A DNA stretch of 64,000 nucleotides, taken from the NCBI RefSeq assembly GCF_013167455.1, contig NZ_CP038328.1. One strand, written 5' to 3'. This DNA is from Escherichia coli O157:H7. Lineage in GTDB: Bacteria; Pseudomonadota; Gammaproteobacteria; Enterobacterales; Enterobacteriaceae. Positions 1 to 64,000 of the stretch are shown piece by piece. Every line of letters starts with the position of its first letter. Within the stretch, counting starts at the first letter, position 1. The translations under genes and the position numbers were made by a program. The notes under the pieces were generated by a model. The model was not told the DNA's origin. It made no database searches and saw only the letters and a list, made by a program, of their open reading frames with translations.

Positions 1-341
1 CATCTTCCGTAATTCCGGTAGATGGTTTATGTGTGCGTGTCGGGGCATTGCGCTGCCACAGCCAGGCATTCACTATTAAATTGAAAAAAGATGTGTCGAT
101 TCCGACCGTGGAAGAACTGCTGGCTGCGCACAATCCGTGGGCGAAAGTCGTTCCGAACGATCGGGAAATCACTATGCGTGAGCTAACCCCAGCTGCCGTT
201 ACCGGCACGCTGACCACGCCGGTAGGCCGCCTGCGTAAGCTGAATATGGGACCAGAGTTCCTGTCAGCCTTTACCGTGGGCGACCAGCTGCTGTGGGGGG
301 CCGCGGAGCCGCTGCGTCGGATGCTTCGTCAACTGGCGTAA
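1..341 (+). CDS. asd: aspartate-semialdehyde dehydrogenase, 3' portion (5' end lies outside window)
   Basis: Open frame runs in from the window edge and ends ...[17 protein letters not shown], recognised as the Asd C-terminus; asd immediately upstream of glgB matches E. coli synteny. Confidence 0.85.
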
Positions 342-359
342 TCTTTATTCATTAAATCT

Positions 360-382
360 GGGGCGCGATGCCGCCCCTGTTA
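360..382 (+). terminator. putative asd terminator hairpin (GGGGCG-loop-CGCCCC), weak U-tract
   Basis: 6-bp GC stem seen directly after the asd stop; downstream T-tract is poor, so rho-independence is uncertain. Confidence 0.3.
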
Positions 383-613
383 GTGCGTAATACAGGAGTA
401 AGCGCAGATGTTTCATGATTTACCGGGAGTTAAATAGAGCATTGGCTATTCTTTAAGGGTGGCTGAATACATGAGTATTCACAGCCTTACCTGAAGTGAG
501 GACGACGCAGAGAGGATGCACAGAGTGCTGCGCCGTTCAGGTCAAAAAAATGTCACAACCAGAAGTCAAAAATCCAATTGGATGGGGTGACACAATAAAA
601 CAGGAAGACAAGC

Positions 614-2800
614 ATGTCCGATCGTATCGATAGAGACGTGATTAACGCGCTAATTGCAGGCCATTTTGCGGATCCTTTTTCCGTACTGGGAATGCATAAA
701 ACCACCGCGGGACTGGAAGTCCGTGCCCTTTTACCCGACGCTACCGATGTGTGGGTGATTGAACCGAAAACCGGGCGCAAACTCGCAAAACTGGAGTGTC
801 TCGACTCACGGGGATTCTTTAGTGGCGTCATTCCGCGACGTAAGAATTTTTTCCGCTATCAGTTGGCTGTTGTCTGGCATGGGCAGCAAAACCTGATTGA
901 TGATCCTTACCGTTTTGGTCCGCTAATCCAGGAAATGGATGCCTGGCTATTATCTGAAGGTACTCACCTGCGCCCGTATGAAACTTTAGGCGCGCATGCA
1001 GATACTATGGATGGCGTCACAGGTACGCGTTTCTCTGTCTGGGCTCCAAACGCCCGTCGGGTCTCGGTGGTTGGGCAATTCAACTACTGGGACGGTCGCC
1101 GTCACCCGATGCGCCTGCGTAAAGAGAGCGGCATCTGGGAACTGTTTATCCCTGGGGCGCATAACGGTCAGCTCTATAAATACGAGATGATTGATGCCAA
1201 TGGCAACTTGCGTCTGAAGTCCGACCCTTATGCCTTCGAAGCGCAAATGCGCCCGGAAACCGCGTCTCTTATTTGCGGGCTGCCGGAAAAGGTTGTACAG
1301 ACTGAAGAGCGCAAAAAAGCGAATCAGTTTGATGCGCCAATCTCTATTTATGAAGTTCACCTGGGCTCCTGGCGTCGCCACACCGACAACAATTTCTGGT
1401 TGAGCTACCGCGAGCTGGCCGATCAACTGGTGCCTTATGCTAAATGGATGGGCTTTACCCACCTCGAACTACTGCCCCTTAACGAGCATCCCTTCGATGG
1501 CAGTTGGGGTTATCAGCCAACCGGCCTGTATGCACCAACCCGCCGTTTTGGTACTCGCGACGACTTCCGTTATTTCATTGATGCTGCACACGCAGCTGGT
1601 CTGAACGTGATTCTCGACTGGGTGCCAGGCCACTTCCCGACTGATGACTTTGCGCTTGCCGAATTTGATGGTACGAACTTGTATGAACACAGCGATCCGC
1701 GCGAAGGCTATCATCAGGACTGGAACACGCTGATTTACAACTATGGTCGCCGTGAAGTCAGTAACTTCCTCGTCGGTAACGCGCTTTACTGGATTGAACG
1801 TTTTGGTATTGATGCGCTGCGCGTCGATGCGGTGGCGTCGATGATTTATCGTGACTACAGCCGTAAAGAGGGGGAGTGGATCCCGAACGAATTTGGCGGG
1901 CGCGAGAATCTTGAAGCGATTGAATTCTTGCGTAATACCAACCGTATTCTTGGTGAGCAGGTTTCCGGTGCGGTGACAATGGCTGAGGAGTCTACCGATT
2001 TCCCTGGCGTTTCTCGTCCGCAGGATATGGGCGGTCTGGGCTTCTGGTACAAGTGGAACCTCGGCTGGATGCATGACACCCTGGACTACATGAAGCTCGA
2101 CCCGATTTATCGTCAGTATCATCACGATAAACTGACCTTCGGGATGCTCTACAACTACACTGAAAACTTCGTCCTGCCGTTGTCGCATGATGAAGTGGTC
2201 CACGGTAAAAAATCGATTCTCGACCGCATGCCGGGCGACGCATGGCAGAAATTCGCTAACCTGCGCGCTTACTATGGCTGGATGTGGGCATTTCCGGGCA
2301 AGAAACTGCTGTTCATGGGGAACGAATTTGCCCAGGGCCGCGAGTGGAACCATGACGCCAGCCTCGACTGGCATCTGTTGGAAGGCGGCGATAACTGGCA
2401 CCACGGTGTCCAGCGTCTGGTGCGCGATCTGAACCTCACCTACCGCCACCATAAAGCGATGCATGAACTGGATTTTGACCCGTACGGCTTTGAATGGCTG
2501 GTGGTGGATGACAAAGAACGCTCGGTGCTGATCTTTGTGCGTCGCGATAAAGAGGGTAACGAAATCATCGTTGCCAGTAACTTTACGCCGGTGCCGCGTC
2601 ATGATTATCGCTTCGGCATTAATCAGCCAGGCAAATGGCGTGAGATCCTCAATACCGATTCCATGCACTATCACGGCAGTAATGCAGGTAATGGCGGCAC
2701 GGTACACAGCGATGAGATTGCCAGCCACGGTCGTCAGCATTCACTAAGCCTGACGCTACCACCGCTGGCCACTATCTGGCTGGTTCGGGAGGCAGAATGA
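614..2800 (+). CDS. glgB: 1,4-alpha-glucan branching enzyme
   Basis: 728-aa ORF; N-terminus [22 protein letters not shown] and GH13 motifs recognised; first gene of glgBX. Confidence 0.97.
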
Positions 2801-4770
2801 CACAACTCGCCATTGGCAAACCCGCTCCCCTCGGCGCGCATTACGACGGTCAGGGCGTCAACTTCACACTTTTCTCCGCTCATGCCGAGCGGGTAGAACT
2901 GTGTGTCTTTGACGCCAATGGCCAGGAACATCGCTATGACTTGCCAGGGCACAGTGGCGACATTTGGCACGGTTATCTGCCGGATGCGCGCCCGGGTTTG
3001 CGTTATGGTTATCGCGTTCATGGCCCCTGGCAACCCGCCGAGGGGCATCGCTTTAACCCGGCGAAGTTGTTGATTGATCCTTGCGCGCGGCAAATTGACG
3101 GGGAGTTTAAAGATAACCCGCTGCTGCACGCCGGTCATAATGAACCTGACTATCGCGACAACGCCGCCATTGCGCCGAAATGCGTAGTGGTGGTTGATCA
3201 CTATGACTGGGAAGATGATGCCCCGCCGCGCACGCCGTGGGGCAGCACCATCATTTATGAAGCCCATGTTAAAGGATTAACGTACCTGCACCCGGAGATC
3301 CCGGTCGAGATCCGTGGCACTTATAAAGCCCTCGGGCATCCGGTGATGATCAACTATTTGAAACAATTGGGCATTACCGCGCTGGAACTGCTGCCAGTGG
3401 CGCAGTTTGCCAGTGAACCACGTCTGCAACGCATGGGGCTAAGTAACTACTGGGGTTACAACCCGGTGGCGATGTTTGCGCTGCATCCGGCGTATGCCTG
3501 CTCGCCAGAAACGGCGCTGCATGAGTTTCGCGATGCAATCAAAGCACTGCATAAAGCGGGTATCGAAGTCATTCTTGATATCGTGCTCAACCATAGTGCG
3601 GAACTGGACCTCGACGGCCCGTTATTCTCGCTGCGTGGGATCGACAACCGTAGCTATTATTGGATAAGAGAAGACGGCGATTATCACAACTGGACCGGTT
3701 GTGGCAACACGCTCAATTTGAGTCACCCGGCGGTGGTGGATTATGCCAGCGCCTGCCTGCGTTATTGGGTAGAAACCTGCCACGTCGATGGTTTCCGCTT
3801 TGATCTGGCGGCAGTCATGGGCCGTACGCCAGAGTTCCGTCAGGATGCGCCGTTGTTTACCGCTATCCAGAACTGCCCGGTGCTCTCGCAGGTGAAGTTA
3901 ATTGCTGAACCGTGGGATATCGCTCCTGGTGGTTATCAGGTGGGAAATTTCCCGCCGCTGTTTGCCGAGTGGAACGATCATTTCCGCGATGCTGCCCGTC
4001 GTTTCTGGCTACATTATGATTTGCCTCTGGGGGCGTTTGCCGGGCGTTTTGCTGCCTCCAGCGATGTTTTTAAACGTAATGGTCGTCTGCCGAGTGCCGC
4101 GATTAATCTCGTCACCGCGCATGACGGTTTTACGCTTCGCGACTGCGTTTGTTTCAACCATAAACACAATGAAGCAAACGGAGAAGAAAATCGCGACGGG
4201 ACCAACAACAATTACAGTAACAATCATGGTAAAGAAGGGGTAGGCGGTACCCTTGACCTGGTTGAACGGCGGCGCGACAGCATTCACGCCCTGTTAACAA
4301 CGTTGTTGCTCTCCCAGGGTACGCCGATGTTACTGGCCGGTGACGAACATGGTCACAGCCAGCATGGCAATAACAATGCCTACTGTCAGGATAACCAATT
4401 AACCTGGTTGGACTGGTCGCAGGCAAGCAGTGGTTTAACCGCATTTACCGCCGCGTTAATCCATCTGCGCAAGCGTATTCCCGCTTTGGTGGAGAATCGC
4501 TGGTGGGAAGAAGGCGACGGCAATGTCCGTTGGCTAAATCGATATGCTCAACCTTTAAGCACGGATGAGTGGCAAAACGGGCCGAAACAGCTGCAAATTC
4601 TGCTCTCGGATCGCTTTTTGATCGCAATTAACGCCACGCTTGAGGTAACAGAGATTGTTTTACCTGCTGGGGAGTGGCACGCCATTCCCCCATTCGCTGG
4701 AGAGGATAACCCAGTGATTACGGCTGTCTGGCAGGGACCTGCACACGGATTGTGTGTGTTCCAGAGATGA
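2797..4770 (+). CDS. glgX: glycogen debranching enzyme
   Basis: 657-aa [26 protein letters not shown]...; ATGA start/stop overlap with glgB. Confidence 0.97.
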
Positions 4771-4781
4771 TAAAAAAGGAG
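4743..4781 (+). promoter_or_regulatory. glgC leader: CsrA-binding hairpin (CACAC-GGAUU-GUGUG) plus GGA-containing Shine-Dalgarno
   Basis: Stem cacac/gtgtg with GGA in the loop at 4743-4757, and AAGGAG SD at 4776-4781 before the glgC ATG; matches the published CsrA repression architecture of the glgCAP leader. Confidence 0.6.
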
Positions 4782-4787
4782 TTAGTC

Positions 4788-6083
4788 ATGGTTAGTTTAG
4801 AGAAGAACGATCACTTAATGTTGGCGCGCCAGCTGCCATTGAAATCTGTTGCCCTGATACTGGCGGGAGGACGTGGTACCCGCCTGAAGGATTTAACCAA
4901 TAAGCGAGCAAAACCGGCCGTACACTTCGGCGGTAAGTTCCGCATTATCGACTTTGCGCTGTCTAACTGCATCAACTCCGGGATCCGTCGTATGGGCGTG
5001 ATCACCCAGTACCAGTCCCACACTCTGGTGCAGCACATTCAGCGCGGCTGGTCATTCTTCAATGAAGAAATGAACGAGTTTGTCGATCTGCTGCCAGCAC
5101 AGCAGAGAATGAAAGGGGAAAACTGGTATCGCGGCACCGCAGATGCGGTCACCCAAAACCTCGATATTATTCGCCGTTATAAAGCGGAATACGTGGTGAT
5201 CCTGGCGGGCGACCATATCTACAAGCAAGACTACTCGCGTATGCTTATCGATCACGTCGAAAAAGGCGCACGTTGCACCGTTGCTTGTATGCCAGTACCG
5301 ATTGAAGAAGCCTCCGCATTTGGCGTTATGGCGGTTGATGAGAACGATAAAATTATCGAATTCGTTGAAAAACCTGCTAACCCGCCGTCAATGCCGAACG
5401 ATCCGAGCAAATCTCTGGCGAGTATGGGTATCTACGTCTTTGACGCCGACTATCTGTATGAACTGCTGGAAGAAGACGATCGCGATGAGAACTCCAGCCA
5501 CGACTTTGGCAAAGATTTGATTCCCAAGATCACCGAAGCCGGTCTGGCCTATGCGCACCCGTTCCCGCTCTCTTGCGTACAATCCGATCCGGATGCCGAG
5601 CCGTACTGGCGCGATGTGGGTACGCTGGAAGCTTACTGGAAAGCGAACCTCGATCTGGCCTCTGTGGTGCCGGAACTGGATATGTACGATCGCAATTGGC
5701 CAATTCGCACCTACAATGAATCATTACCGCCAGCGAAATTCGTGCAGGATCGCTCCGGTAGCCACGGGATGACCCTTAACTCACTGGTTTCCGGCGGTTG
5801 TGTGATCTCCGGTTCGGTGGTGGTGCAGTCCGTTCTGTTCTCGCGCGTTCGCGTGAATTCATTCTGCAACATTGATTCCGCCGTATTGTTACCGGAAGTA
5901 TGGGTAGGTCGCTCGTGCCGTCTGCGCCGCTGCGTCATCGATCGTGCTTGTGTTATTCCGGAAGGCATGGTGATTGGTGAAAACGCAGAGGAAGATGCAC
6001 GTCGTTTCTATCGTTCAGAAGAAGGCATCGTGCTGGTAACGCGCGAAATGCTACGGAAGTTAGGGCATAAACAGGAGCGATAA
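4788..6083 (+). CDS. glgC: glucose-1-phosphate adenylyltransferase (ADP-glucose pyrophosphorylase)
   Basis: ORF track starts at 4752, but [20 protein letters not shown]... with AAGGAG SD corresponds to the 431-aa protein; start placed at ATG 4788. Confidence 0.95.
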
Positions 6084-7516
6084 TGCAGGTTTTACATGTA
6101 TGTTCAGAGATGTTCCCGCTGCTTAAAACCGGCGGTCTGGCTGATGTTATTGGGGCATTACCCGCAGCACAAATCGCAGACGGCGTTGACGCTCGCGTAC
6201 TGTTGCCTGCATTTCCCGATATTCGCCGTGGCGTGACCGATGCGCAGGTAGTATCCCGTCGTGATACCTTCGCCGGGCATATCACGCTGTTGTTCGGTCA
6301 TTACAACGGGGTTGGCATATACCTGATTGACGCGCCGCATCTCTATGATCGTCCGGGAAGCCCGTATCACGATACCAACTTATTTGCCTATACCGACAAC
6401 GTATTGCGTTTTGCGCTGCTGGGGTGGGTTGGGGCAGAAATGGCCAGCGGGCTTGACCCATTCTGGCGTCCTGATGTGGTGCATGCGCACGACTGGCATG
6501 CAGGCCTTGCGCCTGCGTATCTGGCGGCGCGCGGGCGTCCGGCGAAGTCGGTGTTTACTGTGCACAACCTGGCCTATCAAGGCATGTTTTATGCACATCA
6601 CATGAATGACATCCAATTGCCATGGTCATTCTTTAATATTCATGGGCTGGAATTCAACGGACAAATCTCTTTCCTGAAGGCCGGTCTGTACTATGCCGAT
6701 CACATTACGGCGGTCAGTCCAACCTACGCTCGCGAGATCACCGAACCGCAGTTTGCCTACGGTATGGAAGGTTTGTTGCAACAGCGTCATCGTGAAGGGC
6801 GTCTTTCCGGCGTACTGAACGGCGTGGACGAGAAAATCTGGAGTCCAGAGACGGACTTACTATTGGCCTCGCGTTACACCCGCGATACGTTGGAAGATAA
6901 AGCGGAAAATAAGCGCCAGTTACAAATCGCAATGGGGCTTAAGGTTGACGATAAAGTGCCGCTTTTTGCAGTGGTGAGCCGTCTGACCAGCCAGAAAGGC
7001 CTCGACCTGGTGCTGGAGGCCTTACCGGGTCTTCTGGAGCAGGGCGGGCAGCTGGCGCTACTCGGCGCGGGCGATCCGGTGCTGCAGGAAGGTTTCCTTG
7101 CGGCGGCAGCGGAATACCCCGGCCAGGTGGGCGTTCAGATTGGCTATCACGAAGCATTTTCGCATCGCATTATGGGCGGTGCGGACGTCATTCTGGTGCC
7201 CAGCCGTTTTGAACCGTGCGGCTTAACGCAACTTTATGGATTGAAGTACGGTACGCTGCCGTTAGTGCGGCGCACCGGTGGGCTTGCTGATACGGTTTCT
7301 GACTGTTCTCTTGAGAACCTTGCAGATGGCGTCGCCAGTGGGTTTGTCTTTGAAGATAGTAATGCCTGGTCGCTGTTACGGGCTATTCGACGTGCTTTTG
7401 TACTGTGGTCCCGTCCTTCTCTGTGGCGGTTTGTGCAACGTCAGGCTATGGCAATGGATTTTAGCTGGCAGGTCGCGGCGAAGTCGTACCGTGAGCTTTA
7501 CTATCGCTTGAAATAG
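6083..7516 (+). CDS. glgA: glycogen synthase
   Basis: 477-aa [25 protein letters not shown]...; 1-nt overlap with the glgC stop (TAATG). Confidence 0.97.
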
Positions 7517-9982
<2,466 letters not shown>

Positions 9983-9998
9983 GTTCGCTAAAAAACAG

Positions 9999-10026
9999 AA
10001 CGGGGCCACAAGGTCCCGTTTTTTTC
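9999..10026 (+). terminator. rho-independent terminator of glgCAP
   Basis: 9-bp stem (aacggggcc / ggtcccgtt, one G-U pair), loop acaa, followed by a run of 7 T. Confidence 0.8.
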
Positions 10027-10097
10027 GCCTTTATTTCGGAAAAGTGTCCAGAGGGGGCGAGGGTTCTCGGGGAGTATAATTCCGTCATTCAGGAAGA

Positions 10098-11615
10098 ATG
10101 GACAGAATGATGCCAAATAGAAAATGGATTTTGACCTCGCTGATAATGACTTTTTTCGGCATCCCCATACTGGCGCAATTTTTGGCAGCGGTTGTTGCCA
10201 TGCTGGGTGTCGGGCTTACCGGTATTATTGAAGTTTGTAATATCCTTATCACGCCAACAATTTATCTTCTACTCAACGTCTTTATGCTGACGCTGGGGGC
10301 GATAATAATATTTTTCTCTGGTCGCGTGTGGGCCGGTGATAGCGCGCCAGAAAACAGAGAAATAGCCGTCTGGCGGCAATGCTTTTTTCTCTTACCCGCG
10401 CTATTAACCCTGGTTGGCTGGATAATCACGCTACATCTGGCAGATTATCAATTTCGCCAGATGGGAGCTGGTTGGTTGGCAAACCTTATGCTTCCCTGGT
10501 TGGGCGTTTTTTTAGTCTCATTAGTGGGTGGTGAGTACTGGTGGATGGTCATTATTCCCGTTGGGGCGCATATCAGTTTTTCGCTGGGATACGCCTGGCC
10601 GACCAGATATCCTTTATCCGGCACGTCCGGACTACGTTGCCGTAACTTACTCCTGTTTCTACTTCTCTTACTTGGTATTGTCGCCGGGTATCAGGCCCAT
10701 TTATATAAGCAGCAAAATCCTGGTGTCGGTGTACGCGAAAATATTGATATCAGGGCCTGGCGACCCGATAAACTCAATAATCGACTGACGCCGCTGCGTG
10801 GCAAACCGCAAATTCAGTTTAGGCAAAACTGGCCGCGAATCGATGGCGCCACGGCTGCGTACCCAATTTATGCTTCTGCATTTTATGCATTAAGTGTAAT
10901 ACCAGAGGATTTTCACGTTTGGGAATATCTGGAGAACTCTCGTACCCCCGATGCATATAACCGGATTGTTAAAGGTGATGCCGATATTATTTTTGTGGCG
11001 CAACCCTCCGGCGGGCAGAAAAAACGCGCTGAGGAATCGGGCGTCACTTTGCTATACACGCCATTTGCCCGTGAAGCATTTGTTTTCATCGTCAATGCGG
11101 ATAATCCGGTTAATTCCCTGACTGAACAACAGGTGCGTGACATTTTCAGTGGTGCAATTACCAATTGGCGTACTGTTGGCGGTAACGATCAGGAGATCCA
11201 GACCTGGCAGCGCCCGGAAGACTCTGGCAGCCAGACAGTGATGCAATCACAGGTCATGAAAAAAGTCCGCATGATCTCGCCGCAGGAAACGGAAGTGGCA
11301 AGCGTGATGGAGGGAATGATTAAAGTCGTTGCCGAATACCGTAATACAAACAACGCAATAGGCTATACCTTCCGCTATTACGCGACGCAAATGAATGCTG
11401 ATAAAAATATAAGATTGCTAGCGATTAACGGTATTACACCGACGGCGGAAAACATTCGCAACGGCAAATATGCGTACATCGTCGATGCATTTATGGTGAC
11501 GAGAGAAAATACAACGTCAGAAACACAAAAACTGGTCGAATGGTTTTTAACGCCGCAGGGGCAGAGTCTGGTAGAAGATGTGGGATATGTGCCGCTGTAT
11601 CTAACAATGGAATAA
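10098..11615 (+). CDS. uncharacterised fusion protein: N-terminal polytopic membrane domain (about 6 predicted TM helices, residues 1-210) plus C-terminal PstS-like periplasmic phosphate/anion-binding domain
   Basis: 505-aa ORF; N-terminal half is strongly hydrophobic. C-terminal half carries PstS-family signatures as I recall them: GATAAYPIYASAF, QRPEDSGSQ (compare RADGSGTS in PstS), IGYTFRYYA, ITPTAENIRNG. Start may be M1 or M4/M5; AGGAAG SD precedes 10098. Confidence 0.8.
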   Translation: MDRMMPNRKWILTSLIMTFFGIPILAQFLAAVVAMLGVGLTGIIEVCNILITPTIYLLLNVFMLTLGAIIIFFSGRVWAGDSAPENREIAVWRQCFFLLPALLTLVGWIITLHLADYQFRQMGAGWLANLMLPWLGVFLVSLVGGEYWWMVIIPVGAHISFSLGYAWPTRYPLSGTSGLRCRNLLLFLLLLLGIVAGYQAHLYKQQNPGVGVRENIDIRAWRPDKLNNRLTPLRGKPQIQFRQNWPRIDGATAAYPIYASAFYALSVIPEDFHVWEYLENSRTPDAYNRIVKGDADIIFVAQPSGGQKKRAEESGVTLLYTPFAREAFVFIVNADNPVNSLTEQQVRDIFSGAITNWRTVGGNDQEIQTWQRPEDSGSQTVMQSQVMKKVRMISPQETEVASVMEGMIKVVAEYRNTNNAIGYTFRYYATQMNADKNIRLLAINGITPTAENIRNGKYAYIVDAFMVTRENTTSETQKLVEWFLTPQGQSLVEDVGYVPLYLTME

Positions 11616-11640
11616 CGCTCGAGAGAAAGGAATCAGCGAG

Positions 11641-12633
11641 ATGAATAAATTCACCGGTGTTTTACTATTAGGCACGGCGTTACTGGCGGGATGTGTCGAC
11701 CGGGAAGGGTACTATAACAGCGTCAGGGAAGAAGAGAGCCATGGACTGACGTCTCTGCGGGGGCAACCTGCATTACGTTACAGCGATGATTGGTCAAGAT
11801 GGCCGAGAGTGTACGGCGCTACAGCCTTATACCCGCTGTATGCCTCCGCGTATTATAAATTAGTACCCGAGCCAAAAGATAAGGATCGAACCTCGCTGGC
11901 CTGGCAGGCGTATGGTTTGCAGCAAACCCGAACAGCTGAAGCCTACGATAGTCTGATTAAAGGTTCCGCGACGGTTATTTTTGTTGCACAACCGTCGGAA
12001 GGACAGAAAAAACGTGCAGAAGAAGCGGGTGTTAAACTGAAATATACCGCTTTCGCCCGCGAAGCCTTTGTCTTTATCGTTGATATTAATAACCCGGTAA
12101 ATTCTCTCTCTGAGCACCAGGTTAAAGATATTTTTAGCGGCAAAACTAGCCGCTGGAATAAAGTAGGTGGTAGTGACGAACATATAAAAGTCTGGCAGCG
12201 CCCTGAAGATTCTGGAAGCCAAACGATTATGAAGGGGTTGGTTATGCAAGACACCCCAATGCTGCCAGCTAAAAAATCCACTGTGATTGATCTTATGGGC
12301 GGTTTAATTACTGAAGTTGCCGACTATCAAAACACGCCATCTTCCATTGGGTACACCTTCCACTATTACGTCACTCGTATGAATGACAATATGCTCAAAA
12401 TGCGCAAGCAGATTAAACTTTTGGCTATAAATGGCGTTGCGCCTACCGAGGAAAATATCCGCAACGGCACTTATCCATACATTGTGGATGCCTATATGGT
12501 GACGCGTGAAAATCCCACGCCGGAAACGCAGAAATTTGTTGACTGGTTTATAAGTCAGCAGGGGCAACAGTTGGTAGAGGATGTGGGGTATGTGCCGCTG
12601 TATGAAGCATCCCCCGAATCATCAGGACAATAA
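11641..12633 (+). CDS. PstS-like phosphate/anion-binding lipoprotein (paralog of the C-terminal domain of the upstream gene)
   Basis: 330-aa ORF; signal peptide with lipobox LLAGC; roughly 60-70% identity by eye to residues 230-505 of ORF 10098-11615, sharing the FVAQPS.GQKKRAEE, AREAFVFIV, WQRPEDSGSQT and VEDVGYVPLY blocks. Confidence 0.85.
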   Translation: MNKFTGVLLLGTALLAGCVDREGYYNSVREEESHGLTSLRGQPALRYSDDWSRWPRVYGATALYPLYASAYYKLVPEPKDKDRTSLAWQAYGLQQTRTAEAYDSLIKGSATVIFVAQPSEGQKKRAEEAGVKLKYTAFAREAFVFIVDINNPVNSLSEHQVKDIFSGKTSRWNKVGGSDEHIKVWQRPEDSGSQTIMKGLVMQDTPMLPAKKSTVIDLMGGLITEVADYQNTPSSIGYTFHYYVTRMNDNMLKMRKQIKLLAINGVAPTEENIRNGTYPYIVDAYMVTRENPTPETQKFVDWFISQQGQQLVEDVGYVPLYEASPESSGQ

Positions 12634-13235
12634 TGATGAATATAATCAGACTTTATATTTATCCGTTATTTCTCGGCTTTGTTATTGTACCGTTGTTGGT
12701 GTGGCCGACGGTGGTTGCGCTGGCTGCCTGTGTAATCACGCTGAGTTTTCTGGGAGAAATACTGTTCTCAATCCCGCTCATGCACAGGCGTATTTCCCTT
12801 CTGCAATTACAACTATGGTTATCGGCTGAATATGCGCTTTTCTTCTGTGCAATGGTGGGCGTTGGTTGGCAATTTGCGCGCAGAACGCCACCTGAATTGA
12901 AAAGCAGACTGCATTGTTGGCTGGTATTTGCACCAGTTTATTTCTGGTTGCTCCTGTGGAATATCATTTTTTATGTCGCGCCAGCGCAAATTGCTTTGCT
13001 GGAAAATATGCGCAGTTTCTTTCTGACAGTTGTCTGGCTCCCACTGAATTTTTCGCCATTTTGGTCTCAACAGTGGATCGACTTTGTCGGTCCGATAAGT
13101 GCACAGCTTGGTTTTGCGTTGGGATATTATTGCCAGTGGCGTAGCAAAAATAGAAGCCAGATACGGAAGTGGAGTGAGTGGGGAACGTGCTTAAGTTTTG
13201 TTACGTTGGGTATGATGGCGTGGGCTTTGCGGTAA
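12633..13235 (+). CDS. integral membrane protein (about 6 TM), paralog of the N-terminal membrane domain of ORF 10098-11615
   Basis: 200-aa hydrophobic ORF; its ATG overlaps the upstream stop (TAATG); shares LGFALGYYCQW versus ISFSLGYAWPT and a similar helix spacing with the ORF1 N-domain. Confidence 0.7.
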   Translation: MMNIIRLYIYPLFLGFVIVPLLVWPTVVALAACVITLSFLGEILFSIPLMHRRISLLQLQLWLSAEYALFFCAMVGVGWQFARRTPPELKSRLHCWLVFAPVYFWLLLWNIIFYVAPAQIALLENMRSFFLTVVWLPLNFSPFWSQQWIDFVGPISAQLGFALGYYCQWRSKNRSQIRKWSEWGTCLSFVTLGMMAWALR

Positions 13236-13288
13236 TTCCCTGAATCAAAAAGTAGGTCAGATTGTTGACAACGTGGCGCTTTGTTCAT

Positions 13289-13387
13289 GCCTGATGCGGC
13301 GTGAACGCCTTATCAGGCCTACAAAATCATGCAAATTCAACATATTGCATAAACCACGTAGGCCTGATAAGCGTAGCGCATCAGGCA
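13289..13387. repeat. BIME: two REP elements in inverted orientation
   Basis: gcctgatgcggcgtgaacgccttatcaggcctac (13289-13322) and gtaggcctgataagcgtagcgcatcaggca (13358-13387) match the enterobacterial REP consensus. Confidence 0.85.
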
Positions 13388-13449
13388 ATTTTGTGTTTGT
13401 CATCAGTCTCAGGCCAGATTGAAATCTGACCTGATCACCTTACGTTAAT

Positions 13450-14955
13450 TTACGACGCCAGCGACAACTTCTGCTGCGTATATTCCACCAGCCACTGACT
13501 CACACGAGATTGTTGATCCGCATTCAGCCACATGCCTTGTTTTGTGCGACGCCACAGGGCATCGTCGGCGCGGCGGACCCACTCGTGGTCGACCAGATAT
13601 TTCAGCTCCGTTTCGTAGAACTCATGACCGAAATCTTCCCCAAGATCGCTTACCGCTCCCGCATTGCCGAGCAGCAGCTCGCTGTTGCTGCCATAAGTAC
13701 GCGCGTAATGACGTGCCAGCGATTCGGTCAGGAACGGATAACGGCGGCGTAAGCGAGCGGCATAATCGTCGCGGTCGCCCTCGATGGCGCCACCCGGTAG
13801 CACGCTCTCTTTCGTCCATGCCGGGCCAATACCCTGATAATACGGCGTTAGTTTTTCCAGCGCATGTTCCGCCAGTTTTCGGTAGGTGGTCAGCTTACCG
13901 CCGAATACCGACAGCAGCGGTGCTTTGCCATTTTCATCATGAATATCAAGGGTGTAATCACGGGTAATAGCCTGCGGCGAGTCGGACTCATCATCACACA
14001 GCGGACGCACACCGGAGTAGGTCCAGACGATATCGTCACGGCTAAGCTGTTTTTTAAAGTGCGCGTTATACACTTTCAGCAGGTAATTGATTTCACTCTC
14101 TTCAATCTTCACTGCTTTCGGATCGCCTTTGTATTCCACATCGGTGGTGCCGATGATGGAAAACTCGTCCATCCACGGGATCACGAACACAATACGTTTA
14201 TCTTCGTTTTGCAGAATGTAGGCCTGCTTTTGGGTATGCACGCGCGGCACCACAATATGGCTGCCTTTGATCAGGCGAATGCCATAAGGCGAAGGCAGAT
14301 GCATCCCGTCGTCGAAGAACTGTTTCACCCACGGGCCGGTGGCGTTAACCAGGCCGCGCGCTTGCCAGCTATATTTTTTGCCGGTATCGATATCTTCCGC
14401 TTCCACAATCCACAGGCCGTTTTCGCGACGAGCAGAAGTAGCACGAGTACGAGTAAGCACTTCGCCGCCTTTACGCACCACCATCTGGGCGTTGGCGAGC
14501 ACCAGACGGGCATCGTCTACCCAACAGTCGGAATATTCGAATCCGCGCTTAATTTCCGGTTTTAACACTGAATTTGCGCCAAAACGCAAACCAGTTGATC
14601 CCGGCAGGCTGGTGCGTTTACCCAGATGATCGTACATAAACAGACCAATGCGAATCATCCACGCCGGGCGCAGATGCGGACGATGTGGCAGGCGAAAACG
14701 CATCGGGAAGGCGATATGCGGGGCCATTTTCAGCAGCACTTCACGTTCAGCCAGCGCCTCGCTGACCAGGCGGAATTCATAGTGCTCAAGGTAGCGCAGG
14801 CCACCGTGAATGAGTTTTGAACTGGCGGAAGAGGTCGCGCAAGCGAGATCCTGCGCCTCCAGCATCAGCACGGATAAACCGCGTCCAGCGGCGTCTGCCG
14901 CGATACCAGCACCATTGATGCCGCCACCTATCACAATCAGATCTTTGGTTTCCAT
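13450..14955 (-). CDS. glpD: aerobic sn-glycerol-3-phosphate dehydrogenase
   Basis: ORF track 13450-14970; protein METKDLIVIGGGINGAGIAADAAGRGL... (FAD GGGxxG motif); start set at the internal Met to give the 501-aa form. Confidence 0.95.
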   Translation of the reverse strand: METKDLIVIGGGINGAGIAADAAGRGLSVLMLEAQDLACATSSASSKLIHGGLRYLEHYEFRLVSEALAEREVLLKMAPHIAFPMRFRLPHRPHLRPAWMIRIGLFMYDHLGKRTSLPGSTGLRFGANSVLKPEIKRGFEYSDCWVDDARLVLANAQMVVRKGGEVLTRTRATSARRENGLWIVEAEDIDTGKKYSWQARGLVNATGPWVKQFFDDGMHLPSPYGIRLIKGSHIVVPRVHTQKQAYILQNEDKRIVFVIPWMDEFSIIGTTDVEYKGDPKAVKIEESEINYLLKVYNAHFKKQLSRDDIVWTYSGVRPLCDDESDSPQAITRDYTLDIHDENGKAPLLSVFGGKLTTYRKLAEHALEKLTPYYQGIGPAWTKESVLPGGAIEGDRDDYAARLRRRYPFLTESLARHYARTYGSNSELLLGNAGAVSDLGEDFGHEFYETELKYLVDHEWVRRADDALWRRTKQGMWLNADQQSRVSQWLVEYTQQKLSLAS

Positions 14956-14988
14956 GCTGCCCTCATTCACTTTCGTTAAAGTTCATAA

Positions 14989-15006
14989 ATGTTCGTTATC
15001 GAACAT
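14989..15006. promoter_or_regulatory. GlpR operator in the glpD / glpEGR divergent control region
   Basis: Perfect palindrome ATGTTCG-TTAT-CGAACAT, matching the glp operator consensus (WATGTTCGWT-AWCGAACATW); further half-site-like motifs (AACAT) at 15031-15072. Confidence 0.7.
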
Positions 15007-15066
15007 ATTAGCAAAGAATCGCGCTTTAGGTAACATTGAAAAAACATTTTAGAGTGATATGTATAA

Positions 15067-15471
<405 letters not shown>

Positions 15472-15503
15472 CGCTTTATACTGTCCCCTTTTGTGTGGAA
15501 TAA

Positions 15504-16346
<843 letters not shown>

Positions 16347-16362
16347 TTCCAGGGATTTAGAA

Positions 16363-17121
16363 ATGAAACAAACACAACGTCACAACGGTATTATCGAACT
16401 GGTTAAACAGCAGGGTTATGTCAGTACCGAGGAGCTGGTGGAGCACTTCTCCGTCAGCCCGCAGACTATTCGCCGCGACCTCAATGAGCTGGCGGAGCAA
16501 AACCTGATCCTGCGCCATCATGGCGGTGCGGCGCTGCCTTCCAGTTCGGTTAACACGCCGTGGCACGATCGTAAAGCCACCCAGACCGAAGAAAAAGAGC
16601 GCATCGCCCGCAAAGTGGCGGAGCAAATCCCCAATGGCTCGACGCTGTTTATCGATATCGGCACCACGCCGGAAGCGGTGGCGCACGCGCTGCTCAATCA
16701 CAGCAATTTGCGCATTGTCACCAACAATCTTAACGTTGCTAACACGCTGATGGTAAAAGAGGATTTCCGTATTATTCTCGCCGGTGGCGAATTACGCAGC
16801 CGCGATGGCGGGATCATTGGCGAAGCGACGCTCGATTTTATCTCCCAGTTCCGCCTTGATTTCGGCATTCTGGGGATAAGCGGCATCGATAGCGACGGCT
16901 CGCTGCTGGAGTTCGATTACCACGAAGTTCGCACCAAACGCGCCATTATTGAGAACTCGCGCCACGTTATGCTGGTTGTCGATCACTCGAAATTTGGCCG
17001 TAACGCGATGGTCAATATGGGTAGCATCAGCATGGTAGATGCCGTCTACACCGACACCCCGCCGCCAGTAAGCGTGATGCAGGTGCTGACGGACCACCAT
17101 ATTCAACTGGAGCTGTGCTGA
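16363..17121 (+). CDS. glpR: glycerol-3-phosphate regulon repressor (DeoR family)
   Basis: MKQTQRHNGIIELVKQQGYVSTEELVEHFSVSPQTIRRDL... 252 aa; start trimmed from 16312 to the ATG at 16363; 3' end overlaps the rtcR 3' end by 19 nt (convergent). Confidence 0.93.
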   Translation: MKQTQRHNGIIELVKQQGYVSTEELVEHFSVSPQTIRRDLNELAEQNLILRHHGGAALPSSSVNTPWHDRKATQTEEKERIARKVAEQIPNGSTLFIDIGTTPEAVAHALLNHSNLRIVTNNLNVANTLMVKEDFRIILAGGELRSRDGGIIGEATLDFISQFRLDFGILGISGIDSDGSLLEFDYHEVRTKRAIIENSRHVMLVVDHSKFGRNAMVNMGSISMVDAVYTDTPPPVSVMQVLTDHHIQLELC

Positions 17122-18701
17122 TCCTGCACGGCTTCCCACGTCAGACCAAAACGCGCCAGGTATTTGCGTAGCCGATCCGCGTCATTGACGCTGGCTTTGC
17201 CCTGGCGCGAAACGTCAAAAAGCTGGCGTCCGGCTGCGGAAAGCGACTTTGCCTGGCGGCAGATTGCGATAACGTGTTCCAGTTGCATACGGTCGAAGAG
17301 ATCGATGTTTTCTGCCTCTGCGCCCAGCAACGCCGTAAGCGCGGAGGGGCGGCTCTCCTGCCAGTTATAGCGCAGACGGTTTATCTCATCTTCAACCACG
17401 TCCAGAGTAATGCGTCCGCTAGAGGCAAAGGTTGCCATTCGCGTGACGCTGGCAGAAAGCTCGCGAAAGTTACCGCGCCATGTTGCCTGGGGAGATGTCG
17501 CAAAGGCCAGCCAGGCGCGCCGCGCTTCGGTGTTAAAACGCACGCTGTCGCCGGTGAGTGAAGCGTGGCGCTCCACTTCATAATCCAGGTTAGGTTCAAT
17601 ATCTTCCTGACGCTGGCGTAGCCCCGGCAGGGTGAAGGTCCAGAGATTGATCCGCGCGTATAGATCTTCGCGGAATTTGCCATCGGCAACCAGCTGGCGC
17701 AAATCACGCACCGTTCCGGCGATAAGCTGAAAATCACTGCTCACCTGGCGATCGCTGCCAAACGGATAAAAGGTTTTTTCTTCAATGGCTTTCAGCAGCA
17801 TTGCCTGTTCGTCTGCGCCCAGTTCGCCAATCTCATCAAGAAACAACATTCCGCCGTTGGCGCTGCGTAATAATCCTTCACGAGATTCCCGTGCCCCGGT
17901 AAACGCGCCTTTCACATGACCAAACAGCGTCGACATGGCGGTATCGCCGCGCAGGGTTGCGCAGTTCACTTCCACAAACGCGCCGCTAAACTGATGCCGC
18001 GCCTGTTTTAATTCAAATATACGTCGCGCCAGAAATGACTTGCCCGCACCGGTTGGGCCGTTTAGCAGGATCGGTGCGCGGGATTTAATCGCTACTTTTT
18101 CAATCTGCTCAATCATGCGGTTGAAGTGGGGGTTACGCGTGGCAATACCGGACTTAAGAAAATCAAGCGTTTGCTGGCGTTCCTCGGCAAAGCGGCTGGC
18201 GATGGCGTTATAAAGGCTTAAATCGAGATCGATAATCGTCACTTCACCTGCGCCGCGCGGCTGTTCTTTTTTGCGCGGAGGTGAAGATTGTATCAACCGG
18301 GCGGGCAGGTAACGCGCTTCAGCCAGCAGAAACCAGCAAATCTGCGCGACGTGGGTGCCGGTGGTGATGTGAATTAAATAGTCTTCTTTTTCTGGCTGAA
18401 ACTCGTAACCACGGGCGAAATCATGCAGGCAGGCGTAAACCTCTTCGAAATCCCACGGGTTATGCAGTTCAATCTCAACGCTCACCACTTCGGTTTCTGG
18501 CGAAACGCTGGCGATATCGCGTTTAAGCGTTTCAAATAGCGAGCGCGAGCGGGCGTCATGCAATAATTCCAGTCGATCGATGACTAACGATTCTTGCTGG
18601 CATATACAGAGTGACGGACGCCATTTCGACCAGCGCTGACTGCCGCGCCCGGCATAATCCAGCACTGTTCCGACAAAGCCAAAAGCCACTGTTTTACGCA
18701 T
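17103..18701 (-). CDS. rtcR: sigma-54-dependent transcriptional activator of rtcBA (CARF-AAA+-HTH)
   Basis: 532-aa ORF with GPTGAGKS Walker A and the GAFTGA sigma-54 interaction motif; divergent from rtcB. Confidence 0.95.
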
Positions 18702-18834
18702 CTTAGATATCCTTATAAAAGACGATATTTCATTATCGGTAAATTGGCTTTGCGGGAAATCTCCGTTTACGGACGTAAAGATATAATCTTTTTAAAACAA
18801 TGAATTAAAAAATTAATCTGCTTATTTAATTTTC

Positions 18835-18850
18835 TGGCACGACGGTTGCA
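18835..18850 (+). promoter_or_regulatory. sigma-54 (RpoN) promoter of rtcBA
   Basis: TGGCAC-gacgg-TTGCA, a perfect -24 GG / -12 GC element about 40 bp upstream of the rtcB ATG. Confidence 0.85.
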
Positions 18851-18888
18851 ATTATCAGGACCGCAAACAACGAAAAGAGAAAAACAAA

Positions 18889-20115
18889 ATGAATTACGAA
18901 TTACTGACCACTGAAAATGCCCCGGTAAAAATGTGGACCAAAGGCGTGCCGGTAGAAGCCGATGCGCGTCAGCAACTTATTAATACGGCGAAGATGCCGT
19001 TTATTTTCAAACATATTGCGGTAATGCCTGATGTACACCTGGGTAAAGGTTCCACCATTGGTAGCGTGATCCCGACCAAAGGGGCGATTATTCCGGCGGC
19101 GGTGGGCGTGGATATTGGCTGTGGAATGAACGCACTACGTACCGCTTTAACGGCGGCTGACCTGCCGGAAAACCTGGCGGAGCTGCGTCAGGCGATTGAA
19201 ACTGCGGTGCCGCACGGGCGTACCACTGGCCGTTGTAAACGTGATAAAGGCGCATGGGAAAACCCGCCTGTTAACGTCGATGCGAAATGGGCTGAGCTGG
19301 AGGCCGGTTATCAGTGGTTAACGCAAAAATATCCGCGTTTCCTTAACACTAACAACTATAAACACCTGGGAACGCTGGGAACGGGTAACCACTTTATTGA
19401 AATCTGCCTTGATGAGTCGGACCAGGTGTGGATTATGCTGCACTCCGGTTCACGCGGAATTGGTAATGCCATCGGGACTTACTTTATCGATCTGGCGCAA
19501 AAAGAGATGCAGGAAACGCTTGAAACATTGCCGTCGCGTGATCTGGCGTACTTTATGGAAGGTACGGAATACTTTGATGATTACCTGAAAGCCGTGGCCT
19601 GGGCGCAGCTTTTTGCCAGCCTTAACCGCGATGTGATGATGGAAAACGTAGTAACGGCGTTGCAGAGCATTACGCAGAAAACGGTCAGACAGCCACAAAC
19701 GCTGGCGATGGAAGAGATCAACTGTCACCACAACTATGTGCAAAAAGAACAGCACTTTGGTGAAGAGATCTACGTGACGCGTAAAGGCGCGGTGTCTGCG
19801 CGTGCTGGTCAATATGGAATTATTCCAGGGTCGATGGGAGCGAAAAGCTTTATCGTCCGTGGGCTGGGAAATGAAGAGTCGTTCTGTTCGTGCAGCCACG
19901 GTGCCGGGCGGGTTATGAGCCGTACTAAAGCGAAAAAAATGTTCAGCGTGGAAGATCAAATTCGTGCCACCGTGCATGTGGAATGCCGTAAAGATGCCGA
20001 AGTGATCGACGAAATCCCGATGGCGTATAAAGATATTGATGCGGTGATGGCGGCACAAAGCGATCTGGTGGAAGTTATCTACACCCTACGTCAGGTGGTG
20101 TGCGTAAAAGGATAA
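18889..20115 (+). CDS. rtcB: RNA-splicing ligase RtcB (3'-phosphate/5'-OH RNA ligase)
   Basis: 408-aa ORF, MNYELLTTENAPVKMWTKGVPVEADARQQL... Confidence 0.96.
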   Translation: MNYELLTTENAPVKMWTKGVPVEADARQQLINTAKMPFIFKHIAVMPDVHLGKGSTIGSVIPTKGAIIPAAVGVDIGCGMNALRTALTAADLPENLAELRQAIETAVPHGRTTGRCKRDKGAWENPPVNVDAKWAELEAGYQWLTQKYPRFLNTNNYKHLGTLGTGNHFIEICLDESDQVWIMLHSGSRGIGNAIGTYFIDLAQKEMQETLETLPSRDLAYFMEGTEYFDDYLKAVAWAQLFASLNRDVMMENVVTALQSITQKTVRQPQTLAMEEINCHHNYVQKEQHFGEEIYVTRKGAVSARAGQYGIIPGSMGAKSFIVRGLGNEESFCSCSHGAGRVMSRTKAKKMFSVEDQIRATVHVECRKDAEVIDEIPMAYKDIDAVMAAQSDLVEVIYTLRQVVCVKG

Positions 20116-21147
<1,032 letters not shown>

Positions 21148-21196
21148 AATCCCTCCCGGATCAGACTCATCAGTGTGACTATCCGGTAGAGGTAAA

Positions 21197-21682
21197 TTAC
21201 TCCAGAGTAATGGGATACAGTAAGGTAAGTGACTGGAATGGTGAAGGTACAAAGGCATACTTCAGATAGAAATTGCGTACTGAATCGTCTAAGGCATGAA
21301 CAATGAGCGCACGAACCCCTACCTGTTGAGCTATGGACATTGTGCGATAGACTGCATCTTTCAACAATGCGACGCCCAACCCTTTACCTGCCCAGGCTTG
21401 ATCAATTGCCAGTCTGCCTAATACGACAACAGGCAACGATTCGGGAGCATTACGTCGCATGGCTCCAGGGGCCAAATTACGTTGAATACTGCCTGTAGAA
21501 AGGCAGTAATAGCCGATTACCTGGCGGGTATTGGCAATACAGATAACGTAAACACGAGACAGACCGGAGCTGTGATTTTTTAACGCTTTCTTTTTTAGCC
21601 ATTCATTCATCCCGTGATCGGAACAGCAAAAGTCAGCCAGATTATGTTCAGACGTTAGGGGAGTAGGAGCCGTTATTCCCAT
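21197..21682 (-). CDS. GNAT-family acetyltransferase toxin (TacT/AtaT/ItaT-like; family members acetylate aminoacyl-tRNA)
   Basis: 161-aa ORF with acetyl-CoA-binding motif Q-x-x-G-x-G (QAWAGKGLG); start overlaps the upstream DUF1778-type ORF by 10 nt; N-terminus MGITAPTPL resembles TacT-like toxins. Confidence 0.8.
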   Translation of the reverse strand: MGITAPTPLTSEHNLADFCCSDHGMNEWLKKKALKNHSSGLSRVYVICIANTRQVIGYYCLSTGSIQRNLAPGAMRRNAPESLPVVVLGRLAIDQAWAGKGLGVALLKDAVYRTMSIAQQVGVRALIVHALDDSVRNFYLKYAFVPSPFQSLTLLYPITLE

Positions 21683-21957
21683 GGCGATTTACGATTCATC
21701 AACGCGTTAATTTTGGCCTGACGCTCAGCAGTGATGGGGGCGTCCAGGGCAGCGAGAAACGCATCGTATTGCTCGTCATCAAGGATGAATAGTCGTTGAT
21801 CTAATAAGATGTCTTGCGCTTCACGGCATGCGGCATCCAGCATAAAATCAGTGCGCGATTTTGCGACCAGATTCGCTGCCATATCAATCAGGTCACGCTG
21901 TGAGGCTTTCGCTCTGATATTGATTGGCGCTTCTTTGCTTTCCGGTTTCATATTCAT
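21673..21957 (-). CDS. DUF1778 / ribbon-helix-helix-like antitoxin partner of the GNAT toxin
   Basis: 94-aa ORF immediately upstream of and overlapping the GNAT gene; acidic small protein with N-terminal ...PINIRAKASQRDLIDMAA... typical of TacA/AtaR-class antitoxins. Confidence 0.75.
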   Translation of the reverse strand: MNMKPESKEAPINIRAKASQRDLIDMAANLVAKSRTDFMLDAACREAQDILLDQRLFILDDEQYDAFLAALDAPITAERQAKINALMNRKSPWE

Positions 21958-21960
21958 GAG

Positions 21961-22010
21961 CCTGTAGTGCGATTTTATATACAGTATAAAGAGTGTACAT
22001 AAAAACGCTA
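21961..22010 (-). promoter_or_regulatory. putative promoter/operator of the toxin-antitoxin operon
   Basis: AT-rich 60-bp spacer between the antitoxin start and the malT stop, containing inverted repeats TATAC-a-GTATA and TGTACA; inferred from the usual autoregulation of such operons, not demonstrated. Confidence 0.3.
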
Positions 22011-22017
22011 TACAAAC

Positions 22018-24729
<2,712 letters not shown>

Positions 24730-24845
24730 TCACTTCACTGTGGAAAATGAGGAAATATTATTTTTTTTGCGCTTCGTAATTAATGGTTATAAGGTCGGCC
24801 AGAAACCTTTCTAATGCAAGCGATGACGTTTTTTTATGTGTCTGA

Positions 24846-24867
24846 ATTTGCACTGTGTCACAATTCC
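24846..24867 (-). promoter_or_regulatory. CRP-like site in the malT promoter region
   Basis: On the malT strand reads AATTGTGACACAGTGCAAATTC; resembles the CRP site described for malTp. Recalled, not verified. Confidence 0.35.
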
Positions 24868-25215
24868 AAATCTTTATTAACAACTCACCTAAAACGACGC
24901 TGATCCAGCGTGAATACTGGTTTCCCTTATGTTCATCAGATTCATTTAAGCAAGGGTTTCTTCTTCATTCCTGATGAAAGTGCTATCTAAAAAGATGATC
25001 TTAATAAATCTATTAAGAATGAGATGGAGCACACTGGATATTTTACTTGTGAAACTGTTTCACTCCTTTACTTAATTTATAGAGTTACCTTTCGCTTTTT
25101 GAAAATACGCAACGGCCATTTTTTGCACTTAGATACAGATTTTCTGCGCTGTATGGCATTGATTTGCTGCTAATCCTGTGGTTTGCACTAGCTTTAAGTG
25201 GTCGAGATCACATTT

Positions 25216-25263
25216 CCTTGCTCATCCCCGCAACTCCTCCCTGCCTAATCCCCCGCAGGATGA
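25216..25263 (+). promoter_or_regulatory. MalT boxes of the malPQ promoter
   Basis: GGATGA at 25258-25263 plus inverted copies (gctcatcc, ctcctcc) just upstream, matching the MalT box consensus GGA(T/G)GA about 70 bp before the malP ATG. Confidence 0.55.
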
Positions 25264-25310
25264 GGAAGGTCAACATCGAGCCTGGCAAACTAGCGATAAC
25301 GTTGTGTTGA

Positions 25311-27728
<2,418 letters not shown>

Positions 27729-27737
27729 GGAAGCTCG

Positions 27738-29822
27738 ATGGAAAGCAAACGTCTGGATAATGCCGCGCTGGCGGCGGGGATTAGCCCTCATTACATCAAT
27801 GCCCACGGTAAACCGCAGTCGATTAGCGCCGAAACCAAACGGCGTTTGCTTGACGCGATGCATCAACGTACCGCCACGAAAGTGGCGGTAACGCCAGTCC
27901 CGAATGTCATGGTTTATACCAGCGGCAAAAAAATGCCGATGGTGGTGGAGGGCAGCGGCGAATATAGCTGGCTGCTGACCACCGAAGAAGGAACGCAGTA
28001 CAAAGGCCATATAACGGGGGGCAAAGCGTTCAATCTACCGACGAAGCTGCCGGAAGGTTATCACACGCTGACGCTTACCCAGGAAGACCAGCGCGGGCAT
28101 TGCAGGGTGATTGTCGCCCCGAAACGCTGTTACGAACCGCAGGCGTTGCTGAATAAACAAAAGCTGTGGGGTGCCTGCGTCCAGCTTTATACGCTGCGAT
28201 CGGAAAAAAACTGGGGTATTGGGGATTTTGGCGATCTCAAAGCGATGCTAGTGGATGTGGCAAAACGTGGCGGATCGTTCATTGGTCTGAACCCGATTCA
28301 TGCGCTCTATCCGGCAAATCCGGAGAGCGCCAGCCCGTATAGCCCGTCTTCTCGCCGCTGGCTGAATGTGATTTATATCGACGTTAACGCCGTCGAAGAT
28401 TTCCATCTTAGCGAAGAGGCTCAGGCCTGGTGGCAGTTGCCGACCACGCAACAGACGCTGCAACAGGCGCGGGATGCCGACTGGGTCGATTACTCCACGG
28501 TTACCGCCCTAAAAATGACAGCATTACGAATGGCGTGGAAAGGTTTCGCGCAACGTGATGATGAGCAGATGGCCGCGTTTCGCCAGTTTGTTGCAGATCA
28601 AGGCGACAGCCTGTTCTGGCAGGCAGCCTTTGATGCGCTACATGCCCAGCAAGTGAAAGAGGACGAAATGCGCTGGGGCTGGCCTGCATGGCCAGAGATG
28701 TATCAGAACGTGGATTCACCAGAAGTGCGTCAGTTCTGCGAAGAACATCGCGATGACGTTGATTTTTATCTCTGGTTGCAGTGGCAGGCTTACAGCCAGT
28801 TTGCCGCCTGCTGGGAGATAAGCCAGGGCTATGAAATGCCGATTGGCTTGTATCGTGATCTGGCGGTTGGCGTAGCGGAAGGTGGGGCGGAAACCTGGTG
28901 CGACCGTGAACTGTATTGCCTGAAAGCGTCGGTTGGCGCGCCGCCGGATATCCTCGGCCCGTTGGGGCAGAACTGGGGATTGCCGCCAATGGACCCGCAT
29001 ATCATCACCGCGCGTGCTTATGAACCGTTTATCGAGCTGTTGCGTGCCAATATGCAAAACTGCGGCGCATTACGAATTGACCATGTGATGTCGATGCTGC
29101 GTTTGTGGTGGATACCGTATGGCGAGACGGCAGATCAGGGCGCGTATGTTCACTATCCGGTGGATGATCTGCTCTCGATTCTGGCACTCGAAAGTAAACG
29201 TCATCGCTGTATGGTGATTGGTGAAGATCTCGGTACCGTACCGGTAGAGATTGTCGGTAAGCTGCGCAGCAGCGGTGTGTACTCCTACAAAGTGCTCTAT
29301 TTCGAAAACGACCACGAGAAGACGTTCCGTGCACCGAAAGCGTATCCGGAGCAGTCGATGGCGGTTGCGGCGACACATGACCTGCCTACGCTACGCGGCT
29401 ACTGGGAGAGCGGGGATCTAACGCTGGGCAAAACCCTGGGGCTGTATCCGGATGAAGTGGTACTGCGCGGTCTGTATCAGGATCGCGAACTGGCGAAGCA
29501 AGGGCTGCTGGATGCACTGCATAAATATGGTTGTCTGCCAAAACGTGCCGGGCATAAGGCATCGTTGATGTCGATGACGCCGACGCTTAATCGTGGTTTG
29601 CAGCGCTACATTGCCGACAGTAACAGTGCTCTGTTAGGACTACAGCCGGAAGACTGGCTGGATATGGCCGAACCGGTGAATATTCCTGGCACCAGTTACC
29701 AGTATAAAAACTGGCGACGCAAGCTTTCCGCAACGCTTGAGACGATGTTTGCCGATGATGGCGTGAACAAGTTGCTGAAGGATTTGGACAGACGGCGCAG
29801 AGCTGCAGCGAAGAAGAAGTAG
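27738..29822 (+). CDS. malQ: 4-alpha-glucanotransferase (amylomaltase)
   Basis: 694-aa ORF, MESKRLDNAALAAGISPHYINAHGKPQ... Confidence 0.97.
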   Translation: MESKRLDNAALAAGISPHYINAHGKPQSISAETKRRLLDAMHQRTATKVAVTPVPNVMVYTSGKKMPMVVEGSGEYSWLLTTEEGTQYKGHITGGKAFNLPTKLPEGYHTLTLTQEDQRGHCRVIVAPKRCYEPQALLNKQKLWGACVQLYTLRSEKNWGIGDFGDLKAMLVDVAKRGGSFIGLNPIHALYPANPESASPYSPSSRRWLNVIYIDVNAVEDFHLSEEAQAWWQLPTTQQTLQQARDADWVDYSTVTALKMTALRMAWKGFAQRDDEQMAAFRQFVADQGDSLFWQAAFDALHAQQVKEDEMRWGWPAWPEMYQNVDSPEVRQFCEEHRDDVDFYLWLQWQAYSQFAACWEISQGYEMPIGLYRDLAVGVAEGGAETWCDRELYCLKASVGAPPDILGPLGQNWGLPPMDPHIITARAYEPFIELLRANMQNCGALRIDHVMSMLRLWWIPYGETADQGAYVHYPVDDLLSILALESKRHRCMVIGEDLGTVPVEIVGKLRSSGVYSYKVLYFENDHEKTFRAPKAYPEQSMAVAATHDLPTLRGYWESGDLTLGKTLGLYPDEVVLRGLYQDRELAKQGLLDALHKYGCLPKRAGHKASLMSMTPTLNRGLQRYIADSNSALLGLQPEDWLDMAEPVNIPGTSYQYKNWRRKLSATLETMFADDGVNKLLKDLDRRRRAAAKKK

Positions 29823-29834
29823 AGTGCGGTTGAT

Positions 29835-29855
29835 GCCGGATGCGATGCATCCGGC
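29835..29855. terminator. palindrome between convergent malQ and gntT (likely bidirectional terminator / REP-like)
   Basis: gccggatgc-gat-gcatccggc, a perfect 9-bp inverted repeat. Confidence 0.55.
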
Positions 29856-29866
29856 AGTCAGTGTTA

Positions 29867-31183
29867 TCAAATCACCATATTCAGCAGCAGACAGCCTACC
29901 AGACCGCACACCGAGATAATGGTTTCCAGCATCGACCAGGATTTGATGGTCTCGCCGATAGTCAGGTTAAAGTACTCTTTGAACAGCCAGAAGCCCGGAT
30001 CGTTCACATGAGAGAAAATCACACTACCGGAACCCACCGCAATAACCATCAGCTCCGGGCTAACACCCGTCGTTGCAATCAGCGGTGCCGCGATACCACC
30101 CGCAGTGATTGCCGCAACGGTTGCGGAACCCAGCGCGATACGCAGTACGGCAGCAATCGACCAGGCCATCAGCAGCGGAGAAATGTTGGTTTCGTGCATC
30201 ATGGAAGCAATGTATTTGTCCACGCCGCTGTCTACCAGCACCTGCTTGAACGCACCGCCACCACCGATGATCAACAGCATCATCGCAATGATTTTGATGG
30301 AAGAAACCAGCGTGTCGTTAATCTGATCCATTGAACGACCACGGTTCAGACCAAAGGTGAACATCGCAATCAGCACGGCAATCAGCGTAGCCATTACCGG
30401 GTCACCGAGGAACTCCGCTACCGGCAGGAAAGCGTGACCTTTCGGCAGGATCATTTCGGCAATCGCACGCATCGCCATCAGTACTACCGGCACCAGAGAG
30501 GTCCAGACGCTGACGCCAAAGCTCGGCATCTCTTCTTCGCTGAAGGTTTTCGCGCTGTAGAGACCTTCCGGAATTGGCTTATCGATACCTTTCAACACGC
30601 GAGCGTAAACCGGACCGGCGAGAATCACGGTCGGGATTGCCAGAATAGTACCGTACAGCAGGGTTTTACCCATATCGGCATTGAAAATGGTGGCAATCGC
30701 AGTCGGACCCGGATGCGGTGGCAGGAAGCCGTGGGTCACAGACAGTGCAGCTGCCATTGGTACACCAACATACAGCAGTGGAATATTCGCAGAAGCCGCG
30801 ATGGTAAACACCAGCGGCAGCATCAGCACAAAGCCCACTTCATAGAACAGGGCAAAACCAACGGTAAAACCGGTCAGTACCACCGCCCACTGGATGTGTT
30901 TTTTACCAAATTTGGCAATCAGCGTGGTGGCGATACGTTGTGCGCCACCGCAGTCTGCCAGCATTTTGCCCAGCATTGCGCCAAAACCCATGATCAGGGC
31001 AAGGCTACCGAGCGTCCCGCCGACACCGGCTTTGATGGAGCCAATAACTTTATCCAGCGGCATCCCTTGCATTAATCCAACCGCAAGCGCCACGAGGACG
31101 AGAGCGATGAAGCCGTTCATTTTGAAGCGGATCATCAGGAGTAATAACAAGATTACACCGATAGCAACAATGACTAATGGCAT
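29867..31183 (-). CDS. gntT: high-affinity gluconate:H+ symporter
   Basis: 438-aa ORF, MPLVIVAIGVILLLLLMIRFKMNGFIALV..., GntP family. Confidence 0.96.
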   Translation of the reverse strand: MPLVIVAIGVILLLLLMIRFKMNGFIALVLVALAVGLMQGMPLDKVIGSIKAGVGGTLGSLALIMGFGAMLGKMLADCGGAQRIATTLIAKFGKKHIQWAVVLTGFTVGFALFYEVGFVLMLPLVFTIAASANIPLLYVGVPMAAALSVTHGFLPPHPGPTAIATIFNADMGKTLLYGTILAIPTVILAGPVYARVLKGIDKPIPEGLYSAKTFSEEEMPSFGVSVWTSLVPVVLMAMRAIAEMILPKGHAFLPVAEFLGDPVMATLIAVLIAMFTFGLNRGRSMDQINDTLVSSIKIIAMMLLIIGGGGAFKQVLVDSGVDKYIASMMHETNISPLLMAWSIAAVLRIALGSATVAAITAGGIAAPLIATTGVSPELMVIAVGSGSVIFSHVNDPGFWLFKEYFNLTIGETIKSWSMLETIISVCGLVGCLLLNMVI

Positions 31184-31343
31184 GATTTACCTGGCCTTTC
31201 ATTTGTTATGGGTAACGTCAATTTTCTGACGACAAGCTCTAATTATCCCAATCGGGAACAGAGATATTGCGGCACCACGACTGATACCCACTAAAACTAA
31301 TTATTGTAGTCAGATGTCAGGAGTATGTTTGGTACCCACGTGA

Positions 31344-31359
31344 ATGATACGGGTAACAT
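31344..31359 (-). promoter_or_regulatory. GntR operator-like palindrome upstream of gntT
   Basis: On the gntT strand ATGTTACCCGTATCAT, versus the GntR consensus ATGTTA-N4-TAACAT (one mismatch). Confidence 0.45.
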
Positions 31360-31485
31360 CTGGCGTTTGAGAATCACCAGAGCGGGGTAAATTTAAATTA
31401 TGAGAGGTTGGTCATATTATCGCGGGGAAACGAAGGGAGGGATTTGCCAAAGCAATGCTGCGCCAACGTCTGGCACATGTTCAAC

Positions 31486-31543
<58 letters not shown>

Positions 31544-32119
31544 TTAGTAGTAGGAGTGTTCGCCGCGCTGGTGTTCGGTGAGATCGCGCACACCTTTCAG
31601 CTCCGGGAATTCGTTTAGTAGCTGCTTCTCGATCCCTTCTTTCAGCGTCACATCGACCATGGAACAACCGTTACAGCCGCCGCCAAATTGCAGAATGGCG
31701 TAACCGTCTTCGGTGATTTCCATCAGTGAAACGCGGCCACCGTGACCAGCAAGCTGTGGGTTGATCTGCGACTGCAGCATATACTCCACGCGCTCCATCA
31801 GTGGTGCATCGTCTGCCACTTTACGCATTTTGGCGTTAGGCGCTTTCAGTGTTAGCTGAGAACCCAACTGGTCGGTAACAAAATCGATCTCTGCATCTTC
31901 CAGGTATGGTGCGCTTAACTCATCAACATACGCGGTCAGCAGGTCAAATTTCAGGGCGGTGTCGGTGGCTTCCACGGCATCCGGCGGACAATAAGAAACA
32001 CCACATTCAGCGTTAGGCGTGCCAGGGTTAATCACAAATACGCGGATTTGTGTCCCTTCTTCCTGATTTGCCAGCAGTTTGGCAAAGTGCGCTTGTGCAG
32101 CATCGGAAATACGGATCAT
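31544..32119 (-). CDS. nfuA: Fe-S cluster carrier protein NfuA
   Basis: 191-aa [32 protein letters not shown]..., C-terminal CxxC Nfu domain. Confidence 0.96.
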
Positions 32120-32177
32120 AGTAATGGCCTAATAGTTGACTATTTTAGTTGGTTATAATACGCCCATCATCGAGGCT

Positions 32178-33669
<1,492 letters not shown>

Positions 33670-33695
33670 GCACTTTTGAATGGCGAGACAGAACT

Positions 33696-34574
33696 TTACT
33701 GACTCGCCGCAGCCAACTCTTCTTCTGACAGCCCGGTAAAGCGCATGATGTCTGCAAGAGGGACTCCGGATTCAAGCATTATTTTGGCTATATGCAGGGC
33801 TTTGGATTGTTCCCCCTCCTGCCGCAATCTTTCCGCAATAGTCATTAAACTCTCCTTGTGTTTCGGTGATCGTTCGGCAACGCCGTCGATAAAATCGTTA
33901 AAACGTACCGCATCGCCGGTTTGCAGTATGTAATTAAACAGCCCTTTGATTTGTCTGTCATTAGCGTATCCACTACTTAATAAGCAGGCCATTTGCTCTA
34001 CCAGCCCCATCAGGTCGCGTTGACGAATATGTTTTTGAATTAACTCCAGCAGCGTCATGCGTCGGTGCTGCATGATTTCATCATCAGGCATGACGGTGAT
34101 ATCAATCAGCGGAAATGCGGAGGCATAAAGCTGCCTTGCCAGTTTGGGATCGGCGAAACAATCCAGCCAACACAGCGAATAGGGATAGGGGCTTTCAATA
34201 CCGTGGTAAAACAACAATGGCACCACCATCGGCAACGTTTTGTATCCGGCATCAAGGTGATTTTGCATTGCGGCAATAGCGTAACGCATCATGCGAAATG
34301 CGATCAGTTTGTTTGAGGTGCTTTGATGTTCAATCAGACAATAGATGTATCCTGGTCCTTGTTCTGTTTTCACCGACCACAGCACATCGGAATAGCTTTC
34401 ACGCAGATCGTCATCAATAAAGCTGCTCGACTCCAGCTTGAGGGTTTTCATATCACAGAGCGCGTGAATGGGTGCTGGTAAATGAAACGCAAGAAAATCG
34501 CGTGCCGTCTCCGGTTGGCGTAAAAAGAGTTTGAACAGCGCATCGTGTGGGGTGGAACTCTGCTTTTTGCTCAT
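33696..34574 (-). CDS. rpnA: recombination-promoting nuclease RpnA (YhgA; PD-(D/E)XK, transposase_31-like)
   Basis: 292-aa [36 protein letters not shown]..., matches the YhgA/Rpn family. Confidence 0.9.
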
Positions 34575-34720
34575 GGCGTTCCTTCACCTGTTGTTTGAAT
34601 GCCGCGACTCTACGCGCCACTCCACACCTGTGCATTAGCCAGTTTTCATCCCTGCGAGACGCTTTCAGAGGAACTTACGTCGCGCTGCAAGAATTGCATT
34701 TTTATGGAAAGCCGCACGCA

Positions 34721-34754
34721 AAAAAGCCCGGATGCAAACGCATACCGGGCTTTT
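34721..34754 (-). terminator. rho-independent terminator of feoABC (bidirectional hairpin)
   Basis: aaaaa-GCCCGG-loop-CCGGGC-tttt; on the minus strand the hairpin is followed by TTTTT directly after the feoC stop. Confidence 0.75.
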
Positions 34755-34776
34755 CAAAACAGGCGATGGAGTATGG

Positions 34777-35013
34777 TTAACGCAGCGCCCACCACTCGCG
34801 CAGACAGGCTTTTCCTTCCGGGCAGCTTTTACAACTGCCGGAGAGGCAGCCGTCAGGTTCTTCCTGAATCCGCACGGCTTTGCCCATACTTTCCAGTTGT
34901 TGCAGCATGGCGTTAATCATTGGCTGTGGAGTGTTCAATGTCTGGCTTATCTGGGCCGCTTCCATACGGCCCCGTAACGCCAGCAAATCACGCACCTGAA
35001 TAAGTGAAGCCAT
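34777..35013 (-). CDS. feoC: ferrous iron transport protein C (putative [Fe-S] transcriptional regulator)
   Basis: 78 aa, [39 protein letters not shown]...; start trimmed from ORF-track 35022. Confidence 0.9.
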
Positions 35014-37334
35014 TAATGGCAATCACCGGTGGTGCTGGCTGCGCAGCAACTACTTACCGACTTGCGGGTTGCCAGCAGTTCGATATCCACCCGGCTACGC
35101 GCGCGGCGCAGCAGACCGATAACCACGATGTTAAACAGGATAACCGCCAGAATGCACACCAGGCTGTAAGTTGGGTGCTGACTGTAGCTGGCGACTTGAT
35201 AGAACAATGTTGCCAGTGAGTAAGCGATATTCAGCCCCCACAGGATGGAGAAGCCCATCCAGCCACGGCTTGATTCACGGGCGATGGCTCCCATCACCGA
35301 GATACATGGTACATACAGCAGGACGAAAATCAGGTAGCTGTATGCGGCAGCTGCGCTACCGAATTTCTGATCCATCACGCCCATCGCCCCGGTACCCATT
35401 TCGCCGTCGCCTTTGCTAGCTTCAATGGGGTTCATCAGTACGCTAAGGCTGAAGGTGTCTTTCAGGCTCTGCCAGGTTTCATCTACCGCGCTGAACAACT
35501 CTTCACCGAGGTTAAATTCCGCCGGATTGAACTCTTCGTCCTGAATATTTTCTGCGGTGTAGAGGGTGTTGAGCGTACCCACCACCACTTCTTTCGCCAT
35601 TGCACCCGTAAACAGGCCAACTGTTGCCTGCCAGTTATCTTCATGCACGCCAATCGGCTTGAAGACCGGGGTGATCACCCGGCTGACGGAAGCCAGCGCC
35701 GAGTCGTTGATGTTATCGACGATTTTCCCGCTCAACGAGAAGCTGTTGAAAGCGCTCAGGAAAATGCTGACGATGATAATCACTTTACCAGCACGCAGAA
35801 CGAAGCCTTTCAGACGCTGCCAGGTCTGGATAATCAGGCTTTTAACGTGTGGTACATGGTAGACCGGCAGCTCCATGACAAACGGCGTCGCTTCACCGCG
35901 CATGATGGTGTACTTGAGCATCAGGCCAGTCAGCACCGCCATCACGATACCGAGCATATACAGCGAGAAGACCGCCAGCGCACCGTTCTGCCCGAAGAAG
36001 GCAGCCGCGAATACTGCGAAGATAGCCAGACGCGCGCCGCAGGACATAAACGGTGCCATCATGATGGTCATCAGACGTTCACGCGGTGCATCAAGCGTAC
36101 GTGCACCCATTACCGACGGTACGTTACAACCGAAACCGACGATCAGCGGCACAAAGGATTTCCCCGGCAAGCCCAGCGCCTGCATCAGGCGGTCCATCAC
36201 AAACGCCGCACGCGCCATATAGCCGGAGTCCTCAAGGAAGGAGAGGAACAGGTACATCATGCCGATCTGCGGCACCAGTGGCAGCACGGTGTTAATACCG
36301 CCACCCAGGCCCTGGGCGAGGAAGATAGTCAGCCAGTCCGGGAAGTGGAGCGTGTAGCCAATCCATTGAATACCATGCACAAATAGAGCCACGGAGCCGA
36401 CGTCAAACAGCGGCTGTAACGCCCCGCCGATGTTGATAGCCAGCAGGAACATCAGGTACATCACAAAGAGGAAAATCGGCAGACCGAGGAAACGGTTGAG
36501 CACGATTTTATCTACCGCAGTGGTGAAACGGCTGGGTTCTGCCGTCAGGGTGTTGCTTACCACATCACAGATGGCAGCAATGCACTGGTAACGCGCATCG
36601 GCAATGTGCAGCGCCGGATCGTCCATCTCATTACGCAGACGGGCGAGGGCGGCATCAAGATGCTGCGACGCTTCACCGGCGTAGGCGCGGCTGTAGATAT
36701 CGCCTTCCAGCATTTGCAGGCCCAGCCAGCGACGTTGTTTCAGCGGGATGTCGGAAGGCATCACTTTTGCCAGTGAATCTGCTTCGTTGAGTAGCGGCTG
36801 TGCGTAATGCACCAGTTCCACATTCTCGTTAGCTTTATAGCGATCAATCGCCAGCTTGAGCGCTTCAATACCGCGACCACGGGTTGAAACCAGCGGGATC
36901 ACTGGGCAGCCAAGACGCGCCGACAGAGCATCAATTTCAATACGAATATTTTGCTTCTCGGCAATGTCGAGCATGTTCAGTGCCACGATGCAGGGAATGC
37001 CGAGTTCCAGCAGTTGTAGCGTCAGGTACAGGTTACGCTCAAGGTTAGACGCATCCACCACGTTAATCAGCAGGTCGGCGTCGCCACTCAAAATGTAGTG
37101 ACAGGCGATTTGCTCATCGAGCGAGGTCTGCGATGAGATGGTGGTCAGAGAATAGGTGCCGGGCAGGTCCACCAGCGTGACCTGATGATCGGTGGTGGAG
37201 AATTGCCCTTCTTTACGTTCGACGGTAACGCCAGCCCAGTTACCTACACGCTGACGTGCGCCAGTGAGCTGGTTAAATAAGGTTGTCTTGCCAGAATTTG
37301 GATTACCAATTAAGCCTATGGTTAATTTTTTCAT
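35013..37334 (-). CDS. feoB: ferrous iron transporter, GTPase-coupled permease
   Basis: 773 aa, [25 protein letters not shown]... (G-protein domain plus polytopic membrane domain); start trimmed from 37346. Confidence 0.96.
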
Positions 37335-37350
37335 TGTTGTTATCACCGTA

Positions 37351-37578
37351 TTAACAGGAAACCGCTTCCACTTCTAATAAGGCCAGATCTTTTTTGCGTA
37401 ATACCAGGCTCACACGACGGGTTTCGATATGAATGGGGTCGCCGAGTGGAGCGACGCGCACCACATTAAAAGAGGAGCCAGGTAACATGCCAAGAGAAAG
37501 CAGTTTTTGGCGATATGCCGGGCTGATTTCACGGGAAAAGCCAGTGATTTTCCACGCAGTATCTGGAGTGTATTGCAT
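37351..37578 (-). CDS. feoA: ferrous iron transport protein A
   Basis: 75-aa [37 protein letters not shown]... Confidence 0.95.
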
Positions 37579-37689
37579 AGGTGCCTACTTGTTTCTCATT
37601 AACTGGATAACTACCTCATGGGGCGTTTGACAGCGACATGAGACCAGATGATTTGCCAACGAAGGAGAGATTAAATAATCAATAGTACA

Positions 37690-37708
37690 ATGATAATGAG
37701 AATGGTTT
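37690..37708. promoter_or_regulatory. Fur box-like sequence upstream of feoABC
   Basis: acaATGATAATGAgAATggtt contains TGATAATGA, close to the Fur consensus core GATAATGATAATCATTATC; feo is known to be Fur-repressed. Confidence 0.5.
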
Positions 37709-37767
37709 CTATCAGCAATACTTAAAATGTGTGCGAATGTTGGTTTGAATAATAATCTGACTCAATG

Positions 37768-37781
37768 TTGATGTGGCTCAA
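37768..37781. promoter_or_regulatory. FNR-like site upstream of feoABC
   Basis: TTGAT-gtgg-CTCAA versus the FNR consensus TTGAT-N4-ATCAA. Confidence 0.4.
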
Positions 37782-37915
37782 GGTTATATCGCAGCGAAAA
37801 TATAATTCGAATAGCGAATTACCAGGACTGGCTAATGTTTAATTAAGGTTTCAGTTGTTAATGAAGTGATAAATATTAACGAAATATATTGTGAGTTTGG
37901 CTGTGGAATAAATAT

Positions 37916-37987
37916 GCCGGAGATATTCTCCGGCACTTTTATGTCAGGCAAGGCGTTCGTTGCCAGATGCGGCGTGAACGCCTTATC
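37916..37987. repeat. hairpin (gccggagatattctccggc) plus REP element downstream of tex
   Basis: Perfect inverted repeat at 37916-37934 followed by an AT-rich tract on the minus strand (likely tex terminator); REP-consensus sequence gccagatgcggcgtgaacgccttatc at 37962-37987. Confidence 0.6.
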
Positions 37988-38015
37988 GCGCAGGTTTAGG
38001 GGCCAGTCCGGGCGT

Positions 38016-40337
38016 TTAACGTTTTTTGCCCATTGCTGCCGCCAGCGCGTCCATCATCGCGCTGTTACCGGCAGGCTGCGCTTCACGACCGCGTGGTTTG
38101 GCTGCCGGGCGGTTGTTTTGCGGGCGATCGTTACCGCCGCCGCGACGAGAGTTGGTTTCGCCAGGCTGCTCGTCCAGACGCATAGTCAGGGCGATACGTT
38201 TACGCTGAAGATCCACTTCCAGCACTTTCACCTTCACAATGTCGCCCGCTTTCACCACGGTATGCGGATCTTCCACAAACTTGTTCGACAATGAAGAGAT
38301 GTGAACCAGGCCGTCCTGATGCACGCCGATATCGACAAACGCGCCAAAGTTGGTGACGTTGGTGACAGCGCCTTCGAGGATCATACCCGGTTGCAGGTCG
38401 TTCATTGTCTCGACGCCATCGGCAAACTGAGCGGTTTTAAATTCCGGACGCGGATCGCGACCCGGTTTTTCCAGCTCTTTGATGATGTCAGTTACTGTCG
38501 GCACACCGAATTTTTCATCAGTAAAGTCAGACGCTTTCAGGTTACGCAGTTCGCTGCTGTTACCCATCAGATCTTTCAGTGCCTGCTGTGTTGCTGCCAG
38601 AATGCGTTCCACCACCGGATAGGCTTCCGGGTGAACGGTAGAGGCGTCCAGCGGGTTGTCACCGTGGTTAATGCGCAGGAAGCCCGCGCACTGCTCGAAG
38701 GCTTTCGGCCCCAGACGGCTGACTTTCAGCAGTTGCTGACGGTTCTGGAACTGGCCGTTCTCATCGCGCCAGGCCACGATGTTTTGCGCCATCATTCGCG
38801 TCAGGCCCGCCACGCGAGTTAATAGCGGAACAGAAGCGGTGTTGAGATCGACGCCAACGGCGTTTACGCAGTCTTCTACTACTGCATCCAGTTTGCGGGC
38901 CAGTTGCGTCTGGCTGACGTCATGCTGATACTGACCTACGCCGATAGATTTCGGATCGATTTTCACCAGCTCCGCCAGCGGATCCTGCAAACGGCGGGCG
39001 ATAGAAACCGCGCCACGCAGCGAAACGTCGAGATCCGGGAACTCCTGCGCTGCCAGCTCGGAAGCCGAGTAAACCGACGCGCCAGCTTCGCTGACGATCA
39101 CTTTCTGTGCGGTCACTTTCGGGAACTGCTTCTGCACGTCGAGATAGAAACGTTCGGTTTCGCGGGAAGCTGTACCGTTGCCGATCGCCACCAGTTCAAC
39201 GTTATGCTTTTCACACAGCGCAGCAACAGTCATCGCTGCTTTTGCGGCTTGTCCGGTGTGCGGGTAAATGGTATCGGTCGCTACCAGTTTGCCAGTGGCA
39301 TCGACCACCGCCACTTTTACCCCGGTACGCAGACCCGGATCGAGGCCCATCGTTGCACGCAGTCCGGCAGGGGCAGCCATCAGCAGATCGTGCAGGTTAC
39401 GGGCAAAGACGTTGATTGCTTCATTTTCCGCACGTTCGCGCACGGTGCCCATCAGTTCGGTTTCCAGATGCATCAGCACCTTGATGCGCCACGTCCAGCT
39501 CACCACGCCTTTGCGCCAGCTATCCGCCGGGGCATTGTTCAGGCGCAGGCCAAGGTGATCCATGATGATTTGCTCGCAATAGCTCTCTTTGGGCGGCTCA
39601 TCGAACTGTGGATCGGCATTCAGCGAAAGCTGAAGTACGCCTTCGTTACGCCCACGGAACATCGCCAGCGCGCGGTGAGAAGGCACCGTGGACAACGGTT
39701 CGTGATGATCGAAATAGTCGCGGAATTTCGCCCCTTCCTCTTCTTTACCGCTCACCACCGTAGAAACCAAATGCGCGTTCTTCCACAGATAATCACGCAC
39801 TTTCGCCAGCAGCGCGGCATCTTCGGCAAACCGTTCCATCAGGATATAGCGCGCGCCGTCCAGCGCGGCTTTGGTATCTGCCACGCCTTTATCGGCATCA
39901 ATATATTGCGCAGCGGCGACTTCTGGCGTGTGTGACGGATCGCTCCACAGCAGGTCAGCCAACGGCTCAAGCCCTGCTTCAATGGCGATTTGCCCGCGGG
40001 TGCGGCGTTTAGGTTTGTAGGGCAGGTAGAGGTCTTCGAGTTCGGTTTTGCTTAGGGTGGCGTTGATGGCATTCGCCAGATCATCGGTGAGTTTGCCTTG
40101 CTCGGAAATGGACTTGAGGATCGCCTGACGTCTCTCTTCCAGCTCGCGCAGGTATCCCAGACGCGTTTCCAGATTACGCAGCTGCGTGTCATCCAGACCG
40201 CCGGTGATTTCCTTACGATAACGTGCAATAAAAGGCACGGTATTCCCTTCGTCAAGCAGGCGAACGGCAGCGTCAACCTGTTCCGGGCGCGCCTGAATTT
40301 CACCCGCAATAATGCGGCAGAACGAATCATTCATCAT
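38016..40337 (-). CDS. tex: transcription accessory protein Tex (YhgF), S1 and YqgF/RNase H-like domains
   Basis: 773-aa [46 protein letters not shown]... Confidence 0.95.
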
Positions 40338-40433
40338 GGTTTGAGTTCATCTTTTCGGATCAAAAATCAGGGGATAGTTATACGGACTGGCTGGCAAAAA
40401 TGCCAGCCATCGGCAGGAGGTTAAGACTCTTCC

Positions 40434-40910
40434 TTACGGTTTCACGTACTCGATAGCATTAACATACCAGCTCGCTTCCCCGGCAGGAGTATTCACCACA
40501 GCCAGATCGCCGACTTCTTTTTTCAGCAATGCGCGGGCCATCGGGGAATCGATAGAGATGTAATCTTTACGGCCAAAAATTTCATCGTAGCCGACAATAC
40601 GGAAACGGTGAGTCACGCCATCGTCGTTTTCAATCTCCACCCACGCGCCAAAAAAGACTTTGCCTTCCTGCTGCGGGGAGTAATCGACGATTTTGAGATT
40701 TTCCATGCATTTAGTGAGATAGCGCACGCGACGGTCGATTTCACGCAGGCGCTTTTTATTATACTGATAGTCAGCATTTTCGCTGCGGTCGCCCAGACTT
40801 GCGGCCCAGGTCACCTTTTTTGTGACCTCCGGGCGTTCTTCACGCCAGAGATAATTAAGCTCTTGTTTGAGTTTTTCATACCCTTCCCGGGTAACCAGGG
40901 GCGTTTTCAT
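40434..40910 (-). CDS. greB: transcription elongation factor GreB
   Basis: 158 aa, MKTPLVTREGYEKLKQELNYLWREERPEVTKKV...; start trimmed from ORF-track 40946. Confidence 0.95.
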   Translation of the reverse strand: MKTPLVTREGYEKLKQELNYLWREERPEVTKKVTWAASLGDRSENADYQYNKKRLREIDRRVRYLTKCMENLKIVDYSPQQEGKVFFGAWVEIENDDGVTHRFRIVGYDEIFGRKDYISIDSPMARALLKKEVGDLAVVNTPAGEASWYVNAIEYVKP

Positions 40911-41137
40911 CTCGTTGATTCCCTTTGTCTGTTTGATAATGCGCACATTGGGTATAACGTGATCATATCAACAGAATCAATAATGTTTCGCCGAATAAAT
41001 TGTATACTTAAGCTGCTGTTTAATATGCTTTGTAACAATTTAGGCTGAAATTCATACCAGATTTAGCTGGTGACGAACGTGAGCTTTTTTAAGAATACAC
41101 GCTTACAAATTGTTGCGAACCTTTGGGAGTACAAACA

Positions 41138-43206
<2,069 letters not shown>

Positions 43207-43210
43207 ATAA

Positions 43211-43237
43211 ACGGGAGGCGAAGGTGCCTCCCGTTTT
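43211..43237. terminator. bidirectional rho-independent terminator between envZ and pck
   Basis: Perfect 9-bp stem acgggaggc / gcctcccgt, loop gaaggt, T-tract on the plus strand and a T-rich tract on the minus strand. Confidence 0.8.
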
Positions 43238-43281
43238 GCTTTCTATAAGATACTGGATAGATATTCTCCAGCTTCAAATCA

Positions 43282-44904
43282 TTACAGTTTCGGACCAGCC
43301 GCTACCAGCGCGGCACCCGCAGGGGTGTCGGTGTATTTATCAAAGTTGTCGATAAACAGTTTCGCCAGGGTTTCGGCTTTTTCCTGCCACTGTTCCGGGG
43401 AAGCGTAGGTGTTACGCGGATCGAGAATCTTCGTGTCTACGCCCGGCAGTTCGGTTGGGATCGCCAGGTTAAACATCGGCAGAGTGAAGGTTTCTGCATT
43501 ATCCAGCGAACCGTTGAGGATGGCGTCGATAATGGCGCGGGTATCTTTAATCGAGATACGTTTGCCAGTGCCGTTCCAGCCAGTGTTAACCAGATAAGCC
43601 TGCGCGCCCGCCGCCTGCATACGTTTCACCAGCACTTCTGCGTACTGAGTCGGGTGCAGCGACAGGAATGCCGCGCCGAAGCAAGCGGAGAAGGTTGGCG
43701 TCGGTTCGGTGATGCCACGCTCAGTACCGGCCAGTTTGGCGGTGAAGCCAGAGAGGAAGTGGTACTGGGTTTGATCGGCAGTCAGACGAGAAACCGGTGG
43801 CAGCACACCAAAGGCGTCTGCGGTCAGGAAGATAACTTTCGTTGCGTGACCCGCTTTTGAAACCGGCTTAACGATGTTATCGATGTGATAGATCGGATAA
43901 GAAACGCGGGTGTTCTCGGTTTTTGAACCATCATCAAAGTCGATAGTGCCATCTTCACGCACGGTGACGTTTTCCAGCAGCGCATCGCGACGGATAGCGT
44001 TGTAGATTTCAGGTTCCGCTTCTTTCGACAGCTTGATAGTTTTTGCGTAGCAGCCGCCTTCGAAGTTAAACACGCCGTCATCGTCCCAGCCGTGTTCGTC
44101 ATCGCCAATCAGGCGACGTTTCGGGTCGGTGGAAAGGGTGGTTTTACCGGTGCCGGAAAGGCCGAAGAACACCGCAACATCGCCTTTCTCGCTAACGTTG
44201 GCGGAGCAGTGCATAGAAGCGATACCTTTCAGCGGCAGCAGGTAGTTCATCATCGAGAACATCCCTTTCTTCATTTCGCCGCCATACCAGGTGCCGCCAA
44301 TCAGCTGCATGCGCTCGGTCAGGTTAAAAGCCACGAAGTTTTCGGAATTCAGACCCTGTTCTTTCCACTGCGGGTTAGTGCACTTCGCGCCGTTCATAAC
44401 GATAAAGTCTGGTTTGAAACCTGCCAACTCTTCATCGCTCGGGCGAATAAACATGTTTTTGACAAAATGCGCCTGCCAGGCCACTTCGGTGATGAAACGG
44501 ACGGAAAGACGAGTATCCGGGTTCGCACCACAGAAGGCGTCGACAACGAACAGACGTTTGCCGGAAAGCTGTTTGGTCACCAGGCCTTTCAGATGTTGCC
44601 AGGTTTCCGGAGAGAGAGGTTTGTTATCGTTCTTACCTTTGCCTTTGTCTGCCCACCAGAAAGTATCGCGAGTGGTATCGTCACGGACGATATACTTATC
44701 TTTTGGTGAACGACCGGTGAAGATCCCGGTATCGACGGCAACGGCACCCAGATTAGTTAACACCCCGCGCTCATAACCTGTCAGGCTCGGATCGAGCTCT
44801 TCCTGATACAGCAGGTCGTAGCTTGGGTTGTAAACGATATCATGTACGTCACTGATACCATAAGCCTCGAGTTCTTGCGGGGTCAAACCATTGTTAACGC
44901 GCAT
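43282..44904 (-). CDS. pck: phosphoenolpyruvate carboxykinase (ATP)
   Basis: ORF track 43282-44973; start set to give the 540-aa protein [36 protein letters not shown]...; GLSGTGKTT kinase motif. Confidence 0.95.
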
Positions 44905-45022
44905 TTCACTGCTCCTTAGCCAATATGTATTGCCTGAATAGTAAAGTCTTTTTGGGGGTGTTAACCGCGACAAGGCTCATAGATTTACGTATCTGGAGAA
45001 ATTCATATTTGACAAAAAACTC

Positions 45023-45038
45023 CGTGATTCCTGTCACG
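45023..45038. promoter_or_regulatory. CRP-like palindrome in the pck / yhgE intergenic region
   Basis: cGTGA-ttcctg-TCACg, matching TGTGA-N6-TCACA; pck is known to be catabolite-controlled. Confidence 0.4.
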
Positions 45039-45282
45039 AAACGGTTGCTATTATCGCAGAAATAGCATTTTAGGTGTGGAAAATGTTCTCAAAAGGTTAA
45101 ATCTTGGTTTATATGGCGGGAATATTGTGAGTGGAATCGCATTCCTGAATGAAATTGATGCAAATTCAACCGGTAAAGTATCGATTCACCACGCTAACTT
45201 TTTTTGATTATTTTCTGAAAAAAGCAAAATACTACTGCCCGGATGCGATAATTAACCCACCTTTTGATTCTGGATAACCAAC

Positions 45283-47007
45283 ATGGATAACGTTGAACTT
45301 TCACCCGCAACACGCTGGGGGATGATTGCTACCGGATTACTTCAGGGTCTGGTTTGCTACCTGCTGATCGCCTGGCTTTCCGGAAAAAATCACAGTTGGA
45401 TTGTTTATGGCGTGCCTGCGACCGTCGCGTTTTCATCCGTTTTACTCTTCTCCGTGATCTCTTTTAAACAGAAGCGCCTTTGGGGATGGCTGGCGCTGGT
45501 GTTTATTGCCACGCTGGGGATGAGCGGCTGGCTGAAGTGGCAAACTGATGGCATGACCCCCTGGAGAGCTGAAAAGGCGCTTTGGGATTTTGGTTGCTAT
45601 CTGCTGCTGATGGCAATGTTGTTGCTACCGTGGATACAACAAAGCCTTCGCATCCGCAATGACAGTAGCCGCTATCGCTATTTTTACCAGTCAGTATGGC
45701 ATAACGTACTTATATTACTGGTGATTTTTCTCGCCAATGGTCTGACGTGGCTGGTGCTTTTACTGTGGAGTGAGTTGTTTAAACTTGTTGGCATCACGTT
45801 TTTCAAAACGCTCTTTTTTGCAACCGACTGGTTTATTTATCTCACGTTAGGTCTGGTTACCGCGCTGGCGGTGATCCTCGCGCGAACACAGTCACGTTTA
45901 ATCGACTCTATTCAAAAGTTGTTCACGTTAATCGCCACGGGGTTGCTGCCGTTAGTATCATTGCTAACCCTGATGTTTATCATCACCCTGCCGTTTACAG
46001 GCCTGAGTGCGATTTCTCGCCACATCTCCGCCGCCGGGTTGCTGTTAACGCTGGCCTTTTTGCAATTGATCTTAATGGCTATTGTCCGCGATCCGCAAAA
46101 AGCGTCACTTCCCTGGACGGGGCCGTTGCGTTGCCTGATTAAAACCGCTCTGCTGGTTGCTCCGCTGTATGTGTTCATCGCCGCCTGGGCGTTATGGCTG
46201 CGGGTCGCTCAGTACGGCTGGACTGTCGACCGCTTGCAGGGCGCGCTGGCGGTGCTGGTGTTACTGGTATGGTCGCTGGGGTATTTTGTCAGTATCGTCT
46301 GGCGTAAAGGGCAAAATCCCCTTGTTCTTCAGGGCAAAGTGAACCTTGCGGTTTCGTTATTGGTGTTGGTAATACTGGTGCTTCTTAATTCGCCGGTGCT
46401 GGACAGTATGCGCATTAGTGTGAACAGTCATATGGCGCGTTATCAGAGCGGCAAAAACACGCCAGACCAGGTAACTATCTACATGCTCGAACACAGCGGT
46501 CGCTATGGACGTGCGGCGCTTGAGTCGCTGAAAAGCGATGCCGAGTATATGAAAGACCCGAAACGCGCGCGGGATCTACTGATGGCGTTAGATGGAGAGC
46601 AACATCTTCAGCAACAGATATCGGAAAAAGTATTAGCCGAAAATGTGTTAATTGCCCCTGGTTCTGGTAAACCGGATGCGACATTCTGGTCGGCCTTAAT
46701 CCAGGATCGCTATAACGTGATGACCTGTATTGAAAAAGACGCCTGCGTACTGGTCGAGCAAGATCTGAATAGTGATGGCAGGGCAGAGCGGATCCTCTTT
46801 GCCTTTGATGATGAAAGATACATTGTCTATGGCTTTGATCCTGACAAGAAAGAATGGCAAGAGCTTACGATGAGTTTACTTCCGCGTGATATAACGAAAG
46901 AAAAATTACTCACAGCTGCGAAGGATGGAAAACTGGGAACGAAGCCTAAAGCGTGGCGCGATCTTGTAGTGGATGGTGAAAGGCTGGATGTGAATCTGAA
47001 TGAGTGA
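45283..47007 (+). CDS. yhgE: uncharacterised inner-membrane protein YhgE (multi-TM N-domain, soluble C-domain)
   Basis: 574-aa [35 protein letters not shown]...; conserved position between pck and hslO. Confidence 0.9.
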
Positions 47008-47069
47008 CAAAGCGCATCAGGTGTATTAGTCGTAAAATCCGGCAGAGCTCTCTCTGCCGGACATACTCA

Positions 47070-47948
47070 TTAATGAACTTGCGGATCTGCCGGAGACGCG
47101 TTGTTGCGGATTTCAGCAATATCCATCGCATTGAACAGATAGTGGTTACCGCAGTAATCACAATGCATGTCAATTTCGCCATCTTCCGCCAGGATGCTAT
47201 CGACTTCTTCATCAGGCAGCGTTTTCAGCGCATCGGCGCAACGTTCACGCGAGCAGGTGCATTTGAACTCCACATCCTGCGGATCGTAAACCGTCACCTC
47301 TTCTTCGTGATACAAACGCCACAACACTTCGTTTGCCGGTAAGGTCAGCAGTTCTTCGGTTTTGATGGTTTCGGTTAGCGTCGCCAGGTGGTCAAAGTCG
47401 TCCTGCTGGGCATTTTGCGCAGGCATTACCTGCAACAACATACCGCCTGCAGCCGGTTTGCCGTCTACGTCGCCGGTGCGAATAAACAGGCGCGTCGGCA
47501 GCTGTTCAGAACGCATAAAGTAATCTTCCAGGCAGGCCGCCAGGGTATCACCTTCCAGACCCACCACGCCCTGATAGCGTTCACCTTCGCTCGGGGTAAT
47601 GGTGATCACCACGTAACCATTGCCGACCAGCGTTTTCAGGTCGGCATTTTCTGGAATTTCGCCCTGCACGCGCGCCACACCGCGCATCTGCTGGTTGTTG
47701 TTACCGTTAATAACCGCCAGATTCATCGGACCGTCGCCTTGCAGCTGTACGGTGATATCACCATCAAACTTCAGCGTAGCGGTTAACAGGCTGGTCGCAA
47801 CCAGCAGTTCTGCCAGCACGTTTTTAACGGGCTGCGGATAATCGTGATTCTCAAGGATCTGTTGCAGGGTTTCCGAAACGGTTACCAGTTCGCCGCGCAC
47901 GGCAAAGTTTTCAAACAGATAGCGATGTAATTGGTCATGTTGCGGCAT
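47070..47948 (-). CDS. hslO: redox-regulated chaperone Hsp33
   Basis: [24 protein letters not shown]..., C-terminal zinc-Cys cluster CTCSRERC...CDYCGNHY; the ORF track permits a start two codons upstream (47954). Confidence 0.95.
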
Positions 47949-47972
47949 AATCATCTCTCTTGCAGGTGACAG

Positions 47973-48374
47973 TTATTCACTGTCGCCGTGTTTAAATCGT
48001 AACAGGTCGCGGCGCTCTTTTTTGTCCGGGCGTCGGTCCGGGTGCGGCATGGTTAAGGCATTAAGTTTACGTGCCAGCGCCATTTTTTCGCGTTTCTCTA
48101 CACTTTCCGCAGTCTCTTCATACAGCAAGGCTGCCTCGCTGGCGGGGCGACGCTGTTCAGTAATCGCCTTTACAATCACCGTGCGTTCGTCATTTCCCTG
48201 GCGCAGAGTGAGCGTGGCATTCAGCTCGACGATTTTGCTCGGCTTGCTGCGCTGCCCGTTGTAATGCACCTTACCGCCTTCAATCATTTCACGGGCCAGC
48301 GCGCGGGTTTTATAAAAACGGGCAGCCCATAGCCATTTATCCAGTCGAACCTCAACAGCAGGTTTTTCTTTCAT
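47973..48374 (-). CDS. hslR: ribosome-associated heat shock protein Hsp15 (S4 domain)
   Basis: 133-aa ORF, MKEKPAVEVRLDKWLWAARFYKTRALAREMIEGGKV... Confidence 0.96.
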   Translation of the reverse strand: MKEKPAVEVRLDKWLWAARFYKTRALAREMIEGGKVHYNGQRSKPSKIVELNATLTLRQGNDERTVIVKAITEQRRPASEAALLYEETAESVEKREKMALARKLNALTMPHPDRRPDKKERRDLLRFKHGDSE

Positions 48375-48384
48375 GGCGTCTCCT

Positions 48385-49053
48385 TCACATTAGCGAGGGG
48401 ATCAGGCGGCGGTAGTCATTCAGTGACGGATGGCGTTGATACTGTTTCTCGGCAATCCCTGAGTCAGGATTAGTCACGCCGAGGCAGTAACGAATACCAA
48501 ATTGCGCGGCAGCATCGAGAATCGCTTCGCTGTCATCAATAAACAGCGTTCTTTCAGCTTTCAGACCCGTAGCTTCGGCCACCGCATGCCATAACCGCTG
48601 ATCCTCTTTCGGATAACCAAATGTGTGGGTGGAAAGTAATAAATCAAGGTGTGCGTCCAGACCGGTATGCTCAAGTTTTACCGCCAGGTTGTGCGGATGC
48701 GCATTGGTGAGCAAAATTCGCTGCTTACCGCTGGCTTTCAGTGCCTCAAGAAACGGAATGGTATCTTCACGCAGTACGGCACGCGGTCCCATCTCGGTGG
48801 TCATCGCACAGATATCCAGACCCAGTTGCTCACTCCAGTAATCAAGACAGTACCAGTTTAGCGTATGCTGTACGTCGTGATATTGCTGGCGCATATATTC
48901 CATCGCTTCCTGTGGCGTAACCCCGTTTTTCGCGCCCCATGTTTCAGGCACCAGCTTTTGCCAGAAATAGTTATCGAAGGCGAGGTCGAGCAACGTGCCG
49001 TCCATATCCAGCAGAACGGTATCTACGTCCTGCCAGGCAATGTTGATATGCAT
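48385..49053 (-). CDS. yrfG: HAD-superfamily purine nucleotidase
   Basis: 222 aa, MHINIAWQDVDTVLLDMDGTLLDLAFDNYFWQ... (DxDGT HAD motif); start trimmed from 49098. Confidence 0.92.
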   Translation of the reverse strand: MHINIAWQDVDTVLLDMDGTLLDLAFDNYFWQKLVPETWGAKNGVTPQEAMEYMRQQYHDVQHTLNWYCLDYWSEQLGLDICAMTTEMGPRAVLREDTIPFLEALKASGKQRILLTNAHPHNLAVKLEHTGLDAHLDLLLSTHTFGYPKEDQRLWHAVAEATGLKAERTLFIDDSEAILDAAAQFGIRYCLGVTNPDSGIAEKQYQRHPSLNDYRRLIPSLM

Positions 49054-49117
49054 GAGGAAAATCTCCAGAGTGAAGCAATTTGCGCGACAGGGTAGCATAA
49101 CCTGCCGCGCAAACGTG

Positions 49118-51253
49118 TTATTCGATAAGGCTTTCTGAAGGGGTGATCAGTTGCGGGTTCAGGCAGCTTTCATAATAGGCCTGAATCTTCATCATGCGAG
49201 TGCGATGACGCTGGTAACGCCGCCAGGCCTGTACGCCATTATAAATGGCGCTACCCAGCATCGTCAGTAGCAGCAGCGTGGTGCTGAGATAGCGCCACAG
49301 GCCGGAACGATCCGGGATCGGATGAAGGCCTATATGCTGCGTACCATTGGCGTCAGTGAAGATTTTTGTGACGATACCCTCGGCGTTAAACGGCGTATGC
49401 ATCAGCATTTGTGCCAGTTTCTGGAAAGCGTTCCACTGTTCTTGCGGCGGGTAGTCGTAAAGTGATGCCGAAGGCCAGGGCTGATCAACAAAATCGCTGC
49501 CTTCGTCGCTGACAATCAGGAATCCGCCGGGGGCCGGACTGTTTAGTGATTGTGCCGCTCGCGCCGTTTCATGCGTGATAAACGGCGCGGTGGAGGTTGC
49601 CACCAGGTTATCCAGCGATTCCGCACTCACCGGGCGTAATAACACATTCACGCCATCGAGCTTCCCGGCGTTGGCGCGTTTTACCAGCGCGTCCCAGTCT
49701 TTACTGTTGCCGAGATTGACCAGCGCATTTTTCAGTCGCACACAGTCATCTTTGGCAGAACACAGATCCGCTGTCTTCAGTACAATGTCGCCAAAATCAT
49801 CAAGCAATACCATGCCGGATTTTTGAATTGCTGAACGTAATGAGGCGCTGACGCGAGATTCATCTTCCGGTTTAGGGTGCAGCTGGCGATTAACTGCTTC
49901 AGTCAATGCCGTCGCTTTGTTGACCAGTTCAGATTCTGGTAATGGTAATGAGCGGGCGTCGTTCCAGATGATCTGCGAGCAGTCAAACGGTAAAAAAGGT
50001 GAATTGGTTTTCGCGCTCCAGGTTCCGGAAGTGCGAATATTACACATTCCCGTACCGCTAATACGCAATGTATCGCCTACCCGCACGCCAGCGTCAGCCA
50101 GTTGTTTTACGCTGGTGGCTTCAATGGTCTGCGCACCTTTCATCCATGAGAGAGTGAATTTCAGCGGCATATCCAGCGGGATCCAGAATAACAGCATAAA
50201 CAGCACCAGCAGCGAGCCCGCAGCGATAATCGTACTGCGCAGCCAGTGCTGTAACGGAAAGTTTTTTACTTCATCATGCAGCGAAAGATATCGCCCCTGA
50301 CGCACTAGGTGGCGGTCGAGATAGATATCAATATCGGTTTGTTGACCGAGATCCTGAGCAATGTATGGCTGCCAGTGTGCGGGATAGACCAGGTCGATAA
50401 TACCGAGTGAAATATTGTTGATCTGTTCCTGATCGTTTTCGCCAAACAATCCCCAACGACGGGGTGTACCGCGCAGACAATGAATTTCCCGCAGGGAGGA
50501 TTTTGCCGGGGGGGCGAATAGCCCCCACAGACCTGCGCCCAGCAGCAGTAACGCGCCGCCTGCCAGCCACGGAACAAATACATCCGGGGTAATCAGGCAG
50601 AAAAAGAACATCAGGAAGGAGGCGACGATCAGCAACGCTTCACGCAGCCCGCGCGGACGACTCAGCGCATATTCTTCATGCGTTTCTTTGCGAATATTGA
50701 GTAGCTCGATTTGCTCACTCTCTTCCCCGCGAATCGACGCCTGCGTGGACGGAACAGGTTGCAAGGCATAGCCGCGAGTTTCCTGCATGTACTCCTGCAG
50801 CGTATGACCGTTGAGTGAAATAACCAGCGGCAGCGAATCGGTATGAATCAGTTCAACGGTATTCTCATCGTTGATGTACTGCTCCCAGAAAGGGGGCAGG
50901 TGGACTTCTACCGAATCGAGGTAGTAACGCCATTTATTCGGATCGTCGGTAGAGATGCCGTAACGCGTGATAGCGTGTGTCAGCATCATGACGTTGTTGC
51001 TTTCGGCATTCAGCGCCAGAGAGATCGGTGCCGCGCTGGCTCCCGTTGGGCCAGGCACCTGTAATACCTGCGTCAGGCTCTCAAGATAATTTTCAACGGC
51101 GCTACGTTCTTCAGGTGTGAGTTTACGCGTTTGCGCATCCGCGAAGGCGTTGGTCCAGGGCAGCTGACGCCGTCTGGATCGCACTTTTATCAGCCATCCC
51201 GCAAGTAGTGAGCAGGCCAGCAAAGCAGCTAAAAAAATCACAATGGTGCTCAT
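49118..51253 (-). CDS. igaA: IgaA/YrfF inner-membrane attenuator of the Rcs phosphorelay
   Basis: 711-aa ORF, MSTIVIFLAALLACSLLAGWLIKVRSRRRQLPWTNAFADAQTRKL... Confidence 0.95.
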   Translation of the reverse strand: MSTIVIFLAALLACSLLAGWLIKVRSRRRQLPWTNAFADAQTRKLTPEERSAVENYLESLTQVLQVPGPTGASAAPISLALNAESNNVMMLTHAITRYGISTDDPNKWRYYLDSVEVHLPPFWEQYINDENTVELIHTDSLPLVISLNGHTLQEYMQETRGYALQPVPSTQASIRGEESEQIELLNIRKETHEEYALSRPRGLREALLIVASFLMFFFCLITPDVFVPWLAGGALLLLGAGLWGLFAPPAKSSLREIHCLRGTPRRWGLFGENDQEQINNISLGIIDLVYPAHWQPYIAQDLGQQTDIDIYLDRHLVRQGRYLSLHDEVKNFPLQHWLRSTIIAAGSLLVLFMLLFWIPLDMPLKFTLSWMKGAQTIEATSVKQLADAGVRVGDTLRISGTGMCNIRTSGTWSAKTNSPFLPFDCSQIIWNDARSLPLPESELVNKATALTEAVNRQLHPKPEDESRVSASLRSAIQKSGMVLLDDFGDIVLKTADLCSAKDDCVRLKNALVNLGNSKDWDALVKRANAGKLDGVNVLLRPVSAESLDNLVATSTAPFITHETARAAQSLNSPAPGGFLIVSDEGSDFVDQPWPSASLYDYPPQEQWNAFQKLAQMLMHTPFNAEGIVTKIFTDANGTQHIGLHPIPDRSGLWRYLSTTLLLLTMLGSAIYNGVQAWRRYQRHRTRMMKIQAYYESCLNPQLITPSESLIE

Positions 51254-51572
51254 GCTTTCCCCATCTTACTTAGTCTGTCAGGCGTGGTCAGTCGCACCGG
51301 ACACAATACATGATTCTGCGGTTGGCTATCGGCAAGCGTGGAGTTTAACTTGAGCATCATTAAGCACATCACAGTAACCGCTGATCATAGCAAACCCTCT
51401 GAAGGCGGAATATCAGCAAATTCCTGGAGTTATTTCAACCTATTGACTTTTAATTTGATTTGAGGACGATTATTTATTAAGTTACATAAATGTAAATAAC
51501 ATGCAATTCACATTGCCGAAAGCGTGTCCGATATCGCACAATAACCGCTGATTTCACAGCATAGATCCCACG

Positions 51573-52133
51573 ATGAGCAAATCATTACAAAAACCCACCA
51601 TTCTGAATGTTGAAACTGTAGCCCGTTCCCGACTGTTTACCGTCGAGAGCGTGGATCTAGAGTTCAGCAATGGCGTGCGGCGTGTTTATGAACGAATGCG
51701 TCCAACCAACCGGGAAGCAGTGATGATTGTGCCGATTGTGGACGATCACCTGATCCTGATCCGCGAATATGCAGTGGGAACTGAATCCTACGAATTAGGT
51801 TTTTCGAAAGGATTAATTGATCCGGGTGAAAGCGTCTTCGAAGCCGCTAACCGCGAGCTAAAAGAAGAGGTTGGATTTGGTGCGAACGATCTGACTTTTT
51901 TGAAGAAGCTCAGCATGGCACCGTCTTACTTTTCCAGCAAAATGAATATCGTGGTAGCGCAAGATCTCTACCCGGAATCGCTGGAAGGCGATGAGCCAGA
52001 GCCGCTACCACAGGTGCGCTGGCCGCTGGCGCATATGATGGATTTGCTGGAAGACCCTGACTTCAACGAAGCGCGTAATGTCAGCGCGCTGTTCCTCGTG
52101 CGCGAATGGTTGAAAGGGCAGGGGCGAGTGTAA
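51573..52133 (+). CDS. nudE: ADP-sugar/ADP compounds Nudix hydrolase
   Basis: 186-aa ORF, MSKSLQKPTILNVETVARSRLFTVESVDLEFSNGVRRVYERM...; Nudix box GLIDPGESVFEAANRELKEEVG. Confidence 0.95.
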   Translation: MSKSLQKPTILNVETVARSRLFTVESVDLEFSNGVRRVYERMRPTNREAVMIVPIVDDHLILIREYAVGTESYELGFSKGLIDPGESVFEAANRELKEEVGFGANDLTFLKKLSMAPSYFSSKMNIVVAQDLYPESLEGDEPEPLPQVRWPLAHMMDLLEDPDFNEARNVSALFLVREWLKGQGRV

Positions 52134-52146
52134 ATGCGTGAAGTTT

Positions 52147-52243
52147 GCCTGATGCACAATGCTTATCAGGCTTATGGGGTTCCTGCAATATATTGAGTTT
52201 TCACGATTTTGTTAGCCGGATAACGCGTTCACCCGTATCCGGC
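52147..52243. repeat. two REP-like palindromes downstream of nudE
   Basis: gcctgatgcacaatgcttatcaggc (52147-52171) and gccggataacgcgttcacccgtatccggc (52215-52243). Confidence 0.7.
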
Positions 52244-52271
52244 ATAAACAAGTGCACTTTGTCAGCAAACT

Positions 52272-52297
52272 GAAAAGGCGCCGAAGCGCCTTTTTAA
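52272..52297. terminator. bidirectional rho-independent terminator (nudE / mrcA)
   Basis: aaaaa-GGCGC-cgaa-GCGCC-ttttt, immediately after the mrcA stop on the minus strand. Confidence 0.8.
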
Positions 52298-54850
52298 TCA
52301 GAACAATTCCTGTGCCTCGCCATTATCGATAATGGTCGTTCCCACCTCGTGCACCGCCTGTTGTGTCGGCTGCGTACCTTCGATGAAATACTCTTCGCGG
52401 CTGTTGCCACCATTAGCTAACTGCCCGGTGCTGCGATCGATATTCACCGTCACAATACCCGGCGGCGGCGTCAGCGGCTGCTCCGGCACACCTTCAAGAA
52501 CGGCTTTCATATAAGCGTCCCATGCAGGCTGGGCACTCTTGGCACCGCCTTCGTAACCTGAAATCTGATCTTTAATCGCTCCGGAAGCCGTTGTATGACC
52601 GAGATTACGACGGTGATCATCAAAGCCAATCCAGACCGAGGTCACAACGCCCGGTCCGTAACCCGAGAACCACGCATCTTTCGAACTGTTAGTGGTACCG
52701 GTTTTCCCGCCGATATCGCGACGCTGCAAATCACGACCTGCACGCCAGCCGGTACCCTGCCAGCCTGGCTCACCAAAGATATTGGTGTTCAAAGCACTCT
52801 TAATCAGGAATGCCAGCGGAGTGTTGATGACGTGCGGTGCGTACTCCTGCGCGCCAGTCTTCGCCACTAACGCCTGATTTGCCTGCTCCAGCTGCGGCAT
52901 TGGTACAGAAACATTCTGCTGCTCGCGGGAGATAGCGACATCTTCAACATCGTTATTTTCCAGCACGTTCGATTTCTGCGTATCACCGTAAATCACCGGA
53001 ATATCGCATTCCGGGCAGGCTACTTTCGGTTTCGCTTCGAAAATCACGCCGCCCTGATCGTTTTCAATTTTGCTGATAAACCACGGGTCCACCAGGAAGC
53101 CGCCGTTCGCCATGACCGCGTAGCCGCGCGCCACCTGCATTGGGGTGAAGGACGCTGAACCCAGCGCCAGCGATTCGGTGTGGACAATGTTTTGCGCCGG
53201 GAAGCCGAAGCGTTGCAGATATTCTGCAGCGTAGTCGACGCCCATCGCCCGCATTGCGCGTACCATCACCACGTTTTTCGACTGACCCAGCCCCTGACGT
53301 AAGCGAATTGGACCGGCATACTGCGGTGGTGAGTTTTTCGGCTGCCAGTCAGAACCGGCACCTGCGTCCCAGCGAGAAATTGGCACATCGTTCAACATAC
53401 TTGCCAGCGTCAGACCTTTATCCATCGCCGCGGTGTAGAGGAACGGTTTGATGTTGGAACCCACCTGACGCAGTGCCTGGGTGGCGCGGTTAAACTTGCT
53501 CTGATTGAAATCAAAGCCACCGACCAGCGCCATAACGGCACCATTTTGCGGATTGATCGACACCAGTGCCGAGTTCACTTCCGGCACTTGTGCCAGCCAC
53601 CATGCATCGCCAACCTGACGAACCCAGATTTGCTGACCCGTTTGCAGAACATCGGTCACTTTACGCGGCGTCGGTCCCTGCTGAGTATCCGAACGGTAAG
53701 GACGCGCCCAGCGAACGCCTTCCATACTCAATGCGACGGTCGACCCGTCCGCCAGCATTGCCGTCGCTTCCTGAGGATTGGCGCTGGTGACTGCGGCAGG
53801 CAGCAGCGGACCATAGGTCGGCAGCGCCTTCAGCGTATCGGTAATCTTGTTGTTATCCCACGCCGACTCGCCCACTTTCCACAGCACATTTGCCGGGCCG
53901 CGATAGCCGTGGCGCATGTCGTAGTCCAGCACGTTATTACGTACCGCCTGCTGCGCGGCCTGCTGCACTTTGCGGGTGATGGTGGTGTAAATGCGATAAC
54001 CGTCTTCATAGGCACTTTCGCCATAACGGTTATACATCTCCTGGCGCACCATTTCGCTCAGGTACGGCGCAGAAAAAGCAATCTCCGGCGCGTGATAGTT
54101 AGCGTTAATCGCCTCAGTGCGTGTCTGATCGAACTGTTGCTGGGTGATATATCCTTCATCCAGCATCCGCGATAGCACGACGTTACGCCGCGCGACGGCA
54201 CGATCCATCGAGTAGAGCGGGTTGAAGGTGGAAGGCGCTTTCGGCAGCCCGGCTATCACCGCCATTTCGTTCAGCGTCAGTTGGTCGACCGTTTTTCCGA
54301 AATAGACTTGTGCCGCAGCACCGACACCATAGGCGCGGTAACCAAGGTAAATCTTGTTCAGATAAAGCTCGAGGATCTCGTCTTTCGTCAGCAACTGTTC
54401 AATGCGAATCGCGAGGAAGACTTCCTTAATCTTACGCATCAGCGTGCGTTCTGGACTGAGGAAGAAGTTTCTCGCCAGCTGCTGGGTAATGGTACTTGCC
54501 CCTTGTGACGCGTGGCCGGAGAACAGCGCCACACTTGCCGCACGGAAGATCCCCACCGGGTCAACGCCGTGATGCTCGTAGAAGCGGCTGTCTTCCGTCG
54601 CGATAAAGGCTTTCACCATCTCCGGCGGGATTTGATCCAACGTAACCGGAATACGACGTTTCTCACCGTATTGAGCAATCAGCTCGCCATCGGCGCTGTA
54701 AATCTGCATCGGAATTTGCAGGCGAACATCTTTTAATGTCGCCACATCCGGCAGTTGTGGCTCGATGTAGCGGTATAGGCCATAAATCGAGCCTGCTCCC
54801 AGCAGAATGCAACAGACTGCAAGGATCAAAAAATACTTTACGAACTTCAC
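52298..54850 (-). CDS. mrcA: penicillin-binding protein 1A (bifunctional transglycosylase/transpeptidase)
   Basis: ORF track gives an ATG at 54874 (858 aa); the K-12-type 850-aa protein MKFVKYFLILAVCCILLGAGSIYGLYRY... corresponds to a GTG start at 54850. Class A PBP motifs present. Confidence 0.93.
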   Translation of the reverse strand: MKFVKYFLILAVCCILLGAGSIYGLYRYIEPQLPDVATLKDVRLQIPMQIYSADGELIAQYGEKRRIPVTLDQIPPEMVKAFIATEDSRFYEHHGVDPVGIFRAASVALFSGHASQGASTITQQLARNFFLSPERTLMRKIKEVFLAIRIEQLLTKDEILELYLNKIYLGYRAYGVGAAAQVYFGKTVDQLTLNEMAVIAGLPKAPSTFNPLYSMDRAVARRNVVLSRMLDEGYITQQQFDQTRTEAINANYHAPEIAFSAPYLSEMVRQEMYNRYGESAYEDGYRIYTTITRKVQQAAQQAVRNNVLDYDMRHGYRGPANVLWKVGESAWDNNKITDTLKALPTYGPLLPAAVTSANPQEATAMLADGSTVALSMEGVRWARPYRSDTQQGPTPRKVTDVLQTGQQIWVRQVGDAWWLAQVPEVNSALVSINPQNGAVMALVGGFDFNQSKFNRATQALRQVGSNIKPFLYTAAMDKGLTLASMLNDVPISRWDAGAGSDWQPKNSPPQYAGPIRLRQGLGQSKNVVMVRAMRAMGVDYAAEYLQRFGFPAQNIVHTESLALGSASFTPMQVARGYAVMANGGFLVDPWFISKIENDQGGVIFEAKPKVACPECDIPVIYGDTQKSNVLENNDVEDVAISREQQNVSVPMPQLEQANQALVAKTGAQEYAPHVINTPLAFLIKSALNTNIFGEPGWQGTGWRAGRDLQRRDIGGKTGTTNSSKDAWFSGYGPGVVTSVWIGFDDHRRNLGHTTASGAIKDQISGYEGGAKSAQPAWDAYMKAVLEGVPEQPLTPPPGIVTVNIDRSTGQLANGGNSREEYFIEGTQPTQQAVHEVGTTIIDNGEAQELF

Positions 54851-64000: not shown

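Follow-up and report, generated by a model that had tools for sequence, protein, structure and literature searches.

The CsrA-binding hairpin of the glgC leader within the 3' end of glgX in Escherichia coli O157:H7

Background

The junction of glgX and glgC raises the question of whether a small hairpin with a GGA loop, written in the last codons of one gene, is the control site of the next gene, and, if so, how far such an RNA element is felt in the coding sequence that carries it. The leader of glgC is the founding, textbook example of translational repression by CsrA, and the operator in the E. coli glgCAP leader reportedly goes back to work by Baker et al. in 2002 and Mercante et al. in 2009. 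The CsrA hairpin of the glgC leader is already known. Since this leader is a founding CsrA target, calling the hairpin from the raw sequence, as a first-pass annotation of the DNA studied here had done, is a correct annotation and not a discovery. The comparison reported below adds modest value in that it quantifies the constraint of the operator on synonymous codons of GlgX (at the GGA codon and at the third positions that pair), points to the GGA loop as a feature of the Enterobacteriaceae and flags a conserved hairpin upstream. Anatomy, fold, conservation, covariation and identity with published sequences were computed, and binding, bridging, ribosome exclusion and mRNA destabilisation are taken from the literature.

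Results

The DNA analysed, called the window in the following, is a stretch of 64,000 nt from E. coli O157:H7 (contig NZ_CP038328.1), and all positions refer to it. Over positions 4400-5100, sequence comparison showed no difference (100% identity) from the glgX/glgC junction annotated in E. coli O157:H7, and 5425 of the 5426 complete E. coli genomes carried the segment with at least 99% identity; the locus is the E. coli asd-glgBXCAP region. Gene coordinates were obtained by transferring the RefSeq annotation of the identical sequence onto the window:

614-2800, glgB
2797-4770, plus strand, glgX, glycogen debranching enzyme
4768-4770, plus strand, stop codon TGA of glgX
4788-6083, plus strand, glgC, glucose-1-phosphate adenylyltransferase, the repressed gene
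start at 6083, glgA
start at 7535, glgP

The spacer between the TGA of glgX and the ATG of glgC at 4788 covers 17 nt (4771-4787), exactly as the first-pass annotation had it, and the glgX stop codon sits 5 nt 5' of the glgC SD. Because glgC begins so soon after glgX, the last glgX codons also encode the hairpin, and the final 39 of them hold most of the glgC leader. A mechanical list of open reading frames let glgC begin at GTG 4752 (4752-6083). This start was rejected as an in-frame upstream extension, the real start being the ATG at 4788, which is both annotated and supported by the SD. The GTG at 4752 falls within the 3' arm of the glgC-leader hairpin.

The following features of the leader were placed on the window:

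4654-4787, plus strand, glgCAP leader of 134 nt, with its start at about 4653-4654 deduced from the published '+46 to +179' construct
4670-4854, plus strand, E. coli CsrA CLIP-seq peak_333, placed by exact sequence match and highest at about 4730, 58 nt 5' of the ATG
4734-4762, plus strand, extended stem-loop predicted in E. coli, with a lower helix GGGAC (4734-4738)/GUUCC (4758-4762) under the hairpin
4741-4757, plus strand, CsrA-binding hairpin of the glgC leader (MFE and centroid folds, RNAalifold consensus of 40 species, published ACGGA site)
4763-4767, plus strand, AGAGA, non-consensus secondary CsrA site just 5' of the SD, over the last glgX codons (mapping deduced)
4776-4781, plus strand, glgC SD AAGGAG, whose GGA (4778-4780) is a low-affinity CsrA site competing with the 30S subunit (sequence and literature)

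A simple scan of 4300-4900 found no sigma-70 consensus promoter, and the start of the leader was therefore derived from the published primer and numbering, a 134-nt glgC fragment having been cloned as the '+46 to +179' construct (Yang 2010, PMC2896534). Transcripts of two kinds, the full glgBXCAP and glgCAP, have been reported. Since 117 of the 134 nt of the deduced leader lie inside glgX, the regulatory element overlaps coding sequence, which is the arrangement that had been proposed from the letters alone.

In the window the stretch around the hairpin reads ...cctGCACACGGATTGTGTGTgttccagagaTGAtaaaaAAGGAGttagtcATG. The hairpin itself, 4741-GCACAC GGAUU GUGUGU-4757, is followed by UUCCAGAGA, the UGA, UAAAA, AAGGAG, UUAGUC and the AUG. 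Its stem pairs G4741-C4746 with G4752-U4757 over 6 bp, the G4741·U4757 pair lengthening the helix of CACAC (4742-4746) and GUGUG (4752-4756), and its loop GGAUU occupies 4747-4751 with the GGA at 4747-4749. The first-pass annotation had thus read the CACAC-GGAUU-GUGUG hairpin with its GGA loop correctly, and had rightly put it within the last 30 nt of glgX; of the interval it gave, 4743-4781, the end is the last base of the SD and the start lies 1-2 nt too far inside the 5' arm. RNA folding, which had been suggested as a check, returned the hairpin in the MFE and centroid structures of every construct folded (17, 29, 71, 84 and 147 nt). In these folds and in the consensus of 40 species a short hairpin exposes the GGA in its unpaired loop, as in a CsrA dual-site operator of the glgC type.

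The 17-mer by itself folds with -6.4 kcal/mol (z = -2.8). Leader constructs of 71-147 nt folded no better than their shuffles (z from -0.2 to -0.8, and -0.67 for the 71-nt construct), and the thermodynamic significance of the leader was discarded as an argument in view of these unremarkable scores. Hairpins of the same class, defined by at least 5 Watson-Crick pairs and a loop of 4-8 nt containing GGA, were not enriched on the plus strand of the window, where 25 were counted against 20.4 ± 5.1 in dinucleotide shuffles. Because the class is common and the leader fold unremarkable, the significance of the hairpin comes from its position, its conservation and the published experiments and not from sequence statistics.

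Of the five pairs of the lower helix (4734-4738/4758-4762), two are disrupted in most of the other genera aligned, for which reason the helix was rejected as a general feature; as far as the alignment tells, it is a lineage-specific addition. Within the extended stem-loop, AGGGA (4733-4737) is a possible, candidate minor CsrA site. In the GTDB representative genome of E. coli an A-to-C change at the base corresponding to window 4733 (L002:2446), which converts Gln647 of GlgX to Pro, destroys this AGGGA and leaves the hairpin intact.

The published binding data could be laid directly on these positions. Leistra 2018 (PMC6028588) gives a 61-nt glgC 5' UTR, the sequence of which matches window 4727-4790 without a difference. 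ACGGA, described in that study as the footprinted CsrA site outside the SD, occurs once in the published UTR, at 4745-4749, where A4745-C4746 close the 5' arm of the stem and G4747-A4749 are the loop GGA. Comparison with published footprints, the other check that had been suggested, was made through secondary sources and sequence identity, and the footprinted ACGGA maps to the hairpin. Point mutations in the middle bases of ACGGA, for which repression was assayed in vivo, were in general agreement with the binding-energy model of the authors, and a weaker non-consensus footprint was found just 5' of the SD (Leistra 2018, PMC6028588). The AGAGA at 4763-4767 fits this weaker footprint, being unique in the leader (one occurrence in 4651-4790). 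In Kulkarni 2014, which cites Baker 2002, ACGGA is given as a primary and AGAGA as a secondary CsrA site.

According to Pourciau 2020, the downstream CsrA site overlaps the SD, and a hairpin a short way 5' of it carries the other in its unpaired loop. The CsrA dimer is tethered there by binding with high affinity, then bridges to the SD and blocks translation, and such bridging works across 10-63 nt. The distance of 31 nt between the hairpin GGA and the SD GGA falls within that range. The same arrangement of hairpin and SD, with 'two primary sites', is given by Yang 2010 (PMC2896534). The number of CsrA sites in the glgC leader varies between sources ('two', 'two primary' or 'four'). The first-pass annotation, which named the GGA-containing SD beside the hairpin, covers only two of up to four reported sites.

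In Salmonella, CsrA CLIP-seq reads fall on the GGA hairpin in the glgC leader (Holmqvist 2016), and the E. coli peak_333 listed above has a log2FC of 2.04 and a padj of 4e-14 (Potts 2017 Supplementary Data 1). Repression of glgC that depends on csrA has been published with both glgC-gfp and glgC'-'lacZ reporters. Compared by eye with the SELEX consensus RUACARGGAUGU, GCACACGGAUUG agrees at 8 of 12 positions and contains both the invariant ACA and the invariant GGA. With the published 5' UTR, the ACGGA site and the CLIP-seq peak all mapping here, the claim that a CsrA control site of the glgC leader lies inside the 3' end of glgX is supported as far as the accessible literature allows.

Conservation was followed at two depths. 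Among complete E. coli genomes the 66-nt leader core was at least 99% identical in 5381 of 5425, and the other 44 fell in the 95-99% identity band. A scan with one genome per species gave 80 Enterobacterales glgC loci, and 40 species (38 Enterobacteriaceae and 2 Erwiniaceae) were aligned; these species counts are not phylogenetically independent, and the conservation figures that follow are descriptive and not formal tests. Throughout the Enterobacteriaceae and Erwiniaceae GlgX ends in ...W(H/Q)GPAHG(V/L)CVF..., and its tail codons GCN CAY GGN NNG UGY GUN encode Ala-His-Gly-(Leu/Val)-Cys-Val. Four of the six stem pairs are fixed by this peptide through non-synonymous positions, and because they are dictated in this way, much of the conservation of the stem cannot separate a constraint on the RNA from one on the protein. 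The other two pairs join third codon positions, Ala3 with Cys3 (4743-4755) and His3 with (Leu/Val)3 (4746-4752).

The 6-bp stem is the RNAalifold consensus of the 40 species and shows compensatory changes at synonymous sites. At 4743-4755 the pair is G-C in 26 species, G-U in 8, A-U in 5 and broken in 1; at 4746-4752 it is C-G in 32, U-G in 2, U-A in 1, G-U in 1 and broken in 4. The observed covariation score was higher than in any of 500 column shuffles, and slid controls paired worse except for the -2 register, which is permitted by the (CA)n/(UG)n repeat. The Gly codon of the loop is GGA in 32 of 40 species, against 12% GGA among Gly codons across glgX. Among 50 conserved Gly columns, GGA is the majority codon in only 3, of which two fall within the last 23 codons, in the leader. 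Stem and GGA are in this respect kept beyond what the protein code demands, by synonymous compensatory changes and a GGA count that ignore kinship between the species. Taken together, the compensatory synonymous changes and the excess of GGA argue that the RNA element constrains the coding sequence of GlgX. In sliding windows of synonymous diversity the 3' end of glgX lies in the lowest 4-10% (rank 18-44 of 456) and is not the minimum of the gene.

Outside the Enterobacteriaceae the picture changes in the loop. In Erwiniaceae (Pantoea, Mixta and Winslowiella; loci L040-L051 and L073) the AHGVCVF tail and a register-shifted stem are kept, and the loop codon is GGC or GGU. In Yersiniaceae (Serratia, L054-L058; Yersinia, L072) the loop Gly is replaced by Ser or Asp. 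No GGA hairpin 5' of the SD was found in the Erwiniaceae or Yersiniaceae loci examined. The AAGGAG SD is near-universal in the 80 Enterobacterales loci. From this comparison, the hairpin with a GGA loop appears to be restricted to the Enterobacteriaceae, and only the GGA of the SD appears to be universal.

Most of the 80 loci have a short distance, 10-17 nt, between the glgX stop and the glgC ATG. Long spacers of 22-81 nt were seen in L011 (Pseudocitrobacter), L018 (Trabulsiella), L025 (Klebsiella oxytoca) and L019/L026. The species with long spacers keep the hairpin in glgX at 67-120 nt from the ATG, in some of them past the 63-nt bridging range, and those with spacers of 54-81 nt have it at 87-120 nt. 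New GGA motifs are present in the long spacers, for example ccgcGGAGGgcgg in L011.

Discussion

The simplest reading of the hairpin and the SD, to which we assign a probability of about 0.95, is that they form the classical operator through which CsrA controls the glgC(AP) message of E. coli. The hairpin at 4741-4757 would offer its loop GGA as a high-affinity site to one RNA-binding face of the CsrA homodimer. The second face of the tethered dimer would then reach the weaker GGA of the SD (4778-4780), 31 nt downstream, probably helped by minor sites such as AGAGA (4763-4767). Bound CsrA would exclude the 30S subunit, with the consequence that translation of glgC is repressed and the mRNA secondarily destabilised, and sequestration of CsrA by the sRNAs CsrB and CsrC would relieve the repression. 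The stem pairs that are not dictated by the peptide and the A of the GGA stand at synonymous positions, where they would be kept by selection on the RNA.

The same hairpin could in principle be an accidental by-product of the conserved C-terminal peptide of GlgX, with no function at the level of RNA. Ala-His and Cys-Val are encoded by GCN CAY and UGY GUN, which are self-complementary, four of the six pairs use first or second codon positions of conserved residues, Pantoea and Mixta have lost the loop GGA and still have the AHG[VL]CVF tail and the stem, and other parts of glgX are under stronger synonymous constraint than its 3' end, which ranks 18-44 among 456 windows. However, the peptide does not account for synonymous partners that co-vary with pairing kept, nor for the use of a rare GGA codon in 32 of 40 species, and published footprinting, mutagenesis and CLIP-seq show CsrA at the ACGGA site. 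The loss of repression already published for mutated ACGGA also contradicts this reading, and a mere by-product is very improbable. A role of the stem-loop as an intercistronic terminator, attenuator or element of RNA processing or stability between glgX and glgC is hardly conceivable, even though a stable small hairpin close to a gene boundary might suggest it and CsrA does affect the stability of glgCAP mRNA (Pourciau 2020). The sequence 3' of the stem, UUCCAGAGAUGAUAAAAAA, has no U-run after 4757, which excludes a terminator or attenuator, and a terminator scan of 4300-4900 was empty. The stem has just 6 bp with two G·U or A-U-rich ends, and the literature ascribes the destabilisation of the message to the translational block. 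An Rfam scan of 4300-5000 at E <= 10 matched no relevant family, giving only a chance snoRNA match (E = 4.6); the hairpin is one that is known from the literature and has no Rfam model.

A further possibility would complement the operator and not replace it. Because only 5 nt separate the glgX stop from the SD, a ribosome that completes glgX on the long glgBXCAP transcript would be expected to unfold the hairpin, and it could thereby remove CsrA or favour coupled initiation at glgC. CsrA control would then be effective chiefly on the shorter glgCAP transcripts starting inside glgX. The spacing of 10-17 nt in most of the 80 loci, the report of both transcripts and the precedent of CsrA-controlled translational coupling in idlP-iraD are in keeping with such an addition, but CLIP-seq cannot tell which of the transcripts was bound, and we consider it improbable as it stands.

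Returning to the operator, the sequence is the same as that of the E. coli glgCAP leader, the UTR and the CLIP-seq peak matching exactly and the ACGGA, SD and 31-nt spacing agreeing; no difference was found, the strain of the window being O157-like and not K-12, with an identical leader. Like the sites in the sRNAs CsrB, CsrC and RsmZ and in the SELEX consensus, it carries GGA in the loop of a short hairpin with ACA upstream. The loop has 5 nt here against 6 nt in the majority of SELEX hairpins, and the stem 6 bp against 4 bp or fewer in most of them. The CsrB, CsrC and RsmZ sites belong to sponge sRNAs, whereas the glgC-leader site is in an mRNA and inside a coding region. In this it resembles sdiA and idlP-iraD, where a CsrA site within an ORF regulates translation initiation. 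The sdiA sites, however, lie inside the regulated gene itself and iraD is controlled by way of a leader peptide, whereas glgC has its site in the 3' end of glgX, the gene before it and one of related function.

One further hairpin of the leader deserves mention:

4694-4717, plus strand, second hairpin with a GGA loop, candidate additional CsrA site (full-leader fold, 40-species consensus, under CLIP-seq peak_333)

Its core pairs GCUGG (4696-4700) with CCAGU (4711-4715) and is extendable to 4694-4717. The loop, AGAGGAUAAC, has its GGA at 4704-4706, 43 nt upstream of the known hairpin and inside glgX. The consensus fold of the 40 species contains this hairpin, mostly as gccggaGAGGAUAAuccggu. A pair between Ala3 and Pro3 is C-G in 34 species, U-A in 4 and broken in 2, with no single-change intermediates, and the double change between C-G and U-A falls at two synonymous sites. 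With its start at 4699, the +46..+179 transcript classically used in vitro does not include the complete 5' arm of this hairpin, so it could not have revealed a site at 4694-4717. From these comparative data we tentatively suggest, with the odds clearly against it, that the 3' end of glgX may hold a conserved platform for CsrA which is larger than the known hairpin and includes it, with 4694-4717 as a candidate undescribed site. If this were true, two CsrA sites inside glgX could make the repression of glgC depend on the translation of glgX. In Enterobacter, Glu636 is changed to Ala (GAG to GCG) and the GGA of the second hairpin is retained.

A third hairpin is predicted in the 134-nt leader at 4669-4690, where GGGGAGUGG pairs with CCAUUCCCC around a 4-nt loop. 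The GGA at -117/-118 (4671-4673), found in nearly all Enterobacteriaceae and Erwiniaceae loci, sits in a stem, and its conservation may reflect a conserved Gly-Glu-Trp.

The strongest synonymous conservation in glgX lies elsewhere, at residues of about 275-302 (window about 3619-3702, core about 3631-3664). A promoter scan of 3500-3800 gave a single match, on the minus strand at 3707-3680. The stretch at about 3619-3702 carries the nearly invariant AACCGTAGCTATTATTGG, and CGCGGAATYGAYAACCGTAGCTATTATTGGAT is almost invariant at third positions in the 40 species, including a majority GGA codon at Gly281.

Follow-up and report, generated by a model that had tools for sequence, protein, structure and literature searches.

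Organization of the glgP–glpD Locus

The window analyzed here is a 64,000-nucleotide stretch of DNA from Escherichia coli O157:H7, in which the locus between glgP and glpD is O-island 133 (OI-133) in the EDL933 naming; its genes and the elements discussed below are collected in Table 1. Over 3.65 kb of the region, the sequence is 100% identical to that of O157:H7 chromosomes. Z4789 is listed under OI-133 and glpD is ECs4269 in Sakai; with these as anchors, the Z numbers of the genes, including Z4789 for gene 1, and the other ECs numbers were assigned via gene order. A gap of 124 bp separates glgP from the first gene of OI-133.

Table 1. Coordinates of Genes and Sequence Elements at the glgP–glpD Locus (Window Positions)
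Feature	Position	Strand	Remarks
glgP	7535–9982	+	NF011562 glycogen phosphorylase, 1846 bits
glgP stop codon TAA	9980–9982	+	
Intrinsic terminator of glgP	9998–10025	+	10-bp stem 9998–10007/10012–10021, loop ACAA, U7 10019–10025
Conserved upstream block ATTTCGGAAAAGTGTC	10033–10048	+	consensus ATTTCRGAAAAGTGCC; ~−54 to −39 from the inferred start
G-rich spacer over the −35 position	10049–10074	+	no TTGACA-like hexamer
−10 hexamer TATAAT	10075–10080	+	perfect consensus
CCGTCAT	10082–10088	+	variable within E. coli: TTCGCCAT or TTCACCAT
Predicted transcription start	10086–10088	+	inferred, 6–8 nt past the −10
AGGAAG, Shine-Dalgarno-like	10091–10096	+	full only in the O157 window and the near-identical Escherichia sp. 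E1V33
GGACAG (GGAAAG in most strains)	10100–10105	+	better-conserved candidate ribosome-binding site, 4 nt before ATG 10110
Gene 1 (Z4789; EDL933_RS22790)	10110–11615	+	hydrophobic N-terminus and PBP_like_2 (PstS-like) domain
Gene 2 (RS22785)	11641–12633		PBP_like_2
Gene 3	12633–13235		without family match
glpD	13450–14970		convergent

The hydrophobic N-terminal region of gene 1 probably spans the membrane, its product being a membrane-anchored protein, and the product of gene 2 is probably a lipoprotein. Gene 1 matches Pfam PF12849 (8.7e-29; ~1e-29 for the PBP_like_2 domains), the nearest solved structures to the PBP_like_2 domains are phosphate-binding proteins (~1e-16), and the R-x3-S-G-S/T phosphate-loop motif is kept in the PstS-type domains of the locus products. 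The PBP_like_2 domains are true PstS-family folds, such that the description of these products as PstS-like, made in a preliminary description of this DNA, is justified for the fold and the loop motif, but it does not extend to orthology: the scores against TIGR02136, the NCBIfam PstS family, are 122 and 119 bits and fall below its cutoff of 206.6, and no pstCAB partners, permease genes or ATPase genes were found in the locus, which together do not fit a PstS orthologue. Thus, with sub-cutoff PstS scores, no pstCAB, and products that are a membrane-anchored protein and a probable lipoprotein, there was never a strong reason for expecting a Pho box in front of these genes. PADLOC returned no defence-system match for any product of the O157 cassette or of the alternative cassette found in other strains. 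In Leclercia, a homologue of gene 1 adjoins a PPK2 gene.

Ancestry of the Locus

The preliminary description had treated these genes as an island, a term that is misleading here. Of 5426 complete E. coli genomes, 4583 carry the 261 bp surrounding the gap with a coverage of at least 80%, and E. albertii, E. whittamii and two further Escherichia species have this region too. A contig search with gene 1 gave only Escherichia, and the wider taxa were reached through a protein search combined with contig neighbourhoods, which placed homologues of gene 1 (46–54% identity) between glgP and glpD in Klebsiella, Phytobacter, locus L029 and Salmonella locus L031. The same glgP–gene–glpD arrangement is found in E. 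albertii and E. whittamii, and in other Salmonella loci and in Intestinirhabdus the homologues adjoin glpD.

In K-12-type strains the terminator and the promoter region survive together with the beginning of gene 1, as the yzgL (b3427) pseudogene, a locus that laboratories have used as a neutral insertion site. The K-12 locus shares the terminator, the conserved block, the −10 hexamer and the start codon with O157 at ~91% identity, but has lost ~2.85 kb, comprising most of gene 1 along with genes 2 and 3 (an estimate from match coverage). Further variation is seen among other E. coli strains, some of which carry a different downstream cassette or an IS1 insertion at the locus, and in some of which a fimbrial operon replaces everything from just past the glgP stop. 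The G+C content of OI-133 is 0.43–0.51, vs about 0.50–0.55 in the flanks. With the same gene order across genera and K-12 yzgL as a deletion remnant, the locus is ancestral and variably decayed rather than a recent insertion. This corrects the picture of O-island 133, which has a conserved promoter module of its own and is old in the enterobacteria.

Terminator behind glgP

The hairpin behind glgP has the features of enterobacterial Rho-independent terminators, with a G+C-rich stem of 7–10 bp, a 4-nt loop and a U7 tract, 16 nt past the stop codon, and compared to the usual members of the class we see nothing unusual in it. An A-run upstream of the hairpin (9990–9995) gives it a two-way look. 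Its centroid energy is −16.8 kcal mol–1, with a z-score of −2.45 vs shuffles (RNAfold). In eight sequences from four Escherichia species, Klebsiella and Phytobacter, 98.8% of the pair cells are paired, and the stem shows a single compensatory change, G-C to A-U, besides a single G-U/G-C alternation, although this conservation of pairs is statistically weak, with 75 of 500 shuffles being equally good. The same terminator is found behind the glgP genes of Escherichia, Klebsiella and Phytobacter, and behind those of L029 and L031. Both the fold and the conservation thus bear out the strong intrinsic terminator of the preliminary description, which had placed it one nucleotide further downstream, at 9999–10026. 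In E. coli strains with the fimbrial operon, in contrast to the arrangement here, homology ends just past the glgP stop and a different hairpin comes next.

We note that a simple terminator scan of the window did not call this hairpin, apparently because its maximal stem extension uses the T-run, and that an Rfam search of 9850–10250 gave no match above noise. The part of the K-12 Term-seq tables of Adams 2021 consulted here has no entry for a glgP 3′ end, and its only 3′ end for yzgL is antisense and is that of the glpD terminator. The Rho-independent terminator would end the glgCAP transcript directly behind the glgP stop, and would insulate gene 1 from glgP to some degree. A direct repeat, TTTCG-N6-TTTCG, overlaps the U-tract and is not kept in Klebsiella.

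A Consensus −10 Hexamer without a −35 Element

A TATAAT-like hexamer had been described upstream of gene 1, and this element is not only present but is a perfect TATAAT, although at a position one base away from the one originally given (10074–10079, which reads GTATAA). The hexamer is rarer than expected in the 64-kb window, with 9 copies observed on both strands vs 19.8 ± 4 expected, so that finding it in perfect form 30 nt ahead of a start codon is not trivial. Thirteen Escherichia sequences all have it unchanged, and other genera have TATACT, TATAAT or TATCAT in its place. The distance to the ATG is kept across genera, with the first base of the hexamer 35–39 nt upstream of the start codon.

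The absence of a convincing −35 element, also claimed at the outset, was confirmed: at spacers of 15–19 bp the best match to TTGACA is 2/6, and there is no TG extension of the −10 hexamer. In line with this, a sigma-70 consensus scan gave no plus-strand promoter upstream of gene 1, and our reading of the upstream regions of Klebsiella, Salmonella and Phytobacter shows that a −35 hexamer is absent there as well. The position of the transcription start in Table 1 is a prediction from the −10 hexamer, and it would give a leader of ~23 nt ahead of the conserved ATG at 10110.

A Conserved Block Upstream of the −10 Hexamer

Comparison across genera revealed a second conserved element, a 16-bp block (consensus in Table 1). 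Its first base precedes that of the −10 hexamer by 42 bp (41 bp in one locus), and this spacing recurs in ten loci from at least four named genera: O157, a K-12-like strain, E. albertii, E. whittamii, Klebsiella L020, Salmonella L019, L031 and L023, L029, and Phytobacter. The ~26-nt spacer between the block and the −10 hexamer has diverged across these loci, and in none of them does it carry a −35. In L029, ~500 bp of tandem repeats separate the glgP terminator from the block, and Salmonella L019 has an Fe-ADH gene upstream in place of glgP, which together indicate that the block and hexamer form a module belonging to gene 1 and not to glgP. The spacing is shorter in L024 and L030 (29 bp), and the module is absent from the distant homologues L022 and L027. 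Both count against a promoter here, as does conservation within Escherichia alone, which is ~90% and no higher than in flanking coding DNA. The part of the block that is not A/T-rich, GTGCC, is conserved as well. The window shows no enrichment of ATTTCNGAAAA when at most one mismatch is allowed (8 copies vs 5.5 expected).

The presence of a −10 hexamer and a block at fixed spacing across genera is a phylogenetic footprint that supports a −35-less promoter belonging to gene 1 itself, and the block may be either a UP-like element of A/T tracts or a putative activator operator. With class II-type activator-dependent sigma-70 promoters that lack a −35, and with UP-element promoters such as rrnB P1, the region shares a consensus −10, the lack of a −35 and an element conserved upstream of −38. 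The block here is, however, centred near −46, vs −41.5 or −61.5 for activator sites, and matches none of the transcription-factor motifs with which it was compared. We compared the block and the G-rich spacer by eye with motifs, and found no fit to sites for CRP, FNR, CpxR, BaeR, GlpR or AllR, for RcsB, CsgD, Fis, IHF, the mar box or NsrR, or for sigma-54, sigma-32, sigma-E or sigma-28. Sigma-S was likewise set aside: although the hexamer of Klebsiella and Salmonella reads TATACT, position −13 is not a C, and the Z4789 signal is up, not down, in an rpoS mutant. The UP consensus of Estrem et al. in 1998 reportedly runs from −59 to −38 as nnAAAWWTWTTTTnnAAAAnnn. The block is shifted by a few bp relative to this consensus. 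The promoter here also differs in being silent in standard media.

Ribosome-Binding Site and Start Codon

Three starts come into consideration for gene 1: the conserved ATG at 10110, the RefSeq start at 10107, and the start of the longest open reading frame at 10098. The first of these aligns with the start codon in Klebsiella, in Salmonella and in K-12 yzgL. At the RefSeq position, the annotated start reads ATA in most other E. coli strains.

The preliminary description had named AGGAAG as the Shine-Dalgarno sequence. The sequence is there, but it is probably not the functional ribosome-binding site, as it is both lineage-specific and badly spaced, lying 1 nt from the ATG at 10098 and 13 nt from the conserved ATG, and other E. 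coli read AGAAAG, AAAAAG or AGCAAG in its place. In the better-conserved candidate GGACAG, the GGA is invariant in all aligned Escherichia sequences.

Transcription Data

Published Cappable-seq data for EDL933 (PMC10469882) cover LB, LB-acid, LB-salt and M9, each in exponential and stationary phase, giving eight conditions, with start sites assigned to genes up to 250 bp downstream. Window positions were obtained by subtracting the NZ_CP008957 coordinate from 4377543. Table S5 of that study has no start-site row for gene 1 (RS22790) in any of the eight conditions, and passes from RS22785 (4365869, window position 11674, detected in 6/8 conditions) to RS22795 (glgP) as the next row. Thus, the predicted start of gene 1 (4367455–4367457) was not detected. 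For K-12, the text of the Ettwiller 2016 supplement shows no match near the predicted coordinate, although this text may stop short of that part of the genome. The earlier claim that these genes have a promoter region of their own therefore stands on the conservation of the −10 hexamer and the block across genera, but is not matched by a start site in these eight conditions.

The array signal of Z4789 is near background (log2 of 3.1 in the wild type and 4.4 in the rpoS mutant), and such a very low signal fits a silent promoter. In K-12 at low phosphate, glgP reaches ~43,000 normalised reads. As a lead only, we note that a CpxR table gives K-12 yzgL a −2.0-fold change.

Absence of a Pho Box

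Two matrices were used to scan for PhoB sites, the first built from the 12 EDL933 Pho boxes in Table S4 of Chekabab et al. 2014 (PMC3978041), and the second from the 59 ChIP-seq sites in Table 1 of Fitzgerald et al. 2023 (PMC10294691). With matrix 1, the best match in 9983–10130 lies on the minus strand, within the beginning of the coding sequence, and scores 4.8 bits, where the known boxes obtain 6.8–19.6 bits on leave-one-out. With matrix 2, the best match is 7.98 bits, on the minus strand at 10032–10049; this is below 96.6% of the real sites (which have leave-one-out medians of about 15 with the two matrices, 14.7 with matrix 2), and 31 positions in the window score at least as high. As a positive control, matrix 1 ranks a site upstream of glgB (539–556) seventh in the window, at 11.9 bits, and this site is the K-12 PhoB ChIP-seq peak at 3573580 (PMC10294691). 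The position-weight-matrix scan that the preliminary description had proposed thus yields no high-scoring Pho box upstream of gene 1. The partial match CCGTCAT, which that description had pointed out after the −10 hexamer, is present where it was placed, and was rejected as a PhoB site: both matrices give ~1.1 bits to the 18-mer that ends with it (1.06 with matrix 1).

The experimental data point in the same direction. In the K-12 ChIP-seq data (PMC10294691), obtained with a tagged PhoB that is partly functional and bearing on K-12 intergenic DNA that is only ~91% identical to that of O157, there is no peak between 3458489 and 3573580, and thus none at yzgL/glgP (3563724–3564134). Z4787–Z4789 are absent from the EDL933 low-phosphate and phoB microarray tables S2 and S3, which list genes changed at least 2-fold. 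The orthologous upstream regions of other species, in turn, have no consistently placed Pho box. The two matrices, the K-12 ChIP-seq data and the EDL933 microarray tables all agree with the original observation that there is no recognisable Pho box.

The region does resemble the Pho promoters of pstS, phoA, phoE and ugpB in having a good −10, no −35 and PstS-type domains encoded downstream. In those promoters, however, a Pho box replaces the −35, and there is none in that place here; unlike the Pho regulon, moreover, the locus has no K-12 PhoB ChIP peak, lies outside the EDL933 low-phosphate and PhoB lists, and has no adjacent pstCAB. PhoB control of the gene 1 promoter is therefore unlikely, and PstS-like products do not imply control by the Pho regulon at this locus.

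A Candidate Activator-Dependent Promoter

Taking these observations into account, we favor, with a probability of roughly 60%, a reading in which the glgP terminator is followed by a native promoter of gene 1 that lacks a −35 and depends on an activator other than PhoB. Fifty bases past the terminator would thus lie the native promoter of a gene for a PstS-like membrane protein, made up of the TATAAT hexamer and the upstream block, with neither a −35 nor an extended −10. A putative activator would bind to the block or to the G-rich −35 region and recruit RNA polymerase in a condition outside the eight sampled. It is the combination of a perfect −10, no −35 and no start in eight conditions that makes dependence on an activator the likeliest possibility. 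The feature as such is an ordinary terminator–promoter junction, and its only mildly new element is the conserved 16-bp block. Going further, the block may be the operator of an unrecognised activator that switches the module on in response to a signal other than phosphate starvation, but we offer this as a speculative suggestion with a low probability of being right.

The missing start site, the very low array signal of Z4789, and the lack of a −35, a TG extension or a recognised activator site would also be expected if there were no functional promoter at all, with gene 1 transcribed only via read-through from glgCAP, and the TATAAT and block either conserved for another reason or simply inherited. 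As glgP is so highly expressed, even a few per cent of read-through could dominate the transcription of gene 1. This account has to contend, however, with a hairpin and U7 tract that have the design of a strong terminator, and with a module architecture that is kept both where glgP is not upstream (L019) and beyond ~500 bp of repeats (L029). Furthermore, a −10 hexamer that holds a constant distance to both the block and the ATG, across a spacer that has diverged, is hard to explain without function, and we consider transcription by read-through alone to be unlikely. The promoter could also be real but need no activator, if the block were a UP-like element through which the alpha C-terminal domains compensate for the missing −35, giving weak constitutive expression. 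The block does read as (A/T)TTTC-nn-AAAA-nnn, similar to the 3′ two-thirds of the UP consensus, and occupies the −54 to −39 zone, but we estimate that a canonical UP element would sit 3–5 bp closer to the −10, and its conserved GTGCC is not needed by such an element. With a UP element to assist it, a perfect −10 should give constitutive transcription in ordinary media, where no start was seen in the eight conditions; this favors an activator over a UP element, and leaves the latter distinctly improbable.

Least credible is a non-canonical form of control by PhoB, whether from the inverted match at 10032–10049, from an intragenic match at 10236–10253, or by an indirect route. The phosphate-loop motif of the products and the PPK2 gene beside the Leclercia homologue are in keeping with such a link, as are the 12.7 bits that the intragenic match obtains with the ChIP-derived matrix, which is within the range of real sites, and a Pho box of 19.5 bits that covers the start codon in Phytobacter, on the minus strand. 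However, the inverted match has only 8 bits, and is on the wrong strand and at the wrong position for activation; the intragenic 18-mer is identical in K-12 and yet gives no ChIP-seq peak there, and the match is not kept in other Escherichia. When the silence of the EDL933 phosphate and PhoB expression tables and the lack of a consistently placed Pho box in the orthologous regions are added to this, we give control by PhoB very little credence.

Deletion of OI-133 has been reported to reduce type III secretion. On the speculative reading of the block as the operator of an unrecognised activator, such control could underlie this phenotype. The widely conserved enterobacterial module that the activator would switch on consists of the membrane-anchored PstS-like protein together with variable small partner genes (YbbD_head, DUF4279). 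For work on the phenotype, the regulatory region is narrowed to 80 bp and the candidate operator to 16 bp.

PhoB-Matrix Matches in the Window and in Phytobacter

In the surroundings of the glg operon, the top Pho-box-like site lies upstream of glgB, where it scores 11.9 bits with the matrix built from 12 EDL933 Pho boxes and 18.3 bits with the ChIP-derived matrix, the site itself being among the training sites of the latter. Its K-12 counterpart carries a PhoB ChIP-seq peak (3573580; PMC10294691), and glgB expression does not change significantly in the phoB mutant.

Two further matches fall within or beside the island genes, as listed in the table below. The one inside gene 1, which encodes the PstS-like membrane protein, ranks 6th in the window with the ChIP-derived matrix, and its 18-mer is identical in the K-12 remnant yzgL, where K-12 PhoB ChIP-seq shows no peak; the 18-mer is not conserved in the other Escherichia lineages compared. 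The match on the far side of gene 3 ranks 8th in the window with the 12-site matrix, and again there is no K-12 PhoB ChIP-seq peak nearby. A very strong match is found in Phytobacter (locus L025), where it spans the gene 1 homologue's start codon, compared with 7.4 bits at the equivalent position in E. albertii and 3.6 bits in O157. Both the orientation and the position of this minus-strand match are wrong for activation.

Coordinates of features in the window and in the comparison loci (L handles)
Feature	Location	Strand	Remarks
Pho-box-like site (A)GGTCAAAAAAATGTCACA	window 539-557	+	upstream of glgB; PhoB matrix scan
O-island 133	window ~10027-13235
RefSeq ATA starts of gene 1 (= window 10107)	L003:758, L004:758, L006:508, L007:508, L008:509, L002:759
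PhoB-like match TGTAATATCCTTATCACG	window 10236-10253	+	inside gene 1; 12.7 bits, ChIP-derived matrix
Cappable-seq start site	window 11674 (EDL933 4365869)	+	in 5' end of gene 2
PhoB-like match TTGTCAACAATCTGACCT	window 13254-13271	minus	between gene 3 and glpD 3' end; 10.75 bits
Pho-box match ATTTCATATTCCTGTCAC	L025 2990-3007 (Phytobacter)	minus	19.5 bits
Gap-variant loci	L010 + L011 (2584-3070 and beyond); L009 (2659-3411)		fimbrial operon or IS1
Tandem gene 1 homologues / variable cassettes	L003 2281-4369; L020 5838-6958; L023 4519-7172; L026 1-7468; L024 3001-6118
Type VI secretion IcmF/TssM gene	L024 1-2757 (Intestinirhabdus)		neighbour of distant gene 1 homologue
PPK2 polyphosphate kinase	L027 4625-5449 (Leclercia)		neighbour of distant gene 1 homologue
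Large AAA_11/AAA_12 helicase with DUF2726	L030 5292-7521 (metagenome contig)		neighbour of distant gene 1 homologue

Transcription Start Site in Gene 2 and Start Codon of Gene 1

The start site in gene 2 is reproducible in EDL933, being present in 6 of 8 Cappable-seq conditions (PMC10469882), and is preceded by a -10-like TACTAT (11663-11668). It falls within the predicted lipoprotein signal peptide of gene 2 (MNKFTGVLLLGTALLAGC). The corresponding transcript could not encode the full-length lipoprotein, and the site represents either the start for a shorter gene 2 product or an internal pervasive start. Perfect TATAAT hexamers are depleted about two-fold, with 9 copies on both strands of the whole window against 19.8 ± 4.0 expected from 100 dinucleotide-preserving shuffles, all 100 of which contained at least 9 copies.

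For gene 1, RefSeq places the start in most non-O157 E. coli at an ATA codon immediately 5' of the conserved ATG, whereas the corresponding O157 codon is itself ATG. The ATA start looks like an annotation propagated by homology.

Variation of the glgP-glpD Gap and of the Gene 1 Module

The gap between glgP and glpD is polymorphic within E. coli, with most of the region missing in ~840 of 5426 complete genomes. The three variant loci examined (L009, L010 and L011) hold a fimbrial operon encoding major subunit, chaperone and usher, with a different hairpin and an AT-rich leader of ~480 bp directly 3' of the glgP stop, or else an IS1 insertion at ~window 10058, in the -35 zone. Locus L029, from another taxon, carries ~500 bp of tandem repeats (~2400-2920; unit ~95 bp) that separate the conserved promoter block from the glgP terminator, the units being G+C-rich, palindromic and REP/BIME-like.

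Tandem paralogues are frequent among the gene 1 homologues, with two or three copies in series and a variable set of small genes (YbbD_head, DUF4279-like or unannotated) behind them. Genes 2 and 3, the O157 partners of gene 1, are just one among several cassettes, and the cassettes of the gene 1 module gave zero matches to PADLOC defence models. In a published screen, a TUV93-0 mutant lacking O-island 133 was reported to secrete less through its type III system (PMC3378721; restated by the review PMC10877973).

Follow-up and report, generated by a model that had tools for sequence, protein, structure and literature searches.

An accessory islet of three genes lies between glgP and glpD

What do PstS-like binding proteins do at a chromosomal site that encodes no transporter for them? 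The question is raised by an accessory islet of three intact genes, all on the + strand (10107-13235), between glgP and glpD in Escherichia coli O157:H7. The window, meaning the whole 64,000-nucleotide stretch of DNA that was analyzed, was 100% identical to E. coli O157:H7 chromosomes, and the islet is presumably O-island 133 (OI-133) of EDL933, judging from the locus tags. No permease or ATPase gene was present in the islet, whose neighbors are glgP and glpD.

Our first-pass annotation had described the three genes as intact, co-directional and translationally coupled. The gene layout supported this description, as ORF1 and ORF2 are separated by 25 nt containing AAAGGA, and ORF2 and ORF3 overlap in TAATG, indicating translational coupling. 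The AT-richness that had been noticed by eye was confirmed by calculation (GC 46.9% and GC3 47-50% in the islet versus 51-55% and 58-67% in the flanking genes). For ORF1, the RefSeq start was preferred over the upstream ATG because it fits the AGGAAG Shine-Dalgarno site better, which shortens the 505-aa protein of the first-pass annotation to 502 aa (Table 1). The consensus scan did not return the glgP terminator listed in Table 1, nor did it find a -35 element that would pair with the TATAAT hexamer. The REP/BIME repeats downstream of ORF3 account for the roughly 129,000 scattered places that megablast matched in E. coli genomes.

Table 1. Features of the glgP–glpD islet and its edges (window coordinates)
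Feature	Position	Strand	Remarks
Intrinsic terminator of glgP	10001..10025	+	Stem CGGGGCC/GGTCCCG, then T-run; read from the sequence; upstream islet edge
Possible -10 hexamer TATAAT, 5′ of ORF1	10075..10080	+	Putative; sequence reading only
ORF1	10107..11615	+	502 aa, RefSeq start, WP_000982774.1; alternative ATG at 10098 gives 505 aa
ORF1 membrane domain	10107..10724	+	Residues ~1-206; unannotated domain family
ORF1 PstS-fold (PBP_like_2) domain	10827..11612	+	Residues ~241-502; predicted periplasmic
ORF2	11641..12633	+	330-aa lipoprotein, WP_001032214.1
ORF3	12633..13235	+	200 aa, membrane domain only, WP_000981061.1
REP/BIME-type palindromic repeats between ORF3 and glpD	13270..13420	.	From the sequence; approximate downstream islet edge

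ORF1 and ORF2 carry PstS-type binding domains

ORF1 had been read as a fusion of a membrane domain to a PstS-type domain and ORF2 as a lipoprotein paralog of the latter, with PBP_like_2 matches expected at about residues 230-505 of ORF1 and in ORF2. Pfam PBP_like_2 (PF12849) covered residues 247-485 of ORF1 (1.2e-28) and 94-306 of ORF2 (8e-30), and ORF2 was 57% identical to the C-terminal domain of ORF1 (E 9e-117). The PstS-like signatures GATAxYPxYAS, RPEDSGSQ, PT(A/E)EN and IGYTF were present and invariant across relatives. PstS entries in the PDB matched the binding domains by sequence at 1e-16 to 1e-19, and when PDB structures were compared with the AF2 model by Foldseek, the best 29 matches were all phosphate-binding proteins (target-normalised TM-score up to 0.79), led for the ORF1 domain by 4GD5, 9L8J, 1TWY, 4N13 and 4EXL. 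With TIGR02136, ORF1 and ORF2 scored 122.2 and 119.1 bits, below the curated cutoff of 206.6, and the TIGR00975 score of 15.8 bits was also below its cutoff of 205. The binding domains are thus PstS-type by Pfam, NCBIfam (below the curated cutoff) and fold.

By motif and HMM alignment, the ligand pocket appears to be largely PstS-like. We take the PstS ligand positions to be T10, S38, D56, R135, S139, G140 and T141 in E. coli numbering. The equivalents in GAT (Thr10), R-P-E-D-S-G-S (Arg135, Ser139, Gly140, Thr141) and S/T-R-T (Ser38 region) were invariant in 16-50 relatives, with Ser in place of Thr141, and motif and HMM alignment placed an invariant Gln at Asp56. Compared with PstS/TIGR02136 proteins (4GD5, 4N13, 4EXL, 1TWY and E. 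coli PstS), the islet proteins share the type II periplasmic-binding-protein fold with a homologous C-lobe, and ORF2 is an exported lipoprotein like many PstS. They differ in falling about 85 bits under the family cutoff, in a divergent N-lobe, in extra invariant residues, in being fused to or paired with a polytopic membrane domain and in lacking pstCAB neighbors. No Pho box with ≤3 mismatches was found anywhere in the window. Because of the sub-cutoff score, the Asp56 to Gln replacement and the missing upstream Pho box, phosphate is, on sequence grounds, only a plausible ligand. The earlier proposal of an oxyanion such as phosphate agrees with the apparently mostly retained pocket, and these same three points weaken it. 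DING proteins also combine a PstS fold with the absence of a genetic link to an ABC system, but they are soluble proteins of ~370 aa without a membrane domain and match the islet domain only distantly (target-normalised TM-score ~0.46-0.49).

ORF2 has a signal peptide with a lipobox, MNKFTGVLLLGTALLAG-C18 (LLAG-C18), that fits the pattern [LVI][ASTVI][GAS]C and is followed by Val at +2. The lipobox Cys was kept throughout the monophyletic enterobacterial lipoprotein clade in which ORF2 groups. ORF2 is a lipoprotein derivative with the binding domain only, and it would be acylated and, given Val at +2, sorted to the outer membrane. This predicted location argues against a tight complex of ORF2 with ORF3.

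ORF1 and ORF3 share a membrane domain that matches no described family

The AF2 model of full-length ORF1 (502 aa, pLDDT 90.5, pTM 0.82) predicts six long helices in residues 1-206 (5-44, 50-76, 84-111, 116-141 with a kink, 146-166 and 174-203), and with this pTM the two domains are confidently placed relative to each other in the model. The binding domain would lie outside the cytoplasmic membrane. The N-terminus of ORF1 is basic, although six helices and an outside C-terminus imply that it too is outside.

Pfam, NCBIfam, PHROGs and PADLOC gave no match for the ORF1 membrane domain (residues 1-230) or ORF3, the PDB contained no family matching this domain, and comparison with ABC permeases, TRAP DctQM, TTT, MFS and Pit/PiT revealed no homology in sequence or fold, consistent with the first-pass remark that the membrane domains resemble no recognizable transporter family. 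Its structural neighbors in AFDB50 were exclusively TM–PBP fusions. Invariant residues in the 6-TM domain were P23 and the LLLLPAL and PVGxQ..F.LGY motifs. The domain has few polar residues that are conserved, so that a transport path through it is not evident.

ORF3 had been called a 200-aa paralog of the membrane domain. The likeness was not significant by pairwise BLASTP or in a shallow profile comparison (8 versus 14 sequences, E 0.059). With a 47-sequence profile, hhalign of ORF3 against the TM profile gave a probability of 97.6% (E 2.6e-12, 177 aligned columns), and hmmsearch scored ORF3 at 1.5e-47. As judged from these deep profiles, ORF3 and the membrane domain of ORF1 are true paralogs, a relationship visible at the profile level only. 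A simple fission of ORF1 into ORF2 and ORF3 was rejected, since the PBP gene precedes the TM gene and since ORF3 descends, on the evidence of Pseudocitrobacter, from a complete TM-PBP gene. ORF3 appears to be the remaining membrane half of an additional TM-PBP copy whose binding domain was lost, and ORF1 is the ancestral fused form of the family.

The fused architecture is widespread and is not linked to ABC genes

A word-indexed search with the TM domain or ORF3 found relatives in Escherichia only, and the wider family became visible by exhaustive profile search. In most of the 166 representative clusters obtained in this way, the proteins were 470-540 aa long, and the membrane domain was nearly always fused to this type of binding domain. 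Relatives numbered 363 among GTDB species representatives, with 38-46% identity to ORF2 across phyla. The 6TM-fused form was found in Enterobacterales, in the same slot. Members from Bacillota, Treponema and Bacteroidia were 3TM-anchored and mostly encoded by a gene standing on its own. Split lipoprotein and TM genes also occurred in Escherichia sp. E1V33 and Pseudocitrobacter, and a distant metagenome carried a TM-only gene beside a TM-PBP gene. The fused TM–PstS architecture is therefore widespread, which the first-pass annotation had not recognized.

Neighbor clustering of 80 GTDB loci yielded only lineage-specific synteny, with glg and glp genes in enterics and fhs, an XRE regulator, EamA, an SNF symporter, an esterase and others in Bacillota, and no conserved functional partner gene emerged. 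A linked ABC permease or ATPase was not recurrent in these 80 loci or in about 20 others, which extends the earlier statement that the islet has no PstC/PstA-like permease and no ATPase to about 100 related loci. Importers with fused substrate-binding domains (GlnPQ/OpuA-type) and SBP-dependent TRAP and TTT systems likewise exist in fused and split versions in which a binding domain is held by a membrane domain. However, no similarity was detected between the islet membrane domain, with ~6 helices, and ABC permeases, DctQ/M or TctA/B, and the domain comes without an ATPase or an obvious polar translocation path, so the likeness is architectural only.

The proteins could instead be auxiliary substrate-binding proteins, with the membrane domain as a mere anchor. 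They would supply an ABC importer whose genes lie elsewhere, for example PstCAB, with phosphate or one of its esters. It is established that one transporter can be fed by several PstS paralogs and that Gram-positives have membrane-anchored SBPs, and the PstS-like fold with most ligand residues and the Bacillota members with only a 3-TM anchor agree with such a role. We nevertheless regard it as quite unlikely: the 6-TM domain is under purifying selection, has invariant motifs and exists as a separate gene (ORF3), which is more than an anchor needs, and the fixed TM-PBP arrangement predicted by AF2 would hinder permease docking. Scores under the PstS equivalog and subfamily cutoffs, the absence of a Pho box and the failure to find a linked permease at any locus also speak against it.

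ORF1 is the conserved core of a variable but selected islet

In K-12-type genomes, window positions 10331-13176 are cleanly deleted. The yzgL remnant that K-12 was said to retain at this site is there, but it corresponds to the membrane domain of ORF1 (its first 74 codons) and not, as the first-pass annotation had it, to a solute-binding protein. The islet was deleted in K-12 and in about a quarter of sampled E. coli, whereas the three-gene form was present at ≥90% nucleotide identity in 882 complete genomes. Most E. coli with a retained islet have YbbD-family and other cytoplasmic genes in the place of ORF2, and YbbD-type (Rhs-immunity-like) genes lie between ORF1 and ORF3 in other strains and genera. 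ORF1 was the conserved core at the glgP–glpD site across Enterobacteriaceae and occurred alone in Rahnella and Bacillota. The three genes are thus not an obligate module, contrary to the fixed three-gene system that had been envisaged. A plasmid search for the islet genes found essentially none.

The islet alleles were very deep, with dS of 0.2-0.84 versus 0.02-0.16 in glgP. All parts were under purifying selection (dN/dS 0.09-0.47), with values of 0.17-0.32 for the TM part of ORF1, 0.09-0.14 for its PBP part and 0.23-0.47 for ORF3. Pseudogenised and truncated copies are common, among them a PBP remnant in K. oxytoca, a degenerate PBP in Pseudocitrobacter and many fragmentary database entries. 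Together with the deletion from so many E. coli, they might suggest that the three genes arose by tandem duplication of one gene, are now decaying and no longer have a function in O157. This is very improbable given three intact ORFs with coupled translation signals, the dN/dS values, the retention of the three-gene form in so many complete genomes and a secretion phenotype of an OI-133 deletion in a screen (PMC3378721).

Relatives of ORF2 reside in Rhs/T6SS arrays

Sister members of the ORF2 clade sit in Rhs/T6SS arrays. We found such lipoproteins in Rhs arrays at four loci: E. albertii (vgrG, Rhs, lipoprotein, Rhs), E. coli EC42405 (tssB, hcp, vgrG, Rhs, a 148-aa gene, lipoprotein, Rhs) and two Salmonella arrays. 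The lipoproteins of E. albertii L020 and Salmonella L017/L018 were 66-68% identical to ORF2, and the same Rhs C-terminal domain (67% identity, tblastn 6e-51), which had no NCBIfam or PDB match, directly preceded the lipoprotein in both genera, with intergenic gaps of 100-260 nt between toxin domain and lipoprotein. In Salmonella, the Rhs toxin gene is a pseudogene and the adjoining lipoprotein is intact. A metagenome scan for the toxin domain returned one locus, where it was followed by a 105-aa polytopic membrane protein and not by a PBP; similarity of this protein to the TM family was not significant and was not used as evidence.

This context, which the first-pass annotation had missed, opens an immunity or protection reading that competes with anion sensing; the first-pass interpretation as a whole is partly supported. 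In the competing reading, ORF2, and possibly ORF1 and ORF3, would protect against a polymorphic toxin of competitors that acts in the periplasm or membrane and is delivered by Rhs/T6SS, and the islet would be an orphan-immunity cluster. As with T6SS immunity proteins (Tai, Tli, Tsi) and RhsI, the ORF2-clade genes either directly follow the toxin domain at the C-terminus of an Rhs protein or are flanked by Rhs genes, encode exported lipoproteins, and persist as orphan copies beside degraded toxins. The YbbD-family genes in the ORF1–ORF3 gap point the same way (the namesake ybbD of K-12 directly follows the orphan Rhs fragment ylbH), and so do the presence/absence polymorphism, low GC and deep alleles of the islet. 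The small polytopic membrane protein after the metagenomic toxin homolog suggests a membrane-proximal target. On the other hand, that protein is non-homologous and not a PBP, the toxin domain and the lipoprotein are separated by intergenic gaps, and neither the islet nor the rest of the window contains an Rhs or toxin gene. The pocket and sequence are conserved to a far higher degree than immunity proteins usually are; deep conservation, an invariant small-ligand-type pocket and stable stand-alone synteny in Bacillota are atypical for immunity proteins. We know of no immunity family with a PstS fold. No PADLOC defense model matched ORF1, ORF2 or ORF3 at E ≤ 0.1, nor did any other defense model; a defense-island reading of the islet was considered and rejected. 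Envelope immunity is the main rival of the binding model set out below, though a rather improbable one.

A more specific form, which we consider unlikely, is that PstS-fold envelope proteins are a new protection or immunity class against a membrane-proximal Rhs/T6SS toxin, in which ORF2 and the membrane domain (ORF1-N, ORF3) would occupy or shield a phosphorylated envelope ligand, for example a lipid-linked phosphate, and not simply cap the toxin. If this were true, the widely conserved TM-PstS proteins would guard or handle that ligand in Gram-negatives and Gram-positives alike. The recurrence of the lipoprotein branch in T6SS/Rhs arrays offers a concrete, testable connection of a PstS-like pocket with resistance to interbacterial toxins.

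A transporter-independent binding device is the best current model

In the best model, to which we assign a probability of roughly 40%, the proteins bind a phosphate-type ligand at the membrane independently of any transporter. The islet would encode three pieces of one envelope-protein family built from two blocks, a 'Venus-flytrap' domain of the PstS fold and a polytopic membrane domain dedicated to it. The binding domain would capture a phosphate-type ligand at the membrane surface and would work with its own membrane domain and not with an ABC permease and ATPase. A phosphoryl group carried by a larger molecule of the envelope is a more likely ligand than the oxyanion in free form. The ligand would be bound, retained or handed over locally, at the membrane, and not imported at the expense of ATP. 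We infer both the nature of the ligand and the functional coupling of the TM and binding domains.

In favor of this model we counted the PstS identity, the kept ligand positions, the fusion, the confident AF2 placement of its two domains, its spread, the absence of conserved neighbors and of ABC genes, purifying selection, the split forms and the OI-133 deletion phenotype described below. Against it we counted the sub-cutoff scores, Gln at Asp56, the lack of a Pho box, the few polar TM residues, Val at +2 of ORF2, the conflict between N-terminal charge and topology, the absence of ORF2 from most E. coli and of the whole islet from K-12, where no consequence is known, and the Rhs context of the ORF2 clade, which points to a different selective role. 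Under this model, a familiar phosphate-binding fold would have been recruited in several phyla for a transporter-independent membrane device, with a partner membrane domain that no database describes. The RefSeq label 'phosphate ABC transporter substrate-binding protein' on thousands of family proteins is probably misleading.

A literature search for these proteins found only an RpoS microarray entry and an OI-133 deletion screen and no functional study, in line with the first-pass view of an uncharacterized system. In the screen, type III secretion was reduced in the ΔOI-133 mutant (PMC3378721; PMC10877973), a hint that the island is not inert. Because of this reduction, a defined function of the islet could bear on virulence regulation or envelope physiology in EHEC.

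Gene layout of the islet

The window was 100% identical to several O157 chromosomes. The three co-directional genes that the first-pass annotation had placed between glgP and glpD (the islet) were recovered in our ORF calls (Table). A 25-nt gap with a Shine-Dalgarno site lies between ORF1 and ORF2, the reading frames of ORF2 and ORF3 overlap in TAATG, and glpD is convergent with the three genes beyond the REP-type repeats. The start of ORF1 is putative: three in-frame ATG codons lie at 10098, 10107 and 10110, the second being the RefSeq choice. The GC content of the islet was 46.9% (GC3 47-50%) versus 51-55% (GC3 58-67%) for glgCAP and glpDEGR, and the earlier description of the locus therefore holds, as does its by-eye remark on AT-richness. 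Because of the REP/BIME-type repeats, about 129,000 dispersed megablast matches were obtained in E. coli genomes.

Table. Features of the islet and of related loci. L-numbers denote loci from other genomes or metagenomes, with coordinates local to each.
Feature	Location	Product	Remark
Intrinsic terminator	window 10001-10025		3′ of glgP stop
ORF1	window 10098/10107-11615	502 aa from the RefSeq start at 10107	WP_000982774.1
ORF2	window 11641-12633	330 aa	WP_001032214.1
ORF3	window 12633-13235	200 aa	WP_000981061.1
REP/BIME-type palindromic repeats	window 13270-13420		between ORF3 and glpD
Rhs C-terminal toxin domain	L020 4501-4893	~130 aa	E. albertii
Rhs C-terminal toxin domain	L017/L018 1598-1972	~130 aa	Salmonella
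Rhs C-terminal toxin domain	L103 1961-2248	~130 aa	metagenome
YbbD-family protein	L002 2231-2941
YbbD-family protein	L007 7838-8958
YbbD-family protein	L006 7564-8109
YbbD-family protein	L101 7641-8131		K-12 ybbD

PstS-like binding domains without a transporter partner

The Pfam family PBP_like_2 was detected, as the first-pass annotation expected, in the C-terminal part of ORF1 (residues 247-485, E = 1.2e-28) and in ORF2 (residues 94-306, E = 8e-30), whose N-terminus carries a lipoprotein signal (LLAG-C18). The binding domains of ORF1 and ORF2 share 57% identity. Both proteins are named 'PstS family phosphate ABC transporter substrate-binding protein' in RefSeq, although their scores against the NCBIfam PstS-family model TIGR02136 (122 bits for ORF1 and 119 bits for ORF2) were well below its cutoff of 206.6 bits. 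The closest solved structures by sequence were bacterial PstS proteins (4N13, 4Q8R/4GD5, 9L8J, 4EXL and 1TWY; E = 1e-16 to 1e-19), with alignments spanning the C-terminal two thirds. When the AF2 model of full-length ORF1 (pLDDT 90.5, pTM 0.82) was used as a Foldseek query, the first 29 matches were all phosphate-binding proteins, followed by ModA. These results bear out the proposed PstS likeness.

In motif comparison with PstS (E. coli numbering), the equivalents of Thr10 (G-A-T) and of Arg135, Ser139, Gly140 and Thr141 (R-P-E-D-S-G-S) were invariant across the family, and the position of Asp56 was occupied by an invariant Gln. Judged from these motifs, a phosphate-type ligand is therefore plausible. 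The phosphate-sensing part of the earlier proposal is not established.

Across GTDB species representatives, 363 relatives were found. In Klebsiella, Phytobacter, Superficieibacter, Pseudocitrobacter and Intestinirhabdus, genes of the ORF1 type lie in this slot between glgP and glpD; in Salmonella they adjoin glpD, and in Rahnella one stands by itself between purB and phoPQ. Versions from Bacillota (Planococcaceae, Paenibacillus), Treponema and Bacteroidia are ~390 aa long with a 3-TM anchor and are 38-46% identical to ORF2. The family was essentially absent from plasmids. Among the neighbours at 80 GTDB loci, no gene was conserved past lineage synteny and no dedicated ABC permease or ATPase was present, in agreement with the suggested lack of a transporter partner. 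That the proteins are auxiliary substrate-binding proteins serving a distant ABC system seems improbable to us. Our preferred reading, with a probability of roughly 0.4, is that the binding domain would work with its own membrane domain and, independently of any transporter, capture a ligand of the phosphate type at the surface of the membrane. The interpretation in the first-pass annotation is partly supported: the islet proteins are PstS-like, devoid of a transporter partner, equipped with a novel membrane domain and uncharacterised.

Membrane domain and origin of the three genes

Pfam gave no match in the first 230 residues of ORF1, nor anywhere in ORF3, consistent with the earlier view that the membrane domain (ORF1 residues ~1-206) resembles no recognised transporter family. 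An exhaustive profile search over 1.84 billion representatives yielded only 166 clusters, most of which are 470-540 aa long and fused to a binding domain, while a minority (~180-220 aa) consist of the membrane domain alone. With six helices and an external C-terminal domain, the basic N-terminus would lie outside, unless helix 1 (40 residues) forms a hairpin.

ORF3 showed no relationship to this domain by BLASTP, and a shallow profile gave E = 0.059. With a 47-sequence profile, however, hhalign aligned 177 columns (probability 97.6%, E = 2.6e-12), and motifs including LLxxP and PxxAQ..F.LGYY are common to both; the claim that ORF3 is a paralog of the ORF1 membrane domain was therefore right. 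In a neighbour-joining tree, the lipoprotein forms grouped as a single clade inside the TM-fused forms of enterobacteria, and O157 ORF2 clustered with other glgP-slot lipoproteins. In the Pseudocitrobacter slot, a lipoprotein gene overlaps a gene for a membrane domain with a degenerate binding domain; in E. coli TA054, three genes for binding domains lie in tandem, and K. oxytoca retains a binding-domain remnant after ORF1. From these arrangements, ORF3 is best interpreted as another copy of the fused gene reduced to its membrane half. The islet arose by tandem duplication with partial loss rather than as a purpose-built machine of three parts.

In distant metagenomic lineages (L014 194-2276; L016 1904-7003), a gene for the membrane domain alone lies directly upstream of a full fused gene, and PdaC/DUF3298 genes are flanked by two fused paralogs. 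Tandem paralogy is thus not restricted to Escherichia.

Variation of the glgP-glpD slot

The three-gene form was present at coverage of at least 80% in 882 of 5,426 complete E. coli genomes, and about 3,350 carried at least one binding-domain gene of the family. An even-step sample of the ranked genomes revealed no fewer than five configurations of the slot: the O157 form; ORF1 with a YbbD-family gene, a 255-aa gene and an ORF3 allele; ORF1 with the 255-aa gene and ORF3; a fimbrial operon with YbbD, the 255-aa gene and ORF3 but without ORF1; and the K-12 state, a clean deletion of window 10331-13176. This variety, like the duplication history, leaves the three-gene system of the first-pass annotation unestablished. 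Its K-12 remnant, yzgL, does exist; it comprises the first 74 codons of the ORF1 membrane domain rather than solute-binding sequence. In some E. coli, such as Jnd12 (L004 1-3382), the operon replacing ORF1 is of the chaperone-usher type and lies upstream of YbbD-like, 255-aa and ORF3-like genes, which shows the slot to be an integration hotspot for multiple cargoes.

All parts of the islet proteins are under purifying selection, with dN/dS of 0.17-0.32 for the membrane domain, 0.09-0.14 for the binding domain and 0.23-0.47 for ORF3; we consider it very improbable that the genes are decaying relics. The dS values were 0.2-0.44 for ORF1 and ~0.8 between ORF3 classes, compared with 0.02-0.16 at the adjacent glgP end; the islet alleles are very old or imported. 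At the glpD 3′ end (13450-13990), dS between E. coli strains (comparison with L002, L003 and L005) was 0.15-0.34, well above that of the glgP end, suggesting that recombination or allele import reaches into glpD.

Lipoproteins in Rhs/T6SS arrays

Lipoproteins of the ORF2 clade, with 66-68% domain identity to ORF2, also occur in T6SS/Rhs arrays: in E. albertii (vgrG, Rhs, lipoprotein, Rhs), in E. coli EC42405 (tssB, hcp, vgrG, Rhs, a 148-aa gene, lipoprotein, Rhs) and in two Salmonella arrays with numerous Rhs core-end fragments together with an Ntox34 fragment, a HEAT protein resembling YibA and a lipoprotein paired with an HExxH toxin. In E. albertii and Salmonella, the PstS-like lipoprotein gene directly follows a shared, unannotated Rhs C-terminal domain (67% identity, tblastn 6e-51). 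This domain contains the motifs YLVNRDLS.FGSGSR, YSWGN, KGWNK.QPED and KKENEH, and had no match in NCBIfam or PDB. In Salmonella, stop codons interrupt it, but the lipoprotein gene has remained intact. Such an arrangement typifies toxin/immunity modules. These arrays favour a role in envelope immunity or protection linked to Rhs/T6SS toxins. However, toxin domain and lipoprotein are separated by gaps of 100-260 nt, and after a 55%-identical toxin homolog in a metagenomic Rhs, the next gene encodes a polytopic membrane protein of 105 aa instead of a PstS-like lipoprotein. Moreover, deep conservation and a small-ligand-type pocket are atypical of immunity proteins, and the O157 window contains no such toxin. 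We consider this role the main rival explanation, unlikely but less so than service to a distant ABC system, and retain ligand capture at the membrane surface as the preferred reading. The likeness of the 105-aa protein to the ORF1 membrane-domain family was not significant.

YbbD-family genes take the place of ORF2 in other strains, and K-12 ybbD directly follows the orphan Rhs fragment ylbH. Their products have a conserved N-terminus of ~45 residues and varied C-terminal parts. In K. oxytoca, this N-terminus is found on a 234-aa protein, and residues 45-180 of YbbD are matched by the gene that follows, a pattern that looks like cassette displacement as in polymorphic loci. In Salmonella (L017 3301-4436), a PAAR-like fragment is followed by genes for an HExxH (metallopeptidase-like) protein of 135 aa and a lipoprotein of 154 aa, which probably form a further toxin/immunity pair acting in the periplasm. 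In the same array, a 108-aa polytopic membrane protein (6131-6457) follows the second PstS-like lipoprotein.

Follow-up and report, generated by a model that had tools for sequence, protein, structure and literature searches.

A PstS-like binding domain fused to a helical membrane module in Escherichia coli O157:H7: a candidate orphan membrane-anchored receptor

Background

Binding proteins of the PstS fold are, in the textbook view, soluble or lipid-anchored partners of ABC importers. A gene in O-island 133 (OI-133) of Escherichia coli O157:H7, located between glgP and glpD and referred to here as ORF-A, welds a PstS fold to a private helical membrane module with neither a transporter nor an output domain. 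Its RefSeq entry (WP_000982774.1, 502 aa from an ATG at 10107) is annotated as 'PstS family phosphate ABC transporter substrate-binding protein', a label that passes over the membrane half and is probably wrong about the function. A literature search found no functional studies on the K-12 gene yzgL, the OI-133 locus tags, PBP_like_2 or PstS fusions. A preliminary description of the locus, which lies in a window of 64,000 nucleotides (contig NZ_CP038328.1), proposed that the binding domain signals to, or gates, the membrane domain rather than delivering ligand to a separate ABC permease, with the caveat that a single-base sequencing error could have joined two genes. The features of the locus are collected in Table 1.

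Table 1. Features of the ORF-A locus, in window coordinates
Feature	Position	Strand	Basis
Hairpin and T-run 3' of the glgP stop codon	9998..10026	+	read from sequence
ORF-A, fused gene	10098..11615	+	uninterrupted ORF, 505 aa
Membrane domain, residues 1-206, six predicted helices	10098..10715	+	AlphaFold2
Conserved three-helix core, helices 4-6, residues 124-206	10467..10715	+	tblastn, alignment, hhalign, K+R statistics
Juxtamembrane linker, residues 207-245, motif RENIDIRAWRPDKLNNRL	10716..10832	+	alignment
PstS-type binding-protein domain, residues 246-505	10833..11612	+	PF12849, TIGR02136, 4Q8R profile alignment, invariant columns
ORF-B, paralogous PstS-like lipoprotein, 330 aa	11641..12633	+	signal peptide with lipobox LLAG-C
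ORF-C, 200-aa polytopic membrane protein	12633..13235	+	hhalign, shared motif

Results

Distribution and integrity of the fused gene

ORF-A is a genuine single gene and not a sequencing artefact. At least 80% of its length, at 88-100% nucleotide identity, was found in 3339 of 5426 complete E. coli genomes (~62%), and it was annotated as one CDS in every entry listed of an even-step sample from these carriers. Full-length orthologues were spread across the Enterobacterales, orthologues of ~500 aa with 97-99% query coverage were present in Salmonella, Klebsiella, Budviciaceae, Rahnella, Leclercia and Brachymonas, and motifs of the family were identified in >577 species genomes from several phyla, while essentially no plasmid carriage was found. 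The dN/dS ratio between two E. coli alleles was 0.13 (0.18 for the membrane part and 0.08 for the binding part), so both domains are under purifying selection. The fusion noted in the preliminary description is real and conserved, and its caveat of a single-base error is refuted by the intact E. coli copies and the full-length orthologues in distant genera. Decay of the locus was seen in some lineages, which carry truncated copies; the chance that ORF-A is itself a pseudogene, or that a frameshift or an error in sequencing has put two genes into one frame, is negligible given the low dN/dS, a conserved linker and a reading frame that runs uninterrupted through thousands of independent assemblies and persists in distant genera. 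A stop or frameshift at the junction of homologous loci, which was to mark two separate genes, was not the pattern found: the listed E. coli sample had one CDS throughout. K-12 keeps only a stub, yzgL, which occupies the same chromosomal site as ORF-A and matches its first ~235 nt at 89% identity; the remainder of the island has been deleted, and K-12 therefore has no functional ORF-A gene. The ORF-A family is a widespread, unstudied bacterial family in which a 'Venus flytrap' domain of the phosphate-binding type is held at the cell membrane by a helical bundle of its own.

The PstS-like domain and its putative ligand site

Six predicted N-terminal helices are followed in ORF-A by a conserved linker and a C-terminal PstS-type (PF12849) domain, and the full-length AlphaFold2 model has the same order of six long helices and then a binding-protein fold (mean pLDDT 85, pTM 0.70). 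Pfam PBP_like_2 (PF12849) matched residues 247-485 with an E-value of 1.2e-28, ORF-A matched solved PstS structures with E-values of 1e-19 to 1e-25, and the family profile matched PstS chains in the PDB at 1.9e-25. Against NCBIfam TIGR02136, ORF-A scored 122.2 bits and ORF-B 119.1 bits, both below the curated cut-off of 206.6. Signatures of the binding-domain family included DGATAAYP, SRTP, FVAQPS, FAREAFVF, QRPEDSGSQ and GYTFRYY.

The phosphate-ligand set of E. coli PstS is T10, F11, S38, D56, R135, S139, G140 and T141. Residues T252, T283, R372 and S376-G377-S378 of ORF-A, which we take to be the equivalents of T10, S38, R135 and S139-G140-T141, were invariant or nearly so in the family alignment. 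Profile alignment to 4Q8R, a PstS structure, had most phosphate-ligand positions kept and one ligand loop changed. This third loop reads VAQPS in ORF-A as against ASD in E. coli PstS (S55-D56) and ASRD in 4Q8R, so that phosphate binding by ORF-A is not assured. Four further residues, E326, R426, Y428 and W357, were invariant in the family. From these alignments we infer that the domain may bind a phosphoryl group or an oxyanion of the phosphate type, and that its specificity would be unlike that of canonical PstS.

The linker and the membrane domain

No stop codon was found in the junction between the domains (about residues 207-245), a hydrophilic linker as first described. The motif that it carries, RENIDIRAWRPDKLNNRL in ORF-A and E-x-[IV]-D-x-x-x-[YW]-x-P-[FD]-x-x-x-N-x-L as a consensus, was common to all helix-anchored members of the family. 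The junction is therefore not a random spacer.

The AlphaFold2 helices span residues 6-47, 53-82, 87-114, 124-144, 149-169 and 177-206, and the membrane domain modelled alone had a pLDDT of 88.8 and a pTM of 0.84. No relatives were found in Pfam, NCBIfam or the PDB, nor in AFDB50 outside its own family, and no known channel, transporter or enzyme fold resembling it was found. Many Bacillota members have three helices only, and the three-helix core of ORF-A, which includes the K/R-rich loop 167-182, is the counterpart of the whole anchor in this ~385-aa class: proteins of the class begin matching ORF-A at query residues 125-130 by tblastn, and the second three-helix unit of ORF-A aligned to the class with an hhalign probability of 88%. 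A [K/R tail]-helix-turn-helix-[K/R loop]-helix pattern is present twice in the membrane domain, and hhalign placed the two units in register at a weak probability of 30%; the pattern hints at a duplicated three-helix unit that would be antiparallel as in many transporters.

Anchors within the family included six helices, three helices and one helix after a cytoplasmic enzyme domain, and paralogues 57% identical to the ORF-A binding domain have a lipoprotein anchor instead of helices. Conservation was much higher in the binding domain than in the membrane domain, where only ~4 residues are near-invariant and almost no polar residues are conserved. Interchangeable anchors and weak conservation argue that the membrane domain serves as a platform or tether and not as a gated effector.

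Topology and docking

The binding domain is inferred to face the periplasm by homology to the lipoprotein paralogue and the three-helix class, whose K+R statistics feature a single K/R-rich loop. The family also includes a fusion of glutamate-cysteine ligase, one helix and the binding domain, which likewise favours the periplasmic side. The positive-inside (K+R) count for the six-helix class was ambiguous and slightly favoured a cytoplasmic binding domain, which does not fit a binding-domain-out topology neatly. The outward placement on which the preliminary description depended is favoured by homology and is not clearly borne out by the charge count of the six-helix class; all the models considered below need a C-terminus on the periplasmic side.

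Full-length models of 29-52% identical homologues superposed with TM-scores of 0.73-0.74, which exceeds what the binding domain alone, at ~56% of the residues, would give and so suggests that it is docked on the helix bundle in a fixed geometry. The predicted cytoplasmic loops are at most 16 residues long and the protein ends with the binding domain, without a cytoplasmic output domain; no output domain of a sensor kinase, chemoreceptor or cyclase was found in the polypeptide. The earlier suggestion of chemoreceptor-like logic in one polypeptide fails on these grounds.

The neighbouring genes ORF-B and ORF-C

ORF-B is 57% identical to the ORF-A binding domain, and its stop codon overlaps the start of ORF-C by one base (TAATG). 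ORF-C is a membrane-domain-only paralogue of ORF-A residues 1-200, to which it aligned over 173 collinear columns (hhalign probability 97%, E-value 8.5e-11) with a common motif at identical residue positions, 154-165. The dN/dS of ORF-C was 0.23, indicating purifying selection, and since a membrane-only protein is maintained the membrane module appears to do something on its own. Position +2 of the lipoprotein paralogues is Val, Gly, Ser or Ile, from which the +2 rule predicts sorting to the outer membrane, ORF-B included.

A reading of ORF-B and ORF-C as a designed split version of ORF-A was weakened by this predicted sorting of ORF-B, by Pseudocitrobacter, where the ORF-C position is taken by a membrane domain with a degenerate binding domain, and by another E. 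coli lineage which keeps ORF-C and has two unrelated genes in place of ORF-B. A role in anti-phage defence was also considered; PADLOC gave no match for ORF-A, ORF-B or ORF-C.

Genomic context and regulation

The hairpin downstream of glgP is probably its terminator, in which case transcription of ORF-A would begin separately from glgP. The sequence also has a TATAAT hexamer ~25 nt before the ORF-A ATG, which the consensus scan did not list. In culture, OI-133 genes appear to be expressed at a low level (PMC2907692).

No permease or ATPase gene was present in the glgP-glpD interval, and none was a conserved neighbour of ORF-A homologues in 80 loci from diverse genomes; on this point the preliminary description is supported, as ORF-A does not belong to an ABC importer locus. 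Linkage to pstC, pstA, pstB or phoU was found neither in the interval nor in the 80 loci. Clustering of the ORFs from these loci gave no conserved operon partner, and neighbours at operon distance were unrelated housekeeping genes. One neighbour cluster from 17 loci was rejected as a partner, being composed of generic ABC ATPases at variable distance and strand. The best Pho box candidates in 12 proteobacterial upstream regions matched 8-10 of 14 positions, as did shuffled controls, and an Rfam scan of 22 Bacillota loci found no riboswitch upstream of the homologues. Guanidine-I and T-box matches in that scan belong to neighbouring genes.

The ORF-A homologue overlaps the stop codon of a histidine kinase gene by 4 nt in three Paenibacillus genomes, and a fourth has a truncated copy of this kinase. 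The N-terminus of the kinase is polytopic, and an extracytoplasmic domain is not evident in it. GGDEF cyclases were located ~0.2-2 kb downstream of homologues in four loci, and HTH-domain proteins directly upstream in seven. Each of these links to signalling genes is lineage-restricted, at 3-7 of the 80 loci.

Discussion

As ORF-A lacks a cytoplasmic domain and is linked to neither a permease nor an ATPase gene, a tethered ligand receptor is the most likely role, and we put at roughly 0.42 the probability that it is an orphan, inner-membrane-anchored PstS-like receptor for an oxyanion that acts via unlinked membrane partners. The binding domain, on the periplasmic side and seated on the helix bundle in a fixed orientation, would capture an oxyanion or phosphoryl group, and its occupancy would be read by the partners through lateral contacts in the membrane or periplasm. 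Candidate partners are kinases or cyclases of the intramembrane-sensing kind, and also paralogues, ORF-C among them; the membrane module would serve as a platform for positioning and docking and not as a pore.

Delivery of phosphate or a related anion by a tethered binding protein to a distant importer, PstCA-PstB or another ABC system, with the helices as a mere anchor, is unlikely. Orphan binding-protein genes serving distant transporters exist, and the clear PstS homology, the retention of most ligand positions and the exchange of helices for a lipoprotein anchor of the sort typical of binding proteins would all suit such a role. However, permease and ATPase genes never adjoin ORF-A homologues in the 80 loci, no Pho box rose above shuffled controls in the 12 upstream regions, the TIGR02136 score is far below the cut-off and one ligand loop is altered. 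A tether is moreover unnecessary for Gram-negative binding proteins, and the conserved three-helix core and linker exceed what a tether needs.

The pocket may instead hold a phosphorylated envelope molecule at the membrane surface, not a free solute, with a lipid head group, polyprenyl phosphate, or teichoic-acid or LPS phosphate as candidate ligands. The conserved, rigid linker keeps the domain near the membrane in every helix-anchored member, the loop equivalent to S55-D56 is remodelled, E326, R426, Y428 and W357 could widen the pocket, and the gene is solitary in housekeeping contexts. Such a binder is nonetheless quite unlikely, as the case is purely inferential, the loci examined have no linkage to cell-envelope genes and the +2 rule puts the lipoprotein paralogues on the outer membrane.

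Gating of its own membrane domain by the binding domain, as in a new small binding-protein-dependent channel or secondary transporter, is very unlikely. Covalent coupling conserved in hundreds of species, the predicted docking geometry, the repeated K/R-helix pattern with its hint of antiparallel duplication and the maintenance of ORF-C speak for it. The original proposal that the binding domain gates or signals to the membrane domain is only partly supported: the superposed models suggest a fixed docking, and an interchangeable anchor and a poorly conserved membrane domain without a known fold argue against gating.

The tethered receptor can be set beside known systems. PstS of the PstSCAB importer (PF12849, TIGR02136) shares its fold and clear sequence homology with ORF-A, which differs in its polytopic helix bundle, its lack of pstCAB or phoU linkage in the 80 loci and of a Pho box, its score below the TIGR02136 cut-off, VAQPS in place of the S55-D56 loop and its own motifs FAREAFVF and GY[ST]FRYY. 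ABC importers of the OpuA and GlnPQ type have substrate-binding domains fused to the permease, and ORF-A resembles them in the covalent joining of a binding fold to a polytopic membrane domain that holds the receptor at the membrane. In ORF-A, however, the membrane domain comes first and the binding domain last, the membrane domain has no BPD_transp or structural match, and no ATPase gene lies nearby; the ABC permease domain with adjoining ATPase of this type was not found. Neither ORF-A nor ORF-C had a Pfam or structural match to TRAP or TTT components (DctQ/DctM and TctA/TctB types). Binding proteins act as co-sensors for membrane receptors in LuxP-LuxQ, TorT-TorS and PstS-CtpL (PMC8050422). 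ORF-A is like these in that its binding fold would be used for sensing and not for transport, and in three Paenibacillus genomes the gene is translationally coupled to a sensor kinase without an external domain; it differs from them in that those co-sensors are free or lipid-anchored with known receptors, whereas ORF-A has its own helix bundle and no partner conserved across the family.

A broader proposal, which we regard as doubtful, is that the three-helix core, linker and PstS-like domain form a new binding-protein-dependent device apart from ABC, TRAP and TTT systems, acting in co-sensing or in uptake or flipping. If true, it could be a portable co-sensor plugging into intramembrane-sensing kinases or cyclases; alternatively, the six-helix form, with two antiparallel three-helix units, could take up or flip a phosphorylated compound as a small device gated by its ligand. 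The ligand and partners of ORF-A could reveal a new coupling of extracytoplasmic binding to the membrane, and resolving its function would put right an annotation that thousands of genomes now carry.

The fused gene and the glgP-glpD island

The glgP-glpD interval, which is O-island 133 of strain EDL933 (PMC2907692), is occupied by three plus-strand genes, namely the fused gene ORF-A followed by ORF-B and ORF-C. The 3.4-kb stretch around ORF-A was 100% identical to E. coli O157:H7 chromosomes. G+C content was 45-48% in the island versus 51-56% in the flanks, and dS between E. coli alleles was 0.43 for ORF-A and 0.84 for ORF-C versus 0.045 for the adjacent glgP, that is, 10-20 times higher in the island, indicating that one fixed site in the chromosome carries alleles that diverged long ago or were exchanged horizontally. 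In K-12 (genome matches H20 and H49-H53), yzgL matched only the first ~235 nt of ORF-A with 89% identity and, as the remainder of the island is missing from K-12, yzgL looks like a stub of ORF-A left by a deletion.

Coordinates of the island genes and of features in relatives' loci (L-numbers, own coordinates)
Feature	Position	Strand	Description
glgP	7535-9982	+	left flank of island
ORF-A	10098-11615	+	fused gene; RefSeq 'PstS family phosphate ABC transporter substrate-binding protein'
ORF-A residues 1-206	10098-10715	+	membrane domain
ORF-A segment matching yzgL	10098-10332	+
ORF-B	11641-12633	+	RefSeq 'PstS family phosphate ABC transporter substrate-binding protein'
ORF-C	12633-13235	+	RefSeq 'hypothetical protein'
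glpD	13450-14970	-	right flank of island
Pseudocitrobacter gene at ORF-C position	L008:7002-8057		351 aa
E. coli EC21Z-101 genes in place of ORF-B	L089:4533-6013		two hypothetical genes
Salmonella enterica cassettes	L006:3234-8909
Defluviitaleaceae MAG fusion	L046:2670-4988		775-aa frame
Paenibacillus kinase	L027:4637-5938; L032:4520-5809; L067:4649-5938		~430 aa, polytopic N-terminus
Lysinibacillus Guanidine-I riboswitches	L035:6980-7076; L048:6959-7057

The ORF-A frame ran for 505 codons without interruption. Residues 247-485 matched Pfam PBP_like_2 (E 1.2e-28) and solved PstS proteins (E 1e-19, or 1.9e-25 with the family profile), while an AlphaFold2 model of the full-length protein, built on an alignment of 30 full-length homologues (mean pLDDT 85, pTM 0.70), contained long helices at 6-47, 53-82, 87-114, 124-144, 149-169 and 177-206 followed by an alpha/beta binding fold. 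The membrane part modelled by itself reached pLDDT 88.8 and pTM 0.84. The preliminary description was therefore correct in its polytopic domain, hydrophilic junction and PstS-like domain. Its caveat that a single-base sequencing error could create an artificial fusion can be set aside, and we regard an artefact as having a negligible probability. Of 5426 complete E. coli genomes, 3339 carried at least 80% of ORF-A with 88-100% nucleotide identity, every listed row of an even-step sample of these independent assemblies had a single CDS annotated, and ~500-aa proteins with 97-99% coverage and 36-54% identity occurred in Salmonella, Klebsiella, Intestinirhabdus, Phytobacter, Budviciaceae, Rahnella, Leclercia and Brachymonas. 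The domain junction itself was conserved and dN/dS between the O157 gene and an 89%-identical E. coli allele was 0.126 overall (membrane domain 0.18, linker 0.16, binding domain 0.08). ORF-A is thus a real, conserved and selected gene in which a family-specific helix bundle is fused to a PstS-like domain.

ORF-B and ORF-C

The lipoprotein ORF-B (lipobox LLAG-C) shares 57% identity, over its mature part, with the ORF-A binding domain. ORF-C is homologous to the ORF-A membrane domain (hhalign probability 97%, E 8.5e-11, 173 collinear columns), shares with it the motif P-[VI]-[GS]-A-[HQ]-[IL]-[SG]-F-[SA]-L-G-Y at residues 154-165 of both proteins, and is under purifying selection (dN/dS 0.23 at dS 0.84). 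The ORF-B stop and the ORF-C start share one base, and the pair looks like a split version of ORF-A, a reading that calls for caution as three observations weaken it. At the same site in Pseudocitrobacter, the ORF-C position is taken by a membrane domain with a decayed, internally deleted binding domain, which suggests that ORF-C derives from a second fused gene. At the glgP-glpD site of E. coli EC21Z-101, ORF-A and ORF-C are kept and ORF-B is replaced by genes for Cys-rich, apparently cytoplasmic proteins of 236 and 255 aa that gave no informative family match. Finally, ORF-B has Val directly after its lipid-modified Cys, and the +2 rule then predicts sorting to the outer membrane. The retention of ORF-C, a membrane-only paralogue, by selection suggests a role for the helix bundle beyond tethering.

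Salmonella enterica had two PstS-type lipoprotein genes resembling ORF-B, and after each came a short Rhs-N-terminus-like frame (MSGKPAARQND...GGPIVQGSAGVLIG), then a gene for a small putative toxin (an HExxH protein or Ntox34) and one for a putative immunity protein (a lipoprotein or a HEAT_2 protein). The arrangement resembles a cassette repeated within an Rhs or type VI effector island.

Family breadth and architectures

One genome per species was scanned with two signature peptides of the binding domain, [AS][LI]GY[ST]FRYY and [WYF]QRPx[DGN]SGSQ, and at least 577 relatives were confirmed among the 600 stretches listed, spanning Bacillota, Actinomycetota, Campylobacterota, Spirochaetota, Bacteroidota, Planctomycetota, Synergistota and several Pseudomonadota classes. 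ORF reconstruction in the best 80 of these at least 577 loci gave a long class of ~480-525 aa with six helices and a short class of ~380-400 aa with three, the latter chiefly in Bacillales and also in Pasteurella and Prevotella. The short-class helices correspond to ORF-A helices 4-6 (tblastn alignments starting at query residues 125-130; hhalign probability 88%), and the juxtamembrane motif E-x-[VI]-D-x-x-x-Y-x-P-F-x-x-x-N-x-L was common to all helix-anchored members. Foldseek against AFDB recovered the full-length ORF-A architecture in Cytobacillus (TM-score 0.73, 29% identity), Lentilactobacillus, Clostridia and Propionicimonas. As the binding domain makes up ~56% of residues, TM-scores of 0.73-0.74 need both domains superposed, so that the models agree on docking geometry and the binding domain would be docked on the helix bundle in a fixed pose.

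In a Defluviitaleaceae MAG, the family linker and PstS-like domain share a single frame with a glutamate-cysteine ligase domain (TIGR01436, E 1e-55), from which one transmembrane helix separates them; a glutathionylspermidine-synthase-like gene is located 3' of the frame. This fusion, seen in a single MAG, may point in Rosetta-stone fashion to thiol metabolism under ligand control.

Membrane domain and topology

The ORF-A membrane domain is without detectable relative outside its own family. There was no match in Pfam or NCBIfam, a phmmer search of 1.84 billion representatives returned 47 matches that were all family members or fragments thereof, and Foldseek matches in AFDB50 were family members only. 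Near-invariant residues were limited to P23, P133, P154 and Q199, and the conserved set of charged or polar intramembrane residues expected of a transporter or enzyme was absent.

Short-class proteins have a single K/R-rich loop (3.9 K+R), the one joining helices 2' and 3', which makes their N-in, binding-domain-out orientation unambiguous. Long-class K/R-rich segments were the N-tail (2.4), loop 2-3 (3.5) and loop 5-6 (4.2), and six passes put the first two on the opposite face to the third, so a naive count does not favour binding-domain-out; in ORF-A itself the positive-inside rule cannot hold with six membrane passes. We infer that the ORF-A binding domain is periplasmic because its 57%-identical paralogue ORF-B is an exported lipoprotein, because core helices 4-6 are homologous to the short-class helices and because the ligase/one-helix/binding-domain fusion requires the binding domain to be outside. 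In this orientation the long-class N-tail and loop 2-3 would, unusually, face outward. The order K/R tail, helix, turn, helix, K/R loop, helix occurs twice in the long-class membrane domain, a pattern that hints at, and would fit, a tandem duplication of a three-helix unit; the two units aligned in register by hhalign with a weak signal (probability 30%, E 5.6e-4).

Putative ligand site

Site equivalences were taken from a profile alignment to the clostridial PstS structure 4Q8R, in which the family segments G-A-T-A (250-253), S-R-T-P (T283), V-A-Q-P (300-303) and Q-R-P-E-D-S-G-S corresponded to G-S-T-S, G-S-S-A, A-S-R-D and S-R-E-D-G-S-G-T, respectively. Residues T252, T283, R372, S376, G377 and S378, which we take to be the equivalents of E. 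coli PstS T10, S38, R135 and S139-G140-T141, were invariant or nearly so, and the loop presumably equivalent to S55-D56 is replaced in the family. Family-specific invariant residues were E326, R426, Y428 and W357. Judged by these residues, a phosphate-type oxyanion or a phosphoryl group is very probably the ligand of the predicted pocket, whose specificity need not equal that of PstS.

Although homologous to PstS, ORF-A fails several operational criteria for being one: it scored 122 bits against the curated TIGR02136 cut-off of 206.6, is without pstCAB linkage, has no Pho box above shuffled controls and is neither free nor lipid-anchored as PstS is. One ligand loop differs as well.

Genomic context

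The ORF-A gene lies in the glgP-glpD interval in Escherichia, Salmonella and Pseudocitrobacter, while the family gene is between purB and phoPQ in Rahnella and at other sites in Budviciaceae. Clustering of all ORFs from the 80 loci gave no conserved neighbour, genes at operon distance were unrelated housekeeping genes (e.g. ruvB, tyrS, leuA, radA and asd), and ORF-A is an orphan without adjacent transporter genes. Three lineage-restricted exceptions were a histidine kinase gene that shares the last 4 nt of its frame with the start of the three-helix gene in three Paenibacillus genomes (truncated in a fourth), GGDEF cyclases ~0.2-2 kb downstream in four of the 80 loci and a 150-aa HTH-domain protein immediately upstream in seven. 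The Paenibacillus kinase had no obvious external sensor domain and htpG was downstream. No riboswitch was found 5' of the family gene in 22 Bacillota loci; the Guanidine-I riboswitches directly downstream of it in Lysinibacillus presumably control the next gene. PADLOC gave no match for ORF-A, ORF-B or ORF-C.

Proposed role

ORF-A is not a fused importer of the OpuA or GlnPQ type, a sensor kinase or chemoreceptor, or a TRAP or TTT system. Our preferred reading, with a probability of about 0.4, is a tethered ligand receptor: a binding domain that is probably periplasmic would bind an oxyanion while sitting in a fixed pose on the helix bundle, and readout would occur by lateral contacts between ORF-A and unlinked partners. 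It fits four observations: the protein is without an output domain, the anchor varies while binding domain and linker are constant, the bundle is without transporter-like features, and coupling of the gene to intramembrane kinases and cyclases recurs sporadically. That ORF-A is a tethered binding protein supplying an unlinked importer seems unlikely, although the PstS homology would suit this role. We consider a binder of phosphorylated envelope molecules less probable again. A self-gated channel or transporter, a stronger form of the gating suggested in the preliminary description, is more doubtful still.

No published functional study of the family was found in the literature. Since its sequences and AlphaFold models are already in databases under a generic PstS name, we rate ORF-A as belonging among membrane-anchored binding proteins and as not categorically new. 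The family is widespread and its E. coli gene is open to experiment.

Follow-up and report, generated by a model that had tools for sequence, protein, structure and literature searches.

Gene organization between glgP and glpD

The window, i.e. the whole stretch of 64,000 nucleotides from Escherichia coli O157:H7 that was analysed, carries three genes on the plus strand between glgP and glpD, here referred to as ORF1, ORF2 and ORF3, at the site of O-island 133. ORF1 (positions 10098..11615), which we call the long form, encodes 505 amino acids if read from the first ATG in the list of open reading frames and 502 amino acids if read from the RefSeq start at position 10107. It is followed by a spacer of 25 nt (11616..11640, plus strand), in which a terminator scan found no terminator-like site and which contains a Shine-Dalgarno-like AAGGA, located 9 nt before the ATG of ORF2. 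ORF2 (11641..12633, plus strand) extends from the ATG at position 11641 to the TAA at 12631-12633 and encodes a predicted lipoprotein of 330 amino acids with a PstS-like binding domain, the short form (as identified from the list of open reading frames, BLASTP, PF12849, AF2 and Foldseek); the same coding sequence is annotated by RefSeq in identical O157:H7 genomes. ORF3 (12633..13235, plus strand), which encodes a membrane protein of 200 amino acids (hhalign, hmmsearch, AF2), shares one base with ORF2, the final A of whose stop codon is also the first base of the ORF3 start codon (TAATG). The palindromic repeats read from the sequence at positions 13290..13400, between ORF3 and the convergent glpD, belong to the context and lie outside the system; we take them to be REP-like on general knowledge of the REP elements of E. 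coli, and they would explain why the region matched 128,785 places in a megablast search. Promoter and terminator scans yielded no excess of sites over shuffled sequence, and we made no use of them.

The ORF1 protein consists of an N-terminal multi-helix membrane domain (approximately residues 1-205) and a PstS-like domain of the PBP_like_2 type (approximately residues 225-501), with the family-specific part extending to about residue 222 in the alignments (10098..10763, plus strand). The binding domain matched PF12849 (E = 1.2e-28, residues 247-485) and scored 122 bits against TIGR02136, as compared to a cutoff of 206.6 bits, while Pfam assigned no family to the N-terminal part. The motifs G-x-P-x-L, G-x-x-W-A, R-x-x-L-x-L-x-P and P-x-x-x-Q-x-x-F-x-L-G-Y are conserved in the membrane domain, the last helix of which is LLLFLLLLLGIVAGYQ. 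When 1.84 billion cluster representatives were searched with a profile of this domain, only 168 were matched, and the binding domain was present on all 49 matches with a length of 440-560 amino acids, for which reason we consider the membrane domain to be specific to the long-form family. It had no fold match in the PDB and would be a novel module of six or seven helices, with a fold seen only in this family.

ORF3 was compared to this membrane domain at the level of profiles. The hhalign alignment of the ORF3 family to 78 long-form N-termini (ORF1 and 77 long forms from the databases) had a probability of 98.2% and E = 3.6e-14 over 169 colinear columns, as compared to a best E of 3e-4 among 17 reversed, column-shuffled or block-shuffled alignments that served as a check for composition artefacts. 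Likewise, the long-form N-terminal HMM recovered ORF3 over nearly its full length with hmmsearch (E = 3.6e-11). Pairwise BLASTP of ORF3 against the N-terminus of ORF1 returned only a match of 12 residues (E = 0.037), P-x-x-A-x-x-x-F-x-L-G-Y, which is found at the equal position in both proteins, and it is in the profiles that the homology becomes clear. A joint alignment showed that ORF3 keeps the membrane-domain motifs and that its C-terminus, MMAWALR followed directly by the stop codon, falls at the end of the last long-form helix. The AF2 model of ORF3 (pLDDT 82.6) matched only N-termini of the long-form family in a Foldseek search of AFDB50, which is not independent evidence because long-form N-termini were included in the modelling alignment. 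Judged from these profiles, ORF3 is a remote homologue of the N-terminal membrane domain of ORF1. Both modules of ORF1 are therefore repeated downstream, and not the binding domain alone, an observation that goes beyond the sequence-only reading of this DNA, as does the correspondence between the ORF2 signal peptide and the last long-form helix described below.

Binding domain and lipoprotein signal of ORF2

ORF2 matched PF12849 (PBP_like_2) with E = 8e-30, and its AF2 model, built with 50 homologues, had a pLDDT of 88.4 and a pTM of 0.83, with mean values of pLDDT between 50 and 67 for residues 1-30. The top 39 matches to this model in a Foldseek search of the PDB were phosphate-binding or DING-type proteins, the best of which had E values of 3e-17 to 1e-15 at 18-21% identity. 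Searched by sequence, the PDB returned PstS proteins, at E = 4e-16 for ORF2 and at 1.8e-25 when the family profile was used, the nearest solved relatives being PstS of Clostridium, Borrelia, Synechocystis and Streptococcus. With this model, we are confident in predicting that ORF2 adopts the PBP_like_2-type fold of class II periplasmic binding proteins. The protein scored below the NCBIfam cutoffs for PstS, both for TIGR02136 (119.1 bits versus 206.6, in a match that spans only profile positions 79-295) and for TIGR00975 (15.8 versus 205). All signature motifs of the binding domain in the long-form family are present in ORF2 (GATAxYPxYASA, FVAQPS, REAFVF, WQRPEDSGSQ, GYTFRYY), each of them invariant or conserved to at least 90% among 50 members. 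The N-terminal multi-helix membrane domain is absent from the ORF2 polypeptide, in which only the counterpart of the last helix is kept, as the signal peptide.

The pocket was mapped by alignment only, using HMM and profile alignments onto PBP-1 of C. perfringens (4Q8R) together with the published contacts of that protein to phosphate, which are Ser11, Thr12, Ser13, Ser41, Ser59, Arg125, Ser129, Gly130 and Thr131 (PMC5381212). According to this mapping and the family alignment, the predicted anion-binding residues of ORF2 (11815..12219, plus strand) are G59-A60-T61-A62, T98, A116-Q-P-S119 and R187-P-E-D-S191-G192-S193. Six of the nine contacts in PBP-1 keep an equivalent side chain or a glycine in ORF2 (T12 to T61, S41 to T98, R125 to R187, S129 to S191, G130 to G192, T131 to S193), and across the 50 members each of these is either invariant or conserved to 90% or more. 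The positions of S11 and S13 are occupied by alanine in ORF2; binding proteins of high selectivity carry alanine and leucine at these two positions (PMC5381212). The position of the selectivity aspartate of PstS, which is Asp56 in E. coli PstS and Ser59 in PBP-1, aligns with the conserved Ala116 in ORF2. Asp56 forms the low-barrier hydrogen bond behind phosphate selectivity in E. coli PstS (PMC5381212), and since it is replaced by a conserved alanine, the ligand of ORF2 may not be free phosphate. The predicted site thus looks like an intact oxyanion site minus the proton-accepting residue, and the pattern of residues argues for a ligand that would be phosphate-like and not necessarily free phosphate. 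Almost all of the 13 solved PBP_like_2 proteins bind phosphate (PMC10443332).

The N-terminus of ORF2 (MNKFTGVLLLGTALLAG followed by the cysteine; 11641..11694, plus strand; sequence and lipobox rule) combines a basic n-region, a hydrophobic h-region and a lipobox, as is typical of lipoproteins. The signal peptidase II-type lipobox, LLAG-C18, which had been proposed in the sequence-only reading, fits the PROSITE-type pattern [LVI][ASTVI][GAS]C. Cys18 is encoded by TGT at 11692-11694 and is followed by Val at +2 and Asp at +3. The lipoprotein rule also identified 18 of 21 short-form homologues, none of which has Asp at +2. According to the +2 rule for the sorting of lipoproteins, which is established in E. 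coli, ORF2 is predicted to be sorted by Lol to the outer membrane because of its Val at +2. The lipidated cysteine would be connected to the folded domain by a tether of about 16 residues, which was modelled with low confidence and has approximate boundaries (11695..11742, plus strand; AF2 and BLAST). In the alignment, the ORF2 signal peptide occupies the place of the last long-form membrane helix (LLLLLGIVAGYQ versus VLLLGTALLAGC), and a cysteine in a lipobox-like context is already present at the matching spot in a few of the long forms.

Paralogy, selection and origin of the short form

The binding domains of ORF1 (residues 224-501) and ORF2 (residues 30-321) were aligned by BLASTP with 166 of 292 positions identical (57%), 74% positives and E = 9e-117. 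The identity is far above chance, and the 57% found, as opposed to a value of less than 30%, bears out the claim made from the sequence that ORF2 repeats the ORF1 binding domain at high protein identity. In a codon alignment of 272 codons, the amino-acid identity was 61% and the nucleotide identity 64%, with 69%, 81% and 41% identity at the first, second and third codon positions and the same codon used at 79 of the 166 identical residues, in agreement with the many synonymous differences that had been noticed by eye. The synonymous sites are saturated (pS 0.78, dN 0.29), and the paralogy between ORF1 and ORF2 is therefore old, as had also been proposed. Because pS exceeds the Jukes-Cantor limit, dN/dS is not computable for this pair, and pairs of orthologues were used instead. 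For ORF2, dN/dS was 0.11 in the comparison with a 91%-identical E. coli allele and 0.08 in the comparison with the Pseudocitrobacter orthologue; across alleles and genera, the values were 0.20-0.26 for ORF3 and 0.15-0.21 for ORF1. ORF2 is under purifying selection, and 884 complete E. coli genomes out of 5,426 carry an intact copy, consistent with the suggestion that it is maintained by selection.

Among the same genomes, ORF1 was identified in 3,342 (at least 80% coverage) and ORF3 in 2,053, always on the chromosome, and the whole ORF1-ORF2-ORF3 block is present in 882 of the 884 genomes with ORF2. The sequence-only reading had dismissed an assembly artefact, and rightly so, since the arrangement is 100% identical in independent complete genomes. 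Recent duplication, misassembly or the collapse of a repeat as the source of ORF2 is suggested by the adjacency of two similar genes and by nothing more; with a nucleotide identity of only 64% between ORF1 and ORF2, 41% identity at third positions and recurrence in 882 genomes overall, we regard the chance of this as negligible. Some E. coli, O157:H7, B and HS among them, have the split pair of lipoprotein and membrane protein. In variant E. coli loci, ORF3-type genes are also found without ORF2, beside an unrelated protein of 255 amino acids without a signal peptide; Pfam assigned no family to this protein or to a 236-aa protein of such loci. In K-12-type strains, yzgL is the scar of a deletion that took out ORF2 and that links window position 10331, in ORF1, with position 13176, in ORF3, with an overlap of 8 nt. 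The long-form architecture is conserved across the Enterobacterales down to approximately 45% identity, and the family evolves fast: in a comparison of E. coli with a Klebsiella oxytoca-type locus, its dN was 0.35, as compared to 0.06 for glgP.

The origin of ORF2 by tandem duplication of the neighbouring ORF1, as had been proposed, is not established. In the family alignment, ORF2 is 56% identical to ORF1 as compared to 57-60% to the long forms of other lineages, and because it is no closer to ORF1 than to the long forms of other genera, a duplication in situ does not follow from the data. A neighbor-joining tree grouped ORF2 with other lipoprotein short forms, the clade being drawn from Escherichia, Salmonella and Pseudocitrobacter (bootstrap 62/100). 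A sister relationship to the ORF1 clade, which was suggested by a first neighbor-joining tree, was not supported by bootstrapping (7/100). The alignments do support an origin that may be called ancient. In Pseudocitrobacter, a gene for a lipoprotein of 334 amino acids overlaps a gene for a protein of 351 amino acids that comprises the membrane domain and a binding domain with a large internal deletion, and by its sequence this pair appears to be an intermediate arrangement.

Taken together, the alignment of the last helix with the signal peptide, the long forms with a cysteine at the matching spot and the Pseudocitrobacter intermediate suggest that long forms once stood in an array, and that the first helices disappeared from one copy and the binding domain from the copy next to it. 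In this scenario, ORF1 would be the ancestral resident of the glgP-glpD locus in the Enterobacteriaceae and ORF2 an old paralogue of its binding domain. The lipoprotein may have arisen from a long form that lost every membrane helix but the last, after which this helix would have come to serve as signal peptide, with the lipidated cysteine in place of the aromatic residue (Tyr or Trp) that ended the helix. ORF3 would be a diverged long form that kept the membrane domain only, so that the O157 island would encode the two-module unit both fused (ORF1) and split (ORF2 and ORF3).

Proposed function and comparison with known systems

No ABC genes (pstC, pstA, pstB) were found beside ORF1-3 or their homologues in the loci examined in E. 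coli, Klebsiella, Salmonella, Rahnella, Leminorella and Pseudocitrobacter. At the loci examined, long forms stand as single genes and lack ABC partners: between glgP and glpD in Klebsiella and Salmonella, between purB and phoPQ in Rahnella, and also in Leminorella. The explanation that best accounts for these observations jointly, to which we assign a probability of about 0.55, is that ORF2 is an old lipoprotein paralogue which binds an oxyanion or phosphoryl group, is tied to the membrane module of its own family and is not part of an ABC importer. ORF2 would be a functional receptor, anchored by lipid and facing the periplasm, with a tetrahedral oxyanion or phosphoryl group as its ligand; its binding domain would close on this ligand and act on or with the family's own membrane module, in sensing, retention or ABC-independent transfer, and would not feed an ABC importer. 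ORF1, in the inner membrane, and ORF2, in the outer membrane, would then sample the periplasm from opposite membranes. A pairing of ORF2 with ORF3 is weakened by these predicted placements, since direct contact between a protein in the outer membrane and a protein in the inner membrane is not obvious. The ORF3-type genes without ORF2 and the lipoprotein paralogues in Salmonella, which occur without an ORF3-like gene, weaken the case for an obligatory pair, and the Salmonella short forms in particular indicate that the split pair is not obligatory.

It is improbable, in our judgement, that ORF2 is instead an accessory phosphate-binding protein of the canonical Pst importer, which would take up phosphate in the periplasm and hand it to a PstCA encoded elsewhere, in the manner of the multiple PstS paralogues of other bacteria. 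Such a role would agree with the RefSeq name, PstS family phosphate ABC transporter substrate-binding protein, with the PstS fold and the conservation of most phosphate-contacting positions in ORF2, and with the binding of phosphate by almost all solved PBP_like_2 proteins (PMC10443332). Against it are the scores below both PstS cutoffs, the lack of linked pstC, pstA and pstB in the loci examined, the alanine at the selectivity Asp/Ser position and the fact that the domain's fusion partner elsewhere is a membrane domain other than an ABC permease (no Pfam family, no PDB fold match); nor was a Pho box seen upstream of ORF1, where the sequence was read by eye only. The genes might also be decaying remnants of a former transporter locus without a present function; the authors of a study of the Salmonella op1 genes suggest that those genes are what is left of a transporter (PMC12445098). 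The conservation and selection data argue against mere remnants: ORF1-3 are all intact and under purifying selection, with dN/dS of 0.08-0.26 across alleles and genera, the long-form architecture is retained across the Enterobacterales to about 45% identity, the pocket residues are invariant, and ORF3 keeps the membrane-domain motifs. We therefore consider this very unlikely.

Slightly less likely still is a role of the short forms in inter-bacterial competition, as periplasmic immunity or protective proteins, with the tandem expansion and the variable neighbours as signs of an arms race. The Salmonella array in which two short-form paralogues are found also contains Rhs-core tips, N-terminal PAAR fragments, a fragment of Ntox34, a HEAT-repeat protein and small lipoproteins, and E. 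coli TA054 has three genes for binding proteins in tandem; the rapid evolution of the family relative to glgP would also fit. However, the loci of E. coli O157 and Pseudocitrobacter and all long-form loci examined are free of linked toxin genes, the invariant pocket residues fit a site for a small ligand and not a toxin-binding surface, and the association was seen in a single lineage. PADLOC gave no matches to the ORF1-3 proteins, which also led us to reject a role in anti-phage defence. A more far-reaching possibility, which we put forward only tentatively and consider doubtful, is that ORF1 and the ORF2/ORF3 pair form an undescribed ABC-independent envelope system, in which a PstS-type binding module would be coupled to the novel membrane module of six or seven helices. 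Such a system could be either a new type of binding-protein-dependent sensor or a secondary carrier, with a ligand that is phosphorylated or oxyanionic and, in the lipoprotein version, a receptor on the outer membrane.

The E. coli PstS protein (1IXH, 2ABH, 1A54) has the same class II "venus flytrap" fold as predicted for ORF2 (Foldseek E of approximately 1e-11 to 1e-10), and both proteins contain G-A-T near the N-terminus and R-x-x-x-S-G-[ST]. The two proteins are only about 16% identical, ORF2 is a predicted lipoprotein whereas PstS is soluble, ORF2 has no linked pstCAB, there is no acidic counterpart to Asp56 (Ala116 in ORF2), and the TIGR00975 score is far below the cutoff. The contrast to soluble PstS that was drawn in the sequence-only reading thus holds for the E. 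coli protein but not for PstS proteins in general, because lipoproteins are known among these, such as BB0215 of Borrelia (PMC5381212). The best matches to ORF2 in both sequence and structure are PBP-1 (4Q8R/4GD5), PstS1 of S. pneumoniae (4EXL/4LAT), BB0215 (4N13), which like the predicted ORF2 protein is described as a lipoprotein (PMC5381212), and Sll0540 of Synechocystis (9L8J), on which no paper was found. The Gram-positive and spirochaete PstS proteins of the PBP_like_2 type are described as components of ABC-type phosphate transporters (PMC5381212), whereas ORF2, at 18-21% identity to these four proteins, has no ABC transporter and its usual partner is the family-specific membrane domain. 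PBP-1 is also without the aspartate, with Ser59 in its place, and is less selective (PMC5381212); with alanine at this position in the ORF2 family, one hydrogen bond would be lost and not replaced.

The Salmonella Typhimurium genes SL1344_3495 and SL1344_3494 (op1) are situated at the same locus between glgP and glpD, and op1 very probably includes a member of the same long-form family as ORF1. The Salmonella long form P0073 is located between a Fe-ADH gene and glpD, as described for op1 (PMC12445098), and by gene order P0073 would correspond to SL1344_3495. The latter is described as a substrate-binding protein of the periplasm that has some homology to PstS and a function that is unknown, in an operon that is repressed by an IclR-type regulator (PMC12445098). 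The op1 locus differs from that in O157 in that it consists of the long form and a small YbbD_head protein. For E. coli, the literature found on yzgL and the O157 locus tags was limited to array tables and a screen of an O-island 133 deletion mutant, which showed reduced type III secretion that was not dissected further (PMC3378721; also PMC10877973). ORF1-3 are three candidate genes for this phenotype, which an ABC-independent system, if it exists, might underlie in EHEC, and the finding also points to the "enigmatic" op1 genes of Salmonella.

ORF2 is already annotated and its paralogy to ORF1 is in itself ordinary. What the analysis adds is a modular architecture that is both fused and split, the putative transition from helix to signal peptide, an annotation that is probably wrong and an uncharacterised family whose membrane fold is predicted to be novel. 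The PstS-type fold is a textbook part of ABC importers, here conserved across the Enterobacterales without an ABC partner in the loci examined, and the annotation as a phosphate ABC transporter substrate-binding protein probably mis-states the function of ORF2. The locus offers a natural experiment on the fusion and fission of modules, in which a membrane helix seems to have been turned into a lipoprotein signal peptide, and the practical consequences are modest until a ligand or a phenotype has been demonstrated. Substrate-binding domains that are fused to the membrane domains of transporters are found in GlnPQ and OpuA. Signalling from a substrate-binding protein to a membrane receptor is exemplified by PstS and CtpL in P. 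aeruginosa (PMC8050422). These systems share their logic with ORF1-3, in that a binding domain is tethered to, or docks on, a membrane protein, in fused and in separate versions.

Island alleles and a deletion scar within E. coli

Comparison of the O157 island (window 10107-13235) to the corresponding locus L015 of E. coli FUJ80154 revealed two deeply divergent allele classes of the island in E. coli, with a nucleotide identity of about 91% and dS values of 0.24-0.33. The 3' end of glgP, which adjoins the island, is 97.8% identical between the two loci. The 3' end of glpD has also diverged (93.6% identity), and the divergent block therefore reaches into glpD.

In K-12-type strains, the pseudogene yzgL (L002 1401-2248) is a deletion scar, in which window position 10331 has been joined to 13176. 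It consists of the first ~75 codons of ORF1, the long form, fused to the last ~20 codons of the membrane protein gene ORF3, with an 8-nt overlap at the join; about 2.8 kb, including the entire ORF2 lipoprotein gene, have been lost. In many E. coli, the gene that precedes the ORF3-type gene codes for a 255-aa protein instead of the lipoprotein, as in KP63 (L005 4219-4986) and NU14 (L004 4277-5044). This protein lacks a signal peptide and is assigned to no Pfam family. Similarity of these loci to the O157 island restarts about 45 nt 5' of ORF3, and both upstream genes therefore end in ...SSES[SP]G[QHK]. An extra 236-aa protein and a fimbrial operon are encoded at the same place in NU14.

Non-coding elements flanking ORF1-3

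Directly past the glgP stop codon, a hairpin (ACGGGGCC-ACAA-GGTCCCGT) followed by a T-run is located at window 10000-10026. It resembles an intrinsic terminator, which would part ORF1-3 from the glg operon; the list produced by a consensus terminator scan did not include it. REP-like palindromic repeats are present at 13290-13400, between ORF3 and glpD, and these are the probable reason why megablast, when genomes were first searched, matched at 128,785 places.

The lipobox position in long and short forms

Four of the database long-form proteins (P0048, P0099, P0109, P0112) contain a cysteine at the end of the last membrane helix, in lipobox-like contexts (LVAC-WQ, LTAC-QG, VVGC-QG) and at the exact position of the lipidated cysteine of the short forms, a placement that prompts the question of possible processing in some of the long forms. 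In E. coli TA054, a long form is arrayed in tandem with two short forms (L011 3475-6981), and the lipobox cysteine is replaced by glycine (IISGG) in one of these short forms.

Genes beside the family in other genomes

Genes for small secreted proteins adjoin the long form or lipoprotein gene in several genomes. Those of the Klebsiella oxytoca-type locus (139 aa, L008 8539-8958) and Salmonella (181 aa, L016 8564-9109) match the Pfam family YbbD_head. A 142-aa protein in Pseudocitrobacter (L010 8231-8659) was placed in this set by size and position only. The 141-aa and 142-aa proteins of TA054 (L011 2988-3413 and 8636-9064) both have a signal peptide and Y-x-D-x-x-G-N repeats, with no Pfam match on record. 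The O157 island contains none of these small secreted proteins.

Two lipoprotein PBP paralogues were identified in Salmonella enterica (L006/L007, 3234-4241 and 5986-6993). The surrounding region (1200-12200) contains Rhs-core tips (YYNRHRYYNP...DPLGL), PAAR N-terminal fragments (MSGKPAARQNDMT...), an Ntox34 fragment, a HEAT_2 protein and small lipoproteins, and has the appearance of an orphan toxin/immunity array.

Follow-up and report, generated by a model that had tools for sequence, protein, structure and literature searches.

The window analysed here, a 64,000-nt stretch of Escherichia coli O157:H7 DNA, carries on its plus strand a three-gene islet located between glycogen and glycerol-3-phosphate genes, and the same three genes are annotated by RefSeq in E. 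coli O157:H7 at 100% identity. The first, ORF1 (10107-11615, from the ORF list and the RefSeq annotation), encodes a multi-helix membrane domain of ~210 amino acids (about 10107-10740) fused to a PstS-like PBP_like_2 domain (about 10836-11552); RefSeq places its start at 10107, with an alternative ATG at 10098. ORF2 (11641-12633) encodes a 330-aa PstS-like lipoprotein that is a paralog of the ORF1 binding domain. ORF3 (12633-13235; UniProt name Ybl142) encodes a 200-aa membrane protein that is a stand-alone paralog of the ORF1 N-terminal domain (N-domain). The coordinates of ORF3 and its TAATG junction with ORF2 had been given correctly in an earlier note on this DNA: the ORF2 stop codon (TAA, 12631-12633) overlaps the ORF3 ATG (12633-12635). 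The other alleles start at a second ATG, at 12636, which is probably the conserved start of ORF3. The islet ends at the ORF3-glpD spacer (13236-13449, no strand assigned), the sequence of which contains REP-like palindromes and beyond which lies the convergent glpD; this spacer is kept in K-12, 3′ of the yzgL remnant. A scan of the locus for promoters and terminators was uninformative. In several Enterobacteriaceae genera, genes of the ORF1 type occupy the syntenic position between glgP and glpD, and in Phytobacter, UBA3516 and some E. coli the fused gene is found there alone.

Binding modules of ORF1 and ORF2

ORF2 and the C-terminal domain of ORF1 (residues 230-501) are 58% identical (E 5e-117) and share the PstS/PBP_like_2 fold family (PF12849, TIGR02136) of ABC importers, to which ORF3 does not belong. 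Pfam PF12849 is detected on ORF1 residues 247-485 (E 1e-28), whereas the N-domain has no Pfam family. TIGR02136 scores 119-122 bits on these two binding modules (ORF2, 119), below its cut-off of 206.6, TIGR00975 scores 15.8 against a cut-off of 205, and PstS homologues in the PDB match ORF2 at E ~1e-16. An R-x-x-D-S-G-S segment in ORF2 and the ORF1 C-domain aligns with R-E-D-G-S-G-T of Clostridium perfringens PstS, a segment which we take to be the phosphate-binding loop. Unlike PstS importers, the locus has no pstC/pstA/pstB-type permease or ATPase genes nearby, its neighbours being glgP and glpD, and the binding domain is carried on a non-ABC membrane domain (ORF1) or is lipid-anchored (ORF2); ABC genes were found in none of the syntenic loci examined. 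The covalent tethering of a binding domain to a membrane domain in ORF1 recalls SBD-ABC permease fusions of the OpuA/GlnPQ type, although the ORF1-type membrane domain matches no ABC permease in the PDB by Foldseek, nor is there an ATPase gene next to it.

ORF2 carries a lipoprotein anchor of its own, with the lipobox LAG-C18 (Cys codon at 11692-11694) and Val at position +2. Under the +2 sorting rule, Val at this position predicts outer-membrane sorting, and the ORF2 product is accordingly a predicted outer-membrane lipoprotein. In the binding-domain tree ORF2 forms a deep branch outside the Escherichia ORF1 clade. The ORF2 signal peptide gives a colinear but weak alignment with the last N-domain helix, which is at most suggestive of a derivation from it.

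Homology of ORF3 with the membrane domain of ORF1

A resemblance between ORF3 and the ORF1 N-domain had been noticed by eye, and the profile-profile alignment suggested at the time proved significant once both families were deepened. BLASTP between ORF3 and ORF1 residues 1-215 yielded an alignment of no more than 12 residues, beginning at residue 154 in both proteins (residues 154-165), and was not significant (E 0.035). Likewise, hhalign with Escherichia-only profiles gave a non-significant probability of 2.4% and a score of 21, which is background, being equalled by 6 of 60 block-shuffled controls. When N-domains of further Enterobacterales were added (13-14 sequences per profile), the probability rose to 98.6% (E 1.1e-15) over 176 colinear columns. 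The score of 100.5 obtained in this comparison contrasts with 21 for the reversed control, 13.8±2.4 for within-block shuffles and 42±9 (maximum 72) for block-order permutations. Among 960 ORFs, the ORF3 HMM detected the N-domains of fusion proteins at E-values down to 8e-12, its top non-self matches all being N-domain proteins, and the N-domain HMM in turn detected ORF3 at E 4e-9 to 2e-12. ORF3 is, on these comparisons of sequence, a true although distant stand-alone paralog of the ORF1 membrane module, with identity of about 19%; the membrane domains are thus less similar than the binding domains at 58%, as had been anticipated.

When ORF3, the ORF1 N-domain and the merged profile were used as queries, word-indexed searches for homologs yielded little besides Escherichia fragments. 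The ORF3 profile was also run as an HMM against 1.84 billion proteins in an exhaustive search, which produced 42 matches; none listed at E ≤ 0.001 was a fusion protein, and the single informative match was a divergent ORF3 relative, P0151. Direct similarity between ORF3 and the Escherichia ORF1 is weak, and the case for homology depends on intermediate sequences and on profiles built from 13-14 sequences.

The two proteins share ~200 residues with the same helix order and spacing, an arrangement common to ORF3 and to fusion N-domains of the ORF1 type, of which yzgL is the K-12 remnant. Certain proline, glycine, tryptophan and glutamine positions do not vary in either the ORF3 family or the N-domains; in the merged alignment, G78, P101, L106, P154, F161, L163 and G164 are invariant in both families. 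Two motifs stand out. The first, recognized in family alignments, is GWQFARRTPPE in ORF3 (residues 78-88; 12864-12896, plus strand) and has its counterpart in GW-x-W-AR-x-T-x-P-E, found in N-domains from other genera where helix 2 is predicted to end on the cytoplasmic side. The second, PISAQLGFALGYYCQW (residues 154-169; 13092-13139, plus strand), was located by the BLASTP local match and the merged alignment, and corresponds to P-V-G-x-Q-x-x-F-x-LGY in N-domains. It includes the motif quoted in the earlier note; the two quoted sequences, ISFSLGYAWPT and LGFALGYYCQW, each occupy residues 159-169 of their own protein and fall in the same alignment columns.

Hydropathy and charge distribution are alike in ORF3 and the ORF1 N-domain, with positive loops at ORF3 residues 82-93 and 168-183 and at matching places in ORF1. 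The predicted topology of ORF3 is N-in and C-out, probably with five crossings and one non-spanning helix, although there may be six crossings. An AF2 model from the ORF3 family alone was unusable (pLDDT 47, pTM 0.29), whereas the merged alignment of ORF3 and N-domains gave pLDDT 75 and pTM 0.74. Setting self matches aside, Foldseek placed N-domains of PstS-family fusion proteins at the top for ORF3 in afdb50 (from Salmonella salamae, Budvicia and others; TM 0.56-0.66), a result that is not fully independent because the input alignment already contained N-domains. Against the PDB, the ORF3 model had no match among solved structures, and this includes ABC permeases. The ORF3 chain terminates directly behind its last helix and no PBP_like_2 domain follows, so it is a domain-only paralog that lies outside the fused architecture. 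The O157-type C-terminus, …GMMAWALR, resembles the end of the last N-domain helix (…VAGYQA or VACWQA); in the fusions this helix leads into the binding domain, and a relationship between ORF3 and a binding domain is thus conceivable.

Neighbours of ORF3 and origin of the ORF2-ORF3 junction

Since ORF2 and ORF3 are paralogs of the two modules of ORF1, the locus carries both modules twice, in fused form and as separate genes, as the earlier note had stated (ORF2 58% identical; ORF3 at an hhalign probability of 98.6%). From this, and from the adjacency and TAATG coupling of the two genes, it had gone on to predict by Rosetta-stone logic that ORF2 and ORF3 form a split equivalent of ORF1. In such a putative complex the lipoprotein would dock on the membrane module and translational coupling would match their amounts. 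Besides the homology of both genes to the ORF1 halves and their overlap, this reading is favoured by the intact and adjacent state of the two genes in about 883 E. coli genomes, by the purifying selection acting on ORF3 beside ORF2, and by the fused family, in which the two modules work together in cis.

The distribution of the genes points elsewhere. Counted as totals per gene among 5,426 complete E. coli genomes, ORF3-like genes are present in 3,829 and ORF2 in 883-900, ORF2 preceding an ORF3-like gene in about 883. In about 2,952 genomes the gene upstream of the ORF3-like gene instead encodes an unrelated 255-aa soluble protein, and the sum of the two arrangements (3,835) is close to the ORF3-like total. 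ORF2 and ORF3 are therefore not co-inherited, and the conserved partner of ORF3 is the 255-aa protein. The most divergent ORF3 relative, P0151 (36% identical), is also preceded by an overlapping gene for a 278-aa homolog (50% identical) of the 255-aa protein, and in every case ORF3 stays tightly coupled to the gene before it. The annotations of O104:H4, AREA_487 and Nissle show alternative cassettes; Nissle 1917 has the 236-255-ORF3 arrangement with no ORF1 or ORF2 detected. ORF2 alleles are combined with different ORF3 alleles, such that near-identical ORF2 genes are paired with ORF3 genes of 85-100% identity; for example, O157 and Escherichia sp. E1V33 share 99.7% identity in ORF2 but only 85.5% in ORF3. 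Of 100,044 species genomes, one from Escherichia (L006) proved to have a stand-alone ORF2 followed by ORF3, and another ORF2-like gene may begin on an E. albertii contig that breaks off just downstream.

The junction itself comes from the gene for the usual partner. DNA alignment traced the tight junction, together with the 11 final codons of ORF2, to the 3′ end of the 255-aa gene, which in E. whittamii ends …MYDASPEPSGQ* and is followed by TAAAGATG. The chimeric ORF2 tail (…Y-EASPESSGQ*, ~12599-12633, plus strand) differs from the …VPLYLTME* ending of ORF1-type genes, and the recombination breakpoint lies at about TGTATGA. The coupled junction, which had been taken as a sign of a complex, was thus inherited from the 255-aa gene. 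In the ORF2 lineage the tight junction has shifted from TAAAGATG to the overlapping TAATGATG, which likewise leaves room for a link between ORF3 and a binding domain.

In addition, the gene order at this locus, binding module before membrane module, is the reverse of that in the fusion, the divergence of the two modules is very unequal (58% against about 19% identity), and ORF2 has a lipid anchor of its own with a Val +2 that predicts outer-membrane sorting. In known Rosetta-stone pairs a composite gene accompanies separate genes homologous to each half, as it does here, but the lack of co-inheritance, the reversed order and the unequal divergence set the present pair apart. The prediction that ORF2 and ORF3 together constitute a split ORF1 is therefore not supported, and we regard it as unlikely.

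It has been possible to propose how the arrangement arose. An ancestral glgP-glpD islet would have carried the fused gene, and in Escherichia it would also have held a downstream cassette of 236-aa, 255-aa and ORF3 genes, with ORF3 tightly coupled to the 255-aa protein. In the O157:H7 lineage the binding-domain-only lipoprotein gene ORF2, which is an old paralog and not a recent copy of the neighbouring ORF1, then replaced the 236-aa and 255-aa genes. A crossover 35 nt before the stop codon of the 255-aa gene accounts for the inheritance by ORF2 of the last 11 codons and the coupled junction. The direction of replacement, from 255-type to ORF2-type, is suggested by parsimony. On this sequence evidence ORF3 is a real, maintained and distant paralog that came to lie beside ORF2 by gene replacement. 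It seems probable that its adjacency to ORF2 in O157:H7 is secondary, and the two genes are therefore probably not a matched split pair.

Maintenance and possible roles of the modules

Across alleles and Escherichia species, ORF3 has a dN/dS of 0.21-0.26, which indicates purifying selection. An origin from a second fused paralog that shed its binding domain, ORF3 then being a decaying passenger without a function of its own, would fit several features: tandem fused paralogs, some of them frameshifted, occur in Klebsiella spallanzanii and Intestinirhabdus; ORF3 ends directly behind the helix that in fusions leads into the binding domain; the islet is prone to deletion (K-12 yzgL, a 675-aa fusion and many truncated database entries); and the dN/dS of ORF3 exceeds that of the ORF1 N-domain (0.16). 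It is nevertheless very improbable, as an intact ORF3 is found in 3,829 of 5,426 E. coli genomes and likewise in E. albertii, E. marmotae and E. whittamii, its dN/dS stays well below 1 at dS up to 0.8, its motifs are strictly conserved (42 invariant columns, P0151 included), and the coupling to an upstream gene has never been lost. A chance or compositional resemblance between the hydrophobic helices of unrelated proteins, which the pairwise BLASTP, the shallow profiles with their equally scoring shuffles and the empty search for fusion proteins would each permit, can practically be dismissed given the full-length match of the deep profiles (E 1e-15; shuffles at 14±2 against 100), the residues invariant across both families, the exclusively N-domain top matches of the ORF3 HMM and the agreement of Foldseek.

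ORF3 is thus a real, selectively maintained inner-membrane protein. Two motifs are common to both families, GW-x-(W/F)-AR-x-T-x-PE at what is predicted to be the cytoplasmic end of a helix and P-(V/I)-x-x-Q-x-x-F-x-LGY within the membrane, and because of this the membrane module looks like more than an anchor. ORF3 resembles the fusion N-domains in both motifs (in the forms GW-x-W-AR-x-T-x-PE and P-V-G-x-Q-x-x-F-x-LGY) and in the placing of the positive loops, and differs from them in its lack of a binding domain, its identity of about 19% and its conserved 255-aa neighbour. ORF1 is most likely a membrane-tethered periplasmic binding protein for a phosphate-like oxyanion and ORF2 most likely a free lipoprotein copy of the binding module. 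ORF3 is most likely a copy of the membrane module without the binding domain, which would act with, or independently of, the product of its upstream gene and would not need ORF2; the ligand and the partners of all three products are putative. A more speculative possibility, which we consider rather doubtful, is that the ~200-residue module constitutes an undescribed signalling or transport unit with interchangeable partners, and that ORF2 and ORF3 cooperate after a natural partner swap. If so, the partner would be a PstS-like domain in cis (ORF1) or others in trans, namely the cytoplasmic Cys-rich 255-aa protein in most Escherichia and the PstS-like lipoprotein ORF2 in the O157 lineage. Nothing in these findings suggests a new mechanism.

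Pfam, NCBIfam, PADLOC and PHROGs gave no match for ORF3, the N-domain or the 236-aa and 255-aa proteins, and the literature on yzgL, Ybl142, the WP accessions and the fused architecture held nothing relevant; a defence or toxin-immunity islet was considered and dropped for want of a supporting match. The results provide the first family assignment for the "hypothetical protein" Ybl142, which is found in about 70% of complete E. coli genomes. They also define an uncharacterised membrane domain that has no Pfam entry; in many Enterobacterales it bears a PstS-like domain, and in K-12 the yzgL remnant is all that is left of it. Matches to ORF3 came from Escherichia and one metagenomic relative, whereas the fused gene occurs in many genera. 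The locus offers a worked example of adjacency and translational coupling misleading Rosetta-stone logic, the coupling here having been inherited from the gene that was replaced. Lying between glycogen and glycerol-3-phosphate genes and being unusually polymorphic, the islet is therefore a reasonable target for phenotyping.

Gene content of the glgP-glpD interval

In E. coli O157:H7, three same-strand genes are flanked by glgP (7535-9982) and the convergent glpD (13450-14970), in a locus that is 100% identical in NZ_AP018488. The first, ORF1 (10107 or 10098 to 11615, + strand; 502 or 505 aa), encodes a hydrophobic N-terminal domain of ~210 residues, which is covered by no Pfam family, fused to a PstS-like binding domain (PBP_like_2, PF12849; residues 247-485, E = 1e-28 in Pfam). 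ORF2 (11641-12633, + strand; 330 aa) carries a lipoprotein signal (…LLAG-C18), and its product shares 58% identity with ORF1 residues 230-501 (E = 5e-117). ORF3 (12633-13235, + strand; 200 aa) is hydrophobic along its whole length, is named Ybl142 in UniProt and hypothetical protein in RefSeq, and has no match in Pfam, NCBIfam, PADLOC or PHROGs. The ORF2 stop and ORF3 start overlap as TAATG (12631-12635), and a second ORF3 ATG at 12636 is equivalent to the start used by other alleles. Nei-Gojobori dN/dS among ORF3 alleles is 0.21-0.26 (dS up to 0.8), and E. albertii, E. marmotae and E. whittamii all have an intact copy, indicating that the gene is maintained by selection; the comparable values are 0.10-0.12 for ORF1, 0.16 for its N-domain and 0.08 for its binding domain. 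The spacer that separates ORF3 from glpD is rich in REP elements, and within it 13323-13365 (+ strand) matches the ES036 (CssrF) sRNA in Rfam (39.3 bits vs a gathering score of 37.6), which may reflect just the REP palindromes.

Relationship of ORF3 to the ORF1 membrane domain

The resemblance of ORF3 to the ORF1 membrane domain, noted earlier, has been borne out by deep profiles, HMM matches and a structure model, and ORF3 is a distant stand-alone paralog of this module (~19% identity). BLASTP aligned 12 residues (154-165 in both proteins; E = 0.035), and hhalign with Escherichia-only profiles gave a probability of 2.4% and a score of 21, which was equalled in 6 of 60 block-shuffled controls and approximately so by unrelated membrane ORFs of the window. 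Both families appeared Escherichia-only in word-indexed searches, and an exhaustive search with the ORF3 profile HMM across 1.84 billion representative proteins yielded 42 matches, none of them a fusion protein; one, P0151, is a divergent full-length relative (36% identical). A scan of one genome per species with conserved binding-domain peptides produced 24 loci, with fusions of a multi-helix membrane domain to the binding domain in several Escherichia species, Phytobacter, Klebsiella spallanzanii, Intestinirhabdus, Pseudocitrobacter, two further Enterobacteriaceae and also Limnobaculum; fusions from Lentisphaeria, Opitutales and Clostridiales have shorter N-terminal regions. Loci L022-L029, from Lentisphaeria, Opitutales, Clostridiales and Zoogloeaceae MAGs, encode PstS-like domains 38-41% identical to ORF2 that follow shorter hydrophobic N-terminal regions (1-4 helices).

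When the ORF3 HMM was run against the 960 ORFs of the 24 loci, all top non-self matches were fusion proteins, each colinear across nearly the entire N-domain, and the reciprocal N-domain HMM recovered ORF3 proteins (E = 4e-9 to 2e-12). When the ORF3 family with P0151 added (A7) was compared by hhalign with 14 N-domains from several genera (A6), the probability was 98.6% and E = 1.1e-15 over 176 aligned columns (1-183 vs 1-178). The score of 100.5 compares with 21 for the reversed profile, 13.8±2.4 when columns were shuffled inside 22-column blocks so that the helix layout was preserved, and 42±9 (maximum 72) for permuted block order. The match persists without the Escherichia N-domains, and these alone give 84% probability. 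In the merged alignment G78, P101, L106, P154, F161, L163 and G164 are invariant in both families, which share the motifs GW-x-(W/F)-AR-x-T-x-PE and P-(V/I)-x-x-Q-x-x-F-x-LGY. The AlphaFold2 model of ORF3 improved from pLDDT 47 and pTM 0.29 with its own family to 75 and 0.74 with the merged alignment, and the best non-self AFDB50 matches to the latter model are N-domains of PstS-family fusion proteins, including those of Salmonella enterica subsp. salamae (TM 0.66, rmsd 4.7 Å, 194 columns) and Budvicia; a PDB search returned no match. Charged loops lie at equivalent positions in ORF3 and ORF1, from which we infer an N-in, C-out topology for both, which would put the binding domain of ORF1 on the periplasmic side.

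The homology assignment of ORF3 appears to be a new annotation. Searches of Pfam, NCBIfam, PADLOC and PHROGs yielded no family for the membrane domain or Ybl142 and no significant match for the 236-aa and 255-aa proteins encoded upstream of ORF3-like genes in other strains, and no literature on any of these was found. In itself, the pairing of a fusion with a nearby paralog of one domain alone is an ordinary pattern in evolution.

Origin of the ORF2-ORF3 arrangement

The earlier note also regarded ORF2 and ORF3 as a split version of ORF1 and hence predicted a complex. This more interesting, functional part is weakened, as comparative evidence says that the adjacency is probably secondary. The gene order, binding module then membrane module, is the reverse of that in the fusion, and divergence is unequal (58% identity for the binding modules, ~19% for the membrane modules). 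Of 100,044 species genomes, a single one, from Escherichia (L006), was found to have stand-alone ORF2 followed by ORF3; a further ORF2-like gene may begin on an E. albertii contig that breaks off shortly downstream.

The content of the islet varies among E. coli strains, with the order ORF1, 236-aa gene, 255-aa gene and ORF3-like gene (201 aa) in O104:H4, ORF1, 255-aa and ORF3-like genes in AREA_487, and, without ORF1, a seven-gene chaperone-usher fimbrial operon in its position followed by 236-aa, 255-aa and ORF3-like genes in Nissle 1917; K-12 retains the yzgL remnant alone. Counts over 5,426 complete genomes are 3,829 with an ORF3-like gene (at least 80% coverage), 883 with ORF2 and 2,952 with the 255-aa gene, which by these totals is three times commoner upstream of ORF3. 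Since 883 and 2,952 sum to 3,835, ORF3 is apparently always preceded by one or the other, the figures being genome totals rather than per-genome cross-tabulations. Upstream of P0151, the most divergent ORF3 relative, lies an overlapping gene whose 278-aa product is homologous to the 255-aa protein (50% identity), so the 255-ORF3 pairing is old.

ORF1-type proteins end in …VGYVPLY-LTME and ORF2 in …VGYVPLY-EASPESSGQ. ORF2 DNA from ~12599 (TGTATGA) on aligns with the 3′ end of the 255-aa gene (…CAMYDASSESSGH and stop, then TAAAGATG), which in E. whittamii encodes …MYDASPEPSGQ. ORF2 is thus chimeric, its tight junction with ORF3 having been inherited from the replaced gene, and TAAAGATG would have become TAATGATG by point changes. 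A neighbour-joining tree of the binding domains places ORF2 on a deep branch among Enterobacteriaceae, outside the Escherichia ORF1 clade, and ORF2 is therefore not a recent copy of the neighbouring ORF1. Between O157 and Escherichia sp. E1V33, ORF2 is 99.7% identical and ORF3 85.5%, and identity bands suggest that the ~558 genomes with ORF2 at least 99% identical carry two different ORF3 alleles (~310 and ~248 genomes). With the arguments from adjacency, coupling and fission removed, the two proteins may nonetheless interact.

The 236-aa and 255-aa proteins are Cys-rich and soluble (CCEYC…, ECLCAM…, CRDCNSC…). They recur in the islet of Escherichia, Pseudocitrobacter and K. spallanzanii (L003 4582-6062, L002 2564-4044, L005 121-957, L014 4794-6306 and L011 6369-7082). 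Divergence of the islet within E. coli is unusually high, with dS ~0.46 for ORF1 and ~0.8 for ORF3 between the O157 and O104/Nissle alleles (10098-13235 vs loci L003, L002 and L009); together with the alternative cassettes this suggests either that the polymorphism is old or that alleles came in from other species of Escherichia.

Possible functions and rearranged copies

The fused gene stands alone between glgP and glpD in several genera, and no ABC permease or ATPase gene accompanies it at syntenic loci. The binding domain matches PstS homologues in the PDB (E ~1e-16), and its R-x-x-D-S-G-S aligns with R-E-D-G-S-G-T of Clostridium perfringens PstS, which we take to be the phosphate-binding loop; however, its score is far under the curated NCBIfam cut-offs, and the likeness thus does not fix the ligand. 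On the most likely reading, ORF1 would be a membrane-tethered periplasmic oxyanion-binding protein, and conserved polar and helix-breaking motifs inside the membrane point to a role of its membrane module beyond anchoring. ORF2 would be a lipoprotein copy of the binding module. ORF2 has a lipid anchor of its own, which also speaks against the split reading, with Val at +2; under the +2 rule Val at this position predicts outer-membrane lipoprotein sorting, the predicted destination of ORF2. ORF3 would be a membrane-module copy lacking the binding domain, whose ancestral partner, if any, was probably the cytoplasmic 255-aa protein. The ORF2 signal peptide (VLLLGTALLAGC) is colinear, in a weak alignment (11641-11700 vs ORF1 residues 183-260), with the last N-domain helix of ORF1 (LLLLLGIVAGY), which hints at an origin of ORF2 from a fused gene that lost its first helices and had a Tyr replaced by Cys.

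In K-12, a deletion left the pseudogene yzgL as a remnant (L031, the glgP-glpD spacer, vs 9983-10330 and 13100-13460) that joins approximately the first 77 ORF1 codons (…FFSGRV) to about 19 codons from the end of an O157-type ORF3 (…WGTCLSFVTLGMMAWALR and stop) at a short GTG-rich microhomology. P0227 (675 aa; five E. coli contigs) is a natural in-frame triple fusion of an ORF1 N-domain, an ORF1/ORF2-hybrid binding domain and ORF3 from residue ~21 (…VGYVPL/LVWPTV…), apparently made by deletions at a short VPL repeat; the predicted inverted topology of its ORF3 part makes it probably non-functional. AFDB A0A1X3IUT8 (679 aa), 85% identical to ORF3 over 177 columns, may be the same kind of protein. 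Elsewhere, Intestinirhabdus alba carries the fused gene as a tandem pair of intact copies and Klebsiella spallanzanii as a tandem pair whose second copy is frameshifted, and in Superficieibacter electus the gene is split or truncated at two loci (L013 208-3382, L011 3230-6369, L008 3637-4876 and L021 3329-4816 for these loci).

Follow-up and report, generated by a model that had tools for sequence, protein, structure and literature searches.

The sequence analyzed, a 64-kb stretch of Escherichia coli O157:H7 (here called the window; all coordinates refer to it), is 100% identical to O157:H7 chromosomes over bases 9900 to 13500. Between glgP (7535-9982, plus strand) and glpD (13450-14955, minus strand; 501 aa), it carries three plus-strand open reading frames. 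ORF1 (10098-11615; 505 aa; start placed by PGAP at 10107) combines an N-terminal multispan membrane region with a C-terminal PBP_like_2 (PstS-like) domain. ORF2 (11641-12633; 330 aa) encodes a PBP_like_2 protein with a lipoprotein-type leader (LLAGC), and ORF3 (12633-13235; 200 aa) encodes a membrane protein without a family match, homologues of which were recovered only in Escherichia by homologue search. RefSeq names both ORF1 and ORF2 [quoted passage not shown] and ORF3 "hypothetical protein." ORF1 and ORF2 pass the Pfam PBP_like_2 model (101.5 and 105.1 bits; cut-off, 27), and their scores against the PstS family TIGR02136 (122.2 and 119.1 bits) lie below its cut-off of 206.6; an NCBIfam search of ORF1 to ORF3 returned sub-threshold PstS matches only. 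Permease and ATPase partners for the two binding proteins are absent from the glgP-glpD interval, which holds ORF1 to ORF3 alone. PADLOC defense-system models matched neither these three proteins nor those of the alternative cassettes described below. We also considered ORF3 as a paralogue of the N-terminal membrane region of ORF1 and rejected it: the two share a mere 12-residue match, at residue 154 in both (E = 0.075).

The first-pass annotation had noted two diverged direct repeats of about 0.9 kb in this cluster, and protein comparison bears this out. Residues 224 to 501 of ORF1 and residues 30 to 321 of ORF2 share 57% amino acid identity (E = 9e-117), and both belong to PBP_like_2. The corresponding DNA copies of ∼0.85 kb (copy 1, the ORF1 binding domain, 10767-11603; copy 2, the ORF2 binding domain, 11728-12606; both plus strand) are ∼67% identical over 634 nt, and their longest common exact word is 15 nt.

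ORF3 and glpD are separated by a 214-bp spacer (13236-13449) between their convergent stop codons (ORF3, 13235; glpD, 13450). REP1, located in this spacer at 13289-13322 on the plus strand (GCCTGATGCGGCGTGAACGCCTTATCAGGCCTAC), matches the y-REP pattern with 0 mismatches; REP2, at 13358-13387 on the minus strand, is inverted relative to REP1 and of z1 type, with positions 13358 to 13386 matching the z1 sequence GCCTGATGCGCTACGCTTATCAGGCCTAC, likewise with 0 mismatches. The two inverted REP copies proposed earlier at these positions are thus exact y and z1 matches, and their arms are inverted and fully paired (14/14 nt of I2 and 11/11 nt of I4). Each pattern was found once in the 64 kb, with 0 matches expected from 100 shuffles. 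Between them lies the L linker (13323-13357, plus strand; 35 nt). BIME-1, also called RIB or RIP (reiterative IHF-BIME or repetitive IHF-binding palindromic element), is defined as a single-copy combination of y and z1 with a long, well-conserved L that frequently contains an IHF site (Ton-Hoang et al., PMC3333891). Given a y REP and an inverted z1 REP with the conserved 35-nt L between them, the spacer carries one complete BIME-1 (RIB/RIP); the earlier proposal that the paired REPs form a BIME holds, and the type can be named.

The full BIME-1 runs in the order left flank, y REP, L linker, inverted z1 REP, and right flank, spanning ∼153 nt (13258-13410). Its left flank ("A" motif; 13258-13288, plus strand; CAGATTGTTGACAACGTGGCGCTTTGTTCAT) forms an imperfect terminal inverted repeat with its right flank ("B" motif; 13388-13410, plus strand; ATTTTGTGTTTGTCATCAGTCTC). 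The element stands as a single unit rather than a tandem array, is extragenic, and lies at the 3′ end of a transcription unit. Within L, the candidate IHF site ATTCAACATATTG (13335-13347) agrees with 12 of the 13 positions of the consensus WATCAANNNNTTR, an exact match to which does not occur in the spacer. Positions 13323-13365 (L and the start of z1) match the linker family ES036 (CssrF; Rfam RF02751) with 39.3 bits against a gathering score of 37.6, and the REPs remain sub-threshold for naRNA4 (RF02564) at 18.9 to 34.8 bits against 59.5. Both families were defined from other REP/BIME loci; the ES036 match would accordingly denote membership of the linker in a repeat family and says nothing of sRNA production here. 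On both strands the spacer is predicted to fold well beyond shuffled sequences (z = −7.4 and −7.6), and a consensus promoter and terminator scan of 12900-13700 gave no matches in the spacer.

Copies of the unit are dispersed through the genome. In a survey of 5,426 complete E. coli genomes, the 99-nt y-L-z1 unit occupied a median of 16 megablast places per genome, and 5,425 of the 5,426 carried places with at least 80% query coverage. Its alignment to the unlinked K-12 copy between yfiE and srmB extends over ∼144 nt; when its flanks are included (∼30 nt on the left, ∼23 nt on the right), the BIME-1 aligns to the unlinked yfiE-srmB, fepA-entD, and ybiA-rhlE copies. The 35-nt linker shows few substitutions relative to the K-12 copies at glpD, yfiE-srmB, fepA-entD, and ybiA-rhlE. 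From metagenome contigs, we collected 20 distinct BIME-1 loci.

In K-12 (NC_000913.3), the glgP-glpD spacer measures 615 bp, compared with 3,467 bp in O157, so that 2,852 bp are missing from K-12. The K-12 gene yzgL had been suggested to be a deletion derivative of the O157 locus, and direct alignment of the K-12 spacer confirms this: the K-12 interval aligns to window positions 9857-10331 (90.8% identity) and then jumps to 13176-13569 (94.9%), the two pieces overlapping by 8 nt. The left breakpoint falls at 10324-10328 (plus strand), which reads GCGTG in O157 and GAGTG in the K-12-like allele of E. coli B; the right breakpoint falls at 13176-13180 (plus strand; GAGTG), upstream of both the ORF3 stop (by 56 nt) and REP1 (by 109 nt). 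The product YzgL (93 aa) comprises residues 6 to 78 of ORF1 followed by 20 out-of-frame residues from the last 60 nt of ORF3, and its stop codon, TGA, lies 8 nt past that of ORF3. The deletion fused codon 78 of ORF1 to codon ∼182 of ORF3 (the last ∼20 codons) out of frame, and ORF2 is wholly absent from K-12. Rather than matching none of the three ORFs, yzgL matches two of them, and K-12 holds no intact copy of the cluster. The alignment shows that yzgL is the remnant of a 2,852-bp deletion in the three-ORF cluster.

The cluster is intact in E. coli B, and the 5′ end of its ORF1 is 97.7% identical to that of K-12. In this parental-type allele the deletion endpoints read ...GGGGCGAGTG/TGGGC... 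and ...TTGAGTGAGTG/GGGAAC... (slashes mark the boundaries), and K-12 reads ...GGGGCGAGTGGGGAAC.... GAGTG is present at both endpoints in E. coli B-type alleles and as one copy in K-12 and in strain PCN033. With E. coli B taken as the parental type, the junction is therefore a 5-nt microhomology, GAGTG, which is read from other alleles because the left site of O157 carries GCGTG. Judged by the anatomy of this junction, the deletion would belong to the class produced by replication slippage or illegitimate end-joining at GAGTG and not by homologous recombination; it created the out-of-frame ORF1-ORF3 fusion annotated as yzgL and left the BIME untouched. The closest sampled intact allele to the left K-12 piece is that of E. 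coli B (97.7%), and the closest to the right piece is that of O157 (94.5%); our search for a parental allele found no intact allele more than 94.5% identical to the right-hand piece. Since the right-hand piece has no closer match and the two pieces have different nearest relatives, the direct parent is unsampled and later recombination has to be assumed.

Both repeat types of the locus had been put forward as plausible substrates for the deletion, whether through recombination at the REP/BIME or through an unequal crossover of the ∼0.9-kb paralogous repeats. Each is present where it was placed, and BIMEs are known hotspots of polymorphism (PMC3333891). However, both K-12 breakpoints lie outside the REPs and the paralogous repeats. 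The right breakpoint is 109 bp from REP1, and the K-12 BIME is retained in full, with both REPs and the linker. Both paralogous copies lie wholly within the deleted segment; had they crossed over unequally, a hybrid binding-protein gene would remain, and there is no such gene in K-12. The paralogs, moreover, are so diverged (∼67% identity, exact words of at most 15 nt) that they would offer too little for RecA-dependent exchange and be a poor substrate for homologous recombination. In favor of repeat involvement, another remnant, the DG341 type (L006), has an endpoint in the BIME flank, 7 to 13 nt upstream of REP1. There, a chaperone-usher fimbrial operon replaces most of ORF1, short pieces of ORF1 and ORF2 and the 5′ end of ORF3 are kept, and the last junction joins ORF3 (12834-12840) to the BIME left flank (13276-13282) at the 7-nt sequence GCGCTTT. 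Although it adjoins the BIME, this junction is again a microhomology event and not a REP-REP exchange. Homologous deletion between repeats is refuted for the K-12 allele by the alignment, and we give repeat recombination very little credence; neither the REPs nor the binding-domain repeats played any detectable part in the origin of yzgL.

The polarity of the change could in principle be the reverse, with the short K-12 form ancestral and the three-ORF segment of O157 a horizontally acquired island ("island" being the term of the first-pass annotation). The G+C content of 10000-13500 (0.43 to 0.50) is slightly below that of the flanking glgP and glpD (0.49 to 0.58), ORF3 homologues are confined to Escherichia, and alternative cassettes occur at the locus, all of which would suit an island. 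Against this, in yzgL the 5′ end of ORF1 runs, out of frame, into the ORF3 3′ end, and insertion into the K-12 form therefore cannot account for this fusion. We saw no integrase, tRNA, or direct-repeat island boundaries at the locus. The same three genes, together with the BIME, also occupy the same site between glgP and glpD in Escherichia marmotae and in Escherichia sp. E1V33 (95% identity). Related versions occupy the site in Escherichia albertii: ORF3 and the BIME are present, accompanied either by an alternative middle cassette or by ORF1 and ORF2. (A scan for ORF2 with one genome per species yielded two loci only, and the E. albertii contig ends inside ORF2; context was taken from the ORF3 homologues.) Because the same genes occur at the same site in these relatives, the long three-gene form is ancestral and "island" a misnomer. 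Of the accounts considered here, an island acquired by O157 is the one to which we assign the least probability.

Within E. coli, the locus exists in at least six structural types. Among the 5,426 complete genomes, ∼882, with O157, E. coli B, and BL21 among them, have the intact three-gene type; ∼1,335, about a quarter, have the yzgL junction (1,221 at ≥99% identity and 114 at 95 to 99%); and ∼2,129 carry the ORF3 tail, the BIME, and glpD together. The remaining genomes carry either ORF1 with two or three unrelated hypothetical genes and an ORF3 homologue or fimbrial-operon variants. The types with other cassettes are without the BIME, and glpD is adjoined in them by a different GC-rich terminator hairpin, the haplotype CCCGGTTG...CAACCGGG. 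It is exactly at the stop codon of glpD that all haplotypes become homologous again, so the BIME is part of the variable segment and not of a conserved border. The glgP-glpD region is listed, undissected, as "hotspot A" in a 2026 typing paper (PMC13185298).

The yzgL-type deletion might also have recurred at the same microhomology, for example independently in the lineages of K-12 and PCN033. In favor of this, the overall divergence of these two alleles is 6%, and the intact haplotype closest to the left piece is not the same in each: E. coli B for K-12 (97.7%) and ECONIH1 for PCN033 (95.4%). In contrast, the junction is base-identical in the two strains, and their right pieces are more alike (94.1%) than the PCN033 right piece is to any intact allele (≤91.6%). 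We consider recurrence unlikely, if less so than the two accounts above, and read K-12 and PCN033 as probable descendants of one old deletion followed by recombination of the left flank.

The BIME-1 beside glpD is bordered by copies of a hairpin. In E. albertii and E. marmotae, it lies between two complete direct copies of the 22-nt hairpin AGGTYAGATTGAAATYTGACCT, spaced 175 nt apart. In the window, the glpD-proximal copy is found at 13411-13432 on the minus strand (AGGCCAGATTGAAATCTGACCT), 17 nt after the glpD stop, and the distal, ORF3-side copy survives as a remnant at 13254-13264 on the plus strand (AGGTCAGATTG): complete in E. albertii and E. marmotae, this copy is short of 18 nt in E. 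coli, between two AGATTG repeats. Downstream of the distal copy, on the strand sense to glpD, comes the U-tract ACTTTTTGATT, and a single hairpin joined to this tract would be a canonical intrinsic terminator for glpD. These features suggest an insertion history for the BIME-1, itself one copy of a non-coding E. coli element that is dispersed in the genome. Most likely it entered at the terminator hairpin of glpD in a common ancestor of E. coli, E. marmotae, and E. albertii, duplicating the hairpin on both sides; slippage between the AGATTG repeats then probably cost E. coli 18 nt of the copy next to ORF3. A synthetic query representing the BIME-free ORF3-glpD spacer matched 2,129 genomes (≥80% coverage), and none of the matches sampled was empty: within a spread sample of 60, every match of this coverage consisted of two pieces over ∼278 nt, that is, a filled site. 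An exact degenerate pattern for the same BIME-free spacer found none in metagenome contigs. With no empty glpD site found among the 5,426 E. coli genomes or the metagenome contigs, we infer arrival by insertion with hairpin duplication from the flanking copies and from analogy with other loci.

At the K-12 yfiE-srmB locus, copies of a 25-nt hairpin flank the BIME-1 at a spacing of 176 nt. A precise empty site with a single hairpin is found there in O157, in IHE3034, and in roughly 45% of 40 sampled matches, and the hairpin of the empty site is intermediate in sequence between the two K-12 copies. Strain HH97 shows an apparent precise secondary loss at this locus. Across the 20 BIME-1 loci, direct duplicates of a locus-specific GC-rich hairpin (17 to 27 nt) were detected at ∼9, with a spacing of 172 to 181 nt and a constant geometry: the left hairpin ends ∼30 nt before y, and the right one begins ∼23 nt after z1. 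In a shuffle test (200 shuffles each), no shuffle reached the observed score at 6 loci, and P was ≤0.03 at three more. At most of the remaining BIME-1 loci, a hairpin abuts one end. Single-hairpin empty sites were also found at the fbp and ysgA-metE loci. We had considered katE-chbG as a fourth filled/empty pair; its O157 allele is different and shorter, with no clean empty site, and it is not counted. The ends of BIME-1 form an imperfect inverted repeat of ∼15 nt (xAGAyTGwTGACAAA), the left-end consensus, CAaATTGtTgACAAAG, agreeing with the reverse-complemented right-end consensus, GAGAcTGaTGACAAAC, at ∼12 of 15 positions across the 20 loci.

The flanking hairpins need not be a signature of insertion: each of two convergent genes could have its own terminator, with the BIME having landed between hairpins that were already there. 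At both glpD and yfiE-srmB the neighboring genes do converge, an arrangement in which a pair of terminators would be of use. However, the paired copies are direct repeats of the same locus-specific sequence, 80 to 100% identical, they keep the same geometry and the 172- to 181-nt spacing at ∼9 of 20 unrelated loci, and at three loci strains lacking the BIME have exactly one hairpin copy. We regard separate terminators as improbable. In the simplest reading, BIME-1 would insert at terminator-like hairpins and duplicate them, and duplications of hairpin length would entail staggered cleavage, with one cut at each foot of an extruded hairpin or cruciform. More generally, BIME-1 may be mobile, a ∼153-nt element that ends in imperfect terminal inverted repeats and, on insertion, duplicates whole intrinsic-terminator-like hairpins (17 to 27 nt), the glpD copy being one ancient case; we put this forward tentatively, as possible but short of probable.

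The role of the element at glpD is suggested by what is known of the family (PMC3333891, PMC2817692, PMC3184786). Lying in the 3′ untranslated region of glpD and in any read-through transcript of ORF3, the REP stem-loops of BIME-1 probably shield upstream mRNA from 3′ exonucleases; the element probably also attenuates read-through between the convergent ORF3 and glpD, and its L linker offers a putative IHF site. Cleavage by gyrase is documented for BIME-2, not for BIME-1 (PMC6379681). Taken jointly, the identification of a BIME-1 and its insertion at a hairpin site, its likely role in the 3′ region of glpD, and the origin of yzgL by deletion at GAGTG make up what we consider, with high confidence, the best explanation of the locus.

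These results fix the identity of yzgL as the scar of a 2.85-kb microhomology deletion, an out-of-frame ORF1-ORF3 fusion, and show that a three-gene membrane and binding-protein cluster absent from K-12 persists in E. coli B/BL21 and O157. They also correct the assumption that the nearby repeats caused the loss and document the glgP-glpD spacer as a multi-allelic hotspot. K-12 yzgL (b3427) is annotated as a "putative uncharacterized protein," and PGAP already treats it as an N-terminal fragment ([quoted passage not shown]); in laboratory work the gene serves as a neutral site for integration (PMC6010332). We found no description of its origin in the searchable literature. The base-level anatomy given here (2,852 bp, GAGTG, and a 3′ part derived from ORF3) is new detail of an ordinary kind, and its value is mainly housekeeping; the insertion footprint of BIME-1 could prove more important. 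The way in which REP/BIME elements spread is not yet settled, and the footprint, if true, gives their mobility a concrete, testable mark: a reproducible footprint with natural pairs of filled and empty alleles would permit direct tests of mechanism and of terminator preference. The searchable literature yielded no description of the hairpin-duplication footprint, older key papers lying outside that search. Excisions "of a whole BIME-1" were reportedly described by Bachellier et al. in 1997, and older papers may already contain the footprint, so that its novelty is uncertain.

In comparison with known systems, the O157 element beside glpD does not differ in any essential respect from a standard BIME-1, and finding it there is in itself ordinary. 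It has T/A for G/C at one paired position in both REP stems (GCCTGAT...ATCAGGC), L has C for T within the unspecified part of the candidate IHF site, and the flanking hairpin on the ORF3 side is truncated in E. coli. The K-12 deletion is likewise a routine example of the microhomology-mediated (illegitimate, slipped-mispairing) deletions of E. coli, in which the same short repeat stands at both endpoints and one copy is retained. For mobility, the enzyme implicated for REPs is TnpA-REP/RAYT, of a family that makes no target duplication (PMC2817692), and one review describes REPs as without MITE signatures. BIME-1 resembles MITEs, such as ERIC/IRU and Correia elements, in its terminal inverted repeats, target duplicates, presence/absence polymorphism, and precise empty sites. 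DDE transposases produce a fixed target duplication of 2 to 10 bp. Unlike that of MITEs, the target duplicated by BIME-1 would be long and variable (17 to 27 nt) and always a whole GC-rich hairpin.

The glgP-glpD interval takes at least six structural forms in E. coli, as compared across window positions 9983-13449 and six loci from other genomes or contigs (L003, L004, L005, L006, L007, and L008). One form carries the intact three-gene cluster, two have ORF2 replaced by unrelated hypothetical genes, two carry a chaperone-usher fimbrial operon, and one carries the yzgL scar, the K-12 deletion remnant. Alleles of the interval diverge by 5 to 12%, and this divergence reaches into the 5' end of ORF1. 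The cluster left a second remnant, independent of the yzgL scar, in strain DG341-1; it adjoins a fimbrial operon (L006 4717-5300), and its segments correspond to window positions 11559-11672, 12667-12840, and 13276-13575. One of the deletion junctions of this remnant is at a 7-nt word, GCGCTTT, which occurs both in ORF3 and in the left BIME flank. Haplotypes without a BIME (L003 4122-4172; L004; L005) have a different spacer of 52 nt, in which a T-rich run comes after a hairpin (CCCGGTTG-N5-CAACCGGG) on the glpD-sense strand. Two unrelated glpD 3' ends therefore exist within E. coli.

Within the cluster, PBP_like_2 domains were detected in both ORF1 and ORF2 (10098-12633), with scores falling far under the curated PstS cut-off (∼120 bits against 206.6). 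No permease or ATPase genes adjoin ORF1-ORF2, and the RefSeq product name of the two proteins probably overstates their function. ORF1 is unusual in that its binding domain is fused to a multispan membrane region of ∼200 residues. When this N-terminal region (10098-10700) was compared to ORF3 (12633-13235), a short common motif, P[VI][GS]A[HQ][IL][SG]F[SA]LGY, was found at the same residue number, 154, in the two proteins (E = 0.075). It is possible that ORF3 is a distant paralogue of the ORF1 membrane domain, in which case the cluster would be laid out as membrane-binder, binder, and membrane. In Escherichia albertii NBRC 107761 (L015 4323-5840), the ORF1 homologue apparently occupies two reading frames, encoding 218 and 285 amino acids, and is possibly a frameshift pseudogene.

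At about nine of 20 independent loci, a locus-specific, terminator-like hairpin was directly duplicated on both sides of BIME-1, with copies 17 to 27 nt long spaced 172 to 181 nt apart; further loci (L027-L146) were included in this comparison. The flanking copies lie at 13254-13264 and 13411-13432 in the window, at 4619-4640 and 4794-4815 in L016, and at 546-570 and 722-746 in L011. The ends of the BIME-1 unit itself form an imperfect inverted repeat of ∼15 nt. Precise empty sites, each with one hairpin, were found at yfiE-srmB, fbp, and ysgA-metE. At yfiE-srmB, the sequence of strain HH97 (L025) matched, at 100% identity, a synthetic empty site derived from the filled K-12 allele, and the hairpin that it retains is the left-copy variant of K-12. 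The HH97 allele looks like the product of a recent, precise loss of BIME-1 through recombination between the flanking repeats. Some strains (e.g., CFSAN061769, L026) carry an IS621 (IS110-like) transposase gene in the yfiE-srmB spacer where K-12 carries BIME-1.

The linker of the window BIME-1 (13323-13365) exceeds the gathering score of an RNA family, Rfam ES036 (CssrF sRNA). We conclude that a dispersed repeat is at least part of what this family models.

Follow-up and report, generated by a model that had tools for sequence, protein, structure and literature searches.

The stretch of DNA analysed here (the window) comprises 64,000 nt from Escherichia coli O157:H7, in which the genes glpR and rtcR face each other with their 3' ends and have their last nucleotides in common (Table 1). 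The identities of the two genes are secure, as Pfam domains and RefSeq coding sequences agree with the names given in the earlier note. GlpR has an HTH_DeoR domain (PF08220) at residues 6-61 and a DeoRC domain (PF00455) at residues 74-231, which places it in the DeoR/GlpR family. RtcR consists of an RtcR/CARF domain (PF06956, residues 2-185), a Sigma54_activat domain (PF00158, residues 187-354) and an AAA_lid_14 domain, and rtcB and rtcA are located divergently from it at 18889-21147, an arrangement that, together with the domains, identifies it as RtcR, a CARF-type sigma-54 enhancer-binding protein. The start of glpR is ambiguous between TTG at 16312 and ATG at 16363, the raw ORF spanning 16312-17121 (+), and the 3' end is unaffected by this choice. 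The nearest solved relative of GlpR is the C-terminal domain of DeoR (7L6L), whose alignment stops at residue 239 and gives no structural information on the last GlpR residues. A structure search found no solved structure that spans the C-terminal region of RtcR. A megablast search matches the stretch to many E. coli O157:H7 chromosomes at 100% identity. Over its whole length the window is the same as NZ_CP022050.2 2901827-2965826 apart from a single base, 20489, inside rtcA.

Table 1. Coordinates of the genes, shared sequence and transcript features at the glpR/rtcR junction (window positions).
Feature	Position	Strand	Description	Basis
glpR	16363-17121	+	252 aa, DeoR-family glycerol-3-phosphate regulon repressor; last gene of glpEGR	ORF, Pfam, RefSeq
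rtcR	17103-18701	−	532 aa, sigma-54-dependent activator of the rtcBA RNA-repair operon	ORF, Pfam, RefSeq
glpR/rtcR shared stretch	17103-17121	both	19 nt	sequence and ORF list
Non-conserved RtcR C-terminal tail	17106-17126	−	Q526-S532 (QDQHSSS); antisense reading of the conserved end of glpR	
Stem-loop	17109-17135	+	10 pairs (2 G-U), glpR stop in the loop; −16.4 kcal/mol	folding
Larger predicted stem-loop	17152-17209	+	antisense to rtcR codons ~498-517; −33.8 kcal/mol	
Expected untranslated glpEGR 3' run-on	17122-17455	+	antisense to rtcR	projected from K-12 3559514

On the + strand glpR ends with CAC CAT ATT CAA CTG GAG CTG TGC TGA (HHIQLELC stop), and on the − strand rtcR ends with CAG GAT CAG CAC AGC TCC AGT TGA (QDQHSSS stop). 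The shared 19 nt provide each gene with its five last sense codons, its stop codon and one base of the sixth codon. The extent of the overlap given in the earlier note is matched exactly by the sequence, by the ORF list and by RefSeq in both O157 and K-12. The same note described the stop codons themselves as overlapping, which holds for the coding 3' ends only; the two stop codons, at 17119-17121 (+) for glpR and 17103-17105 (−) for rtcR, are 13 nt apart. Within the overlap the wobble positions of the two genes coincide, at 17106, 17109, 17112, 17115 and 17118. The overlap is already known, since the standard annotations of K-12 and of O157 both contain it. RefSeq gives identical coordinates, glpR at 16363-17121 and rtcR at 17103-18701, from an O157 strain that is identical here and in whose locus the genes occupy 3064-3822 and 3804-5402. 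In K-12 MG1655 the overlap is likewise 19 nt, between rtcR at 3558268-3559866 and glpR at 3559848-3560605. Glp repressor status is where the strains part, since glpR is intact in the O157 window (252 aa) and a frameshifted pseudogene in K-12 MG1655 (L002, 4849-5606). A 79-nt query spanning the junction matches 5421 of 5426 complete E. coli genomes, and every match that was sampled carries annotations of both genes.

The coding overlap would not be real if one of the two products were truly shorter than annotated. The earlier note had named a shorter annotated rtcR or glpR product in this strain as what would tell against its claim, but RefSeq lists both genes at full length. The 3' end of each gene is set by the first in-frame stop, full-length homology extends in both frames to the overlap, and the effect of a readthrough or frameshift event would be a longer overlap, not a shorter one. 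No evidence in support of an annotation artefact was found, so that this explanation is effectively refuted and retains next to no probability.

The window contains eight convergent gene junctions. At seven of them 26-214 nt separate the genes, and glpR/rtcR is the only one with an overlap. With facing 3' ends, genuine coding genes on both strands and nucleotides in common, glpR/rtcR belongs to the convergent overlapping pairs, of which Huvet and Stumpf listed 75 in E. coli K-12 (PMC4161906). Like glpR/rtcR, these pairs lie on opposite strands with a short common 3' stretch, their overlap comes about through stop-codon movement, and a phase with coinciding wobble positions leaves each gene nearly free to evolve on its own. 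Nothing essential sets glpR/rtcR apart from them; it is one of their number.

The loci used for comparison were obtained from a genome collection, a protein search and contig look-ups, those of Salmonella and Enterobacter through the last two. About ten junction sequences were compared, all from one family, and the junction DNA was read in seven genera. In every one of these seven Enterobacteriaceae genera glpR and rtcR are convergent neighbours without a spacer, while the length of the overlap varies. The 19-nt form is found in E. coli, E. albertii, E. whittamii, two other Escherichia species, Klebsiella oxytoca and an Enterobacter sp., and the RtcR tail of Phytobacter, known from its protein sequence only, ends in QHSSS as in this group. 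An overlap of 4 nt occurs in the dominant form of Salmonella enterica (shared TTAA) and in Superficieibacter electus (CTAA), one of 35 nt in Intestinirhabdus alba, and one of 38 nt in a Salmonella variant with a 536-aa RtcR. The RtcR tails in the compared loci read QDQHSSS, KDQHSSS, QN, KEMAN, ISTAPAEYGDR and ISTIPAVYGGRR. Salmonella illustrates how such a difference can come about. The glpR end TGC TGA has become TGT TAA, both changes being silent in glpR, and a stop codon is created in rtcR that shortens RtcR by five residues. The resulting 527-aa RtcR (ending LQN) is the main Salmonella form. Salmonella RtcR is active in experiments (PMC7790460, PMC9879122), and the strains used in those studies presumably carry the 527-aa protein. 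Since the wobble positions of glpR and rtcR coincide, the substitutions seen among Escherichia within the 19 nt (AGC/AGT, CAA/CAG) leave both proteins unchanged.

The two proteins meet the overlap with very different degrees of constraint. The C-terminus of GlpR, QLELC, is invariant in all compared Enterobacteriaceae, and the sequence comparison indicates that this end, up to the stop codon, is under purifying selection, which would fix the DNA sequence here. The conserved core of RtcR ends with W-E-A-V. The codon for V525 lies at 17127-17129, 5 nt from the end of the glpR stop at 17121, and seven further codons follow before the rtcR stop. In random sequence the chance of seven codons without a stop is ~0.7, calculated by us as (61/64)^7; the length of the overlap is what chance gives. 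The C-termini of RtcR from 18 species end 2-11 residues past a conserved W-(E/D/Q)-x-(V/I/L) motif, with tails that are all different. Outside the family, in Iodobacter, Pseudomonas, Accumulibacter, Desulfobulbus and others, rtcR is not adjacent to glpR, and the motif is likewise followed by 2-10 variable residues.

The convergent overlap is therefore very probably an ordinary neutral by-product of two conserved genes that abut without a spacer, because the conserved cores are only 5 nt apart and the RtcR tail is free. With the end of GlpR constrained, the tail of RtcR would simply translate the antisense strand of glpR up to the first in-frame stop. In Escherichia this stop, TGA, would be the antisense of T-CA across the Ile-Gln codons of glpR, giving 19 nt, and in other genera small indels or silent changes in glpR would shift it. 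The variation described above argues that the overlap is not selected in itself, as far as sequence comparison can tell.

The consequences for transcription follow from the same geometry. As no intergenic DNA lies between the genes, neither would have an intrinsic terminator of its own. The earlier note had argued that there is no room for separate terminators, and this stands; intergenic DNA is absent, and a consensus scan for intrinsic terminators has no hit at the junction. Across 16000-19000 the scan picks up five terminator-like sites, compared with 4.5 expected from shuffles. Rfam yields no RNA family match at the junction at the gathering threshold. Downstream of both stops the C>G (rut-like) composition amounts to mild C-rich stretches only, which are not diagnostic. 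An intrinsic (bidirectional) terminator at the junction was considered and rejected, with no scan hit, no excess of sites and no U tracts. The junction resembles the bidirectional intrinsic terminators in its position at convergent 3' ends, here within them, but its hairpin has no flanking A and U tracts and fails the terminator scan.

The available transcript data point to Rho. In K-12, DirectRNA-seq of bicyclomycin-treated and untreated cells (Adams et al. 2021, PMC7815308, supplementary file 2) places a Rho termination region at 3559514 on the − strand, antisense to rtcR. Untreated cells gave 154 reads upstream and 29 downstream, treated cells 153 and 256. The region has a Rho score of 8.9 (p 2.7e-27), calculated over 800-nt windows and thus of low resolution. 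This position lies 334 nt beyond the stop codon of glpR, on the strand of that gene, and corresponds to ~17455 in the window, a projection that relies on rtcR being collinear without gaps in the two sequences. Entry of the glpEGR transcript into rtcR in antisense and its arrest by Rho are thus shown in K-12, and we infer the same for O157, with the proviso that MG1655, the strain of the Rho data, has a pseudogene in place of glpR, so that translation and Rho access differ from those in O157. If the neutral reading is right, ribosomes would leave the message at the glpR stop, and the transcript would run on into rtcR for no more than a few hundred nucleotides before Rho stopped it. A similar end inside glpR is presumed for the rtcR transcript. 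The two mRNAs are expected to have complementary 3' ends because each would end inside the partner gene. Such overlap is common in K-12, where the 3' transcript ends overlap in 276 of 370 convergent operons, with a mean of 286 nt (PMC4161252). In the part of the supplementary files of Adams et al. 2021 covered here, no Term-seq peak falls between K-12 3559400 and 3559999, and the SMRT-Cappable-seq supplements make no mention of the junction.

Several variant forms of the locus were observed. The antisense strand of the 3' half of glpR holds a long open frame (16792-17139, − strand, 115 aa). RtcR variants of 635-644 aa (P0001, P0007), present in some E. coli assemblies, have a frameshift near the 3' end of rtcR that shifts translation into this frame, so that ~100 extra codons are read through antisense glpR; pseudogenes or errors of assembly are the probable explanation. 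A 2451-nt glpR-rtcR query was compared with 5425 complete E. coli genomes, and in 577 of them (~10%) the best match extends over less than 80% of the query. Four of five sampled low-coverage matches share one deletion, running from inside rtcR to inside rtcA (e.g. L024, NZ_CP028483.1). It leaves a 399-nt 3' remnant of rtcR (window 17103-17501) that still overlaps an intact glpR and includes the projected glpEGR Rho termination region. In strain L023 only the last ~99 nt of rtcR are left, adjoining malT.

Complementary 3' ends raise the question of regulation. The earlier note had suggested that transcription of one gene may interfere with the other, and nothing found in the sequence comparison or the literature shows such interference. 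In a functional convergent excludon, polymerase collisions or RNase III cleavage would make glpEGR and rtcR mutually antagonistic, the RNase III substrate being the duplex, ~350 bp or longer, in which the 3' ends of the two transcripts would pair. Such pairs resemble glpR/rtcR in being neighbours on opposite strands, the transcripts of glpR and rtcR being expected to overlap, and read-through on the glpR strand is documented in K-12. Consistent with this, the spacer is absent in seven of seven genera, transcription on the glpR strand enters rtcR and requires Rho to stop, and convergent excludons are reportedly common in E. coli, 165 having been mapped, typically with short intergenic distances (PMC12288877), excludon pairs having shorter distances than non-overlapping neighbours in the same study. 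Functional excludons are, however, defined by mutually exclusive expression and RNase III processing, and glpR/rtcR is known from its sequence and from the K-12 Rho data. The main text of PMC12288877 names neither glpR nor rtcR. The literature on the two genes consists of co-listings, and no paper found there connects their expression. The length of the overlap and the tail of RtcR vary freely. Furthermore, the pairing appears to be dispensable, since most of rtcR and rtcBA is missing from ~10% of E. coli genomes, in which glpR remains intact, and the physiological logic between glycerol catabolism and RNA repair is not obvious. Regulator genes such as glpR and rtcR are expected to be weakly transcribed, which would make collisions rare. 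On balance a functional excludon is very improbable.

A one-sided version of this idea is that the Rho-terminated read-through of glpEGR, ~330 nt into rtcR, acts as a cis-antisense brake on RtcR and thereby keeps the interlocked arrangement in place. This is very improbable; if it were true, the level of the RNA-repair activator would be coupled to glpEGR transcription and to Rho activity. Nothing indicates that the expected transcript overlap has been recruited for regulation, although a spacer-free junction in every sampled genus with rtcR at this site could reflect selection for interlocking.

The RNA that follows the glpR stop folds unusually well. The stem-loop at 17109-17135 is in the top 1.1% of 38-nt windows in the 64 kb. 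It is followed by CACGUCAG on the + strand and by AGUUGAAU on the − strand, with a U tract on neither. The 121-nt stretch 17095-17215, which takes in the larger stem-loop as well, is in the top 1.2% of windows. A fold within the top ~1% hints at some RNA function. The two stem-loops might be functional elements of the glpEGR mRNA that could protect the 3' ends of an exonuclease-trimmed, Rho-terminated transcript or position head-on polymerase collisions, and such a role would be compatible with the neutral explanation of the coding overlap. Both are in the top ~1% of stability in the 64 kb, with a shuffle z-score of −4.9, and they come directly after the glpR stop with mild C-rich stretches and the Rho region downstream. 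The layout fits the Rho-dependent transcripts of Dar and Sorek 2018 (PMC6061677), in which stem-loops without a U tract follow the stop and Rho termination occurs downstream; it differs from them in that the glpR hairpins lie inside the coding sequence of another gene and lack covariation support. Hairpin-dependent collision termination between convergent genes has also been described (bioRxiv 10.1101/2022.10.23.513370).

The comparative evidence speaks against a functional role. Both structures weaken or vanish outside Escherichia. In other Escherichia clades, Klebsiella oxytoca and Intestinirhabdus alba the stem-loop at 17109-17135 is less stable or takes another form, and the one at 17152-17209 is strong only in Escherichia, with −9 to −24 kcal/mol in other genera. 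Conservation of the structure was judged on an alignment of ten sequences, in which two of 32 pairs show a change on both sides and the departures mostly leave bases unpaired or pairs broken. The covariation score, 0.068, equals that of the slid control. Compensatory change is almost lacking. The sequence encodes highly conserved residues of RtcR, and this coding constraint explains the apparent conservation of pairs. At the 1% level there are ~64 equally stable windows in this 64 kb, and the part of the supplementary files of Adams et al. 2021 covered here shows no Term-seq 3' end at the stem-loops. A conserved structured RNA element was therefore rejected, there being no covariation, a weakening outside Escherichia and no Rfam hit, and a function of the stem-loops in the glpEGR mRNA, though not as remote as antagonism between the two genes, is unlikely. 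The coding overlap itself is best read as the neutral outcome set out above.

Other features of the window differ between strains or genera. Between glgP and glpD, where K-12 has yzgL only, two genes for PstS-family substrate-binding proteins and a hypothetical gene occupy 10107-13235, which appears to be a strain-specific insert. Just downstream of the 3' end of glpD, on the opposite strand, lies the ES036 (CssrF) sRNA (13323-13365, +; 39.3 bits), the sole Rfam match above the gathering score in the window. A GNAT acetyltransferase gene and a DUF1778 gene, resembling a toxin-antitoxin pair with a 10-nt same-strand overlap, are found between rtcA and malT (21197-21951) and are missing from K-12 at that position. 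Between rtcR and rtcB, Salmonella and Enterobacter sp. carry a Ro60/TROVE (rsr) gene (L027, L029, 758-2313), which is absent there in E. coli and in the locus of the Salmonella 536-aa variant (L028). In the matching O157 record hofM (54970-55748) is listed as a pseudogene with a frameshift, and hofP and hofQ have an 89-nt same-strand overlap at 57017-57105.

In itself the overlap of glpR and rtcR matters little, belonging to a common class and being already annotated. There are nevertheless practical consequences for work on the locus. Deletion or allelic replacement of either gene must spare the common 19 nt, and knocking out rtcR may take away the untranslated 3' part of glpEGR together with its Rho-termination region. 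Transcript data from K-12 are to be transferred to this locus with care, because glpR is a pseudogene in that strain. The junction also offers a clean small example of how overlaps originate, in which the free tail of RtcR reads the antisense strand of a constrained GlpR and, as in Salmonella, silent changes in one gene can shift the stop codon of the other.
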